Positions 1 to 37,305 of a stretch of 37,305 nt of DNA are shown here, one piece after another (within the stretch, counting starts at the first letter, position 1; every line of letters starts with the position of its first letter). Made by a program: the position numbers and the translations under genes. Source of the stretch: a virus; the IMG/VR virus record IMGVR_UViG_3300002061_000001; one strand, written 5' to 3'. The notes under the pieces are model-generated. The model saw only the letters and a program-made list of their open reading frames with translations, did no database searches and was not told the DNA's origin.

Positions 1-49
1 AGGCTCTATCTGTTGCCCTAAGTATCATAAAAGAGACTAAGGCGACCGA
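1..49. repeat. Terminal direct repeat, copy 1 (identical to 37257-37305). Either a circular-closure overlap of the assembly or terminal redundancy.
   Basis: Read directly: aggctctatctgttgccctaagtatcataaaagagactaaggcgaccga occurs at both window ends. Confidence 0.95.
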
Positions 50-497
50 GGCGAAGATTGTTCTTTATAACGGCTTAGCGTTTGATTTTAAGATCGGCGA
101 GAGCACTGTTTACGGAAAGCTCATAGATGGCACTTTTCCCGCTTACGAGAACGTCATACCAAACAACACCAAAAAGACAAGCTATGACGCGGGCGAATTT
201 GCTGAAATTTTACCCGATATTGCTTTGCTCACAAAAATCGCGGGCGGCGACAGGCCGATCATAGGCGTAAAGAATGGCGACGCGAGCCCGTGCGGCGCTG
301 TTAAGTCGGTGACCAAGGTCGGGCACTCGATCTATAGGGTAAAATTTAAGCCCGACGTTGAGATCGGTTTCAATTTAAAGTATGCGGCCGAGGTTTGTTC
401 GGGTGTTGCGTATTACGGTTCACCGTCTGACCCGATCTTAATCGAAGATCGTCGAGGCATTAAAAAAACGGCGGTTCTTATGCCGCTCAGAATGTAG
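1..497 (+). CDS. dnaN: DNA polymerase III beta (sliding clamp) homologue, C-terminal part. Same gene as 36806..37305, joined through the 49-bp overlap.
   Basis: Open frame from the codon at base 3 to TAG 495-497. GKLIDGTFPAYENVIPNN and the C-terminal AVLMPLRM resemble the clamp signatures G(K/R)FPDY..V(I/L)P and VVMPMRL. Confidence 0.8.
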   Translation, partial: ALSVALSIIKETKATEAKIVLYNGLAFDFKIGESTVYGKLIDGTFPAYENVIPNNTKKTSYDAGEFAEILPDIALLTKIAGGDRPIIGVKNGDASPCGAVKSVTKVGHSIYRVKFKPDVEIGFNLKYAAEVCSGVAYYGSPSDPILIEDRRGIKKTAVLMPLRM

Positions 498-512
498 AAA
501 GGATACATCGAC

Positions 513-689
513 ATGACTGAAAAAATAGTTTTTCACCCTCACCCGTCTTTTGGGTTTTTGACAAAGGCTGAGTTTAATCAAATGCACAACGCGTGCCCTG
601 TTCAAGGGCTCGGCCGAAAGAAAGAGCTCGTCAAGCTCGCCAACGCGAGAAAAAAAGCATATCTCGCCTCTAAGAGAAAGAAGAAATAA
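513..689 (+). CDS. Hypothetical small basic protein (58 aa, below the ORF-track cutoff).
   Basis: ATG 513 preceded by aaagga, TAA 687-689. It fills the gap between the clamp stop and the next ATG (691). Lys/Arg-rich C-terminus ARKKAYLASKRKKK. Confidence 0.5.
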   Translation: MTEKIVFHPHPSFGFLTKAEFNQMHNACPVQGLGRKKELVKLANARKKAYLASKRKKK

Positions 690-690
690 A

Positions 691-1167
691 ATGGCCGACA
701 GTCTATTTTTAGCAAGCCGACGAGCCGAAGTGCTTGAAAGCGCAACTGGTAAAGGGTGCGTATGCCCCGTATGCGATCAATTTGTCAAAGCGTATAAGAG
801 GCGAATCACCTCAAGCGCGGCGGCGGGTCTGATCTGGTCTTTCTCTCGATACGGCATAAATCAGCCGTTTCATATTCGCGACATGGCAAAATCTCTCGGG
901 CTTACGAGCACGGGCGATTTCGCAAAGCTCAGGTTTTGGGGTTTGATTGATGAAGTGCCGCACGTCGAGGGCGAGGACGGCAAAAAGCACGGCGGCCAGT
1001 GGGTAATCACCAAGAACGGCGAGCTCTTTGTTCGCAATATGCTCACCGTGCGAGAGTATTTCGTTTTTTACAACAACAAGATCATTGATAAGTCGGCCGA
1101 GAGCGTGAGCATTAAGGACGCGCTTAAGCAAAAGTTTGACTATAATGACCTCATGAAGGGGGTTTGA
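691..1167 (+). CDS. Hypothetical protein with an N-terminal CxxC.
   Basis: 158-aa ORF with ATG start, one base after the preceding stop. CVCPVCDQ motif. No family recognised. Confidence 0.7.
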   Translation: MADSLFLASRRAEVLESATGKGCVCPVCDQFVKAYKRRITSSAAAGLIWSFSRYGINQPFHIRDMAKSLGLTSTGDFAKLRFWGLIDEVPHVEGEDGKKHGGQWVITKNGELFVRNMLTVREYFVFYNNKIIDKSAESVSIKDALKQKFDYNDLMKGV

Positions 1168-1169
1168 TT

Positions 1170-1394
1170 ATGAGTGACGGTACGGACAAAACAGAGGTCG
1201 AGCTCGAGCCTCGTATGCTATCGAGCAACAAAAAAGCTCAGGCGTTTTTTATGGGCGAGCTTGACGAAAATGATCGCGAGGTTTGGGTCTGGTTGCCCCT
1301 TTCTCAAATTGAAGTCGAGCCGCTAAAGCAAGGCTCTAAAACGGTTACGGTTACTTTGCCCGAGTGGTTGGCCATCAATAAAGAGCTCGTTTGA
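1170..1394 (+). CDS. Hypothetical protein.
   Basis: The track ORF starts at TTG 1164. ATG 1170 lies 7 nt after gaaggggg and is preferred. Confidence 0.65.
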   Translation: MSDGTDKTEVELEPRMLSSNKKAQAFFMGELDENDREVWVWLPLSQIEVEPLKQGSKTVTVTLPEWLAINKELV

Positions 1395-1425
1395 AAATAA
1401 ATTAAAAAAAAGTTTGTTGAGTATG

Positions 1426-1454
1426 TTGACATTATCAATATGTTTCTATATATT
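1426..1454 (+). promoter_or_regulatory. Sigma70-type promoter: TTGACA-17 nt-TATATT.
   Basis: TTGACA 1426-1431, 17-nt spacer, TATATT 1449-1454, in an A/T-rich 114-nt gap upstream of ATG 1509. Confidence 0.6.
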
Positions 1455-1508
1455 AAGATTATGAGTTGAGGGAATAGCCCCCGACAAAAAAGCAAGAAAG
1501 GCTTACAA

Positions 1509-1715
1509 ATGACACAGACAATCAAAAACGGTTCTTACGGCGGCACTATTTCAGAGCAGAGCGACGGCCTCTTTCGCGTATTCTTTTTATACAATATGGA
1601 TAACCCGACACACTTTCATAGTAACGGCGATATATGGGATATGAAACTTTATAAGTCGGCAAAGACTGCCGCTAAAAAAATCAAGGCTTTTATAGCTCAA
1701 CAAACACAATCTTAA
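1509..1715 (+). CDS. Hypothetical protein.
   Basis: 68-aa ORF, ATG preceded by agaaagg, first gene after the promoter. Confidence 0.65.
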   Translation: MTQTIKNGSYGGTISEQSDGLFRVFFLYNMDNPTHFHSNGDIWDMKLYKSAKTAAKKIKAFIAQQTQS

Positions 1716-1723
1716 CCAACGGG

Positions 1724-1743
1724 CGGCGGCGATCGTGCCGCCG
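1724..1743 (+). promoter_or_regulatory. GC-rich hairpin (CGGCGGC-gatcgt-GCCGCCG) between genes. Possible attenuator or RNA-stability element.
   Basis: 7-bp perfect stem read directly. No downstream U-tract, so it is not a canonical terminator. Confidence 0.4.
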
Positions 1744-1770
1744 TCTCACTCAAATTATAAGGCTGAAAAA

Positions 1771-2118
1771 ATGACACAATTTGAAAAATCAGAACATACA
1801 CCTAGCCCTTGGTATAACATAGACGGGCTGATCGCTTTAGGTGATGCGCCGTGCGAAAATACAGGACAACCGCCTGAGCGCATTGCTTTGATTATGAGCG
1901 ACGCGACGTGCGAAAAAGAAAGACAGGCCAACGCCGACATTGTCGCCGCGTCGCCTGACTTGCTCGAGGTCGCTCAGCTCGCTCACGAATTTCTTAACAG
2001 CTTGCCCGAGGGTTGGCTTGCTCACACGAGCGCCGACATAGGAAAGCTCAACGATTTTTATCTCGCCTCTCGCAAGGTGCAACACATTGTCGATCTCGAG
2101 AAAGGTAAACGACCATGA
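1771..2118 (+). CDS. Hypothetical protein.
   Basis: The track start is GTG 1735, inside the hairpin. ATG 1771 is preceded by aaggctgaaaaa. Contains TPSPW...ANADIVAASPDLLE, a pattern I recall from uncharacterised phage proteins. Confidence 0.65.
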   Translation: MTQFEKSEHTPSPWYNIDGLIALGDAPCENTGQPPERIALIMSDATCEKERQANADIVAASPDLLEVAQLAHEFLNSLPEGWLAHTSADIGKLNDFYLASRKVQHIVDLEKGKRP

Positions 2119-2348
2119 ATAAGCAAAGACGCAAATCGCTATCGGATATTTCGGAGCAAATAACAGTTCTGGCAAGTCAAGTCGAAAACCTCAAAGATGA
2201 AGAAGAGGAATACGCCGAAAATATGCCTGAGAATATGCACTACACGAGCGAAAAACACGACCGCGCTTGTGAGGTTGTTGACAGCCTCGACAATGCCGTG
2301 ACCTCTCTTGAGGAAGCTGTATCAGAGATCGACGAGGCGGCTCAATGA
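2115..2348 (+). CDS. Hypothetical acidic protein.
   Basis: 77 aa with an ATGA start/stop overlap with the upstream gene. Very Glu/Asp-rich. Confidence 0.7.
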   Translation: MNKQRRKSLSDISEQITVLASQVENLKDEEEEYAENMPENMHYTSEKHDRACEVVDSLDNAVTSLEEAVSEIDEAAQ

Positions 2349-2554
2349 ATGAGTTTAACGAATTACGCCATGAGTGCGGCTTTACCAAGTGCGGCGCGGC
2401 GCGTTTTTTAAGCGTGAGCACGTCCTCGGTAAACAAGTGGTGCTCGGGTTCGCGTGAGTGCCCTGAGAGCGTCCTCGGTGAAATGAGGGCTTTTAGCAGG
2501 GTAATAAATCAAACCAAGTATGAAAACGAAAGAAAGAGAAACAATGAAACATAA
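2345..2554 (+). CDS. XRE/Cro-like helix-turn-helix protein.
   Basis: ATGA overlap with the upstream gene. CGFTKCGAARFLSVSTSSVNKWCSG fits the HTH_XRE pattern (helix-turn-helix followed by W). Confidence 0.6.
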   Translation: MNEFNELRHECGFTKCGAARFLSVSTSSVNKWCSGSRECPESVLGEMRAFSRVINQTKYENERKRNNET

Positions 2555-3080
2555 AATATTAATAGGCGCGGCGCTTGTCGCATTGATGCCAACACAAACA
2601 GCGGCTCACCCCGCGCTCAAGGCGGTCACGTTCTTTGGTGAGCCCGCTCTCGGGTTTATCGGTCTCGATATAGCGACCAACTCTTTGACAGGCGGCAAGC
2701 ATGGCTTGACGGTGTCCGAGGACGACGGGTTCACGATGGCCAAGGGTGACGCGGCCGCAACACAAAGATGCGCTATGTGGGACGCTTGGTTCTCGTTTTA
2801 TGATGTTCTCTTTTTTAACCCGTTCGGCGCGTCTCATGAGGTTTTTAGATCGCTTGAGACCGACGAGGCTATTCTCGGGCATTGCGAGCGTTGGTTCTTG
2901 CATGGAAGCGGCACGCTTGACGAGCTGAGAGCTGTTGCGCGATCGGGCGGCGATATTAAGGCCGCGTATTGTGAGGCTGATAGAGCTCAGCCTTTGAGAA
3001 ACTTTGATCATATCTGTTATGGTGCGCCCGCTCACAAAGTGCCGCGCTCGCCGTTTGTTGATCGCAAGTATAACGATTAA
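2544..3080 (+). CDS. Secreted or periplasmic protein (signal peptide), function unknown.
   Basis: MKHKILIGAALVALMPTQTAAHP is a Sec-type signal (n-region, hydrophobic core, A-x-A-like site). Alternative upstream ATG at 2520. Confidence 0.65.
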   Translation: MKHKILIGAALVALMPTQTAAHPALKAVTFFGEPALGFIGLDIATNSLTGGKHGLTVSEDDGFTMAKGDAAATQRCAMWDAWFSFYDVLFFNPFGASHEVFRSLETDEAILGHCERWFLHGSGTLDELRAVARSGGDIKAAYCEADRAQPLRNFDHICYGAPAHKVPRSPFVDRKYND

Positions 3081-3089
3081 GGGGCTGTC

Positions 3090-3341
3090 ATGCTTTCAAG
3101 GGTAACGCTAATCGCCGACGGTGACCAAGAGGTCGAGATTTTTAAGGCTGTAAAAGAAGATGCTAAGATTGTCGGCCGCGAGCTCAACAAGGTTAAAGGG
3201 CTCAAGACGACAGCAAGTACGTCAATCGCTCTCGTGCTAATTGCGGCCGTGCAAGCAAAAGAGTCTGGCCATATAACGCGAGATGGGTTCTTAGAGCTTT
3301 CCGCCCGAATGTGGGACAGCGTCAAGCGAGAGGTAAATTGA
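3090..3341 (+). CDS. Hypothetical protein.
   Basis: 83-aa ORF, ATG preceded by aagggg. Confidence 0.65.
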   Translation: MLSRVTLIADGDQEVEIFKAVKEDAKIVGRELNKVKGLKTTASTSIALVLIAAVQAKESGHITRDGFLELSARMWDSVKREVN

Positions 3342-3343
3342 TT

Positions 3344-3616
3344 ATGCCTATCGTTGGTGATTATGATCGGTCAAAACTTACTATGAAAATGACCATGCAC
3401 ATGAGAATGTCTCACGGCTATATTTACAACCGTGATATTATTTTAGGCGACACGGTGGTCGCAACACATACGAGCGGCAAAGATAAAGATGGTCACTTCT
3501 CTGAAATAAAGCTCGGTGACAAGGTTTACGACTGTTGTGTTGATAGTGAGCACCAAAAAGCATTAAACGCGCTTGACGAGCATTGTCGGGCGATTTTAGA
3601 GAAAGAGAAAAAATGA
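3344..3616 (+). CDS. Hypothetical protein.
   Basis: The track start is GTG 3311. ATG 3344 follows the upstream stop (3339-3341) directly. Confidence 0.6.
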   Translation: MPIVGDYDRSKLTMKMTMHMRMSHGYIYNRDIILGDTVVATHTSGKDKDGHFSEIKLGDKVYDCCVDSEHQKALNALDEHCRAILEKEKK

Positions 3617-4038
3617 GTAGTGGTTTAAAAAATATTGCGGGGGCAAATATGCACCTTGCGGCGTTTCAAAGAATAATGAACGAGGTCGTGCAAGCGCTTC
3701 CTAAGAACGCGCCGTTGCCTGATACGTTTATTCATGATTGCGACATGGTGTTCGATGCTCTCGATTATCCTGAGATCAATGCGCCCGCTGTCGTTGATCG
3801 CAAAGTGTTGTTTGTGACCGATAGCCGACTTTATTTCGAGCACCTCTCAGGACACGACGACGGTGACTTTTGCGTGTGGTATTTTTGGGCGGCTCAAGAG
3901 CCTGACCAATTCACAAAATATGACGTTTTGCTCTTGGATATTTCGCGCCCCGAGACGGTCGATGTTGAGGGATTTCGCGACAAGGTCAGTATGTTTCAAT
4001 CTCGCGTAAAAAGCGACGGCAAGGTGATAGAGGTTTAA
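3613..4038 (+). CDS. Hypothetical protein.
   Basis: ATG 3613 overlaps TGA 3614-3616 (ATGA coupling). 141 aa. Confidence 0.65.
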   Translation: MSSGLKNIAGANMHLAAFQRIMNEVVQALPKNAPLPDTFIHDCDMVFDALDYPEINAPAVVDRKVLFVTDSRLYFEHLSGHDDGDFCVWYFWAAQEPDQFTKYDVLLLDISRPETVDVEGFRDKVSMFQSRVKSDGKVIEV

Positions 4039-4217
4039 TGTTTTACGTTGGTCAAAAATGGATAAAGCCCGACGGCTCGATTGTTGAGGTCACTGAGTTT
4101 GCTGTCGGCCATGTTGCGTTTAAGAGCCCCGAGGGCACGGGCGCAATGTCTCGGCGCAGGTTTAAGGCCGCGATCGAGGTTGGCGAGTTTGAATTGTTAG
4201 AAGAGAGAGAGGATTAA
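4038..4217 (+). CDS. Hypothetical protein (59 aa, below the ORF-track cutoff).
   Basis: ATG 4038 overlaps TAA 4036-4038 (TAATG), TAA 4215-4217. It exactly fills the gap before ATG 4219. Confidence 0.55.
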   Translation: MFYVGQKWIKPDGSIVEVTEFAVGHVAFKSPEGTGAMSRRRFKAAIEVGEFELLEERED

Positions 4218-4218
4218 T

Positions 4219-4416
4219 ATGCCTAAGTTTATGGTGTTGTCGGTGTCTGATAAAAGCGAGAGCGATCAGCCGCGCTATGATTTATTTATGGATATTGAGG
4301 CCGAAGATATAAGCGAGGCTTGCGATAAGTTTGAGAGCAAGTTTAGCAATGACGGGTCTGTTATTATTGTCGAGGTTCGCGCTGAGACGGTTCATGTTTT
4401 ACAAGAGGTTGAGTAA
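4219..4416 (+). CDS. Hypothetical acidic protein.
   Basis: 65-aa ORF. Its stop overlaps the next start (TAATG). Confidence 0.6.
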   Translation: MPKFMVLSVSDKSESDQPRYDLFMDIEAEDISEACDKFESKFSNDGSVIIVEVRAETVHVLQEVE

Positions 4417-5111
4417 TGGCTGAAACACCACAAACCTATGTTTTGCGCGTGATCGATTTTGAGACGACAGGTTTTAAGAGCGAGGACGATAAGCATTGCG
4501 TCGTTGAGGCGGCTTACATTGACCTTGACCCTGCTGATCAAAAGATCAAAGGCGAGTATCAGGCGCTTGTTCGGCCGACGTGTCAAATGAGCCCGATTGC
4601 TCAGGCCGTACACCATATCTCATACGAGGAAGCGGACACGAACGGCTTGCCTTGGGATAATGTGAGCTCGGCTGTATATCAAAGCACGGCCGACCGCGTG
4701 ATCTTTGTTGCGCATAACGCCTCTTTTGAGCGTGATTTTTTTGACCCTGTAAACGCTTTGTGGATTGATACTTATAAGGTTGCCCTCAAGCTATACCCCG
4801 ATGCGCCTAAGCATACGAATCAGGCGCTCAAATATATTCTCGGTATCGTTGATAGAGAAGAGCACCACCCACCGCATAGAGCCTTGCCTGACTGCCGCGT
4901 GACCGCTTTGATATTACTCAAGATGATGCAAAAAATAACAGTGCGCGAGATGGTCGAGATCACAAAACAGCCGCCGTATTTGACGTTTATGCCCTTTGGT
5001 AAGCATAGAGGCGAGCGCATGGACGACTTGCCGCCTGACTATGTGCAATGGCTGTCAAGACAGGACGGTATTGACGAGGGCGTTAAAGCCGCGATTGCGA
5101 GGTTAAAGTGA
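4416..5111 (+). CDS. DEDDh 3'-5' exonuclease (DnaQ/ExoX-like) with a C-terminal DUF3820-like tail.
   Basis: Exo I RVIDFETTG, Exo II FVAHNASFERDFF, Exo III HHPPHRALPDCRVTA. C-terminal FMPFGKHRGERMDDLPPDYVQWL. Confidence 0.8.
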   Translation: MAETPQTYVLRVIDFETTGFKSEDDKHCVVEAAYIDLDPADQKIKGEYQALVRPTCQMSPIAQAVHHISYEEADTNGLPWDNVSSAVYQSTADRVIFVAHNASFERDFFDPVNALWIDTYKVALKLYPDAPKHTNQALKYILGIVDREEHHPPHRALPDCRVTALILLKMMQKITVREMVEITKQPPYLTFMPFGKHRGERMDDLPPDYVQWLSRQDGIDEGVKAAIARLK

Positions 5112-5326
5112 GTGAGATTGAAGAAATTAGAGAGACCGAGGGCAATAGCGAAGAGGCTATTATGTCTTATATCGAAAACGCCAACAGCAGGGGGGTAAAT
5201 GCCCTTGAGCTGTTTATCTCTCAGAGCCTTACAAAGACCTCTATGATCAGCGCCGATAAGGCTGAGTTTTATACGCTCTTGCGATCGTTTTTTTTTGGTC
5301 TATATGTCAGCAAAAAAAGAGGGTGA
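5108..5326 (+). CDS. Hypothetical protein.
   Basis: GTG start overlapping the upstream TGA (GTGA). 72 aa. Confidence 0.5.
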   Translation: MSEIEEIRETEGNSEEAIMSYIENANSRGVNALELFISQSLTKTSMISADKAEFYTLLRSFFFGLYVSKKRG

Positions 5327-5328
5327 CG

Positions 5329-5685
5329 ATGCCTAGAGAGAAAACATGGTCGCTTAAGCGCACGGTGCAATGCAAAAAATGCCCTTGGAAAAAGAGCACC
5401 AACCCGCATGAGATACCGAGAGGATATAGCGTCGACCGCCATAAAGCGCTCGAGAGAACGATTGCAGATACGGCCGACCCTTTTGACCTAAAGCCTAATA
5501 TGGCGTGTCACGAGGAACATGAGGCGCATTGTGTAGGGTGGTTAGATAATCAGCTCGGTCGCGGCAACAATATCCCGTTGCGTATGCAAATGATGTCTTG
5601 TGCTAATGCGGGCGATATTAGAACGATAGGCGAGCAACATGAGAGCTTTGCCGACACTTTACCGAAAGAGGCTGACTACGCTTAA
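5329..5685 (+). CDS. Cys/His-rich hypothetical protein (DUF6283-like by recollection).
   Basis: ATG 5329 lies 5 nt after aaagaggg (the track start is GTG 5323). CKKCPW...ACHEEHEAHCVGW motif. Confidence 0.6.
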   Translation: MPREKTWSLKRTVQCKKCPWKKSTNPHEIPRGYSVDRHKALERTIADTADPFDLKPNMACHEEHEAHCVGWLDNQLGRGNNIPLRMQMMSCANAGDIRTIGEQHESFADTLPKEADYA

Positions 5686-6340
5686 AGACAAAGCTATATG
5701 CAAAATAGAAGATGATCGTATTGAGGGTTACACTCAGCGGCAACGCGGCGGCTCAACTCAGGTTTTTTATAAGGGTAGCGACCCGCGTGATTTTGAGAGG
5801 TATAGAAAAGAGGGCGGCGGGGTTATGCCTAACATAGAGATGCACCTAAAGCCCGACACGATAGAGATCGAGCCGCCTGTTGTCAGTTATTACGCTGAGC
5901 TTATCGATGGCGTTTGGTGGTGGGTAAATGGTTGCTCTGAGTGCAACGGCCGACCGCGTGCCTCTTGGAAAAGTTATATTGAGTGCGACAAGCACAACGT
6001 ATGCCGATCATGTGGTTGTTCTCGTCAAGAGCTGACCGAGCCGCCTTATGGTGGTTCGAGCGGTTGGATATGTAAGCCGTGCGCCAAGATTGAGCACGAT
6101 AGAGAAAAAGCTATCGCTTTGGCCGCTATGCCTGATCACTTTACGCCTTGGGATTATCACGGCCTATATGATGTTAAATGCCCTTATTGTGATTATAAAT
6201 TCTCGGATTGTAGCGATCACCTAGAGGCCGACAGCCATAAAGAAGAGTGCCCGAGGTGTGATAATGTGTTCGAGGTTACAGCCGATCACAGCGTGACGTT
6301 TGATTGTTCGCGCATAGAAGAGAAAGAGAGGGGCGAATGA
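5639..6340 (+). CDS. Multi-CxxC zinc-binding-type protein, function unknown.
   Basis: At least five CxxC pairs (CSEC, CRSC, CKPC, CPYC, CPRC). ATG 5639 overlaps the upstream gene by 47 nt. An alternative ATG at 5825 would leave a 139-nt gap. Confidence 0.6.
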   Translation: MRALPTLYRKRLTTLKDKAICKIEDDRIEGYTQRQRGGSTQVFYKGSDPRDFERYRKEGGGVMPNIEMHLKPDTIEIEPPVVSYYAELIDGVWWWVNGCSECNGRPRASWKSYIECDKHNVCRSCGCSRQELTEPPYGGSSGWICKPCAKIEHDREKAIALAAMPDHFTPWDYHGLYDVKCPYCDYKFSDCSDHLEADSHKEECPRCDNVFEVTADHSVTFDCSRIEEKERGE

Positions 6341-6708
6341 TTTATTTTATATACGACCCTCAAGACAGCGTTATGACGTATCGTTCAGAGGCCGAGTTTA
6401 TTCAGGCTATGAGCGACTTTGATTTTATGGGGCGATATTGTGATGATGGTTGGTCGCCCGAGGTCGAAAATGTGATTGCGGGTTATGCGCCTTTAGCGTG
6501 GCAAGGTGAGAGCAATTCTCACGCGAGCTTTGTCGAAGAGTGTGACTATTATGCAACATATCAAACACATACGGCGACGATGTTCGATAAGGTAGACCGC
6601 CCCGACGACGCTGAGCTTGATGAAGATGGTCAATGCGAGAACGGTTTATATTGGGGTGAGTTTGACCATGTGTGCAATTACAGGTTTGAGAAAATAGAGA
6701 AAGGTTAA
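6337..6708 (+). CDS. Hypothetical acidic protein.
   Basis: ATG 6337 overlaps TGA 6338-6340, RBS agagagggg. The track start TTG 6304 is less likely. Confidence 0.65.
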   Translation: MIYFIYDPQDSVMTYRSEAEFIQAMSDFDFMGRYCDDGWSPEVENVIAGYAPLAWQGESNSHASFVEECDYYATYQTHTATMFDKVDRPDDAELDEDGQCENGLYWGEFDHVCNYRFEKIEKG

Positions 6709-6712
6709 AACT

Positions 6713-7066
6713 ATGGGCAACACGATAAAGATAAAGCGTCATAGGCTTGTTTTGGATTGGTTTGAGATCGATGATTACGAGATTGACCTCGACGAAAACC
6801 CGCGCTTTGAGATACAGTGCCGAGGCGCTAATTTAGGCGATTGGTATATCATAGGCTATAAGAGGGGCGACAAAGGTTTTCTCGTGCAAGACACCATGCT
6901 CTCGTTTAACCTGAGCAAGCCTTGGGTCAGCGTGTACTTGCTCAAAGACAGGATATTAAAATTCTCAACAAAAAAAAGGAACGGCTTTACGCGACAGCTT
7001 ATCAAATTGATGGCCGCTGTCGATAATTACGAGAACAGCCTGATAGAAGAAGAGGCGAGAGCATGA
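6713..7066 (+). CDS. Hypothetical protein.
   Basis: 117-aa ORF, ATG preceded by gagaaagg. Confidence 0.65.
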   Translation: MGNTIKIKRHRLVLDWFEIDDYEIDLDENPRFEIQCRGANLGDWYIIGYKRGDKGFLVQDTMLSFNLSKPWVSVYLLKDRILKFSTKKRNGFTRQLIKLMAAVDNYENSLIEEEARA

Positions 7067-7275
7067 CGCTCAGGTGCGACAATTGCGGCAAGTTTAGGCG
7101 CAGGATTGATATTAATGGTGTATGGGGTGAGGGCTATGAGACATGGAACGAGTGTCGCATATGCTACCCCCGCAATTTTATAGCTTCGGACGTTTCGCGG
7201 GTTAGTAAAAATATATCTATGGCGTGCGTTTACTTTAAGACACTGTTAAGGATTTCTCGCTATACTGAGACATAG
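7063..7275 (+). CDS. Small zinc-ribbon-like protein.
   Basis: ATGA overlap with the upstream gene. CDNC...18 aa...CRIC. Confidence 0.55.
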   Translation: MTLRCDNCGKFRRRIDINGVWGEGYETWNECRICYPRNFIASDVSRVSKNISMACVYFKTLLRISRYTET

Positions 7276-7305
7276 GCAAGCACCCCTTGCCCCGTTTAAC
7301 TATAA

Positions 7306-7330
7306 CCCCGCCTCGTGCGGGGCTTTTTTT
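7306..7330 (+). terminator. Rho-independent terminator ending the early/middle operon.
   Basis: CCCCGC-ctcgt-GCGGGG stem-loop followed by C and T7 (7324-7330). Confidence 0.8.
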
Positions 7331-7408
7331 GAGAGGCGCGACACCCCCGAGAAAAGGCCAAGAGACACGAGACGGGCACAATAAAAGCATAGGTATTTAA
7401 TCCTATTA

Positions 7409-7438
7409 TAGACATAGTCGATATTTTAGGGGTATAAT
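7409..7438 (+). promoter_or_regulatory. Promoter of the packaging/structural (late) operon: TAGACA-18 nt-TATAAT.
   Basis: TAGACA 7409-7414 and perfect TATAAT 7433-7438, 36 nt upstream of the terS ATG and downstream of the terminator. Confidence 0.6.
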
Positions 7439-7473
7439 GACGAATACTTTACCCCCTATAAAAAGAGGATTCA

Positions 7474-7881
7474 ATGTCAGACGGTAAACGAGGCTTGTAT
7501 AATGAGCACAAGAGAGACGAGAGTGTCGCCCTTGAGGTTGTCTCTATGGCCGAGAGTGGCGTGCCTCAAAAGATGATGGCAAAAAGCCTCGGTATGAGCC
7601 CCAAGACATTACGAAAGCATTACAGGGCTGAGCTTGATACGGCTATGGTTTTGCGCATACAAGAGGTTGCGGGTGCTCTATTCGCCAACGCTAAGGGCGG
7701 TGATACGACGGCTCAAATCTTCTTTCTGAAAACACAGGCCAAATGGACGGCCGACGCATTGCCCGAGGATATGCTCGACGATGGTGATTACGATTTCACA
7801 AAACTCAGCGACGACGATGTTGCGACAATGACTGAGATCATGGAACGCGCCCGTGTCGACACCGCAACCGAGGACGCTTAA
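7474..7881 (+). CDS. terS: Terminase small subunit.
   Basis: Lies immediately upstream of terL. N-terminal HTH (GVPQKMMAKSLGMSPKTLRKHY) and a GGDTTAQIFFLKTQAKW motif typical of small terminases. Confidence 0.7.
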   Translation: MSDGKRGLYNEHKRDESVALEVVSMAESGVPQKMMAKSLGMSPKTLRKHYRAELDTAMVLRIQEVAGALFANAKGGDTTAQIFFLKTQAKWTADALPEDMLDDGDYDFTKLSDDDVATMTEIMERARVDTATEDA

Positions 7882-7884
7882 CTC

Positions 7885-9387
7885 ATGGCACTTGGCCTCA
7901 TGTTCAGACAGCTCGAAAACGACCCTCTCGCATTTAAGCGTGAGCTTGCGCGTCGAAACTTTCTCGATTATTTGCGCTATCAAGCGCCTGAGATGCTGAT
8001 TGGTTGGTGGGTCAAAGACGTTGCGGCAAAATTGCAACAGTTTTTCGAGGACTTTGTCGCGGGTGATCGCCCTATTCTTCTCATACAAGCGCCGCCTCAA
8101 CACGGTAAGTCGACCTTGATCGTTTTGTTTTTGTCATGGATAGCGGGCAAGCGCCCCGACCTGAGAAAGATTTACAGCTCATTCTCTAAGCGCCTTGGTA
8201 TTCGTGCTAACTTACAGCTTCAAAGAATATACACCTCAAAGACATATAAGCGCTTATTCAAGGGCACTCAGATCGGTAAATTTGGCGTGCTCACCGAGGG
8301 GCTTGAGAGAAACCGCGAGTGCGTACAATACAAGGGCGAGGCGGGCTATTTTAGAAATACGACCGTAGGCGGCTCGGTAACGGGTGAGAGCCTTGATATT
8401 GGCGTTATGGACGACCCGATCAAAGGGCGCGAGGAAGCCAACAGCACAACGAAACGTCAAAAGGTTTGGGATTGGTTCACCGACGACCTGCTCACGCGCT
8501 TCTCTGATTGCGGCGCATTGCTTGGTATTATGACACGTTGGCACGTTGACGACCCTTTCGGCCGCCTCGAGAAATTGTTTGAGGATAGCGACGACCTTGC
8601 TCAATTCGGCAAGATAACGGTTTATTCTCGACCTGCTATTGCGACCGAGACCGAAGAGCATAGAGACATAGGTGAGCCTCTATTCCCTGCTCTCAAGTCG
8701 CTTAGGTTCTTGTTATCCCGTAAAGCGTTGCTCACTCAATTATCTTGGGAGTCTCTCTATCAGCAACGGCCGTTCATTAAGGGCGGGGGTATGTTCGCCA
8801 TTGAGCACTTTAAGATCGTTGAGCGCGTGCCTGAGCTCAAAGGTCGCCCTGTCAGGTCTTGGGATAAAGCGGCAACCGAGGACGGGGGCGCATATACAGC
8901 GGGGGTCAAGATGGCCGAGACGAAAGACGGGCAATTCATTATTCTTGACGTGGTTAGAAAACAGCTATCGCCATTGCGCCGAGAGAAAGTTATGCGCCTT
9001 ACGGCCGAGCTCGATACAAAGCGCACGTCGATCATTATCGAGAAAGAGGGGGGCTCAGGTGGTAAAGAGTCGGCTGATAACTCAATCAGAAACCTCGCGG
9101 GCTTTGTTGTCGAGGCCAAGACAGCGACAGGGTCGAAAGAAGATAGAGCCGAGCCCTATGCGGCTCAAGTTGAGGGTGGTAACGTTCTCGTGCTTGAGGG
9201 CGATTGGAACAAAGATTTTATCGACGAGCACGAATTATTCCCGAACTCAAAATACAAAGATCAGGTCGATGCGGCGGCGGGTGCATTTAATAAAATCACG
9301 TCCTCGCCCGTTCTTGGTTTTACTGAGCGGCAAAAAAAGGATATAAAGAGTAAGTCACAGAAAAAGAGGCAAGAGCTAAGATGGTAA
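7885..9387 (+). CDS. terL: Terminase large subunit (ATPase plus RNase-H-like nuclease).
   Basis: Walker A LLIQAPPQHGKSTLIV, Walker B SLDIGVMDDP, coupling motif IMTRWHVDD. Nuclease acidic motifs SWDKA and KDQVDAAAGAFN. Confidence 0.9.
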   Translation: MALGLMFRQLENDPLAFKRELARRNFLDYLRYQAPEMLIGWWVKDVAAKLQQFFEDFVAGDRPILLIQAPPQHGKSTLIVLFLSWIAGKRPDLRKIYSSFSKRLGIRANLQLQRIYTSKTYKRLFKGTQIGKFGVLTEGLERNRECVQYKGEAGYFRNTTVGGSVTGESLDIGVMDDPIKGREEANSTTKRQKVWDWFTDDLLTRFSDCGALLGIMTRWHVDDPFGRLEKLFEDSDDLAQFGKITVYSRPAIATETEEHRDIGEPLFPALKSLRFLLSRKALLTQLSWESLYQQRPFIKGGGMFAIEHFKIVERVPELKGRPVRSWDKAATEDGGAYTAGVKMAETKDGQFIILDVVRKQLSPLRREKVMRLTAELDTKRTSIIIEKEGGSGGKESADNSIRNLAGFVVEAKTATGSKEDRAEPYAAQVEGGNVLVLEGDWNKDFIDEHELFPNSKYKDQVDAAAGAFNKITSSPVLGFTERQKKDIKSKSQKKRQELRW

Positions 9388-12020
9388 GTGTATCAAAGAT
9401 TTTAAAGCGGCTCATGCCGACAACCGTTATCGAGAAAAGAGTGCCAATGAGCTCAAAACAAAAGGGCTCGTCTGGTACTGAGATTTATGCGGGGTATTAC
9501 GCCGAAGAATATATTGCAATGATTCGCGGCTTGCGCGGGGCTCGACTTTACGACGAAATGCGACGTAGTGATTCGCAAGTGGCTATGCTTTTGTCGGTCG
9601 TTAAAAACCCGATCAAATCTGCCAAGTGGGATATTGAGCCCGCCGACGATAGTGACGAGGCTCGTGATGTGGCCGACTTTATCAAGCACGTATTGTTTAA
9701 AGATATTCGCAACCCCAAGACAGGCAAGCGCAAAGCGTTCTCAGATTTTATCGAGGAGTCATTGACCTGTATCGAGTTTGGTTATTCTGTCTTTGAGGTG
9801 GTGCATAGAATGGTGCGCGGCCATGACGAATACGGCGATTATATCGGCCTGAGAGATTTAGGCTTTAGATCACAAAAGACGATTGAGCAATGGGGTCTTA
9901 AATCCGACGGCGCTCTCGACTTTGTGAGACAGCGTGCGAACGGCGATACGGCTGTCGAGGCTATTATGGCGGGCGAGAATGTTCTTGTGTTCAGCTTGAA
10001 CAAAGAGGGCGATAACTATGAGGGCGTGAGCATGATTCGCCCCTGCTATGGCAACTGGCTCAGAAAGAACGCATACCTCAAGTCTATGGCTATTGGTATC
10101 GAAAAGACGGCGCTCGGCGTGCCTGTTGCAATCATGTCAAAAGAATTTCTTGCGAGTGATGATTATGAAGATCAATTCGGCGAGCTTGAGGAACTCATGT
10201 CTCAGTTTGTTGCGCATGAGAACAGCTATTTGATTTTGCCCGCAGGTGTTGAGCTCGGCGATTACAATATCTCGTTTGATGCTGAGAAAGTACAAAAGGC
10301 CATCGACAAAGAAGATGTTAAAATGACAAAGCGTTTTCTTGCTAACTTTCTCGAGCTCGGTATGGGTGCGGGCGGCTCAGGCGGTTCATACTCTCTCGGC
10401 TCAGACCTTTCGGACGTGTTCTTAAGCGGTATCACATACATAGCCGACGACCTTTGTGAAAAGGTGAATATGCACGTCATTGAAAAGATTATCGATGCGA
10501 AGTACGGCAAAGCCAAAGACTACCCTAAGCTCGTATGTCGCGGTATTAACGACAAGGCAGGCAAAGAGCTCTCTGAGATTTTGAGCACGCTGATCGATAA
10601 GGGTGTCGTTAAAGCCTCTGATCGCTTGGTCGACTTTGTGCATGACAGGTACGGCCTACCACCCGCCGACCATGAGGCGAGTGAGGACGAGGACAAGGAC
10701 GAAAAGCCCGACCCTGAGCCTGAGCCTAAAAAAGACCCTGAGCCCGACCCTGTCGAGGATAATGACGACGAGGACGATATAGAGCCGCCTGAGAGCCCTG
10801 AGCTTGACGAGACCGCTGATCGTGCAACTGTTGATCTTGAGGCGCTCACCGAGGCCGCAATGCTGTCTTGTGTGACACGCTTTAAGCCAAAGGGAACGGG
10901 CACGCTTATCGAGGCGGCACAAAAGCAAGCTCTTTTCAATAATGTAACAAAAATAACACAATTATCGGAAAATCTCTTGCACGCGAAGCCGATCTCTCGC
11001 GCTGATCTGGTCACGCTATCGAACATGAGTATGCTTGATGATCGCTATAAGCCTGAGATCAAAGACGATAAAGGGCAAAACGACGAGCCTACATTGCGTT
11101 ATGCCATGCACGGCGGCGCGGTTGCTGTTAAGGCGGCCGAGATGGCTCTTGCTCGTGTAGACGCTCACGTCGATAACGCTATTCTCTCAGACCCTAAGAT
11201 CGCCAAGGTTCGCGCTAGTGTCTTTATTGACCGTGAAGCGAGAGACCTTGAGCAACGCATGAAAGAGAGATTGCTCGACCGTAGTGACGATATGCTCGCC
11301 AAGATTGATCGTATATTGCGCTCAGACGAAAGCGAGAACGTCAAGAGCTCAAAGGTTCTCAAGGTGACATTGCCCCGCGCTAAGCAGTATCGAGACTTTT
11401 TATCTGATACGATGGGAAGCGTTGGCCAAAGAACACAAGCGGCAACATTGCAAGAGGTTGGCAAGGCCGATATGAAGCTCGACGAGGCTGACTTTAAGGG
11501 CTTACCTAAGAAATCACGCGACCGCATTAAGAAAGAGATCGGGCTCGTTGCTCACTATCAAGACGCTGACTTTGAGAAGATGGTTTATTTTGCTGTCAAT
11601 GACGAGCTCTCGAAACAAACGCCTGTCGCTAAGATTATCGATGTGATCAAAAAGAGCCGAGGTCGCTATATCGCGGGCGGTGTTATTTTTACGGCCGCAA
11701 CAAACCTTATGTCGAAAGTGGTCAACGGGGTGCGCAACGATGTGTTTCAAGTGCCCGAGGTTATGAATGATATTGAGAGCTTTATTTTAGTCAATCACGA
11801 CCCGAAGAGCGCAATATGCAAAAACCTAGTCGGGCGCGTGTTCTCGAAAGAAGAGTACGAATCAAGCGAGTATTTGCCGCCATTGCATCACAATTGTAAG
11901 ACCGTTATCGCGGCTCAGACAGCGGGGGCAAAAGGCAATAAACCGATTGACCCTAAAGGGCTTATGCCGAGCGGTACAGATGAAGAGCTCGACAAGATAT
12001 TGAAGAGCAAGACGCTATGA
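9381..12020 (+). CDS. Portal protein (Mu gp29/DUF935-like N-terminal region) fused to a MuF/SPP1-gp7-like minor head domain through an acidic Pro/Glu linker.
   Basis: N-terminal YDEMRRSDSQVAMLLSVVKNPIKSAKWDIEP, linker at 10668-10812, C-terminal LPPLHHNCKTVIAAQ (MuF-type H.NC motif). 879 aa, directly after terL. Confidence 0.75.
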   Translation: MVSVSKILKRLMPTTVIEKRVPMSSKQKGSSGTEIYAGYYAEEYIAMIRGLRGARLYDEMRRSDSQVAMLLSVVKNPIKSAKWDIEPADDSDEARDVADFIKHVLFKDIRNPKTGKRKAFSDFIEESLTCIEFGYSVFEVVHRMVRGHDEYGDYIGLRDLGFRSQKTIEQWGLKSDGALDFVRQRANGDTAVEAIMAGENVLVFSLNKEGDNYEGVSMIRPCYGNWLRKNAYLKSMAIGIEKTALGVPVAIMSKEFLASDDYEDQFGELEELMSQFVAHENSYLILPAGVELGDYNISFDAEKVQKAIDKEDVKMTKRFLANFLELGMGAGGSGGSYSLGSDLSDVFLSGITYIADDLCEKVNMHVIEKIIDAKYGKAKDYPKLVCRGINDKAGKELSEILSTLIDKGVVKASDRLVDFVHDRYGLPPADHEASEDEDKDEKPDPEPEPKKDPEPDPVEDNDDEDDIEPPESPELDETADRATVDLEALTEAAMLSCVTRFKPKGTGTLIEAAQKQALFNNVTKITQLSENLLHAKPISRADLVTLSNMSMLDDRYKPEIKDDKGQNDEPTLRYAMHGGAVAVKAAEMALARVDAHVDNAILSDPKIAKVRASVFIDREARDLEQRMKERLLDRSDDMLAKIDRILRSDESENVKSSKVLKVTLPRAKQYRDFLSDTMGSVGQRTQAATLQEVGKADMKLDEADFKGLPKKSRDRIKKEIGLVAHYQDADFEKMVYFAVNDELSKQTPVAKIIDVIKKSRGRYIAGGVIFTAATNLMSKVVNGVRNDVFQVPEVMNDIESFILVNHDPKSAICKNLVGRVFSKEEYESSEYLPPLHHNCKTVIAAQTAGAKGNKPIDPKGLMPSGTDEELDKILKSKTL

Positions 12021-12184
12021 CCAAAATGAACAAGGGTTTACGTTGTCGCAGGTGCGGGGGTACAATGATCGGAATAATGTGCTATAGTGTGAGAAACTTT
12101 TGCAAGAAATGCGGCGGCCAGTCGAAAGCGTGTAGCCGAATCGCTAAGGCAAAATTACAAAGGAAAACAGAACGATGTTTATGA
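12017..12184 (+). CDS. Small zinc-ribbon protein (55 aa, below the ORF-track cutoff).
   Basis: ATG 12017 overlaps the portal TGA (ATGA). CRRC...15 aa...CKKC. The end overlaps the next gene by 10 nt. Confidence 0.45.
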   Translation: MTKMNKGLRCRRCGGTMIGIMCYSVRNFCKKCGGQSKACSRIAKAKLQRKTERCL

Positions 12185-13182
12185 AATTACATGAGATCAG
12201 GCTCGACGAATCGACCAATCTGAGCAAGACGCAAATTTTTAAGCAAGGCTCGTTTGATCATGTCATGTATGGCCGTATGGATTTTGACGACACTGTATTC
12301 GCTGAGTTTATAAAGAACTTTAACGACAATACACGCGGCATCGAAATTCAGGCCAATTACTCACATGAGAGTTGGAAAGAGGCGGCGGGTTGGCTTAAGA
12401 CGATCACTCAAGAGGGTGAGAAGCTATACGCTGAGATCGAGTGGACTGAGAAGGCCGCTAAGAAAATTCGCGATAAAGAATTTAAATATATTTCGCCTGA
12501 ATTTGACTTGAATTGGAAAGACCCCGAGACAAGCAAAGAGTACGGCGCTGTTATCTCAGGCGTGGCTTTAACAAATATCCCTTTTTTAAAGGGCATGGAT
12601 AAGGTATTATCCGAATTAAACATTGACGACCCTGATTTTGAAAAACTCAAAAAACTTTATGAAAAGGACGAGAAAACCATGAACTTACAAGATATACAAA
12701 ACGCGGTTCAAAAATTGAGCGAAGGCGACAAAGAGACATTGCTCAAAGGGCTAGGCGTAAAAACAGACGACGCGGCTGTAAAGGCACTATCTGAAAAGGT
12801 AGCTGATCTCGAGAAAACAGTTAAAACGAAAGACAATGAGATTAAATTCTCTGAGATGTTGCAAGACGGCAAGGTTGTCCCTGCTCAAAAGCAAGCGTTT
12901 CTTGATGGCGATATGGCAAAATTTGCCGATCTTCACGTGTCAATCAATCTTGACGAGCAAGGCTCAGGCGAAAACCCGAGCGAGGACGACGTTGAGAACG
13001 AAGAAAAGGACGACGAGGACAAAGCGCCCGAGGAAGTCGACGCGAAAGACCGAGACGAAGCTGAGACAAAACTGTCTGAGATTGCTAAGTCTTACCAAGC
13101 TGAGCACAAGTGCGAATATAGCGAGGCGTTACGTGTCTCATTGTTAAAGCACCCTAAGCTCGCGGCAAAGTATAACGGCTAA
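12175..13182 (+). CDS. Head maturation protease/scaffold protein (Mu I-like N-terminal domain, acidic coiled-coil C-terminal half).
   Basis: ISPEFDLNWKDPETSKEYGAVISGVALTNIPFLKGM resembles the Mu-like prophage I family. Position between portal and capsid. Candidate internal in-frame start at 12679. Confidence 0.7.
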   Translation: MFMKLHEIRLDESTNLSKTQIFKQGSFDHVMYGRMDFDDTVFAEFIKNFNDNTRGIEIQANYSHESWKEAAGWLKTITQEGEKLYAEIEWTEKAAKKIRDKEFKYISPEFDLNWKDPETSKEYGAVISGVALTNIPFLKGMDKVLSELNIDDPDFEKLKKLYEKDEKTMNLQDIQNAVQKLSEGDKETLLKGLGVKTDDAAVKALSEKVADLEKTVKTKDNEIKFSEMLQDGKVVPAQKQAFLDGDMAKFADLHVSINLDEQGSGENPSEDDVENEEKDDEDKAPEEVDAKDRDEAETKLSEIAKSYQAEHKCEYSEALRVSLLKHPKLAAKYNG

Positions 13183-13240
13183 AAGCGGCGACGCTCAGGC
13201 TATTTGATTTTTAACATTTAAGCATAAAGGACTTAAGAAA

Positions 13241-13621
13241 ATGTCAGCACATATGAAACCACAATTTTTACCACCAATGCTCTTGGCGGGCGAGGCTCTT
13301 GTTCAAGGTCAAGCTGTTAAAGTCAGCTCAGGCGAAATCGTCGCTTGTGATGATGGCGCGAGCTCAGTTGGTGACCGTGCAATCGGTATCTGTCAAGATG
13401 ACACGGCCGTCGGCCAACCTGTATCAATCGCAATCGCGGGCGGCGGTTCACCTGCTATCGCGGGCGGCACAATCACAGCGGGCGACAGCCTTAAGACGGA
13501 CGCAAACGGCCACTTTGTAGTGACCACAACAGCGGACGACATTGTGACGGCGATCGCTCATGAGGACGCTGTCGACGGCGACGTGTTCGCGGTACTACCT
13601 ACTCACCCGACGAAATACTAA
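13241..13621 (+). CDS. DUF2190-like head decoration/cement protein.
   Basis: 126 aa, Gly/Ala-rich beta-type sequence (GQAVKVSSGEIVACDDG...AIGICQDD...PVSIAIAGG). Lies immediately upstream of the capsid gene. Strong RBS aaaggac. Confidence 0.6.
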   Translation: MSAHMKPQFLPPMLLAGEALVQGQAVKVSSGEIVACDDGASSVGDRAIGICQDDTAVGQPVSIAIAGGGSPAIAGGTITAGDSLKTDANGHFVVTTTADDIVTAIAHEDAVDGDVFAVLPTHPTKY

Positions 13622-13676
13622 TCGTTCGGGCGAATAGGGCATAATAATTTTAATATAGAAAAAAGGACGAAAGAAA

Positions 13677-14627
13677 ATGCCACAAGAAAATGCAATTGTT
13701 GATAAGCTCTTGACCGATGCGTCACAAGCTATCATTAACGAAAACATGATCGCCACTCAGATTTTAACCCCTGCACCTGTAATGCAGACAACGGGTAAGA
13801 TCGGTAAACTTGGTAATGGTCACTTGCGCTTGCTGTCAAATATTCAGCACTCAGGTAAGGGCTCTTATCCAATGATCGAAACTATCACTCGTGATAGCGA
13901 TACATACGATATTGAGATGCGCGGCTTGCAAGACAAGATTTTGCGTCAAGAATATCGCAATGTTGAGCAACCGTTTGACGTTGAGCTTGAGACGGCTCTT
14001 GGTCTATTCAGCTTGCTAGAGATCGCCGAAGAGAAATCTTTAAGCGATGCTCTCGGTGACACGTCGATCATTACGCAAAACGTGACGCTCTCAGGTAACT
14101 CTCAGTATAACAACCTTGAGAACGCGGCATCGACACCATTGCAAGACTCACGAACAGCTCACGCGACTATCAGATCAAAGATCGGCCGTAAAGCTAATAT
14201 CGCGATCATGTCTGGTAACGTGTTCGATAGCTTGCTTTATCACAACGGTATTCTTGATAAGTTGGGTTTCCGCTCTAACCGTGCGGGCTCACTTTCTAAA
14301 GAAGAGCTTGCTCGTGCCCTTGATGTTGAAGAGGTTCTTGTTGGTGACGGCGTTTATAACGCGGCCAAGAAAGGTCAAAGCGACGACATTAAATCAATCT
14401 GGGCGAATAACCTGATCTTTGCTCACCGTGCGAAATCAAAAGCCAAGTATCAAAAGACTCTCGGTTACCGAGTGACATTGATCGGCGACGAAAAGCGCGT
14501 TGTTCAAAAGTGGGCTGAAAATACGCCTCGTGGTTCTGTTGGTATCTCAGCAGACGACAGCTATGACAACCTATTGACCGATGTGACTTGTGCATATCTG
14601 ATCAAAAACGCTGTAGCAGACCTCTAA
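13677..14627 (+). CDS. Major capsid protein (HK97 fold presumed).
   Basis: 316 aa, strong RBS aaaggac-8 nt-ATG, followed by a terminator. Synteny: protease/scaffold, decoration, capsid. Confidence 0.75.
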   Translation: MPQENAIVDKLLTDASQAIINENMIATQILTPAPVMQTTGKIGKLGNGHLRLLSNIQHSGKGSYPMIETITRDSDTYDIEMRGLQDKILRQEYRNVEQPFDVELETALGLFSLLEIAEEKSLSDALGDTSIITQNVTLSGNSQYNNLENAASTPLQDSRTAHATIRSKIGRKANIAIMSGNVFDSLLYHNGILDKLGFRSNRAGSLSKEELARALDVEEVLVGDGVYNAAKKGQSDDIKSIWANNLIFAHRAKSKAKYQKTLGYRVTLIGDEKRVVQKWAENTPRGSVGISADDSYDNLLTDVTCAYLIKNAVADL

Positions 14628-14652
14628 GAAAAGATTACACATATATATCAAA

Positions 14653-14681
14653 AGCCCTCGCTCAGTCGGGGGCTTTTTTTG
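14653..14681 (+). terminator. Rho-independent (probably leaky) terminator after the capsid gene.
   Basis: AGCCCTC...GGGGGCT stem followed by T7 (14674-14680). Confidence 0.7.
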
Positions 14682-14757
14682 TGATGATTGCGCCGAGGAC
14701 TATTTTATATTAAGCTAGGGGCTCAATTATTAACTCAAAGCAAAAGGACTTAAGCAA

Positions 14758-15360
14758 ATGCCTGAACAAACAGAAATTAACGCGACAGAGGCCGCTATTG
14801 AATTGGCCGCTCAAAACAATGTAGACCTATCTCAGATCACACCTGCCAACCCTCAAGGGCGTATCGGACAACCCGACGTTCAGAAATATATCGAGGCTCA
14901 GGCAAATAAGGACGCTGAGACACCTGAGACAAATGAGGGCTCAGATGATGCACCGAAAGACGGTGAGGGCACTCAGGGCGAAGATACGGCCGAAAAAGAA
15001 GCGGCGGCAAAGGCGGCCGAAGAGCAAGCCGAAGCCGATGCAAAAGCAAAATCCGATCAGGAAGCTCAGGAAGCGGCTGACAAAGAGGCGGCTGACCTAA
15101 AGGCGAAAGAGGACGAGGCGAAAGCTCAGGCCGATAAAGAAGCCGAAGAGCTCGCCGCAAAAGAAGCTCAAGAACTGGCTGATCAGGAAGCGGCAGAAAA
15201 AGCCGAAGAGGAAGCGGCAAAAGCTGTCGACGAATCACCTAAAGTCAAAAAAGGCACGGCTCTCTCTAACTTTAAGCATGACGGCGTGTACGTCGCTCAG
15301 GGCAAGCCTTACAAAGGCAAAGACGAGGCGGCTCTCAGAAAGCAAGGCTTGATTAAATAA
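14758..15360 (+). CDS. Head-module protein: N-terminal peripheral-subunit-binding (E3-binding)-like domain plus a long Ala/Glu/Lys-rich charged region.
   Basis: ATEAAIELAAQNNVDLSQITPANPQGRIGQPDVQKYIEA parallels the PSBD consensus A.klA.e.gvDLs.v.GtG..GRI...DV..y. About 110 aa of AEK-rich sequence follow. Confidence 0.6.
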   Translation: MPEQTEINATEAAIELAAQNNVDLSQITPANPQGRIGQPDVQKYIEAQANKDAETPETNEGSDDAPKDGEGTQGEDTAEKEAAAKAAEEQAEADAKAKSDQEAQEAADKEAADLKAKEDEAKAQADKEAEELAAKEAQELADQEAAEKAEEEAAKAVDESPKVKKGTALSNFKHDGVYVAQGKPYKGKDEAALRKQGLIK

Positions 15361-15812
15361 TGGCATATGCAACCGCAGACGACATAAAACGCGAGATCAA
15401 AGGGCTCACTCTATTACCGAGTGACTCTTTGGCCGAGGGTGACCTTACCGAATTTATCGACCAAGAGAGCGCTGTTATTGATCAGTATCTCGGGTCTCGG
15501 TACACGACACCAATCTCGGACACGACAGCCCTCAAGACGGTAAAGCGAATCTGTATTGATTTCGTGGTTTATCGCGTTGAGAAAATCCTCAAGACGACGA
15601 GCGCGGGTGAATTGCCTGACAACGCTATTCGTCAAGATGCGACGGCTGTCGGTGCGTTTAATAACTCTATGCGGTTGCTCAAGTCATTCTCGAGCGGTGA
15701 TGTTGCATTGCGCGGTGCGTCGAGGCTGTCGTCAACGACTAAGCGCATGGCTCACAGCCCGAAAAAGTCTACTGTCGAGCCTTTATTTAAGAGAGACGAA
15801 AAGCAATGGTAA
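15360..15812 (+). CDS. Head-tail connector/adaptor (Mu gp36/DUF1320- or gp6-like).
   Basis: Starts MAYATADDIK...IDQESAVIDQYLGSRYTTP, typical of head-tail adaptor families. TAATG coupling with the upstream gene. Confidence 0.6.
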   Translation: MAYATADDIKREIKGLTLLPSDSLAEGDLTEFIDQESAVIDQYLGSRYTTPISDTTALKTVKRICIDFVVYRVEKILKTTSAGELPDNAIRQDATAVGAFNNSMRLLKSFSSGDVALRGASRLSSTTKRMAHSPKKSTVEPLFKRDEKQW

Positions 15813-16048
15813 GAAATATAGCCTCATACACGAAAGCCGATTCGTCATACCCTGAGTTTATCTCTGTCAATCAAAAAGATGATCACACGGTCTCTATCAG
15901 CATAAGACCCACCGCAAAAGTCGATAGCGCGGGCGTGGTGCGCGAGAGCGAAATATCTGAGATCATCATGTCAAATAAAGATTACGCTATTCTCGCCTTA
16001 AATATGGTCGATCATGAGGTCGTAAAGAATGTTGATACAATCCTATAG
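15806..16048 (+). CDS. Hypothetical head/neck protein.
   Basis: 80-aa ORF overlapping both neighbours inside the morphogenesis operon. Confidence 0.55.
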   Translation: MVRNIASYTKADSSYPEFISVNQKDDHTVSISIRPTAKVDSAGVVRESEISEIIMSNKDYAILALNMVDHEVVKNVDTIL

Positions 16049-16529
16049 CGTCGAGAACGACGCAAAGTTTAAAGCTCAAATTGAAAACGCGATCAATCAG
16101 GTCGGCGACTTGCGATTCGCCTTTGGTGAGATCGGCCGTGATTGGTTCAAGTCAAACAAGGCGATCTTTAATCTAAAGGGCTCGGGTCAGTACCCCGATC
16201 TCAGCGAGCCATATGCGACGCGCAAGCAAAGAACACACCCGAACAAGCCTATCATGGTGCGGTCTGGCCGCATGAGAGACTCGATAACGGGGCGGCCGAA
16301 CAAAGACAGCGTGCTCAGGATTGGTAAATCTGCTATGGTTATGGGATCGAAAGTGCCGTACATGATATTTCACCAATCGGACGAGCCGCGTGAGGTTATC
16401 CCGTTGCGTAAGGTTTTGTTTTTAGGTGCGGAAGCCCCGAGATCAGCGCCGAGCGAGGTCACAGGGCGAACGGAAAGATTTTTGAAAATTATTGAGCTCG
16501 AGGTCGAGAGAAAGTTAAAATCATTATGA
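16029..16529 (+). CDS. Phage virion morphogenesis protein (Mu G-like tail-completion/neck protein).
   Basis: IMVRSGRMRDSITGRPNKDSVLRIGKSAMVMGSKVPYMIFHQSDE matches the family pattern iL..sG.L..Si...d..sv.iG...pYa.iHQ. Confidence 0.7.
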   Translation: MLIQSYSVENDAKFKAQIENAINQVGDLRFAFGEIGRDWFKSNKAIFNLKGSGQYPDLSEPYATRKQRTHPNKPIMVRSGRMRDSITGRPNKDSVLRIGKSAMVMGSKVPYMIFHQSDEPREVIPLRKVLFLGAEAPRSAPSEVTGRTERFLKIIELEVERKLKSL

Positions 16530-17017
16530 GCAAGTTTGGCGTTGAAGAGTTTTTTGATCAAGCGATCACCGTGCTAAAGGCGGGTTTTAATAGCAAGATT
16601 GACGAGATCAATGAAGAGAAGAGCGCCGAGGGCACTGAGCTCGAGCTCGAAAAGATCGTTGATGATTCGCAATATTTCGAGGACTTTTTAAGCAAGGTCG
16701 TATCGAAAGAATTTTTTGTTGTCCACCGCATACAGGGCTTAGAGCCTCTCGCAAGCGTCGGCTCGAAAACAGCGACCGAGGTTACTTTGATTTTCTTTGT
16801 GTGTTATATTGATCGTCAAGGCGGCATGAGAGACATTAAGAAAGGCTTGAGATATGGCCGCGCTATCACTGAAATATTTAAAGAAAAATATGATATGGAT
16901 AGCCGCGTCTCGAGCATTGCTTTAAAAAGTTACTACCCGACAAGCGGCCAATTTGACGGCTCTAGTCAGGTGTATAAAATTGCAGGGTGTGAATTGAAAG
17001 GAACGATAAACATATGA
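16526..17017 (+). CDS. Neck/tail terminator candidate (by position).
   Basis: 163 aa with ATGA overlaps at both ends. Lies between the morphogenesis protein and the major tail gene. Confidence 0.5.
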   Translation: MSKFGVEEFFDQAITVLKAGFNSKIDEINEEKSAEGTELELEKIVDDSQYFEDFLSKVVSKEFFVVHRIQGLEPLASVGSKTATEVTLIFFVCYIDRQGGMRDIKKGLRYGRAITEIFKEKYDMDSRVSSIALKSYYPTSGQFDGSSQVYKIAGCELKGTINI

Positions 17018-17217
17018 CGAAATTAAAAACAAGTGTCGGCGTTGAAGCGACGGCCGCAAAGACAAAGCCTAACAGCGATAAAATTGCTTTGCGCGATTTT
17101 AAGTGTCAATACGACCGCGAAAGAGTTATCATTGCCAAGGGTGATGATCTGTCTGATCGCGATTTCCCTGATTGGCTATGGACAAATTTAACAACTGAGA
17201 ATGTTTTGAAAGGATAA
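17014..17217 (+). CDS. Hypothetical small structural-module protein.
   Basis: 67-aa ORF, ATGA-coupled to the upstream gene. Confidence 0.5.
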   Translation: MTKLKTSVGVEATAAKTKPNSDKIALRDFKCQYDRERVIIAKGDDLSDRDFPDWLWTNLTTENVLKG

Positions 17218-17221
17218 AAAC

Positions 17222-18112
17222 ATGGGACTCGAACAAAGAAAAACGATTTACGGCGTACACTCTGTCGCCTTATACGACCCTGCTACAGGCTTGCCTCTTG
17301 GTGGTATTGCTAAAGTGGTGGGTAGCTTGGCGCTTAACCTATCGGGCGACCTTGTGCAACTCACAGGCGGCTCGTTGCCTTTCCCTTGGAAAGTGCAAGA
17401 GGGTCAAATCTCAACTGAGATCACATTTTTGCTTAAAGAATACCCTGACTTTGTGTTTGAGGCGTTTCTTGGTAAAGCGATCACGAACAACGCGGCCGAG
17501 TCCGACGGCAATGTATCGACGGCGACAAACGTAAGCGGCACGCTTATCGATGCGACAACAGGTATCGCGTCGGTGACGGCGAAATCGGGCGAGACCGACG
17601 ACCTTAAGACGGGCAAGTATGTCCTCAAAGCGGTATCGGCGACGACTGTTGACTTGTATTCATTGAGCGATATTGATTTCTCAAATGGTGCAAATGTTGA
17701 TTTTGACGACGACACGCTTAAGGTGAACGCAACGCCGATCGCTATTTCTGGTTCAGGCGGCACGATTGACGTAGCTGACTTCGGTCTTACGATCACGGGT
17801 GGTTCTGGTACTGTTGCATTGACGACGGGCGATACAGCGAGCTTTGAGGTTCGCGCCGCTAACACGGGTTCTCAAGAGGTGATCGTCGGTGACGTGAACT
17901 TTAAATTGCCCGAGGTTGGTGTTATCGCATACGCTCAGAAAGACGGCGATAATACGATCTATGAGATCGATCTATTCCGCTGTAAGGGTGCGGGCTTGCC
18001 GATTACCTTTGCTGAAAAAGCGTTCTCTGAGTCTGAGATTCCTTTACAAGCGTTCTATGACAGCACGCAAAAAGGTCTCTTTAAGATGCGCCGCGTAAGC
18101 AACAAATCATAA
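17222..18112 (+). CDS. Major tail (tube) protein, siphovirus type.
   Basis: 296 aa, immediately upstream of the G/GT frameshift pair and the tape measure. No sheath gene is present. Confidence 0.7.
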   Translation: MGLEQRKTIYGVHSVALYDPATGLPLGGIAKVVGSLALNLSGDLVQLTGGSLPFPWKVQEGQISTEITFLLKEYPDFVFEAFLGKAITNNAAESDGNVSTATNVSGTLIDATTGIASVTAKSGETDDLKTGKYVLKAVSATTVDLYSLSDIDFSNGANVDFDDDTLKVNATPIAISGSGGTIDVADFGLTITGGSGTVALTTGDTASFEVRAANTGSQEVIVGDVNFKLPEVGVIAYAQKDGDNTIYEIDLFRCKGAGLPITFAEKAFSESEIPLQAFYDSTQKGLFKMRRVSNKS

Positions 18113-18132
18113 GAGAAAGGTAAAGGCTGAGA

Positions 18133-18666
18133 ATGATACCTCTTGAAAGTTTATCGCCTCAAAGTGCCGAGGCGGTCGTAAAATTAAAGACGGGGCGCGA
18201 GGTCAAGCTGACAATGCGCCCCTATACTTTGCATGATCACGCATGGTTTCAAAAACAGTTTGGAACGGACGAGGACAAGCAAGCTATCGCCGCAATGCGT
18301 CTCGAGCCGATTGCTCGTTTCTCGTGGCATATGCTAACCCCTGAGAGCCGCGCCGTGTTCGCAAATATCAAGTACGAGAAATATGACGACGACGGCAACC
18401 CTGTCAAAGAGATCGAGGGCTATGAGCGCCTATTGTTCGGCATCGAGAGCGAGGAGTCTTTTTGGGCTTTGCTCTCAGCGTTCGGTGAATGTCGCGGTAT
18501 GAATAGCTTTATCAGCGACGAGGGCGAGATTGGCGTAAAAAAAAAGGCGATTCGGTCGCCGAAGAGGATATTGATTGGCCTAGTCAGTTTGATTTTATGG
18601 CCTCTCAATATGGTTATACGCCTGATCAAATTTTTGCTCTCACCCCTCGCGTCTTTCAATACCTAA
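18133..18666 (+). CDS. Tail assembly chaperone, zero-frame product (G-like).
   Basis: 177-aa ORF between the major tail gene and the tape measure. Contains the slippery site at 18540-18546. Confidence 0.75.
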   Translation: MIPLESLSPQSAEAVVKLKTGREVKLTMRPYTLHDHAWFQKQFGTDEDKQAIAAMRLEPIARFSWHMLTPESRAVFANIKYEKYDDDGNPVKEIEGYERLLFGIESEESFWALLSAFGECRGMNSFISDEGEIGVKKKAIRSPKRILIGLVSLILWPLNMVIRLIKFLLSPLASFNT

Positions 18667-18869
18667 TTTCTCGCGCCGATATTCGTGTTCATAACGAATT
18701 GCAATCTCAGGTCGCTCTTGCGGGTGGTGAGCCCGACTTCATTGACCGCGCCGCTGACAACGCCATGCTTAAGATCAAGAAAAATAATGACGAGCTTGAG
18801 CGCGTAAGTCGTGATATGATTGACGACACCCTCGCTCAAAAGCAAAAGGAACTGTCGAAAAATGTCTAG
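18133..18869 (+). CDS. Tail assembly chaperone, -1 frameshift product (GT-like).
   Basis: After A_AAA_AAG the -1 frame reads GDSVAEEDIDWPSQFDFMASQYGY... with no stop until TAG 18867-18869, overlapping the tape-measure ATG at 18862. Confidence 0.7.
18540..18546 (+). promoter_or_regulatory. Programmed -1 ribosomal frameshift slippery heptamer A_AAA_AAG (inside the A9 run 18537-18545).
   Basis: Zero-frame codons are gta aaa aaa aag. The heptamer phase is X_XXY_YYZ relative to ORF 18133. Confidence 0.75.
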
Positions 18870-21102
18870 CCCTGAACTCATTGTAAAAATTGGCGCGAAT
18901 AGCGAGAAATACAGGCGCGAGCTCAAAAAGATCGAGGGTCAAAGTGATGCGTCGATTGCGCGTATGCAAAAGAGAGCTCAGGCGGCGGCCGCTGTCGTTG
19001 CTGTATCTGTTGCGGGCGGGCTTGCCGCGTTCAATGAATTTCGCAAATTTGAAAAAGATTTCTCAAACGTGGTAACATTGCTCGACGATACGAGCTTTAA
19101 AACAAAGACCCTCTCAAAGGGTATCGTTGATCTAAAAGACGGCGTAAAGGCTCTCGCTATCCAATCAGGCGCGAGCTTCGATGTGTTAAACCAAGGGCTG
19201 TTTGATCTAATCTCGGCGGGTGTAAGCGCTGAGAAAGCTATTTCGGCTCTTGGTGTAGCAACAAACCTCGCTCTCGCGGGCAATACAGACACGAGCGTCG
19301 CTGTTGACGGCATCACGAGCGCATTGAACGCCTATAATCTTAGCGCTGATCAGGCGCAATCTGTGGCCGAAAAATTCTTCACTGCTCAAAAGTTTGGTAA
19401 GACCACAATCGAAGAGCTCTCAGGCTCGTTCGGTAAAGTCGGCGCGACAGCGGCGGGGCTTGGCGTTGATCTTGATGAATTGCTCGCCTCGGTTTCGGCC
19501 GTTACGACGGCGGGGGTTGGCACAAGCGAAGCCTTTACAGGAATTAAGGCCGCTCTTGCGAATGTGATTAAACCGACCAAAGACGCTCAGATCGAGGCTA
19601 AGCGCCTTGGTATTGATTTCAGCACGACAGCATTGCGCTCTCAGGGATTGGCAGGGTTTCTCGATAGCATAACCAACGCGGCCGACTTTAACGCCGATTC
19701 GCTTGGTAAATTATTCGGCTCGGTCGAGGCTTTAAATGCTGTGACAGCTCTTGCGGGTAACCAATCCGATTCGTTTAGAGGCACGCTTGCGGCTCTCGGT
19801 AATGAGGCTCAGTCAGCGGCAACCTTTCAAGATGCTCTTGCGGTAAAGACCGACACGGCCGATCAAAAGATGCGCCGTATGCAATCAGCCGTCTCAGCGG
19901 CCGCCGTATCGCTCGGTGAGTTTGTCGCGCCCGCTGTCATTGTGTTCGCCGAGCAAACGGCCTTGAGGGTCACTCAGCTCGGTAAGGGTATGAAAGCCCT
20001 CGGCACAATTATCGGCGGCGTGGCGACAATCCTCGTCGAGAGCTTGGGCTCGGCTTTTGTGTTTATCCTGTCAGGTATCGCGAGCCTTGACTCAAAGCTA
20101 TCGTCGTTCTTTGCGAGCTTGAATGAAAAAGCCGCGAATATTCCCTTTATTGGTGACGAGCGTCGTGCGGGTTTTCAGGCCAACGCCGACCGACTGAACA
20201 CAAGATCAGAGGAAAGAGATTTTGACGCTGATAACTTGGCCGCACAAGCAACGCAATTTTTCACCGACCAAGATGTTGAGGCTCAGTTTGAAAGAGAGCA
20301 AGGGCTCGCCGATGGTAAAAATGAAATTTTAGCCGAATCACTTGAGGCTCAACGCGAGATAAGAGTTGAGGCCGAGGAAGCTGACCGCGAGGCGGGGCTC
20401 TCAGACCCTCTCGAAAATCAGACCGACGAAGAGTTTGAAGAGACAGCTCAGCGCCTTGAGGATAGATCGGGCGAGCTGTTAGAGGGTAAGCAAAAAGCCC
20501 TCACCGACGAAGAGAAAGCGCAACGAGACGCGGCAAATAAGATTATTAAGATCAATGAAGAGAAAGCGAAAAAGCTCAAAGAGCTCGACGACAAGCTCAC
20601 CAATACGATCAAAAGCAACCTCAACTCATTGTTTGACCAACAAACGGCCGTCGGTAAGGCTGTCTTTATTTTTGAGCAAGCACGGGCGATTGCGGACACA
20701 ATTATCACAACACAAGAGGCGGGTATGCTCGCCTATGCGTCTCAGCTCATACCAGGTGACCCGACCTCTATCGCACGCGCCGAAGCCGCTCGCGCCATCA
20801 CATACGCAAAAGGCGCTGTCGCTGTTGGCTTGATTGGTGCTCAAACTGTCGCGGGCGTAAGCGCTCAGCAAGGGGGGATTGTTGCGGGCGTTGGCTCAGG
20901 TGACCGCGTGCCCGCAATGCTTGAGGCGGGCGAGATCGTTGTGCCTCGTAAATTTAACCCGCTATCGCCTAACTTTGAAGAGACTTTCGGCGGCCTTGGC
21001 GGCGGTGGTTCTGTTAAGGTCGACTTGACGCTTGACGAAAACGCGAGCAAAATCTTAACAGCTCAACAGCGCGAAGATAAAAGACTAGGGGTTTCGAGAT
21101 GA
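18862..21102 (+). CDS. Tail tape measure protein (TP901-family core).
   Basis: TTIEELSGSFGKVGATAAGLGVDLDELLASVSAVTTAGVGTSEAFTGIKAAL core, hydrophobic segments, coiled-coil acidic region. ATG 18862 is preferred over the track start 18820. Confidence 0.9.
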   Translation: MSSPELIVKIGANSEKYRRELKKIEGQSDASIARMQKRAQAAAAVVAVSVAGGLAAFNEFRKFEKDFSNVVTLLDDTSFKTKTLSKGIVDLKDGVKALAIQSGASFDVLNQGLFDLISAGVSAEKAISALGVATNLALAGNTDTSVAVDGITSALNAYNLSADQAQSVAEKFFTAQKFGKTTIEELSGSFGKVGATAAGLGVDLDELLASVSAVTTAGVGTSEAFTGIKAALANVIKPTKDAQIEAKRLGIDFSTTALRSQGLAGFLDSITNAADFNADSLGKLFGSVEALNAVTALAGNQSDSFRGTLAALGNEAQSAATFQDALAVKTDTADQKMRRMQSAVSAAAVSLGEFVAPAVIVFAEQTALRVTQLGKGMKALGTIIGGVATILVESLGSAFVFILSGIASLDSKLSSFFASLNEKAANIPFIGDERRAGFQANADRLNTRSEERDFDADNLAAQATQFFTDQDVEAQFEREQGLADGKNEILAESLEAQREIRVEAEEADREAGLSDPLENQTDEEFEETAQRLEDRSGELLEGKQKALTDEEKAQRDAANKIIKINEEKAKKLKELDDKLTNTIKSNLNSLFDQQTAVGKAVFIFEQARAIADTIITTQEAGMLAYASQLIPGDPTSIARAEAARAITYAKGAVAVGLIGAQTVAGVSAQQGGIVAGVGSGDRVPAMLEAGEIVVPRKFNPLSPNFEETFGGLGGGGSVKVDLTLDENASKILTAQQREDKRLGVSR

Positions 21103-21950
21103 CTATGACGGGCGGTATCGCATTTTATGATAAGAATTTCTCGGCGTATGGCTTAGGGGCACGTATGACGGCCTCAAGCAATGACAGCAATGCAGACCTC
21201 GCGCTCGGCCGTGACGAATACTTTAAATGGGAGTCGTCGGGCTCAGACGATACAACGCAAGAGACATTGACCCTCACGTTGCCAAATGCGACCACTGTGA
21301 GCCGTTTGTTCATGATCGGGCATAACTTTAAGGATTTTGAGATCAGCGCGACAGGCGCGTCAATTACGGGGCTTAATAGCGGTTTTAACAATCATAATAA
21401 CGGCACGGCCGCCGAAGCGACATTAAGCGGCGGCGATATAGATCAAAATGGTTACGATACCGACGTGTCTTATTTTGAGTTTGACCCTATTGAGGTTACT
21501 GAGATCGTGATCACTTGCACGACAGCTCAAGTCGCCGATGCTCAAAAGTATCTCTCGCGCCTTATTGTGACGAACGAGCTCGGCACGTTGCGCGGCTATC
21601 CTGAGACAAAGGGCGTAAATATCGACCCGAATGAGAAAGAAGAGAAAACGATCGCGGGGTTCTCTCATATAGAGCGCGGCGTTGATACGGCCGACTTTTC
21701 TCTCAGCTTAAAATCTTACCCTTATCAAGACGATGTAGACTTGCTCGACGATCTCTTTGCGCGGTACGAGCCTTTTATGGTTTGGCTTTGCGGCGGGTTG
21801 CCTGATCAATTCGGTCTTAATCTTAGAGGTTGGCGATCGCGTGATCTGTATTTGATGAAAGTCGACGGCGGTATTCAAAACGGTTTCTCTAAAAACACAT
21901 ATTGCCTCGGCAAAGATGGCGCTTATCGTTTTCGTGAGGTGCTGTCTTGA
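21099..21950 (+). CDS. Distal tail protein candidate.
   Basis: 283 aa, ATGA-coupled to the tape measure. The N-terminal half (YFKWESSGSDDTTQETLTLTLPNATTVSRLFMIGHNF) looks like a galactose-binding/discoidin-type sandwich. Confidence 0.55.
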   Translation: MTMTGGIAFYDKNFSAYGLGARMTASSNDSNADLALGRDEYFKWESSGSDDTTQETLTLTLPNATTVSRLFMIGHNFKDFEISATGASITGLNSGFNNHNNGTAAEATLSGGDIDQNGYDTDVSYFEFDPIEVTEIVITCTTAQVADAQKYLSRLIVTNELGTLRGYPETKGVNIDPNEKEEKTIAGFSHIERGVDTADFSLSLKSYPYQDDVDLLDDLFARYEPFMVWLCGGLPDQFGLNLRGWRSRDLYLMKVDGGIQNGFSKNTYCLGKDGAYRFREVLS

Positions 21951-23221
21951 GCCTACCTTACCCGAATTATCAGATCTTTTTTACCCCGCTCGTGCGCCCT
22001 AATGTTTACGGCGACACGTTGAACGTGACCAAAGACATTGATATGACTGATTTTATCAGATCGGGCGGCTTACAAAGTATCAGTCAACAGGTCGACGACG
22101 GCGATTACGATATAGGCATATTCACGTTCGGCGACATAACGCTCAACGGTATCAATATCGGCCGCAAGTTTAATGACGGACGTGATGCACTCTCGGTCTT
22201 TCCGTACACGAGAGACCTATGCAAGGTCGAGGTGCGCCTCTATGACGACGAGGGCGGCTATACGGTGAGATTTAGAGGTCTGGTTGATGAACAGGCAACA
22301 CGTGAGGACATAGAAAACGATCGTATTCGTCTCAAGGTTCTCTCAATGGATTCGGTTCTTGGTCGCGTTGAGGTGACGGGCGGCGCTGTATCAACAAACG
22401 ACAGCTTTTCTCTTGCGATCAAAAAGGTTTTAAATGTCCCTGAGATCACAAATATTCTCAATTACGACGAGAGCAATATCGACGTTGATTTTGACGCGGC
22501 CGTTGACAATGGTGATTTCTTTACAGCGATAACCGTTAAGGCGGCGCTTGATGATCTCTTGCTTGCGTCGAACTCAATTTTAATAATCGATAAAAATGAT
22601 AACATTATTGTAAAATCAAGGGTCGAAGATCGTCGGGTTTTTGTCTTGCATGGTCGCGGCGATTATTACGGCCGTGAAAATATTATCTCGATCACCGAAT
22701 CAAACGACGGCCGACAGCGAGCTTTTTCGGCTATATCGGTGAATGATATTGAGGTCGCAAATGACGATTGGATTGATGAATATGGGTATCGTCAAAAGTC
22801 TATCTCTCTCGATTTTATCGATAACAACGATACGATCAAAGCGGTTGCGGGCAACATTTTGGATAACTTTAAAGTGCCAAAGCCTGAGCTCAAAGTTAAG
22901 GCTCTCGCAAAAGACCTCAAGGATATTGAGCTTTTAGATACGGTCAAACTATACTATGATTATCGTGTTGCGCCGTATGTTGGCGACACTTTGCCTCTTG
23001 CGGGTCAGGTGCTTGCGGGTCAGTTTACGGCGGCGCGTTCTTTTGGGTCTCGCCGAATTTTGCCCTCGCAAAAGTGGAAAGTTATCGAGATCGAAGAGAG
23101 AGCCTCTCAATCTGAGATCACTCTCAAGCTCAGGCTTAGCGGCAACACGACGGCCGACGGTTATTTTATCGGCTTTGATGACGGCTATTTTTTTAACGAC
23201 GAGACAGGGTTTTCAGCATGA
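21947..23221 (+). CDS. Tail tip/hub protein candidate.
   Basis: 424 aa. TTG start overlapping the upstream TGA (TTGA), with gtgaggtg upstream. Assigned by position after the distal tail protein. Confidence 0.55.
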   Translation: MSLPYPNYQIFFTPLVRPNVYGDTLNVTKDIDMTDFIRSGGLQSISQQVDDGDYDIGIFTFGDITLNGINIGRKFNDGRDALSVFPYTRDLCKVEVRLYDDEGGYTVRFRGLVDEQATREDIENDRIRLKVLSMDSVLGRVEVTGGAVSTNDSFSLAIKKVLNVPEITNILNYDESNIDVDFDAAVDNGDFFTAITVKAALDDLLLASNSILIIDKNDNIIVKSRVEDRRVFVLHGRGDYYGRENIISITESNDGRQRAFSAISVNDIEVANDDWIDEYGYRQKSISLDFIDNNDTIKAVAGNILDNFKVPKPELKVKALAKDLKDIELLDTVKLYYDYRVAPYVGDTLPLAGQVLAGQFTAARSFGSRRILPSQKWKVIEIEERASQSEITLKLRLSGNTTADGYFIGFDDGYFFNDETGFSA

Positions 23222-23949
23222 CGACAGATCAACAAATTGAGAGCGCCTTTGTTGCCAATCAAGAGGTGAGCAAGGCTGACATTATAGCGCTATTTAAGTC
23301 TATCAGAGACGACGCTGAGAGCGGTTTGTCTTTAGACGGTAACGGCGACCTTGCTTTGACGGGCGACATTGAGCTCGAAAACGCCTCGCCCGAGATCAGG
23401 CTTATAGATTCCGATAATGGTTTTCAGAGCCGTATATACAATACAAACGGTAACCAGTATTACGAAACGTCGTCGGTCAACAGGCATCATGTTTTTGTGA
23501 ACGGGCATCTAAGGGCTCTCGGCCTTTCGTTTAATGACGGCACTGATATTTTAGAGGATTATGAAACGGCCGCATGGTCGCCCGCCTTTACGTCGGTCGG
23601 CGGCGCGGTTTATAGCGTAAGAGATGGGCTTGCGACACGTATCGACGATTTCGTATTTGTGAGCTTTGAGGTGACTTGGTCGGCGATCACGCTTGCGGGC
23701 GACTCCTCTGGTATTGGCCTCGGCACGTTGCCGTTCTCTATAGCAACCGACGGCGCTGTTATGGGGCAAATAGACCCTCTTGATAGTACGGGCTTTGATT
23801 TTGATGCGAACGATACGATCGTTGTTGGCTCTTTGGGCTCTTCATTAAACTTTTTTGATATGTCTGGTTTCATTTTGCGCTATAGTACGGGGCAAATGAA
23901 CACCTCGGGCACTCTCTCAGGCTTCTTTATTTACAGAACGGACGATTAA
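23218..23949 (+). CDS. Tail fibre/receptor-binding-type protein.
   Basis: YETAAWSPAFTSVGGAVYSVRDGLATRIDDFVFVSFEV resembles the recurrent phage-fibre motif yeeGtWtP...G...y..q.G.Y.kiG..V.v. Confidence 0.55.
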   Translation: MTTDQQIESAFVANQEVSKADIIALFKSIRDDAESGLSLDGNGDLALTGDIELENASPEIRLIDSDNGFQSRIYNTNGNQYYETSSVNRHHVFVNGHLRALGLSFNDGTDILEDYETAAWSPAFTSVGGAVYSVRDGLATRIDDFVFVSFEVTWSAITLAGDSSGIGLGTLPFSIATDGAVMGQIDPLDSTGFDFDANDTIVVGSLGSSLNFFDMSGFILRYSTGQMNTSGTLSGFFIYRTDD

Positions 23950-23950
23950 A

Positions 23951-24292
23951 ATGAACAAATCAATCACTATAAATTTATCAAATCTTCATGTTCGTATTCG
24001 TGACAAAAACGAAAAAGAGCAAAAAAGAATTACGACGATTATCGCGGGCGACGAGAAAGCTCTCGTTGAGGCTTTGGGCGATAAACAGGCGGCGGGCATT
24101 ATCTCGGGGTTTTGGGATAAGGACAAGATCGCGGCGATCAACGCTGAGATCGAGACCAAGGAAAAAGAGCTCATTGAGCGATCTGAGAAGAAAATGAAGC
24201 GCCGCAAAAAACAAGAAAAGAAAGCCTATCAAGCTATGGTCTCAGATATTGCGGCCGAGGTTATAAAGAAGCTCGAAAACAAAAAGGGGTAA
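23951..24292 (+). CDS. Lys/Glu-rich hypothetical protein in the fibre module.
   Basis: 113-aa ORF starting 2 nt after the upstream stop. Confidence 0.55.
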   Translation: MNKSITINLSNLHVRIRDKNEKEQKRITTIIAGDEKALVEALGDKQAAGIISGFWDKDKIAAINAEIETKEKELIERSEKKMKRRKKQEKKAYQAMVSDIAAEVIKKLENKKG

Positions 24293-24295
24293 GGC

Positions 24296-26062
24296 ATGGC
24301 CGATAACACTTTAACCACCAAGACCGACCCTCACGTTGTTGTTGTTGATGATTTTAATGATATTCATACAGCGCTCAAGGGCGACTTTGTCGGCCGCTCA
24401 GCCTCAACGGGTGCGGCCAGTGATCAAGAGCGTCTCGGCACGCCTGTCGTGCCTTGGCTTGAGGCTCACGTCGGTAGCCTATTTTTGAACGGCTCTATTT
24501 TTGACCCTGACAATCTAGGGGTCGGCACGAACACAAAAAACTCAGTAAGCGACGGACGCACAAGAGCGGGCTCGATATTCCCTGACTTTATCCGAGCCGA
24601 CGGCACGGCCGCAAGCGCTACTATTTTGGCGGGTGACACTGACCTGAAATACACGGCGAACAATGTCGGGGTTATTCTTACGGCCGACGTGAGTTTAACC
24701 TCTTTGACGGTTGCGCCATCTAGCGAGAACACGGCGACAATCAACGACAGCGACCTCTCGGGCGATCTGAGCTCTAAGTATGCGGGCGAGGGTCAAAGCG
24801 GCTCTATCGAGATTGATAGCGCGGGCGACGAGATCACTAATCGGGTCGGTCAATATGCTTGTTTTAAGCATGGCACGAGCGAGCTGTTTTTTGCTTTTGT
24901 GCAACAGGCCGACGGTAGCGCCAACACCGCAACTCTGACCAATGTTTTTAGAGGGTTTTTCTTTGATGATTCGGGCGAGCCTATTGTGCGCGAGGTTATG
25001 AGTGACGACGACACGATCACGCTCATGTCCCTTGGTTGGGTATTTGCTCAGAACAACGGCACGGTTTTCGACGTGTCTTACCGCTCACCAATATACAGCG
25101 GCAAAGAGCCCGCGAGTGCTGTTGTTGATGATTACTGGTTTGATCTTAATGCGCAAAATTGGTTTCGCTATGACGGCACAAGTTTCGTCGAGATCGAGAG
25201 AACATTGCTCGGAGTCGTCGTTATTGATGGGACAAATTGCATAGCGTCAAGATCGTTTGATTTTGCAAAGAGCTATGATGAAACTATTGATATTGAAATG
25301 AATACCACGCCAAAGAGCGACACAGCCGTCGAGACGGCCGATGCGTTCAATAAGGTTAGCGTGTATGCTCAAACGCTCGAACTCTTCTCAGGGCGCTTAT
25401 TCTGGGATATTGAGACCGATCTCGAAAGTGGTCTCACCGAGGCGAACGATACGCTGTATTATTTGTATGTCACCGAAGAGGGCAAGCCCGTCATATCAGA
25501 CGAGCGCCCTTATGACAGGACGGCCGAGCTTAAGGGGTACTATCACCCGTATCACTCATGGCGCTTTGTCGGTGTTGCGTTCAATGATGATAGCGGCAAC
25601 TTCTCAACGGCCAACTCTAAAAACAACAATCAGAAACGAATTAAAGAGTTTACCGACAGCGAGAGCTTTTTGCCTTTGCCGAACGTGACGAGCTTTACGG
25701 TCAGGCTTTGGGGCGGTGGTGGTGGTGGTAATCAAGGCTCTATTGCGGGCTCGGCGGGCGGCACAACAAGTTTCGGGACGTATTGCTCAGCAACAGGCGG
25801 CGCGGGAGCAACGCAAAGCGCAGACGGCGCAGACGGAACGGGGGTCGGCTGTAAAGCGAATTACAGCGGCAATCAAAACTTGCTCGGGTATTCTAACGGC
25901 GGCACGGACGGCATTAACAACACGGGCGGCAATGGCGGTTATGGGTTTCATATCGTTGAAGAGATAAAAAGCACTGTTATACAAGTCTCAGTCGGCGCGG
26001 CGGGCACGGGATTTTATGCAACTCAAATCGGTGAAAAAGGCTTTTGCCTAGTGGAGTATTAA
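24296..26062 (+). CDS. Tail fibre protein with a C-terminal glycine-rich domain.
   Basis: 588 aa. C-terminal FTVRLWGGGGGGNQGSIAGSAGGTTSFG...ATGGAGA...NGGTDGINNTGGNGGYG. Confidence 0.65.
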   Translation: MADNTLTTKTDPHVVVVDDFNDIHTALKGDFVGRSASTGAASDQERLGTPVVPWLEAHVGSLFLNGSIFDPDNLGVGTNTKNSVSDGRTRAGSIFPDFIRADGTAASATILAGDTDLKYTANNVGVILTADVSLTSLTVAPSSENTATINDSDLSGDLSSKYAGEGQSGSIEIDSAGDEITNRVGQYACFKHGTSELFFAFVQQADGSANTATLTNVFRGFFFDDSGEPIVREVMSDDDTITLMSLGWVFAQNNGTVFDVSYRSPIYSGKEPASAVVDDYWFDLNAQNWFRYDGTSFVEIERTLLGVVVIDGTNCIASRSFDFAKSYDETIDIEMNTTPKSDTAVETADAFNKVSVYAQTLELFSGRLFWDIETDLESGLTEANDTLYYLYVTEEGKPVISDERPYDRTAELKGYYHPYHSWRFVGVAFNDDSGNFSTANSKNNNQKRIKEFTDSESFLPLPNVTSFTVRLWGGGGGGNQGSIAGSAGGTTSFGTYCSATGGAGATQSADGADGTGVGCKANYSGNQNLLGYSNGGTDGINNTGGNGGYGFHIVEEIKSTVIQVSVGAAGTGFYATQIGEKGFCLVEY

Positions 26063-26064
26063 AA

Positions 26065-26592
26065 ATGAAATTTGCAAGAATAGATAGCGGCGTTGTTGCT
26101 GAGATTTTTGAGGGCGAATCATTGCCTCAATTTCACCCTTCTCTCGTTTGGGTTTCGGGTGTGCCTGATACGGTCTCGGTTGGTTGGGGTTACGATGGTA
26201 ACTCATTCTCGAGCCCCGACAGCTTGTTCACCGTTCAAGAGATGCGAGATGCACGCTCGGCCGAAGTGTCAGCGCTCAGAGATCAAAAATATACAGAGGG
26301 TTTTGATTACAACGGCAAGAATTTTCAAGTTGACCTTGAGGCTCAAAAAGATATGACGGCCGTGCAAGTGCAGTTTTTATCAGGTGTTTCTAATCCACAC
26401 GGCGGCGCTTGGCGTACGAGCGACAATGAGGCTATCACTATGAGTGATAATGATGTAAAGTTGTTTATGCAAGCGGCATTTACATATGTGGCGGGCATTA
26501 AGGGTGCGTCATGGCTTCACAAGGAAAACATTGCGGCGCTTAATGCGAAATCTGATATAGAACAATATGACATAAGTAAAGGGTGGCCGTAA
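26065..26592 (+). CDS. DUF4376-like protein (tail-fibre assembly/chaperone-type).
   Basis: ATG 26065 lies 8 nt after ggag (the track start is TTG 26044). DQKYTEGFDYNGKNFQVDLEAQKDMTAVQ fits the DUF4376 pattern usually found next to fibres. Confidence 0.55.
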   Translation: MKFARIDSGVVAEIFEGESLPQFHPSLVWVSGVPDTVSVGWGYDGNSFSSPDSLFTVQEMRDARSAEVSALRDQKYTEGFDYNGKNFQVDLEAQKDMTAVQVQFLSGVSNPHGGAWRTSDNEAITMSDNDVKLFMQAAFTYVAGIKGASWLHKENIAALNAKSDIEQYDISKGWP

Positions 26593-26933
26593 TGGACAAA
26601 GATGCAGGGTTGATATTAAGCGGGGTTGCCTCGTTTTTGTTTTTTGTTTTAGCGACAGCGTTTAAAAAAATATTTGATAAATCGGACGATGCGCTCAAGG
26701 TTGCTATAGAGGCGAAGAGCGGAGTTGCGAGCTTAAAAGAAGAGCACGAAAAAAGAGACAATGAGATTAACAGGCGATTAAAAGGAATTGACGAAAACCT
26801 CAAAAAGGTCGATAGCGTTGAGATCAGCATGGCTCGCCTTGAAGCGAACTCTCAGAATATGTCGCGAGTGATGGAAAAAATGGAGGCTCACCTTTTAAGG
26901 ATAGAGCAAAATCAAAATGCTTATAGTGATTGA
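26592..26933 (+). CDS. N-terminally membrane-anchored coiled-coil protein (DUF2730-like). Lysis-associated: holin, antiholin or spanin-like.
   Basis: TM segment GLILSGVASFLFFVLATAF followed by a charged coiled coil. ATG 26592 overlaps TAA (TAATG). The track start is GTG 26583. Confidence 0.5.
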   Translation: MDKDAGLILSGVASFLFFVLATAFKKIFDKSDDALKVAIEAKSGVASLKEEHEKRDNEINRRLKGIDENLKKVDSVEISMARLEANSQNMSRVMEKMEAHLLRIEQNQNAYSD

Positions 26934-27312
26934 GGATAGCGACGGCGATTACGGTATCTATAATCAGAGTATTCTTTATGGAATACCTCATGTTAGGTTC
27001 TCGAGTATCGCCGACTTTAAAAAAAGCGAAGTTGATTTTGATGTTGTTTTGACCGACCTCTCTATCATCGATTCGTCGTCGAGCGAGACGGTGAGAAAAA
27101 TCAGAGAAGAGACTGAGAAGCCTATTTTTGTGCTAACGGGCGCGGCGGGCATATATCTAACAGGCCGATCGTTTAAATCTATAATGGACGCGGGCGCGAC
27201 CGAGGTTTTTGAAAAAAATAAAACAAAAGACAAATCATATTCTGATATGATTAGATCTGTTTTAATGAGAGAGATTGGTTGCTTTGATGGCAGTAGCAAA
27301 GACGAGGGGTGA
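26917..27312 (+). CDS. Stand-alone response-regulator receiver (CheY-like) domain protein.
   Basis: 131 aa. LIVIEDSD (beta1 acidic pocket), FDVVLTD47LS (phospho-acceptor), PIFVLT74G, ATEVFEK100N. All canonical receiver positions are present with correct spacing, and there is no output domain. Confidence 0.7.
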   Translation: MLIVIEDSDGDYGIYNQSILYGIPHVRFSSIADFKKSEVDFDVVLTDLSIIDSSSSETVRKIREETEKPIFVLTGAAGIYLTGRSFKSIMDAGATEVFEKNKTKDKSYSDMIRSVLMREIGCFDGSSKDEG

Positions 27313-27532
27313 AAGATCGAGCGAGTTTAAAGCTGTTATGATAGCTTTTTGCGCGGGTTTTTTTCTCGCCGTTATTGCTCTTTTAAAGTCGAGCGACCCT
27401 GACCTCGCTCAGGTTGGTGTTTTAATCGGCGCGGTCACATTCCCTTTGATGTGGTATTGTGGCGCAAGAACAGTCTTTAAAATGAAGCAAGGTGAGGCCA
27501 GTTATGATCTTTCGCAAAAAGAAAAAGAGTAG
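27287..27532 (+). CDS. Two-TM small membrane protein, holin candidate.
   Basis: TM1 AVMIAFCAGFFLAVIALL, TM2 VGVLIGAVTFPLMWYCGA, charged C-terminus. Overlaps the receiver gene by 26 nt and the endolysin by 29 nt. Confidence 0.6.
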   Translation: MAVAKTRGERSSEFKAVMIAFCAGFFLAVIALLKSSDPDLAQVGVLIGAVTFPLMWYCGARTVFKMKQGEASYDLSQKEKE

Positions 27533-28091
27533 AATAAACCCCGCGCTTGTCGGCGTTGACCTGCCTAGCAAGTACAGGTTTTTGCTGTATGAGAAAAGCC
27601 CGAAAATACTTATCGAGTCTCTCAAGTTGCACGGCACTCTAGAGGTAAAAGGCGCGGGCAATAACCCCGTCATTCTCGGGTGGGCAAAAGAGGTCGGCGG
27701 TTGGATTGGTCGTTTTTACGATAAAGACTCAATACCTTGGTGTGGCCTGTATATCGCGCTTTTGTGTAAGCGTGCGGGTTTACCGTACAATCAAAAAGCA
27801 TTGTCGGCGCTGTCTTGGGCGGCTTGGGGTGAGCCTGTTGATGTGCCTATGCTCGGCGATATTTTGACATTTACGCGCAAGGGCGGCGGCCATGTCGGGC
27901 TATATGTTGGCGAGGACGAGACGCATTATCATGTTCACGGCGGCAACCAATCGGACTCGGTCAGCTTTACCCGTATAGCAAAGACGCGGTTTTATGAAGC
28001 TCGCCGCACAAAATGGAAATGGTCACAGCCTAAAAATATTAGGCGTATCTTTCTTGATGGTGTCGGCCGCATATCTGAGAATGAGGCTTGA
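27504..28091 (+). CDS. Endolysin, TIGR02594/NlpC-P60 (CHAP-like) cysteine peptidase family.
   Basis: GAGNNPVILGW, DSIPWCGLYIALLCKRAGL (catalytic Cys), GGGHVGLYVGED (His), HGGNQSDSVS. ATG 27504 lies 7 nt after aaggtgagg. Confidence 0.75.
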   Translation: MIFRKKKKSRINPALVGVDLPSKYRFLLYEKSPKILIESLKLHGTLEVKGAGNNPVILGWAKEVGGWIGRFYDKDSIPWCGLYIALLCKRAGLPYNQKALSALSWAAWGEPVDVPMLGDILTFTRKGGGHVGLYVGEDETHYHVHGGNQSDSVSFTRIAKTRFYEARRTKWKWSQPKNIRRIFLDGVGRISENEA

Positions 28092-28093
28092 TC

Positions 28094-28360
28094 ATGTTTG
28101 GACTGTTTAATATCGCACGAATAGCAGGGTTTCTCGCAAAGAATAAGCTGTATATTTACAGCGCCCTCGCGATCGCGGCCGTGTTCTTTGCGCTCGGCGC
28201 TTATTCGGGTTATAGTTTTAAGGACTACCTGAGCAACCGATCGACATTTAAAGAGATCAGTAAAAACCTAGAACTCAAAGAGGGTCTTGATGAAATACGT
28301 AATAACAGTGGCGGCCGCGATGATCTTATTGACGGCTTGCTCGACGGCAAATTTGAGTGA
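28094..28360 (+). CDS. i-spanin candidate (N-terminal TM, short periplasmic helix).
   Basis: TM LYIYSALAIAAVFFALGAYSGY. Lies directly after the endolysin, and its 3' end overlaps the lipoprotein gene. Confidence 0.5.
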   Translation: MFGLFNIARIAGFLAKNKLYIYSALAIAAVFFALGAYSGYSFKDYLSNRSTFKEISKNLELKEGLDEIRNNSGGRDDLIDGLLDGKFE

Positions 28361-28556
28361 AAAAGCTGTCGTGCAATCGCGCAAGGTCGCAATGCCCGAC
28401 GTTAAAAAATACCCTGAGAGCGATCTTATAAAGGCGGGCAAAGAGCTCAAGGCTTGCGAGAGATCAAAAGAGCTCGATTGCTCAATGATCGAAAAGCTGT
28501 TGATCGACGCTAAAATATTGCGCCGACAAGTCATTCACTTAATCGAAAACCTATAA
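28290..28556 (+). CDS. Outer-membrane lipoprotein, o-spanin candidate.
   Basis: MKYVITVAAAMILLTAC has the lipobox L-L-T-A-C. The start lies within the 3' end of the preceding TM gene (overlapped spanin architecture). Confidence 0.6.
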   Translation: MKYVITVAAAMILLTACSTANLSEKAVVQSRKVAMPDVKKYPESDLIKAGKELKACERSKELDCSMIEKLLIDAKILRRQVIHLIENL

Positions 28557-28582
28557 GGCGATTTAAAGCCCCGTGATGCGTT

Positions 28583-28819
28583 TTACTTGCCGCAATGAGG
28601 GCAAGTGCGCAAAGTTAAAACAATCGACCTAGCCATGTGTTTATGATTGATTAGCAACCCTTTCGCCTCAAGTTGGTCGACCAATCTACAGACTTGTGAT
28701 TTTGATTTTAATTTCATGGCCGCCGCGAGCTCAGAAAAACTCGGTGTCAGCTCGTTCTTTTTATAGAGCTCTTGAAAGACCTCGATAAATTTTTTCTCTT
28801 GTGCTGTCACGCCTTGCAT
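28583..28819 (-). CDS. LexA-type winged-helix DNA-binding-domain-only protein with a C-terminal CxxC.
   Basis: VTAQEKKFIEVFQELYKKNELTPSFSELAAAMKLKSKSQVCRLVDQLEAKGLLI aligns residue-class for residue-class with the LexA N-terminal domain. No S24 peptidase domain. Ends in CPHCGK. Confidence 0.65.
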   Translation of the reverse strand: MQGVTAQEKKFIEVFQELYKKNELTPSFSELAAAMKLKSKSQVCRLVDQLEAKGLLINHKHMARSIVLTLRTCPHCGK

Positions 28820-28821
28820 GA

Positions 28822-29517
28822 TTACCCCGCCTGTAAATTATCGAGAGACGTGTACGCGCCCGACTGAGTTGCTTTTGATGGTATGCTTTCAGGCTGAGAC
28901 CAACGGCCGAGCCTTTGGAGCTTGGCAATTCTCTCGCTCATAAGGTCTCTGAAAGACTCCATGCACGCCGCGAGCTCTTTGATGTACGCCTCGTCACGCT
29001 CGACCCTGACAGGCACGGGCATAAGGTCGGGGTGATAGAGCCAATAGTCACAATATTGACGATCTGAGACCCATAGCTGACCCTGTATTTGAGGGGTATG
29101 CTCGGCCTTGTGTACGTTTTCGATCATGTATGTCACATGGTTTTTCGTGTCGAGACACTTGATCTCGCCGCAACCATCGTCACCGATAAGGAAGTCAGGC
29201 GAGCAACCGAACGTCTTTTTGTCGTTGGTGATAAAACCGCTCGTCTCGGTCTTGACCCCGTTGATCATCTCGTAAGCCCGTCGAGCGTCAACCTCAAGTA
29301 TCTGGCCGCGCCTCATGTGAAAGGTCGGCTCAAAAATGCCTTGCGATTCGCCCGTCATAAGCTCGGCGATCTTAAGGTCGGCGTACGGCTTTGCTTGAGC
29401 TGATAACTTCATTGTTTTCGGTGTCATTATCTTTCCGAAATTTGATGCTGTCGGTATGCCAAGACGCGCCTCAAACCATGCGTCCTCGCCTTGAATGACG
29501 TTGTGATGTATTGGCAT
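28822..29517 (-). CDS. YqaJ/lambda-Exo-like recombination exonuclease (PD-(D/E)XK).
   Basis: QGEDAWFEARLGIPTASNFGKIMT and GCSPDFLIGDDGCGEIKCL (D...EIK catalytic motif). Confidence 0.8.
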   Translation of the reverse strand: MPIHHNVIQGEDAWFEARLGIPTASNFGKIMTPKTMKLSAQAKPYADLKIAELMTGESQGIFEPTFHMRRGQILEVDARRAYEMINGVKTETSGFITNDKKTFGCSPDFLIGDDGCGEIKCLDTKNHVTYMIENVHKAEHTPQIQGQLWVSDRQYCDYWLYHPDLMPVPVRVERDEAYIKELAACMESFRDLMSERIAKLQRLGRWSQPESIPSKATQSGAYTSLDNLQAG

Positions 29518-30377
29518 TATATCAACTCACCCTCTTTGGCGGTCTCGTCGTCGCTCGCCTCTTGTTGGCTGTTCTCGACTTTGGCTTTTGCTGTCTCAGC
29601 CTCGGCCGCCATGCGCGCCCGCTGATCTTCGATGCGCTTTTTCTTGGCTCTCAGCATATTCGCCGCCTTGAGGTAATTCTTTTGCTTGATCTGTTTGATC
29701 GCCGCAACACCCATAAATTCGCAGAACTGAGCAATGTCTGCATCGGTCTCGTCGATTAGGGATTGAAGAGAGGCGAGCTGATCGTCGTCGAGCTCATAAT
29801 CTATGAACTGGTTACCGTCGTCGTCGTCGCTTGTCTTAATGCCGAGCGCTTTGCAAAGGGCGAGCCTTTCGCCATATGTCATTGACGATGCGGCCGCGTG
29901 AGGCTTTGTCTTATTGATTGAGCCTTTGATGCCCGCATTATCAAAATGAATTTGCACGCGGTTTCGTTTTGAGTGCCCTGACTCATGCACGATCTCGCAC
30001 GTTGTGCCGATCAGGTCTTTCTCAGGGTAGTCGTTTTCGTAACGCTCAAAAAAACCGTGCTTTGCGAGCAACGGGTCAACGGCCTTTTTGATAGCCTCGA
30101 GGTCAGCGTATCGAGAGCTTGTTTGACCGTTTTGCTTGTTCTTAACGATCGTCACTTGAGCGAGCTCACGCCTGAGCGCCGCCATGCTCTTATTGTAGTC
30201 GATCTCAGCTTGACGATCGAGCACGCGCTCGTTCGCCGTGATTAAAGCGTTGATCTTCTCAACGTCGACCTCGGGGTTCGCGATAGCGACCTCGATAACG
30301 CTCGTCATGCTTTGCACGTTTTGCTCGGTCTTGTTCTCGGTCAAGGTGGTGACCGCCTGTTGTTTTGTATCTGTCAT
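29517..30377 (-). CDS. erf: ERF-family single-strand annealing protein.
   Basis: SRYADLEAIKKAVDPLLAKHGFF...TCEIVHESGH is typical of ERF. The stop overlaps the exonuclease start (TAATG). Confidence 0.7.
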   Translation of the reverse strand: MTDTKQQAVTTLTENKTEQNVQSMTSVIEVAIANPEVDVEKINALITANERVLDRQAEIDYNKSMAALRRELAQVTIVKNKQNGQTSSRYADLEAIKKAVDPLLAKHGFFERYENDYPEKDLIGTTCEIVHESGHSKRNRVQIHFDNAGIKGSINKTKPHAAASSMTYGERLALCKALGIKTSDDDDGNQFIDYELDDDQLASLQSLIDETDADIAQFCEFMGVAAIKQIKQKNYLKAANMLRAKKKRIEDQRARMAAEAETAKAKVENSQQEASDDETAKEGELI

Positions 30378-30405
30378 TTTTCAGCCTTTGGTTAGAGTGT
30401 CATGT

Positions 30406-30435
30406 ATAATATATTGATATAGTCAATAAGGTCAA
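30406..30435 (-). promoter_or_regulatory. Internal leftward promoter candidate: TTGACC-18 nt-TATTAT. It overlaps a copy of the conserved 16-mer.
   Basis: Minus strand reads aatagTTGACCttattgactatatcaataTATTATacatg, upstream of the erf RBS aaagg. Confidence 0.45.
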
Positions 30436-30440
30436 CTATT

Positions 30441-30779
30441 TTATTGTGAGTTTTTCTTTGTCGCCGAGATCATAAGCCTGTCCTTGTTTTCGACGTAGGA
30501 CATTATCACGTTGTCGCGCAACGTCTCGGTCTTTTGATACAGGTTACTCAGGTCAATATTGTGATTTTGAAACACGGCCTCGTTTTCGACCAAGTAAGAC
30601 CCGAACATGATTCGCAAGCCTTTAAATTGTTTTGAGCGTGCGAGCTCGTCGGCCTTTTTAAAAAACCGATTAAAGATAAAGGCGTAATGGTTGCCGTTTC
30701 TCTCGACAACGTCGCCCTTAATTCTCTCAAGGTGGTGAGTGCCGTCGAGGTGGTGAATACATAAATAGCAATTTATCAT
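30441..30779 (-). CDS. Hypothetical protein.
   Basis: 112-aa ORF with ATG start in the leftward operon. Confidence 0.6.
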   Translation of the reverse strand: MINCYLCIHHLDGTHHLERIKGDVVERNGNHYAFIFNRFFKKADELARSKQFKGLRIMFGSYLVENEAVFQNHNIDLSNLYQKTETLRDNVIMSYVENKDRLMISATKKNSQ

Positions 30780-30791
30780 GATATGCCCTTT

Positions 30792-30962
30792 CTATGACAA
30801 AACTGTGATCAGGTGATTAATGTAAGCGCCGCACAAAGCGCCGCATAAAAACATACGAACGCGCATTGATCGCGGCTGTTTTTGGGGTGGCCTATTGATT
30901 GGCGCTTGATTGGTTTTATCGAGTTGCACGACATTATCGTGCGTCTGGTTTTCGGTCGTCAT
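30792..30962 (-). CDS. Small protein with a C-terminal hydrophobic segment (56 aa, below the ORF-track cutoff).
   Basis: Minus-strand ATG at 30962-30960 preceded by aagaaagg, TAG at 30794-30792. It fills the gap between flanking genes. MFLCGALCGAYINHLI tail. Confidence 0.4.
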   Translation of the reverse strand: MTTENQTHDNVVQLDKTNQAPINRPPQKQPRSMRVRMFLCGALCGAYINHLITVLS

Positions 30963-30980
30963 GGTGTGAGCCTTTCTTGT

Positions 30981-31235
30981 TCAAATTAAATACAATGCAC
31001 GCAGTATGCTAGAGCGCAGACAGCGCCCCGCAATCCTTATCGAAACGCCTTGATAGTGTAGCGTTTTCTTAAATCTTTTTACCGCGCTCTCGCGAGCCTC
31101 TCTGGTCAATCTGTTAAGTAGATGCTCATGCTCGCCGACCCACATTTGAACGTAAACAGCGCAAAGAGCCTCATGATCAAGGTAAAGATAATCTAGGTCG
31201 TCTAGGCTGTTGAGCCAATCTTGAGCGTTATACAT
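30981..31235 (-). CDS. Hypothetical protein.
   Basis: 84-aa ORF. The start overlaps the upstream gene stop by 8 nt. Confidence 0.55.
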   Translation of the reverse strand: MYNAQDWLNSLDDLDYLYLDHEALCAVYVQMWVGEHEHLLNRLTREARESAVKRFKKTLHYQGVSIRIAGRCLRSSILRALYLI

Positions 31236-31668
31236 TTTGAGCCTCTCTAAAAAGCGGTTTTTGTTTATGGTCTATGTCGTCGATTATATCACTAAGCTCG
31301 AGCGCGAGCGAAAGGTCTGTAATTTTCGATATGAAATAACGAGCGTCGTCGAGCTGTGATGATTGCTCGGCCGTGTATTGTCGACCGAGCCTCTTGTTCG
31401 CGGTGACGCAAGCGATGTGACCAAGTATCAACTCGGCGGCCGCTCTTTTGGGTTTGCGCTCAGCCTCGATCTTTGATTTCTCGTCGAACTGATTCGTGCC
31501 GACCCATAACGAGACAGCATTGACGATCTTGTTGTTGTTCTTAATCTCATAAAGGCGGTGCTCTCGCGTGCCTAATAACGGCACAAAATAACGATCAATC
31601 GGCGCTATGCTGTCGGCTAACTTTGCAAGCGTAAACTGGCCTTTTAGTGTTTCAAAATATGTCGTCAT
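31228..31668 (-). CDS. Hypothetical protein, first gene of the leftward operon.
   Basis: 146-aa ORF. ATG preceded by aaagaggacgac (minus strand), about 30 nt downstream of the predicted leftward promoter. Confidence 0.65.
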   Translation of the reverse strand: MTTYFETLKGQFTLAKLADSIAPIDRYFVPLLGTREHRLYEIKNNNKIVNAVSLWVGTNQFDEKSKIEAERKPKRAAAELILGHIACVTANKRLGRQYTAEQSSQLDDARYFISKITDLSLALELSDIIDDIDHKQKPLFREAQNV

Positions 31669-31695
31669 GCCTCAAGTCGTCCTCTTTATGTTCAC

Positions 31696-31735
31696 TTGAC
31701 TGTTCTTATAATATTGATAATATAGATAATGTCAA
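31696..31735. promoter_or_regulatory. Overlapping divergent promoters. Rightward TTGACT(31696-31701)-16 nt-TAATAT(31718-31723). Leftward TTGACA(31735-31730)-16 nt-TATTAT(31713-31708).
   Basis: Hexamers read directly on both strands in the 88-nt gap between divergent starts at 31668 (-) and 31757 (+). Confidence 0.55.
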
Positions 31736-31756
31736 TAACAAAAAGGAATTAAGAAA

Positions 31757-31936
31757 ATGGCGAATGATATTAACAGTAAAGATCAGCGTATTACGTTTTA
31801 CGGCGGCGAGCTGAAACAAGAGCTCGTAAAGAAAATGGCTAAAGACCCGAGGTTTTTGAGCCTGACAAAATATGTCGCTCACTTGGTCGCGGTCGGGCTT
31901 GAGAATGATACCCTCGAAACGCCGATCAAAAGCTAA
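31757..31936 (+). CDS. Ribbon-helix-helix (Arc/CopG/MetJ-type) transcriptional regulator (59 aa, below the ORF-track cutoff).
   Basis: ATG 31757 after aaaaggaattaagaaa, TAA 31934-31936 overlapping the next ATG. QRITFYGGELKQELVKKMAKDPRFLSLTKYVAHLVAVGLE gives strand, helix, helix. Confidence 0.65.
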   Translation: MANDINSKDQRITFYGGELKQELVKKMAKDPRFLSLTKYVAHLVAVGLENDTLETPIKS

Positions 31937-32223
31937 TGAGTGAGGCTGACAAAAAAGCCCCTGAGATAGGGCACAACTCAGAACGCTTTGACAGCATAGC
32001 CGCAACACGAATCCGTCAATGTATGGATAGGGTCGGCAAGCTGACCGACGAGCGTAAGGATATTAACGACAGCATAAACGATGTATATGCCGAGATGAAA
32101 GGTGTCGGTTTTGACGTTAAGGTCTTGCGTAAACTGTTTAAGCTCGAGCGCATGGAGGCTGAAAAGAGGCGCGAGGCTCAAGAGTTGCTCGACCTGTATA
32201 AAGCCGCCCTCGGTATGGATTGA
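31936..32223 (+). CDS. gapR: GapR/DUF2312 (UPF0335) family DNA-binding protein.
   Basis: INDSINDVYAEMKGVGFDVKVLRKLFKLERM...AQELLDLYKAALGM closely follows the GapR signature i.d.ik.vyaEaK..GfD.kalR.ii.lRk...e....ildlY..alG. Confidence 0.75.
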   Translation: MSEADKKAPEIGHNSERFDSIAATRIRQCMDRVGKLTDERKDINDSINDVYAEMKGVGFDVKVLRKLFKLERMEAEKRREAQELLDLYKAALGMD

Positions 32224-32621
32224 TGCACAAGATTGTTTTGCCTTTTCCGCCTTGGTCTTTGTCGCCGAACGCACGAAACGACAGGCGCGGCATGACAAAA
32301 ACGCGCAAGGGCTATAAATTCATATGCGCGGGGTTGGCTCGTAATCTTAAAATAAGCCTCGACAAGAAGCCCGTCGCGATTGCAGTGCTTTTTTACCCGC
32401 CAAAATTAAACGTCGATCTTGATAACTGCCTCGCGGCCGCAAAGAGCGGTCTTGACGGTGTTGCTATAGGACTCGGCGTTGATGATAAATTTTTCAAACC
32501 CATCATAATTGACATTGTTGAGAGGGACTCACCGCATGGCCGAGTTGAGGTTTATATCGACAATGTTGACATTGTCGATAATTCGTTTAATAATCTCATA
32601 ACGAAAATGATAAGGACGTGA
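32223..32621 (+). CDS. rusA: RusA-family Holliday junction resolvase.
   Basis: PPWSLSPNAR..., VDLDNCLAAAKSGLDGVAIGLGVDDKFF (the D.DN...K...D...DD catalytic motif). ATG 32223 overlaps TGA. Confidence 0.75.
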   Translation: MHKIVLPFPPWSLSPNARNDRRGMTKTRKGYKFICAGLARNLKISLDKKPVAIAVLFYPPKLNVDLDNCLAAAKSGLDGVAIGLGVDDKFFKPIIIDIVERDSPHGRVEVYIDNVDIVDNSFNNLITKMIRT

Positions 32622-32622
32622 G

Positions 32623-33138
32623 ATGGCCAAAGATTTAACACATAAGAAAACGCTTGAAAATTTTAAAGAGTGGCTTGTCGGCCGAGGTGCTGAGATATTA
32701 CCGCCGACAAGCGAGTATGAAGTGCTAAGGTTTCGGGCGAACGCCGTGACGAGCATTGTTTATAAAAACGGGGCGGGCAATATATCTTATTACGCAAACG
32801 AGGCAAAGAAAGCATATCGCGCCTTTCGCGGCGACGGCGAATATAAGACCGACGCACGTAAAACGAAAAAGAGATTGAAGTCGAGCAAGAAAGAGCAACG
32901 CAAGGAAGCGGTGAGAGAGCGTGACGGCAACGACTGTTTCTTTTGCGGTGAGGTTGTCCCTAAGCAAGATCAGACCGTTGAGCACCTGCTCTCGCTCGCT
33001 CATGGCGGTAACCACCACCTGAGCAATCTCGCGCTCTCGTGCGCGTCATGCAACTATCTAGCGAGCCATATGAGCCTTGTTGAAAAAATAAAACTCAGAG
33101 AAGAGAAAAGAGGGGCGGTCTCAAATGGGAAAGCGTAG
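32623..33138 (+). CDS. HNH endonuclease with an uncharacterised N-terminal domain.
   Basis: CFFCGEVVPKQDQTVEHLLSLAHGGNHHLSNLALSCASCN (CxxC...H...N...H...CxxC). Confidence 0.8.
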   Translation: MAKDLTHKKTLENFKEWLVGRGAEILPPTSEYEVLRFRANAVTSIVYKNGAGNISYYANEAKKAYRAFRGDGEYKTDARKTKKRLKSSKKEQRKEAVRERDGNDCFFCGEVVPKQDQTVEHLLSLAHGGNHHLSNLALSCASCNYLASHMSLVEKIKLREEKRGAVSNGKA

Positions 33139-33727
33139 CGATTTCGAGCGTGTTGAGCGTGACTATTACCCGACCCCCGAGGTCGCGGTAATACCTCTCG
33201 TCGTTCATCTTGGGCAAGGGACAAAATTTATAGAGCCTTGCGGCGGCGGCGGTCACCTGATCGAAGCCCTTGAGTCGTACGGCCTTGAGTGCCTTGACAG
33301 CTTTGACATTGAGCCAAATCATGAGAGGGTCAACAAAATGGACGCTCTTGCATTGTGCGCATATTACGAAAAAACAAAGGCGACAGCGCTTATAACAAAC
33401 CCGCCTTGGCAGAAACAGAAAAGCGAGGGCGAAATATTTAATAAGCTCTTGCGGCACTGGCTGAGATACTTCGACGGCGACATATGGCTTTTGTTTGATG
33501 CTGATTGGATTCATACAGTGCAGTCTTTTGAGTTTAAAGAGTATTGCTCTTTAATCGTATCGGTCGGCCGCGTGTCTTGGTTAGGCAACGGCGTGAGCGG
33601 TGTTGATAATTGCGCATGGTATAAATTCAATAAAAATAACGCTAAGCCGACTGAGTTTTGTTGGCCGATTGGCGCACATGGGAGAAAAGAGATTAAGGCG
33701 ACGCTTGATCTTTTTGACGATACCTGA
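33125..33727 (+). CDS. Orphan N6-adenine DNA methyltransferase.
   Basis: DYYPTP, motif I FIEPCGGGGHL, motif IV LITNPPW. Overlaps the HNH gene by 14 nt. Confidence 0.8.
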   Translation: MGKRSDFERVERDYYPTPEVAVIPLVVHLGQGTKFIEPCGGGGHLIEALESYGLECLDSFDIEPNHERVNKMDALALCAYYEKTKATALITNPPWQKQKSEGEIFNKLLRHWLRYFDGDIWLLFDADWIHTVQSFEFKEYCSLIVSVGRVSWLGNGVSGVDNCAWYKFNKNNAKPTEFCWPIGAHGRKEIKATLDLFDDT

Positions 33728-33837
33728 GATAAATAAAACGTCGAGAGCACGAGATAGATTGGCCTTTATCTTAAAAGCATTATCAGCCTTTTGCGCCGCT
33801 CTCGACAACTCTTACAAGGCTGAAAGAAGAGGCTGAA

Positions 33838-34506
33838 TTGAAAGATAAATCTAAAAACGACGGTTATGTATCTATACATAGATGCTTGCACAAAGAGCCT
33901 ATCTGGCTCGCTGAGCCGTTCTCTCGTGCTCAGGCATGGATTGACCTCATAATGCTCGCAAATTACAAGGCGGGCTATATACGGATTAAAGGCGAGCGTG
34001 TTGATTTACAGCGCGGCGAGTGCGGGTGGTCAAAGCTCAAACTCTCAAAGCGTTGGAAGTGGTCGAGAGGCAAGACTGAACGCTTTTTAAACGAACTCAA
34101 AAACGATCAATGGATAGAACTCAAGACGGGACACCGCACGACGGTCATTAAGATATTGGAATATAACGATTTTCAGACTTCGCAGGACAAGAGACAGGAC
34201 AACAGACGGGGCAACAAACAGGACAACAGACAGGACACTAACAATAAAGATAATAAAAATAATAAACCCCCCTTACCCCCCAAGGGGGCAGATGTTTCTA
34301 AAACTTTGTTTTCGATAAAAAAGGAATTGTCGGCCGATGGTATTGAGCTCGCAAAACAGAAATCGCCGCAATGGGACGTTTATGCCCTCATGGAAGAATA
34401 CGACAAATGGGTAAATAAAGACCCCGATAACCGAAAGCCAAGGAGCGCTAACATAGCGTTTCCGTATTGGTGCGAATCATTCACGAAAGGAGTGCCCCCG
34501 AGATGA
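33838..34506 (+). CDS. Replication initiator (lambda O-like/DnaD-type winged helix N-terminal domain).
   Basis: TTG start 5 nt after gaaagaagagg. WLAEPFSRAQAWIDLIMLANYKAGYIRIKGERVDLQRGECGWSKLKLSKRWKWSRGKTERFLNEL is the common phage initiator wHTH pattern. The linker is encoded by the iterons. Confidence 0.7.
   Translation: MKDKSKNDGYVSIHRCLHKEPIWLAEPFSRAQAWIDLIMLANYKAGYIRIKGERVDLQRGECGWSKLKLSKRWKWSRGKTERFLNELKNDQWIELKTGHRTTVIKILEYNDFQTSQDKRQDNRRGNKQDNRQDTNNKDNKNNKPPLPPKGADVSKTLFSIKKELSADGIELAKQKSPQWDVYALMEEYDKWVNKDPDNRKPRSANIAFPYWCESFTKGVPPR
34183..34242 (+). repeat. Five tandem 12-bp direct repeats (iterons), consensus CAGGACAACAGA.
   Basis: CAGGACAAGAGA / CAGGACAACAGA / CGGGGCAACAAA / CAGGACAACAGA / CAGGACACTAAC, read directly. 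Confidence 0.85.
34183..34288 (+). other. Candidate origin of replication inside the initiator gene: iterons, 24-bp A/T block (34243-34266), then a C6/C6/G5 inverted repeat (34267-34288).
   Basis: Same order of elements as lambda ori within gene O (established architecture). The elements were read directly. Confidence 0.6.
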
Positions 34507-34841
34507 TCAGACAACCGAAAATTGAAAAACGTGTTGAGCTGTATAGCTTGGACGCTGAGACCCTTAACGGCTACACCACTGCCAAGAGACACCGACTAGC
34601 GCGAGAGTATTTTGAGATGATGCTCGCTGATCTGTCGTTTGGCAAAGGTGAGATAATCAGTCGGCGACGTGATTCGTATGTCGTTGATCGCCGCCAATAT
34701 ATCGCGACCGTTATGAGCAATGTCGGGTTTTCGTGTGTTTCTATTGGCCTCGCAATGTCGCGGGATAGCACGTCGATACACCATCTTTTGAAAAAAAGAA
34801 AAAAAGAATTTGACTATATCGACATAATAGATAATAAATGA
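34503..34841 (+). CDS. DnaA domain-IV (DnaA-box-binding HTH)-only protein.
   Basis: ATG 34503 overlaps the initiator TGA (ATGA), RBS aaaggag. ISRRRDSYVVDRRQYIATVMSNVGFSCVSIGLAMSRDSTSIHHLLKK parallels DnaA sKRRsr.vv.pRQiAMyL.....Slp.IG..fg.RDHtTVlHa.rK. Confidence 0.7.
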   Translation: MIRQPKIEKRVELYSLDAETLNGYTTAKRHRLAREYFEMMLADLSFGKGEIISRRRDSYVVDRRQYIATVMSNVGFSCVSIGLAMSRDSTSIHHLLKKRKKEFDYIDIIDNK

Positions 34842-34956
34842 ATAACCAAATAGATCGAGCCGCCCTGATAGACGGGCTTCGATCTCGGGTTTGTCTATCG
34901 CGTAAGGTTACGCGCTAAGCTGAAACTTTGTAACCTGACACCGATAAGATCGGTAT

Positions 34957-34994
34957 GAGGGGCGGGCTTGTGAAGCCGCTCGCCTCTCGCTTTT
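34957..34994 (+). terminator. Imperfect GC-rich hairpin followed by TCGCTTTT. Terminator-like.
   Basis: GAGGGGCGGGCTT-gtg-AAGCCGCTCGCCTC with bulges, then tcgcttttaaaa. Confidence 0.4.
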
Positions 34995-35013
34995 AAAATT
35001 TAACGAGGACGAC

Positions 35014-35406
35014 ATGGAACAACCAAACATAAAACCAATACGCGAATCGGGTGATCTTTATCAGCTCGTCGAGCCGTATTACATTGACCTGAGACCGTTT
35101 AACGTAAACAAACGCTTTACGATCGCGGCGGGTTTTGAGTATGACGGCGCAACCGTGCCGCGTTGGTTCTGGTCTTTGTCGGGTATCTCTCGAGATGGTA
35201 TTCACCGAGCGGCCGCGCTTGTGCATGATTATCTTTATTCAGTTAAGGGTTTTCAGGGTCAGCCTCACCGAGGCAACGAGATCACGCGAGACGAGGTCGA
35301 TAAGATTTTTAAACGTATGCTCAAAGAGGTTGGGGTTGCTAGTCACCGCGTATTTTTGGCATATTGGGGCGCACGTATAGGCGGGCGTTTTTATTGGAAG
35401 GATTGA
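35014..35406 (+). CDS. DUF1353 family protein.
   Basis: FEYDGATVPRWFWSL...AAALVHDYLY matches the DUF1353 signature fDGaS.P...w...a...HDylY. Confidence 0.7.
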   Translation: MEQPNIKPIRESGDLYQLVEPYYIDLRPFNVNKRFTIAAGFEYDGATVPRWFWSLSGISRDGIHRAAALVHDYLYSVKGFQGQPHRGNEITRDEVDKIFKRMLKEVGVASHRVFLAYWGARIGGRFYWKD

Positions 35407-35591
35407 GGAATTTGTCCGAGCGATAATGGACACGGGGGGTTGAGAGCGTACGCAAGGAAAGACTTAACCATGATGACCGAAAAAACGTATTCGCCGCGCT
35501 TACTTACGGGATTCGCGTAAAATGTCGAACGTATGACAGCAGGGAAAGACCGCATTTTAGATTTTGAACTTGAACGAGAAAGGCTGATAAA

Positions 35592-36782
35592 ATGACAGAT
35601 ATTCAAGACGAAAGCACCGCTCTCATAGCGGTCGAGACTTTAAACCCGATCGAGGTTTTTAGCACAAAGGGCGGGCTTGACCCGATTATCGAAAAAATTA
35701 AAGAGCGTGTCGAGGCGCAAGATTTTGATATTACGACCGATCAAGGCCGTAAAAATATCGGCTCTTATGCTCGCAAGATTGGCTCAAGCAAAAAGAAGCT
35801 CGAGAGCATGGCTTTAGAGCTGACTCAAGGTTGGCGCGACAAGGTCGACGCTGTGAATGTTGAGAAAAAGCGCATGATCAGCGAGTTTGATGCGCTGAGA
35901 GATAAGATCAAAAAACCTCTCGATGAATACAATGCAGAACAAGACCGATTAAAAGCTGTCGAGCAAGAGGCTCTTGATAAACTGGCCGCTGTTCGATCAT
36001 ATATCGAGCGTGAGCCCTCTAATGCAAATCGGACGGCCGAGGCTATCAAAACAGCGTTAAATCTATCAGGCGAGCTTTATGAGGGTTTTAAGTGGAGCGA
36101 GGATTTTATCGATAAAGCCAAGGTGCAACACGATAAAAATATCGACGCTCTAACTGTCGCGCTCGCGTCTCAAGAGCAATATGAGAAAGATCATGCTGAA
36201 CTCGCTGAGCTGAGAGAGGCTAAGGCTAAAAAAGAAGCGGCTGAGAAAAAGGCCGAAGCTGAAAAGGCTGAGAAAGCTCGCGCCGAGCAAGAGCGTAAGG
36301 ACGGTCACGAGGCTGTTATTGCTCAGATGCTCAGTCTCTCAACAGCCGAAAATGTAAGCATAACTCACTCGGTGCAAGCGGGCGAGTGGCTCGATAAACT
36401 AAGCAGGGTTTTTAGCCGCGATTGGGACGAATACCGAGAACGAGCCTCAAAGGTTTATGAGCAAATTAAATCTGAGCTTGAGGGCAAAAAGCTAAGCCTT
36501 GAAAAAGCCGAGGCTGATTTTAGAGATCAGGTTGCAAAGGAACAGGCTGAAAAAGCTGTTGCCGCCGAGCGCGAGCGCGTTGCGAAAGAGAAAATAAAGG
36601 CCGAAGAGATTGAGGCAAAGAGAGCGGCCGACCTCGAGAACAGGGTGAATATTGAGGTGCAAGTTATTGACGATATTATGATGCGTCTCGGGCTAAATAG
36701 CGTGGAGTCTCGTAACGTAATTTCGCAAGCGGTCGAGGCTATCGGTTCGGGCGATATTCCTAACATAAAAATCACATATTAA
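35592..36782 (+). CDS. Long coiled-coil protein (DUF1351-like?), function unknown.
   Basis: 396 aa, Ala/Glu/Lys-rich heptad-like sequence. The N-terminal region vaguely resembles DUF1351 proteins that accompany phage recombination genes. Confidence 0.6.
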   Translation: MTDIQDESTALIAVETLNPIEVFSTKGGLDPIIEKIKERVEAQDFDITTDQGRKNIGSYARKIGSSKKKLESMALELTQGWRDKVDAVNVEKKRMISEFDALRDKIKKPLDEYNAEQDRLKAVEQEALDKLAAVRSYIEREPSNANRTAEAIKTALNLSGELYEGFKWSEDFIDKAKVQHDKNIDALTVALASQEQYEKDHAELAELREAKAKKEAAEKKAEAEKAEKARAEQERKDGHEAVIAQMLSLSTAENVSITHSVQAGEWLDKLSRVFSRDWDEYRERASKVYEQIKSELEGKKLSLEKAEADFRDQVAKEQAEKAVAAERERVAKEKIKAEEIEAKRAADLENRVNIEVQVIDDIMMRLGLNSVESRNVISQAVEAIGSGDIPNIKITY

Positions 36783-36805
36783 AACAAGAAAGAGAGACTA
36801 AGATT

Positions 36806-37305
36806 ATGGCTTTAAAAACTATGGAACGATTCGCCAAGTCAGGCGGCAAGAGCAAGCTCGACATACTCAAGCGATTTTATTGCGACGGCGATAAGGCGAC
36901 CGTGATTGACTTTGATTTCGCTATCGAGACAAAAAGCAACGTGAGCAAGGGGGTGTATTACGCCGAGGGGTACTCTAAAGGGTTTCGTATAGCGACGTAT
37001 GACAAGCCCGAGGAAGCGCCAAAAATGGACAGGGGCGAAAGCGTCCTCGCTGTCGTTGATCTTGACGAGGAAAAGATTGAGGCTCTTGCATGGGTCGCAA
37101 AGGCTGTCTCAACTGATCAAACTAGGTATTACCTGAACGGCGTTTGTTTTGATGGCGACAAGATCGTCGCAACCGACGGCCATAGATTACACCTTATGCA
37201 AGACGACGAGTTGACGGCTTGGGTCGGTAAGAAAGAGACTTTAATATTGCCGCGTGAGGCTCTATCTGTTGCCCTAAGTATCATAAAAGAGACTAAGGCG
37301 ACCGA
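36806..37305 (+). CDS. dnaN: DNA polymerase III beta (sliding clamp) homologue, N-terminal part (3'-truncated by the window edge; continues at base 50).
   Basis: ATG 36806 after aagaaagagagac. Open to the window end. TRYYLNGVCFDGDKIVATDGHRLHL is the hallmark clamp domain-II motif (RYYLNG...VATDGHRL). Confidence 0.8.
   Translation, partial: MALKTMERFAKSGGKSKLDILKRFYCDGDKATVIDFDFAIETKSNVSKGVYYAEGYSKGFRIATYDKPEEAPKMDRGESVLAVVDLDEEKIEALAWVAKAVSTDQTRYYLNGVCFDGDKIVATDGHRLHLMQDDELTAWVGKKETLILPREALSVALSIIKETKAT
37257..37305. repeat. Terminal direct repeat, copy 2 (identical to 1-49).
   Basis: Same 49-mer as bases 1-49. The reading frame of the clamp gene is continuous across the join. Confidence 0.95.

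What the first reader, a model, noticed from the sequence alone, without database searches (positions are those of the whole stretch)
26917..27312. Stand-alone CheY-like receiver domain gene wired into the phage lysis cassette
- **Seen in sequence:** The 131-aa product has every canonical receiver-domain position with correct spacing: acidic pocket LIVIEDSD, acceptor Asp in FDVVLTD47LS, Thr in PIFVLT74G and Lys in EVFEK100N. It has no output domain, and I found no histidine kinase in the genome.
- **Gene context:** The gene overlaps the upstream TM/coiled-coil gene by 17 nt and the downstream two-TM holin candidate by 26 nt. That holin candidate in turn overlaps the endolysin by 29 nt, so all four look translationally coupled.
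- **Composition:** The region is visibly A/T-richer than the rest. By hand count, the first 60 nt of this gene are 23/60 G+C, against 31/60 at the start of terL.
- **Established knowledge:** Lysis timing is normally set by holin/antiholin pairs, and receiver domains are phosphorylated by host kinases or acetyl phosphate.
- **Inference:** The phage may couple lysis timing to a host two-component or metabolic phosphorylation signal. Alternatively it may act as a phosphate sink for a host pathway late in infection. I am not aware of a described lysis cassette of this design.
Basis: partly seen in the sequence, partly recalled or inferred. Interest (0 to 1): 0.75.

Follow-up and report, generated by a model that had tools for sequence, protein, structure and literature searches.

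The report
Phospho-receiver protein inside phage lysis cassette
An uncultured phage carries a small CheY-type phosphorylation-receiver protein which, with a membrane-anchored coiled-coil partner, sits just upstream of the cell-wall-degrading enzyme in many unrelated phages, suggesting an undescribed phosphorylation-controlled step in host lysis.

Summary
The 131-aa ORF, the residue positions, the 17/26/29-nt overlaps and the low G+C all check out.

**Domain call.** Alone the protein misses Pfam's Response_reg threshold (17.5 vs 30.2 bits). An exhaustive HMMER search found about 25 stand-alone relatives. Their profile matches solved receiver domains over the full length (E 2e-12). An AlphaFold model (pLDDT 93.5) is a (βα)5 fold, and the 50 best PDB matches listed are all receiver domains. 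The acidic pair, the acceptor Asp, the Thr/Ser and the Lys are kept in 26/26 sequences, so phosphorylation chemistry appears to be under selection.

**New finding.** In every family locus with upstream sequence, the receiver gene abuts a single-pass membrane coiled-coil protein. In 8 of 10 loci with downstream sequence, an endolysin follows within two genes. Five different endolysin families are involved. So this is a conserved two-gene module at the head of lysis cassettes.

**Prior description.** No cultured-phage homologue and no paper describing this were found. Alteromonas phage V22 has an analogous arrangement that has gone unremarked.

**Mechanism (inferred).** A cytoplasmic phospho-switch, fed by a host donor, acts on the membrane partner to tune holin/endolysin release.

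**Verdict.** Real, interesting, and a new variant of lysis control. The function is untested.

The parts
26592..26933 (+). Membrane-anchored coiled-coil partner gene (113 aa from the ATG at 26592; the ORF opens at GTG 26583). It has a short acidic N-tail, one TM helix at residues 6-24, K/R residues just after the TM, and then a long charged helical region ending in RIEQNQ. Predicted topology is N-out/C-in, with the coiled coil in the cytoplasm. It is a candidate holin or holin regulator.
   Evidence: - Hydropathy and charge counts.
- Homologues stand directly upstream of the receiver in 7 other loci and align along their length (A5).
- Only generic coiled-coil hits were found in the PDB and Pfam.
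- Some homologues match phrog_1009 or phrog_736, both of unknown function.
- The gene overlaps the receiver gene by 17 nt.
26917..27312 (+). Stand-alone receiver (REC) domain gene, 131 aa. E6-D7 form the acidic pair, D47 is the phospho-acceptor, and T74 and K100 complete the active site. There is no output domain. The family has a 4-residue insertion in the beta4-alpha4 loop (TGAAGIYLTG), no Pro after the Lys, and Val at the aromatic switch position.
27287..27532 (+). Two-TM small membrane protein (81 aa) with a charged C-terminus; a holin candidate. It overlaps the receiver gene by 26 nt and the endolysin gene by 29 nt.
   Evidence: - TM segments at residues 15-33 and 40-58.
- By eye, the 2-TM proteins in L012 (after the endolysin) and L013 (after the receiver) share the motif GVLIGAV..PLMW.
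- No significant Pfam or PHROG holin hit was found, so the holin role is inferred.
27504..28091 (+). Endolysin (195 aa), TIGR02594 / NlpC-P60-CHAP-like cell-wall peptidase with no signal or SAR sequence.
   Evidence: - TIGR02594: 88.9 bits, cutoff 70.55.
- phrog_1259 lysozyme region: E 1.8e-25.
- Weak CHAP and NLPC_P60 hits.
- 52% identity to proteins of Flavobacterium phages.
28094..28360 (+). i-spanin-like protein (88 aa). K/R residues precede an N-terminal TM helix, which implies N-in topology, and a charged C-terminal region follows.
   Evidence: TM at residues 19-42. Assignment rests on position and architecture; only weak family hits were found.
28290..28556 (+). o-spanin-like lipoprotein (88 aa) with signal peptide and lipobox MKYVITVAAAMILLTAC. 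The gene starts inside the i-spanin gene in another frame (the overlapped spanin arrangement). This implies a Gram-negative host.
   Evidence: - Sequence.
- Weak lipoprotein and Rz-like spanin hits.

Best explanation
The gene encodes a genuine single-domain response-regulator receiver that is very likely phosphorylatable. With the gene just upstream, a single-pass membrane protein whose coiled coil is predicted to face the cytoplasm, it forms a conserved, translationally coupled two-gene module at the head of phage lysis cassettes.

**Most likely mechanism.**
- The receiver is made late, together with the lysis proteins.
- It takes a phosphoryl group on D47 from a host donor: a histidine kinase, an Hpt protein or acetyl phosphate. 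No kinase was found in the window.
- Depending on its phosphorylation state, it binds or releases the cytoplasmic coiled coil of the membrane partner, probably through its unusual beta4-alpha4/alpha4-beta5 face.
- This delays or advances holin triggering and endolysin release.
- In effect it would be a phospho-switchable cytoplasmic antiholin or holin activator that couples lysis time to the host's signalling or energy state.

**Shown here:** the fold, the active-site conservation, the lysis-cassette context, and conservation of the module across unrelated phages.

**Inferred:** the topology of the partner, the physical interaction, the phosphodonor, and any effect on lysis timing.
For: **Domain.**
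- The family profile matches solved receiver domains over the full length (E 2e-12).
- 25/26 members hit PF00072.
- The AF2 model has pLDDT 93.5 and a (beta-alpha)5 fold.
- The top 50 PDB fold hits are all receiver domains.

**Chemistry under selection.**
- Only four columns are invariant among 26 sequences that are 23-46% identical to the window protein. Three of them are D7, D47 and K100.
- E/D6 and T/S74 are also 26/26.

**Module.**
- A single-TM coiled-coil protein abuts the receiver in the window, L006, L008, L010, L012, L013, L022, L023, L025 and L026.
- The same holds in the more distant L015.
- The P0005 locus has a 91-aa gene in that position, with no DNA held, so its architecture could not be checked.
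- Gene junctions between partner and receiver are -20 to +2 nt.
- Eight of the partners align as one family.

**Lysis link.** The next gene or the one after it is an endolysin from one of five families:
- TIGR02594 (window).
- Amidase_2 (L006, L012).
- Peptidase_M15_4 (L010, L022).
- Peptidase_M15_3 (P0005 locus).
- Hydrolase_2 followed by GTA_holin_3TM (L024, L025).
- In L026 a Holin_LLH-like protein follows.
- In T7-like loci the partner occupies the slot right after the tail-fibre gene. From my own knowledge, that is where T7 has its holin.

**Topology.**
- N-tails carry 0-1 K/R and 1-2 D/E, against 2-4 K/R in the 15 residues after the TM, in the 7 partners with a clear TM segment; L023 has none.
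- Variants in L012, L015 and L026 have the TM at the C-terminus instead.
- Both arrangements put the coiled coil in the cytoplasm with the receiver.

**No kinase.** No kinase or Hpt was found among 58 other window ORFs.

**Precedent.** T4 RIII is a cytoplasmic antiholin (PMC8385771).
Against: - All functional evidence is guilt by association. No interaction, phosphorylation or lysis phenotype has been tested.
- Topology rests on the positive-inside rule only. One partner (L010) weakly hits an Rz-like spanin PHROG. If the coiled coil were periplasmic, it could not contact the receiver.
- The family lacks the aromatic switch residue (Val in 20/26) and the Lys-Pro motif (0/26), so the usual output mechanics may not apply.
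- In L015 no lysis gene was recognised next to the pair.
- The host and any cognate kinase are unknown.
Confidence: 0.5

Rival explanations
1. Phosphate sink or decoy. The receiver drains phosphoryl groups from a host histidine kinase or phosphorelay late in infection, for example an envelope-stress system or, in an alphaproteobacterial host, CckA-ChpT. This would blunt a host response. It has no direct action on the lysis proteins.
For: - The active site is intact, there is no output domain, and no phage kinase was found.
- The best single-sequence PDB hit is the CtrA receiver crystallised with ChpT (4qpj, E 5e-4).
- A GapR-like gene in the window (81.7 bits) points to an alphaproteobacterial host.
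- RcGTA lysis depends on CtrA and the CckA relay (PMC6363796).
Against: - A sink needs no dedicated membrane partner, yet the partner is conserved and translationally coupled in all loci examined.
- The family profile's best hits are DrrB and NtrC1, not CtrA.
- CtrA boxes are not enriched: 2 found against 1.24 expected.
- An analogous arrangement occurs in a gammaproteobacterial phage, V22, so a CtrA-specific story cannot be general.
Confidence: 0.15
2. Phosphorylation-independent adaptor. The receiver fold serves only as a structural subunit, chaperone or stabiliser of the membrane coiled-coil protein, as with pseudo-receivers. It would contribute to lysis without sensing anything.
For: - The aromatic switch and the K-P motif are missing.
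- No kinase is encoded in the window.
- The tight coupling to the partner fits a stoichiometric complex.
Against: - Pseudo-receivers typically lose active-site residues. Here D7, D47 and K100 are three of the only four invariant columns, and E/D6 and T/S74 are kept in 26/26 sequences despite 23-46% overall identity.
Confidence: 0.15
3. The pair is not a lysis function at all. It could be a late-expressed accessory module, for example superinfection exclusion, membrane remodelling or host takeover, that merely rides in the late operon between tail-fibre and lysis genes.
For: - Accessory genes often accumulate at module boundaries.
- The two genes have the lowest G+C of the cassette, 40.9% and 41.4% against 48.1%, as expected for a mobile insert.
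- In L015 the pair is not next to recognised lysis genes.
Against: - The pair stays immediately upstream of the endolysin while the endolysin family changes five times and the virion type changes. The virion types include Mu-like portal with tape measure, T7-like, and prophage.
- Its coding sequence overlaps the downstream lysis gene by 4-26 nt in 7 of 8 loci.
- In L012 the receiver lies between the partner and the endolysin, with the 2-TM protein after the endolysin. The pair is thus interleaved with lysis genes rather than appended to them.
Confidence: 0.15

Closest known systems
CheY and other single-domain response regulators (CheY, Spo0F, DivK, CpdR)
   Same: - The size is about 120-130 aa and the fold is (beta-alpha)5.
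- The acidic pair, acceptor Asp, Thr/Ser and Lys map to CheY D12/D13/D57/T87/K109.
- There is no output domain, so it must act by protein-protein contact, as CheY~P does on FliM.
   Different: - It is encoded by a phage, in a lysis cassette, with no che genes or kinase nearby.
- Val replaces the aromatic switch (Y106 in CheY), and no Pro follows the Lys.
- There is a 4-residue insertion in the beta4-alpha4 loop.
- The window protein alone is below Pfam's PF00072 threshold.
T4 RIII, the cytoplasmic antiholin (and, from my own knowledge, P1 LydB)
   Same: A small soluble cytoplasmic protein encoded by the phage that modulates a membrane lysis protein from the cytoplasmic side (PMC8385771). This is the closest functional analogy to the proposed mechanism.
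   Different: - There is no sequence or fold relation.
- RIII is not a phospho-receiver and is not known to sense a host signal.
- The role proposed here is untested.
Holin/antiholin pairs of lambdoid phages (S105/S107, S21 68/71) and T4 T/RI
   Same: They are lysis-timing devices encoded in the lysis cassette. Here too a small membrane protein with a charged cytoplasmic tail stands next to its presumed regulator.
   Different: Known antiholins are alternative translation products or periplasmic or cytoplasmic binders. To my knowledge, and in the searched literature, none is a two-component receiver domain.
Alteromonas phage vB_AmeM_PT11-V22, ORF28-ORF32 (MN877442)
   Same: - This cultured myovirus has an analogous gene string: tail fibre, chaperone, papain-like amidase, and a 125-aa protein with a hydrophobic N-terminus and a coiled coil.
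- These are followed by a 149-aa receiver, an N-TM coiled-coil protein, and a 2-TM protein.
   Different: - The V22 receiver is canonical (DD, D, S, K-P) and only generically related to this family.
- Its upstream protein is not detectably homologous to the partner family (hhalign probability 2%).
- The paper lists the gene only as a 'class II AMG, signalling' (PMC7289586).
RcGTA lysis control by CckA-ChpT-CtrA (Rhodobacter capsulatus)
   Same: - A phosphorelay governs when a phage-derived endolysin/holin pair lyses the cell (PMC6363796, PMC5026251).
- Two family members (L024, L025) sit directly upstream of the same endolysin/holin types, Hydrolase_2 and GTA_holin_3TM.
   Different: - In RcGTA, control is transcriptional, through the host's DNA-binding regulator CtrA.
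[quoted passage not shown]
- Here the receiver is phage-encoded and has no DNA-binding domain.
Other virus-encoded receiver domains (jumbo-phage cREC; CtrA-like ORF of roseophage RDJL-phi-1; giant-virus hybrid kinases)
   Same: They show that receiver folds do occur in viral genomes (PMC7824862; PMC5026251).
   Different: - cREC is linked to NAD/ADP-ribose and cyclic-phosphate processing.
- The RDJL-phi-1 ORF lies between gafA-like genes.
- None is reported in a lysis cassette with a membrane coiled-coil partner.

Membership tests
Response-regulator receiver domain (CheY-like superfamily, Pfam PF00072) | (beta-alpha)5 Rossmann-like fold | tested here: met
   - The AF2 model built with a 26-sequence alignment has pLDDT 93.5 and elements E-H-E-H-E-H-E-H-E-H.
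- The Foldseek top 50 PDB hits are all receiver domains, TM 0.6-0.78.
Response-regulator receiver domain (CheY-like superfamily, Pfam PF00072) | Conserved quintet: two acidic residues after beta1, acceptor Asp after beta3, Thr/Ser after beta4, Lys after beta5 | tested here: met
   E6, D7, D47, T74 and K100 align to CheY D12, D13, D57, T87 and K109. All five positions are conserved in 26/26 family members.
Response-regulator receiver domain (CheY-like superfamily, Pfam PF00072) | Sequence score above the curated Pfam gathering threshold | tested here: not met
   - The window protein scores 17.5 bits against a 30.2 cutoff, and only residues 39-104 align.
- 25/26 family members give PF00072 hits at E<=0.01, the best at 4e-12.
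- The family profile hits solved receivers at E 2e-12.
- It is therefore a divergent member, established transitively and by structure.
Response-regulator receiver domain (CheY-like superfamily, Pfam PF00072) | Aromatic switch residue on beta5 (CheY Y106) and the Lys-Pro cis-peptide. Both are common but not universal. | tested here: not met
   V97 and N101 occupy these positions. Across the family the switch position is aromatic in 2/26 and Pro follows the Lys in 0/26.
Response-regulator receiver domain (CheY-like superfamily, Pfam PF00072) | Mg2+-dependent phosphorylation of the acceptor Asp | not testable with these tools
   This needs biochemistry: acetyl phosphate or phosphoramidate, Phos-tag gels, and a D47A control.
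CheY proper (chemotaxis response regulator) | Partnership with CheA/CheZ and binding to the flagellar switch FliM, in a che/fla gene context | tested here: not met
   - No che, fla or kinase domains were found among the other 58 window ORFs.
- The neighbours are lysis genes.
- CheY chains rank well below OmpR- and NtrC-type receivers in the profile search.
Antiholin / holin regulator | Encoded in the lysis cassette and co-expressed with holin and endolysin | tested here: met
   The coding sequence overlaps both flanking cassette genes. The position is conserved upstream of five endolysin families.
Antiholin / holin regulator | Binds a holin and changes the time of triggering | not testable with these tools
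   This needs genetics and biochemistry.
Holin (for the flanking membrane proteins 26592-26933 and 27287-27532) | Small size, at least one TM helix, a charged hydrophilic C-terminus, and a location beside the endolysin | tested here: met
   Neither protein matches a curated holin family, so which one is the holin stays open.
Two-component spanin (28094-28360 and 28290-28556) | A type-II inner-membrane protein plus an outer-membrane lipoprotein with a lipobox, with genes overlapping | tested here: met
   The first has an N-terminal TM preceded by K/R. The second has the signal and lipobox MKYVITVAAAMILLTAC, and its gene starts inside the first in another frame. Family hits are only weak.

The most novel reading that the evidence does not exclude
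Many uncultured phages of Gram-negative bacteria may carry a phosphorylation-gated lysis clock. A phage-encoded single-domain response regulator would read a host phosphodonor, either a kinase/phosphorelay or acetyl phosphate, and so report host signalling or energy state. Through a dedicated membrane-anchored coiled-coil partner it would then set when the holin fires. This would be the first two-component-type sensory input acting post-translationally on phage lysis timing.
Probability: 0.35. Interest if true: 0.85.

Novelty: new variant of a known kind. Interest (0 to 1): 0.72.

Why it matters
Lysis timing sets burst size and phage fitness. Apart from T-even lysis inhibition, few ways are known for phages to adjust it to conditions after infection.

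A receiver domain conserved inside lysis cassettes would add a host-signal or energy-state input to the holin clock. That would be a new class of lysis regulator. It would also give a new example of single-domain response regulators acting on a membrane target, and a possible handle for engineering tunable lysis. The module's spread across T7-like, Mu-like-portal and prophage backgrounds, with five endolysin types, suggests it is an exchangeable, self-contained device.

The idea is directly testable. Cassettes can be synthesised and expressed. Alteromonas phage V22 is a cultured phage with an analogous arrangement.

Tried and rejected
- **Cultured phage relatives.** tblastn against 50,697 phage records found nothing for the receiver, for the family consensus, or for two partner proteins.
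- **Pattern scans.** Scans of IMG/VR with the receiver, a 3-sequence alignment and P0046 found no relatives. Two scans of GTDB genomes also found none, so no host could be named. Alignments A1 and A2 were too variable for pattern scans.
- **Metagenome scan.** It returned mostly cellular multi-domain regulators with a similar IEDNxGDY/DLxLPD/VLTG signature. Only L015 was phage-like.
- **CtrA/ChpT idea.**
  - The CtrA receiver is the best single-sequence PDB hit but not the best profile hit.
  - TTAA-N7-TTAA boxes are not enriched.
  - The RcGTA lysis locus has no reported receiver gene (PMC5026251).
  - An analogous arrangement exists in a gammaproteobacterial phage.
  - The idea is kept only as a weak, host-specific possibility.
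- **Partner as Hpt or DHp-like phosphodonor.** Rejected. No His is conserved; the His in RIExH is replaced by Y or A in four of eight partners.
- **Rosetta-stone fusions of receiver with a TM/coiled coil.** None were found. Longer hits are cellular REC-REC proteins, plus one receiver with a C-terminal coiled coil.
- **Single-sequence AlphaFold model.** Useless at pLDDT 45.
- **Promoter/terminator scan.** Nothing convincing.
- **tRNAs.** None found.
Full report
**1. Observation**

- The ORF at 26917-27312 (+) is real: ATG start, 131 aa.
- The overlaps are also exact. The ORF overlaps the upstream gene by 17 nt and the downstream 2-TM gene (ATG 27287) by 26 nt. That gene overlaps the endolysin gene (ATG 27504) by 29 nt.
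- The hand G+C counts (23/60 and 31/60) reproduce.
- The gene is 41.4% G+C against 48.1% for the window, the 3rd percentile of windows of equal length. The upstream gene is 40.9%.

**2. Is it a receiver domain?**

Taken alone, the evidence is weak.
- PF00072 scores 17.5 bits (E 0.005) against a gathering score of 30.2, and only residues 39-104 align.
- The best solved-structure sequence hit is the Brucella CtrA receiver at E 5e-4.
- NCBIfam gives only sub-threshold FixJ, MtrA and CtrA hits.
- The word-indexed search of 5.8 billion proteins found only the protein itself.

An exhaustive HMMER search of 1.84 billion representatives changed this.
- It gave 45 hits at E<=1e-3.
- About 25 of them are stand-alone proteins of 113-142 aa.
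- In the 26-sequence alignment A1 (23-46% identity to the window protein), only four columns are invariant: D7, D47, G93 and K100. E/D6 and T/S74 are also kept in 26/26.
- 25 of 26 members hit PF00072, the best at 4e-12.
- The A1 profile matches solved receivers over the full length: DrrB 3nns and NtrC1 1zy2 at E 2e-12.

Structure prediction agrees.
- The AlphaFold2 model made with A1 has pLDDT 93.5 and pTM 0.86, with five beta-alpha units. A single-sequence model was useless at pLDDT 45.
- The top 50 Foldseek PDB matches are all receiver domains, TM about 0.7.
- hhalign to E. coli CheY maps E6/D7, D47, T74 and K100 onto D12/D13, D57, T87 and K109.

The family has its own signature.
- There is a 4-residue insertion in the beta4-alpha4 loop: TG-x-[AG]-G-x-[YF]-[LM]-[TS]-G.
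- Val stands at the CheY Y106 position in 20/26.
- Pro never follows the Lys (0/26).

The domain call is therefore secure. Retention of the whole catalytic set at this divergence argues that phosphorylation chemistry is selected.

**3. Context in the window**

Gene order is as follows.

| Coordinates | Product |
|---|---|
| 24296-26062 | tail fibre, 588 aa (assigned by position; no family hit) |
| 26044-26592 | DUF4376 tail protein |
| 26592-26933 | 113-aa protein with one N-terminal TM and a long charged helical region |
| 26917-27312 | receiver |
| 27287-27532 | 81-aa 2-TM protein |
| 27504-28091 | TIGR02594 / NlpC-P60-like endolysin (88.9 bits, cutoff 70.55; phrog_1259, E 1.8e-25) |
| 28094-28360 | N-TM i-spanin-like protein |
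| 28290-28556 | lipoprotein with an LLTAC lipobox, in the overlapped-spanin arrangement |

- A convergent LexA-like repressor gene on the opposite strand follows the cassette and closes the late operon.
- This is a lysis cassette of a phage of a Gram-negative host.
- The rest of the window encodes a Mu-like portal and protease, a terminase, a tape-measure protein, ERF and YqaJ recombination proteins, and HNH. No HisKA, HATPase_c or Hpt domain was found.
- A GapR-like gene at 31936-32223 scores 81.7 bits. Its homologues in cultured phages come almost entirely from phages of Alphaproteobacteria. This is a lead to the host, not proof.
- The phage has no close cultured relative. Megablast found nothing, and terL is at most 43% identical to any cultured phage.

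**4. Comparative genomics: the key result**

The identical protein occurs on nine contigs of the same phage from several samples (cassette 99.7-100% identical). I looked up the contigs of ten family members other than the window protein, and scans added two more distant loci.

| Locus (member) | Gene order around the receiver (REC) |
|---|---|
| L006 (P0046) | Collar tail fibre, 91-aa TM-coiled-coil, REC, Amidase_2, two small TM proteins, terminase |
| L008 / L009 (P0047) | T7-type tail fibre, 85-aa TM-coiled-coil, REC |
| L010 (P0044) | DUF1353, 100-aa TM-coiled-coil, REC, Peptidase_M15_4 with an N-terminal hydrophobic (SAR-like) segment, N-TM protein |
| L012 (P0024) | tail protein, 118-aa coiled coil with a C-terminal TM, REC, Amidase_2, 2-TM protein resembling (shared motif, by eye) the window's |
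| L013 (P0007) | 89-aa TM-coiled-coil, REC, 2-TM protein |
| L022 (P0002, 50% identical) | 85-aa TM-coiled-coil, REC, Peptidase_M15_4, then T7-like packaging genes |
| P0005 locus (no DNA held) | T7 tail, DUF4376, 91 aa, REC, Peptidase_M15_3 |
| L023 (P0009) | Collar fibre, 86 aa, REC |
| L024 (P0014) and L025 (P0019) | REC, Hydrolase_2, GTA_holin_3TM. L025 has an 88-aa TM-coiled-coil upstream, and cellular genes follow, so it is the end of a prophage |
| L026 (IMG/VR) | 95 aa, REC, coiled coil with a C-terminal TM, Holin_LLH-like protein |
| L015 (more distant) | REC followed by a coiled coil with a C-terminal TM; no lysis gene recognised |

Four patterns emerge.
- (a) Every locus with upstream sequence pairs the receiver with a single-pass membrane coiled-coil protein. 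The P0005 locus has a gene of the right size but could not be checked.
- (b) Eight of the partners align as one family: an acidic N-tail, a TM with G-W, K/R plus 'KADDA', a coiled coil, and a C-terminal 'RIExHxLR'.
- (c) Partner-receiver junctions are -20 to +2 nt. Receiver-downstream junctions are -26 to -4 nt in 7 of 8 loci.
- (d) Within two genes downstream there is an endolysin in 8 of 10 loci with downstream sequence. The endolysins come from five unrelated families.

The module therefore stays put while the endolysin and the virion type change. That is the signature of a functional unit of the lysis cassette.

**5. The partner**

- It gives only generic coiled-coil matches: PDB designs and GCN4 fusions, Pfam LPP and DUF948 below threshold, and phrog_1009/736 of unknown function.
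- No His is conserved, so it is not an Hpt- or DHp-like donor.
- Charge distribution is consistent in the 7 partners with a clear TM segment. There are 0-1 K/R and 1-2 D/E before the TM, and 2-4 K/R in the 15 residues after it. L023 has no clear TM segment.
- This predicts N-out/C-in topology. By contrast, the window's own i-spanin-like protein has K/R before its TM.
- The variants with a C-terminal TM (L012, L015, L026) also place the coiled coil in the cytoplasm.
- So the coiled coil and the signal-less receiver probably share a compartment.
- In T7-like loci the partner takes the slot right after the tail-fibre gene. From my own knowledge, T7 has its holin gp17.5 there.
- In L010 and L022 the endolysin has an N-terminal hydrophobic (SAR-like) segment, and the partner is the only other holin-like candidate apart from a spanin-like protein.
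- The partner may therefore itself be a holin or pinholin, or a regulator of one.

**6. Mechanism**

The best-supported reading is a cytoplasmic phospho-switch.
- The receiver is phosphorylated on D47 by a host donor, since no phage kinase was seen.
- It then binds or releases the partner's coiled coil, and so modulates holin triggering or endolysin release.

Shown here:
- the fold;
- the conserved chemistry;
- the cassette context;
- conservation of the module.

Inferred:
- the topology;
- the contact;
- the donor;
- the effect on timing.

Rivals are a phosphate sink for a host pathway, a phosphorylation-independent adaptor, and a non-lysis accessory module.
- The conserved partner argues against the sink.
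- The invariant active site argues against the adaptor.
- The persistence of the position across five endolysin families, and the interleaving in L012, argue against the accessory module.

**7. Comparison with what is known**

- Searches of 7.7 million PMC papers plus bioRxiv found no description of a receiver domain in a phage lysis cassette.
- Viral receivers do exist (BFVD hits).
  - The jumbo-phage cREC is tied to NAD/ADP-ribose systems (PMC7824862).
  - A CtrA-like ORF in roseophage RDJL-phi-1 lies between gafA-type genes (PMC5026251).
- The closest functional analogy is T4's cytoplasmic antiholin RIII (PMC8385771).
- RcGTA lysis is controlled by the CckA-ChpT-CtrA relay, but transcriptionally and by host proteins (PMC6363796).
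- Alteromonas phage V22 (MN877442) shows an analogous string that has not been remarked on.
  - Its gene order is amidase, hydrophobic-N coiled-coil protein, 149-aa canonical receiver, spanin-like protein, 2-TM protein.
  - The proteins are not specifically related to this family.
  - The paper lists the receiver only as a signalling AMG (PMC7289586).
  - It offers a cultured test system.

**8. Verdict**

- At the protein level this is a divergent new subfamily of a very well-known domain.
- At the system level, a receiver plus a membrane coiled-coil module built into lysis cassettes appears undescribed. I rate it a new variant of a known kind (lysis-timing control).
- Function remains unproven. 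Interest is 0.72.

Noticed in passing
window 31936-32223 (+): A GapR-like DNA-binding protein gene (PF10073, 81.7 bits). Homologues in cultured phages come almost entirely from phages of Alphaproteobacteria such as Rhizobium, Agrobacterium, Ruegeria, Caulobacter and Brevundimonas. This hints at an alphaproteobacterial host despite the 48% G+C.
   Followed up: partly
L003 10588-10872 (corresponds to window 27504-28091): One environmental variant of the same phage (JGI 3300002063) carries an in-frame deletion of about 300 nt in the endolysin gene. The product is 94 aa and lacks the region holding the presumed catalytic Cys. The flanks are 99.7-99.9% identical. It may be a defective variant or an assembly artefact.
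   Followed up: partly
L027 4960-7039 (Alteromonas phage vB_AmeM_PT11-V22, MN877442, ORF28-ORF32): This cultured myovirus has a papain-like amidase, a coiled-coil protein with a hydrophobic N-terminus, a canonical 149-aa receiver, an N-TM coiled-coil protein and a 2-TM protein in a row after its tail-fibre genes. The arrangement is analogous to the window's and was published only as a 'signalling AMG' (PMC7289586).
   Followed up: partly
L024 55-1549 and L025 1533-3192: Family members sit directly upstream of a Hydrolase_2 endolysin and a GTA_holin_3TM holin, the same types as the RcGTA lysis genes. In L025 this is at the edge of a prophage, next to cellular genes: a Na+/H+ antiporter, SAICAR synthase and BolA.
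   Followed up: partly
window 28583-30377 (-): A divergent early/recombination module lies right after the lysis cassette. It encodes a 78-aa LexA-DNA-binding-domain protein, a YqaJ exonuclease and an ERF single-strand annealing protein.
   Followed up: no
window 36806-37303 (+), runs off the window end: A phage-encoded DNA polymerase III beta (sliding clamp)-like gene fragment (PF02767, 26 bits, just under the cutoff).
   Followed up: no
window 27157-27185 (+) and 26767-26781 (+): A 10/12 sigma-70-like promoter match lies inside the receiver gene, about 100 nt upstream of the 2-TM gene. A TTAA-N7-TTAA (CtrA-box-like) site lies inside the partner gene. Neither is more than chance would give.
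   Followed up: partly
window, ORFs not localised: Among the other window ORFs there are single Pfam hits to QSregVF_b (putative quorum-sensing-regulated virulence factor, E 3.9e-6), DUF6283 (E 4.6e-6) and RNase_T exonuclease (E 9.4e-15). I did not determine which ORFs these are.
   Followed up: no
P0013, P0023, P0027, P0039 (cellular proteins): The nearest cellular relatives are tandem REC-REC proteins that share the phage family's IEDNxGD / DLxLPDS / VLTG motifs and also lack Pro after the Lys. They are a possible cellular source of the phage family.
   Followed up: no

Follow-up and report, generated by a model that had tools for sequence, protein, structure and literature searches.

The window analysed in this work is a single stretch of 37,305 nucleotides of viral DNA (IMG/VR record IMGVR_UViG_3300002061_000001); the phage genome is circular and complete at 37,256 bp. 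The locus of interest encodes a stand-alone, DnaA-domain-IV-like protein of 112 residues directly downstream of a replication-initiator-like gene, and it contains the following features.

32555–32580, no strand assigned: perfect palindrome whose two 12-nt arms flank a 2-nt spacer, TATCGACAATGT-TG-ACATTGTCGATA (sequence).
33838–34506, + strand: gene of a 222-aa replication-initiator-like protein (PHROGs, tblastn).
34183–34237, no strand assigned: iterons, in which a 12-nt unit (CAGGACAACAGA) is repeated 4.6 times, in the linker region of the initiator gene (sequence repeats).
34243–34266, no strand assigned: AT-rich tract adjoining the iterons (AATAAAAAT, 2.7 copies), a candidate unwinding element (sequence).
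34486–34492, + strand: Shine–Dalgarno sequence AAAGGAG, 10 nt 5′ of the ATG of the 112-aa ORF (direct sequence reading).
34503–34841, + strand: gene of the 112-aa stand-alone DnaA-domain-IV-like protein (ORF, homologues, profile matches, AlphaFold2).
34662–34670, + strand: codons R54-R55-R56 of the basic loop, where R56 corresponds to R399 of Escherichia coli DnaA (alignments).
34761–34796, + strand: codons R87–K98 (RDSTSIHHLLKK), the start and body of the helix-turn-helix (HTH) recognition helix, corresponding to DnaA R432–K443 (alignments).
34842–35013, + strand: structured intergenic region with a GC-rich hairpin and, after it, a U-rich run at its 3′ end (fold z-score −3.28).

The 112-aa ORF, which the initial annotation had placed at an ATGA overlap with the initiator gene, is a real gene. 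Its ATG (34503–34505) overlaps the TGA (34504–34506) of the 222-aa ORF, it is preceded by the Shine–Dalgarno sequence listed above, and the identical product was obtained by independent gene calls on three metagenome contigs. The claim that the two genes are translationally coupled carries little weight, since the same 4-nt overlap is found at 13 of the 53 adjacent plus-strand ORF pairs of the window and is thus routine in this genome. On the 3′ side, none of 200 shuffled sequences folds as well as the region 34842–35013, which probably terminates an HNH–methyltransferase–initiator–DnaA_C transcription unit; a Rfam scan of the window matched no RNA family. A promoter-like site near 32566 would start this unit, and the terminator-like hairpin near 34960–34990 would end it after the four genes, so that the 112-aa protein probably shares its transcript with the phage initiator. 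The gene downstream of the ORF belongs to the DUF1353 family (Pfam).

The 222-aa initiator consists of an N-terminal winged-helix domain of the “DnaD-like / replication protein” type, a low-complexity linker, and a Trp-rich C-terminal tail. It matches phrog_2514 (3e-23) and phrog_186 (1.4e-16), and tblastn retrieved replication proteins of Vibrio, Pseudoalteromonas, Bacillus, and Staphylococcus phages. It is also linked by BLAST to the DUF1376-type proteins that adjoin relatives of the 112-aa ORF. The iterons inside its gene are the presumptive phage origin, a call that is based on the lambda-like architecture of the locus. The description of this protein as “O-like” therefore holds for its architecture, i.e., a winged helix with iterons and an AT-rich tract in its own gene, but not for its ancestry; the protein is no homologue of lambda O.

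The replication-accessory genes reported previously were all recovered by Pfam, namely the sliding clamp (PF02767), the RNase_T exonuclease (PF00929), and GapR (PF10073). None of the early-region ORFs scanned, which include only a minority of those between 7.5 and 28 kb, matched a helicase, loader, primase, or polymerase family, which agrees with the earlier description of the genome as free of polymerase, helicase, and primase. The position of the 112-aa ORF in a helicase or helicase-loader slot is borne out by the closest initiator homologues, which come from Vibrio phages and carry a primase-helicase there. In Vibrio phage 1.167.O, a 229-aa initiator homologue is followed, after a 4-nt overlap, by a 625-aa primase-helicase with Toprim and DnaB_C domains. 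The hypothetical gene that follows the initiator homologue in another Vibrio phage (F89 g1) was also considered and is not DnaA_C-like.

The product of the 112-aa ORF is itself neither an initiator nor a helicase loader. It matches no helicase-loader family in Pfam, PHROGs, or NCBIfam, shows no match to an ATPase family in Pfam, and contains no Walker A motif. Its total length of 112 residues leaves no room for an AAA+ domain or for domain I of DnaA. To our knowledge, DnaA domain IV has no surface that contacts a helicase or a loader. The DnaB contacts of DnaA are located in domains I and III (PMC6127211), and a protein that lacks both should be unable to oligomerize, hydrolyze ATP, melt DNA, or contact DnaB. 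The idea that it recruits DnaA-dependent helicase loading is accordingly not sustained.

The relationship of the protein to DnaA became apparent only through its relatives. The 112-aa sequence alone has no match in Pfam (E ≤ 1), PHROGs, or NCBIfam, and none among PDB sequences by phmmer (E ≤ 10). No close homologue was found by tblastn against 50,697 phage records, and a word-indexed search of 5.8 billion proteins was empty or returned only the query itself; little was gained by using the family alignment in that search. Compared directly with E. coli DnaA residues 373–467 by BLASTP, the protein shows 32% identity across 66 aligned columns (E = 1e-4). Exhaustive searching with phmmer, through 1.84 billion representatives, yielded 23 matches with library-wide E-values of 6e-10 to 9e-4, among which P0004, a repetitive protein of 558 residues, was set aside as spurious, leaving about 22 relatives of 73–183 residues. 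Bac_DnaA_C (PF08299) is matched by 19 of the 22 members of the resulting alignment A1, and related loci score 75.5, 56.9, and 40.4 bits on this profile, against a gathering cut-off of 31.5 bits. The family profile retrieves only DnaA from the PDB (1j1v at 1.6e-7, then 3pvp, 2hcb, and 1l8q), and hhalign aligns it with E. coli domain IV with a probability of 96.7% (E = 4e-10). All residues after the first 33 or so of the 112-aa protein align to domain IV. Collectively, the Bac_DnaA_C matches of the relatives, the DnaA-specific profile, and the profile–profile alignment uphold the domain-IV-only identity of the protein, without AAA+ domain and without domain I. As regards the Bac_DnaA_C comparison that the initial annotation had suggested, the outcome is thus divided: negative for the protein on its own, positive via its relatives and by profile–profile comparison.

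The relatives also match phrog_27829 and phrog_30669, whereas the 112-aa protein is too divergent to do so. On this sequence basis, it is classed as a divergent member of a catalogued class of phage proteins. When the canonical member P0014 was compared with phage isolates by tblastn, nothing was found, and a scan of a genome collection with narrower alignments retrieved one prophage only.

The C-terminal signature of DnaA is present in the protein, where it reads S53-RRR-DSYVV-D-RRQ...GFSCVSIG-LAMS-RDSTSIHHL; however, the spacing between IG and RD is four residues and not five, as the pattern had first been written. The four-residue spacing agrees with DnaA of Mycobacterium tuberculosis and with the rest of the phage family. 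In E. coli DnaA, P423, D433, H434, and H439 are reportedly among the residues that read the DnaA box, a result attributed to Fujikawa and co-workers in 2003. R399 reads the minor groove, and both R399 and T435 are genetically required for DnaA-box binding (PMC5742627). The alignments show that R56 (R399), D88 (D433), T90 (T435), and H94 (H439) are kept in the 112-aa protein, as are the equivalents of R407 and Q408. In contrast, H434 is replaced by S89 and P423 by V79, and these changes at base-contact positions make canonical box specificity uncertain. The position of DnaA L422 is occupied by Cys here and mostly by Tyr in the family. Across the family alignment, the equivalents of R399, D433, H434, T435, and H439 are mostly conserved; as judged by eye, 18 of 22 members have Arg at the equivalent of R399, and 17 of 21 relatives have RDH[TS].

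The protein is predicted to fold like domain IV, as a bundle of helices that includes a basic loop and an HTH. AlphaFold2 run with the alignment produced a model with a pLDDT of 85 and a pTM of 0.77; a single-sequence run (pLDDT 50) was uninformative. The best PDB matches of the model in Foldseek are all DnaA structures (3pvp, 1j1v, and 3r8f), with weak E-values of 0.4–2.0, and the model superimposes on 1j1v with an rmsd of 2.5 Å over 65 columns. The predicted module would comprise a connector helix, the basic loop R54–R56, and the HTH, whose recognition helix would begin at R87-D88-S89-T90; in the model, a helix spans residues 89–98. The best 50 structural matches in BFVD are small phage proteins annotated as “Chromosomal replication initiator, DnaA C-terminal” or “DnaA-like replication initiation protein”.

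The relatives fall into 44 distinct clusters and are located in early regions amid replication, recombination, and methylase genes. An initiator-like gene (DUF1376-type or “primosomal”) adjoins the relative, or lies one small ORF away, in about 11 of the 44 clusters, including L008, which also has an ATGA overlap, L011, L020, L025, L027, L048, and L071. Since only about a quarter of the clusters have such a neighbor, the family is not strictly dependent on an initiator. Several other loci that combine an initiator with DnaA_C have no Walker-A ORF nearby. Some relatives are fused to further domains: an XRE-type HTH (L028/L032), a second, C-terminal HTH resembling sigma region 4 (L020, judged by eye), and a further domain whose function is unclear. 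Among the relatives examined, initiator domains naturally fused to DnaA_C were absent, and no sigma-like family appeared among the Pfam matches listed for the neighbors of the 44 relatives. The GC content of the loci ranges from 36% to 61%.

DnaA boxes on the phage had been considered as possible binding sites of the protein, and the window offers no sign of them. The consensus TTWTNCACA is absent (0 versus 2.5 expected), and TTATCCACA with at most one mismatch occurs 7 times versus 5.9 expected. Around the relatives, no enrichment of DnaA boxes was detected in 12 loci or in 44 non-redundant loci. Binding to phage DnaA boxes was rejected on these counts, and any canonical target would be in the host. 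A variant box, WTATYGACA, occurs 5 times against 0.9 expected, but this pattern was picked post hoc and its enrichment is confounded, because the sites belong to a longer element with partial dyad symmetry that is associated with promoters; the variant box is retained only as a lead.

A repeated element of 13–16 bp, GACWTWRTCRATA, is in excess: with at most one mismatch, 11 copies are present in the window versus 0.52 expected, for an element defined post hoc, after inspection of the data. The copies coincide with promoter-like sites, both early and late, among them the late promoter at 7411, with its element at 7406–7425, and the 32555–32580 palindrome. The palindrome contains two of them together with DnaA-box-like 9-mers (TTATCGACA), overlaps the promoter-like TTGACA-17-AATAAT, and lies upstream of the gene block that ends with the 112-aa ORF. 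DnaA-box-like 9-mers that have a G at box position 6 occur within the element itself. The element has partial dyad symmetry and shares sequence with −35-like TTGACA hexamers. It might just as well serve as operator for another phage regulator, for example the 59-aa product of the first gene of the rightward operon or a 78-aa HTH protein encoded on the minus strand.

To date, the only characterized stand-alone or fused domain-IV-like proteins are Caulobacter GafY (formerly HdaB; CCNA_01111) and the GafA N-terminus, which bind promoters and activate the transcription of phage-derived genes (PMC9632790, PMC11150451, PMC9638019). GafY occupies about 20 promoters and makes contact with sigma-70 (PMC9632790, PMC11150451), and activation of the RcGTA promoters requires the DnaA-like N-terminal domain of Rhodobacter GafA (PMC9638019). 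Stand-alone GafY and the fused GafA domain, like the 112-aa protein, are small domain-IV-like proteins of phage-derived elements and offer the best functional analogy, with a likeness taken from their descriptions. Several differences are nevertheless evident. GafY and GafA are host genes of alphaproteobacterial gene transfer agents, while the 112-aa ORF is an early gene of a phage; they act together with a partner that resembles a sigma factor (GafZ, or GafA’s own C-terminus), and no such gene adjoins the ORF. Furthermore, the Arg equivalent to R399 is kept here, whereas it is absent from GafA, which has Glu (PMC9638019), and from HdaB/GafY (PMC7049699). Roseophage RDJL Phi 1 gp38, which was tried as a possible GafA homologue, has no similarity to the family.

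With DnaA itself, the protein has in common the fold and signature of domain IV (PF08299; E. coli DnaA 374–467, PDB 1J1V; M. tuberculosis, PDB 3PVP). It differs in being free-standing, without domains I–III, in the substitutions at H434, P423, and L422, and in being encoded by a phage without DnaA boxes. The DnaA_C-only phage proteins of BFVD and UniProt (phrog_27829 and phrog_30669; 70–200 residues) are of the same kind and have been named by homology alone. A literature search found no experimental work on a DnaA_C-only protein of any lytic or temperate phage. Loaders of the lambda P/DnaC type and primase-helicases resembling T7 gp4 occupy the same operon position, overlapping the stop codon of the initiator; this analogy is only positional, given that the 112-aa protein has no homology to them, no ATPase, and no known helicase-binding surface. 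Finally, YfdR of E. coli (PMC4776307) and YqaH of Bacillus subtilis (bioRxiv 10.1101/2020.11.18.388090) are prophage proteins that interfere with host initiation. Both bind DnaA itself without being homologous to it, while a decoy of the present type would compete for DNA sites.

Among the possible functions, we tentatively favor, at somewhat less than an even chance, that of a site-specific DNA-binding phage regulator, made together with the initiator and working like GafY and the N-terminal part of GafA, a type of role that the initial annotation had not considered. In this reading, the Arg loop would recognize the minor groove, and the major groove would be read by the recognition helix. 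Occupancy of the sites would raise or lower the activity of phage promoters or of the origin, with the GACWTWRTCRATA copies at early and late promoter-like sites as candidate targets. This reading is consistent with the retention of the R399, R407, Q408, D433, T435, and H439 equivalents, with the precedent of the Gaf proteins, and with the fusion of relatives to the DNA-binding domains of other transcription factors and never to an initiator domain. It also accords with the excess of the repeated element, including the palindrome upstream of the protein’s own gene block, with the terminator-like region directly 3′ of the gene, and with the early-region location of the relatives, about a quarter of them next to an initiator-like gene. 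Against it, no GafZ-like or sigma-like gene is adjacent, the downstream neighbor being the DUF1353 gene; the terminase genes are found only some 10 kb downstream of it; and the element was chosen post hoc and may serve another phage regulator. Moreover, the family retains the base-contact residues of DnaA far better than GafA and GafY do, which argues for a universal target such as the host DnaA box, and the gene recurs in replication modules without helicase or loader, which gives a hint of a replicative rather than a transcriptional role. A dominant-negative domain IV on the DnaA boxes of the host, at oriC, at the dnaA promoter, and at DnaA-regulated genes such as nrdAB, the main idea of the initial annotation, is a possibility, albeit a rather unlikely one. 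Host initiation would be blocked or DnaA-controlled genes de-repressed, freeing host replication resources for the phage. The mostly conserved R399, D433, H434, T435, and H439 positions of the family point in this direction, as do its closer proximity to DnaA than that of GafA and GafY (PMC9638019, PMC7049699) and the wide GC range of the loci, which suggests a wide host range and fits a universal target. The gene also occupies the primase-helicase slot of relatives in a phage with no helicase or loader recognized among the scanned ORFs, several similar loci have no Walker-A ORF nearby, and the DnaA-targeting YfdR and YqaH set a precedent. Yet Ser at H434 and Val at P423 render canonical box recognition doubtful, structural demands and the way in which relatives were retrieved may each account for part of the RDHT conservation, and the XRE-type HTH fusions better suit a transcription factor. 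The more general form of the proposal appears rather improbable: initiator-only phages would carry a free domain IV as a dominant-negative decoy on host oriC and DnaA-regulated promoters, handing DnaB–DnaC and the replisome to the phage origin, and the decoy gene would have replaced the primase-helicase in its slot.

The remaining explanations fare less well than the regulator. An accessory factor that helps the 222-aa initiator to open the origin at the iterons and to recruit host DnaB–DnaC, by binding or bending nearby DNA or by contacting the initiator, would be a functional substitute for the missing loader. Such a role would suit the last gene of the initiator block, whose start overlaps the initiator stop 240 bp downstream of the iterons, and it would suit the proximity of an initiator-like gene in about 11 of 44 clusters and the primase-helicases that follow homologous initiators elsewhere. 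We nonetheless consider it improbable: the domains of DnaA that contact DnaB are missing, the iterons are not flanked by box-like repeats, adjacency in a quarter of the clusters is roughly expected for any early-region gene, 4-nt overlaps are generic in this genome, and the fusion of an initiator domain with DnaA_C was not encountered among relatives. Still weaker is the case for a domain-IV mimic that binds host Hda and blocks RIDA, leading to over-initiation in the host. For the domain-IV-only HdaB of Caulobacter, HdaA binding and over-initiation were indeed reported (PMC7049699), but its phenotypes were later ascribed to the induction of gene transfer agents by the same protein, renamed GafY (PMC9632790). 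In addition, L422, which is needed for the DnaA–Hda contact (PMC7049699), is not conserved here or in the family, and the host may not have Hda, so this mechanism is very improbable. A chance ORF, or an accidental resemblance to DnaA, can practically be dismissed. The protein alone does match no profile library and has no close homologue among the 50,697 phage records; this reading is effectively refuted by significant homologues with E-values down to 6e-10, the DnaA-specific profile, and the hhalign result, and the confident AlphaFold2 model obtained with the alignment and a good Shine–Dalgarno sequence also speak against it.

Free-standing DnaA domain IV proteins are common in uncultured phages, and their characterized relatives, GafY and GafA, control gene transfer agents. 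The 112-aa protein stands out among them in being encoded beside an initiator with an internal candidate origin, in a genome without recognizable helicase or loader, and in having kept the Arg loop and Thr on which DnaA depends for box binding. If it is merely another HTH regulator, the finding is an ordinary one. If the decoy reading is true, it would represent a new mode of host replication takeover, through mimicry of the initiator’s DNA-binding domain. The locus therefore provides a compact system for asking whether DnaA mimicry regulates phage promoters or the phage origin, or competes with host DnaA, and it raises a second question, namely how initiator-only phages acquire their helicase.

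The gene encoding the window protein is probably the last of an HNH–methyltransferase–initiator–DnaA_C unit, the end of which is arranged as follows.

33838–34506, + strand: replication-initiator-like protein (the initiator), 222 aa
34503–34841, + strand: window protein, resembling DnaA domain IV alone, 112 aa

As the initial annotation stated, the window-protein ORF begins in an ATGA overlap, where its ATG shares bases with the TGA stop of the initiator ORF. This overlap is uninformative, however, since 13 of the 53 adjacent + strand ORF pairs of the window share it. A Shine-Dalgarno sequence, AAAGGAG, lies 10 nt 5′ of the ATG. A mechanical ORF listing gives a longer 124-aa form from a TTG start at 34467; the 112-aa form is the one called as a gene on each of three independent metagenome contigs. 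The ORF is followed by a 172-nt intergenic region (34842–35013; fold z = −3.28, 0 of 200 shuffles as good) with several short hairpins, the last being a GC-rich, terminator-like stem followed by a U-rich run. This region matched no Rfam family; it may be a terminator that carries additional regulatory structure, or else a small RNA.

The window protein belongs, as a divergent member, to the DnaA domain IV family. The expected signature (SRRRDSYVVDRRQ...GFSCVSIGLAMSRDSTSIHHL) is present, except that the IG–RD spacing is four residues, not five. Alone, the protein had no match in Pfam (E ≤ 1), PHROGs, NCBIfam, or PDB sequences, and tblastn against 50,697 phage records and a search of a word-indexed protein database returned nothing or the query itself. 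BLASTP with E. coli DnaA residues 373–467 gave 32% identity over 66 columns, with an E-value of 1e-4 that refers to this single, pre-specified comparison. An exhaustive phmmer search of 1.84 billion representatives yielded 23 matches, one of which, a repetitive protein, was set aside as spurious. The others are proteins of 73–183 aa (E = 6e-10 to 9e-4) with the common consensus ilSrRRD..LVD.RQ.IA..L...GYSYP.IG.VMNRDHTSI.HL. PF08299 (Bac_DnaA_C), the Pfam family named in the initial annotation, is matched by 19 of the 22 members of the family alignment A1 built from this search, although not by the window protein itself, and the scores at related loci are 75.5, 56.9, and 40.4 bits, the cut-off being 31.5 bits. 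In the PDB, the family profile matched only DnaA (1j1v at 1.6e-7, then 3pvp, 2hcb, and 1l8q), and hhalign against E. coli domain IV gave a probability of 96.7% (E = 4e-10); the proposed homology is confirmed. In a Foldseek search of the PDB, an alignment-based AlphaFold2 model (pLDDT 85, pTM 0.77) ranked DnaA DNA-binding domains best, with weak E-values, and superimposed on 1j1v with an rmsd of 2.5 Å over 65 columns.

Residues of the window protein and their E. coli DnaA equivalents, from alignments
R54, R55, R56: K397, R398, R399; kept (R399 = R56)
R64, Q65: R407, Q408; kept
C78: L422; changed
V79: P423; changed
R87, D88: R432, D433; kept
S89: H434; changed
T90: T435; kept
H94: H439; kept

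In DnaA, R399 reads the minor groove at the TTA of the DnaA box, helix 434–451 reads TnCACA in the major groove, and the substitutions R399A and T435M each abolish box binding (PMC5742627). Both of these genetically validated residues are retained in the window protein. P423 and H434, which we take to be two other contact positions, are changed in it. The family consensus retains all contact positions; read by eye from the alignment, Pro occupies the P423 position in about half of the members and His the H439 position in about three-quarters.

The ends of the window overlap by 49 nt (1–49 = 37257–37305), which shows a circularly closed assembly and a genome of 37,256 bp; its gene inventory is thus complete. 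The sliding-clamp gene (PF02767) crosses the junction (36806–37305, on to 50–497), and the listed ORF 225–497 is merely its C-terminal part. Upstream of the initiator, its strand also carries a 59-aa ORF and the genes for GapR, a RusA-like resolvase, an HNH endonuclease, and a DNA methyltransferase; downstream of the window-protein gene are DUF1353, a 396-aa coiled-coil protein (phrog_1376), the clamp, some 20 small ORFs, an exonuclease of the RNase_T type, and then the terminase genes. ERF and a YqaJ exonuclease are also encoded. The accessory set noted initially (clamp, DnaQ-like RNase_T exonuclease, GapR) is present, and no helicase, loader, primase, or polymerase family matched among the early-region ORFs scanned, in agreement with the initial annotation. 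No integrase appeared in the searches run, which covered a minority of the ORFs of 7.5–28 kb; the phage may be lytic or a plasmid-like prophage. GapR is typical of alphaproteobacteria; the initiator is similar to those of marine Vibrio and Pseudoalteromonas phages.

The initiator carries an N-terminal winged-helix "DnaD-like helicase loader / replication protein" domain (phrog_2514, 3e-23), has homologues in Vibrio, Pseudoalteromonas, Bacillus, and Staphylococcus phages, and is linked by BLAST to DUF1376-type replication proteins. In its linker region, the gene contains iterons (34183–34237; 12-nt unit, 4.6 copies) followed by an AT-rich tract. By analogy with lambda, whose origin lies inside the initiator gene, these are likely the phage origin. 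In Vibrio phage 1.167.O, the gene for a 229-aa initiator homologue overlaps by 4 nt the next gene, which encodes a 625-aa primase-helicase (Toprim + DnaB_C), so the positional argument of the initial annotation, on the slot after the initiator, is sound.

Phage DnaA boxes, proposed initially as a target, are not borne out. In the window, TTWTNCACA occurs 0 times vs 2.5 expected and TTATCCACA (≤1 mismatch) 7 times vs 5.9; across 44 non-redundant loci of relatives, the counts are 21 vs 17.9 and 65 vs 54.8, respectively. Canonical-box targets, if read by such proteins, would thus lie in the host rather than the phage. The divergent early promoter region (31712–31738, − strand) holds three head-to-tail 9-mers, TTATTGACA-TTATCTATA-TTATCAATA (TTATCWATA: 3 vs 0.43 expected), which are weakly DnaA-box-like (7/9 matches each) with a 9-bp spacing unlike known DnaA arrays.

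A 13–16 bp element is common to five promoter-like regions (1428, 30412, 31721, 32568, and the late promoter at 7411). Its pattern GACWTWRTCRATA (≤1 mismatch) occurs 11 times vs 0.52 expected, the pattern having been derived from the data in which it was counted.

Regions with the repeated element GACWTWRTCRATA
1428–1440
7411–7423
22811–22823
30412–30428
31721–31733
32555–32580
34821–34833, 3′ end of the window-protein ORF
36102–36119

The element lies at early promoters, at a perfect palindrome of 26 bp located 5′ of the HNH gene, and at the late promoter preceding the terminase genes. It overlaps, and often supplies, the −35-like TTGACA of promoter-like sites, and probably serves as operator for a phage regulator governing early and late transcription. 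The stretch 7300–7445 contains a strong intrinsic terminator (CCCCGCCTCGTGCGGGGCTTTTTTT) and, after it, a near-consensus promoter (TAGACA-18-TATAAT) that immediately precedes the small terminase gene, so the late operon seems to have its own promoter instead of relying on read-through.

More than 90 loci with relatives came from scans of viral contigs, metagenomes, and genomes; removal of full-length DnaA genes left 84 small genes in 44 clusters at 70% identity. Their neighbors are early-region genes, with DUF1376 the commonest Pfam family among those listed, alongside methylases, HNH and PD-(D/E)XK nucleases, RecT, ERF, and Sak recombinases, SSB, and SNF2 helicases. An initiator-like gene adjoins the DnaA_C gene or lies within two genes, on either side, in about 11 of the 44 clusters, and no Walker-A ORF is near the DnaA_C gene in these loci. 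This association is suggestive; it is not clearly above the level expected of any early gene. Fusions join DnaA_C to an XRE-type HTH (loci L028/L032, about 190–196 aa), to a second HTH at the C terminus, or, at the N terminus, to a domain whose function is unclear (MKVYISGRITGL...; L080/L091/L097, about 190–208 aa); none of the relatives examined fuses it to an initiator domain.

The window protein consists of a bare domain-IV-type module and is not a loader. DnaB contact, ATP-dependent oligomerization, and melting are tasks of DnaA domains I and III (PMC6127211, PMC5742627), which are absent here; the protein is thus incapable of them, and the suggested recruitment of DnaA-dependent helicase loading falls away. 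Of the initial interpretation, the identity and the slot stand; the ideas of phage DnaA boxes and of helicase recruitment are not upheld.

Tentatively, we favor a phage-directed, site-specific regulator. Precedent for domain-IV-like promoter binders comes from gene transfer agents (GTAs): Caulobacter GafY binds about 20 promoters, contacts sigma-70, and requires IHF (PMC9632790, PMC11150451), and the DnaA-like domain of Rhodobacter GafA is needed for activation of GTA promoters (PMC9638019). The GACWTWRTCRATA element, which includes 9-mers resembling the DnaA box and having G at position 6 (e.g., TTATCGACA), is a lead as a candidate phage target, although its partial dyad symmetry makes binding by another phage regulator possible. 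The R399 position is Glu in GafA (PMC9638019) and R399 is missing from HdaB/GafY (PMC7049699), whereas the window-protein family keeps it; with the contact positions kept in its consensus, this family is closer to genuine DnaA. A decoy for host DnaA boxes, which we consider possible but rather doubtful, would draw on the same retained residues, with P423 and H434 altered. An origin accessory factor partnering the initiator is unlikely: the putative origin lies next door, but linkage to initiators across relatives is no clear departure from the early-gene background. GafY was first described as HdaB, a RIDA inhibitor (PMC7049699); a decoy role towards Hda is very improbable for the window protein. 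An artefact is the least credible reading, and something else takes the remaining probability.

BFVD contains dozens of phage proteins of 80–200 aa labelled "Chromosomal replication initiator, DnaA C-terminal", which are the best matches to the model, and some relatives match phrog_27829 ("DnaA-like replication initiation protein"). The literature yielded no experimental work on a phage DnaA_C-only protein. The class is thus known by annotation and functionally unexplored, and the window protein adds a new, divergent member to it. The peptide pattern IGxVMNRDH[TS] of the phage family also retrieved full-length DnaA genes (435–467 aa) on metagenome contigs (loci L058, L062, L066, L075, L079, L084, L086, and L096), so some bacterial DnaA lineages carry the MNRDH signature. 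This shared signature hints at capture of the phage DnaA_C proteins from host dnaA genes.
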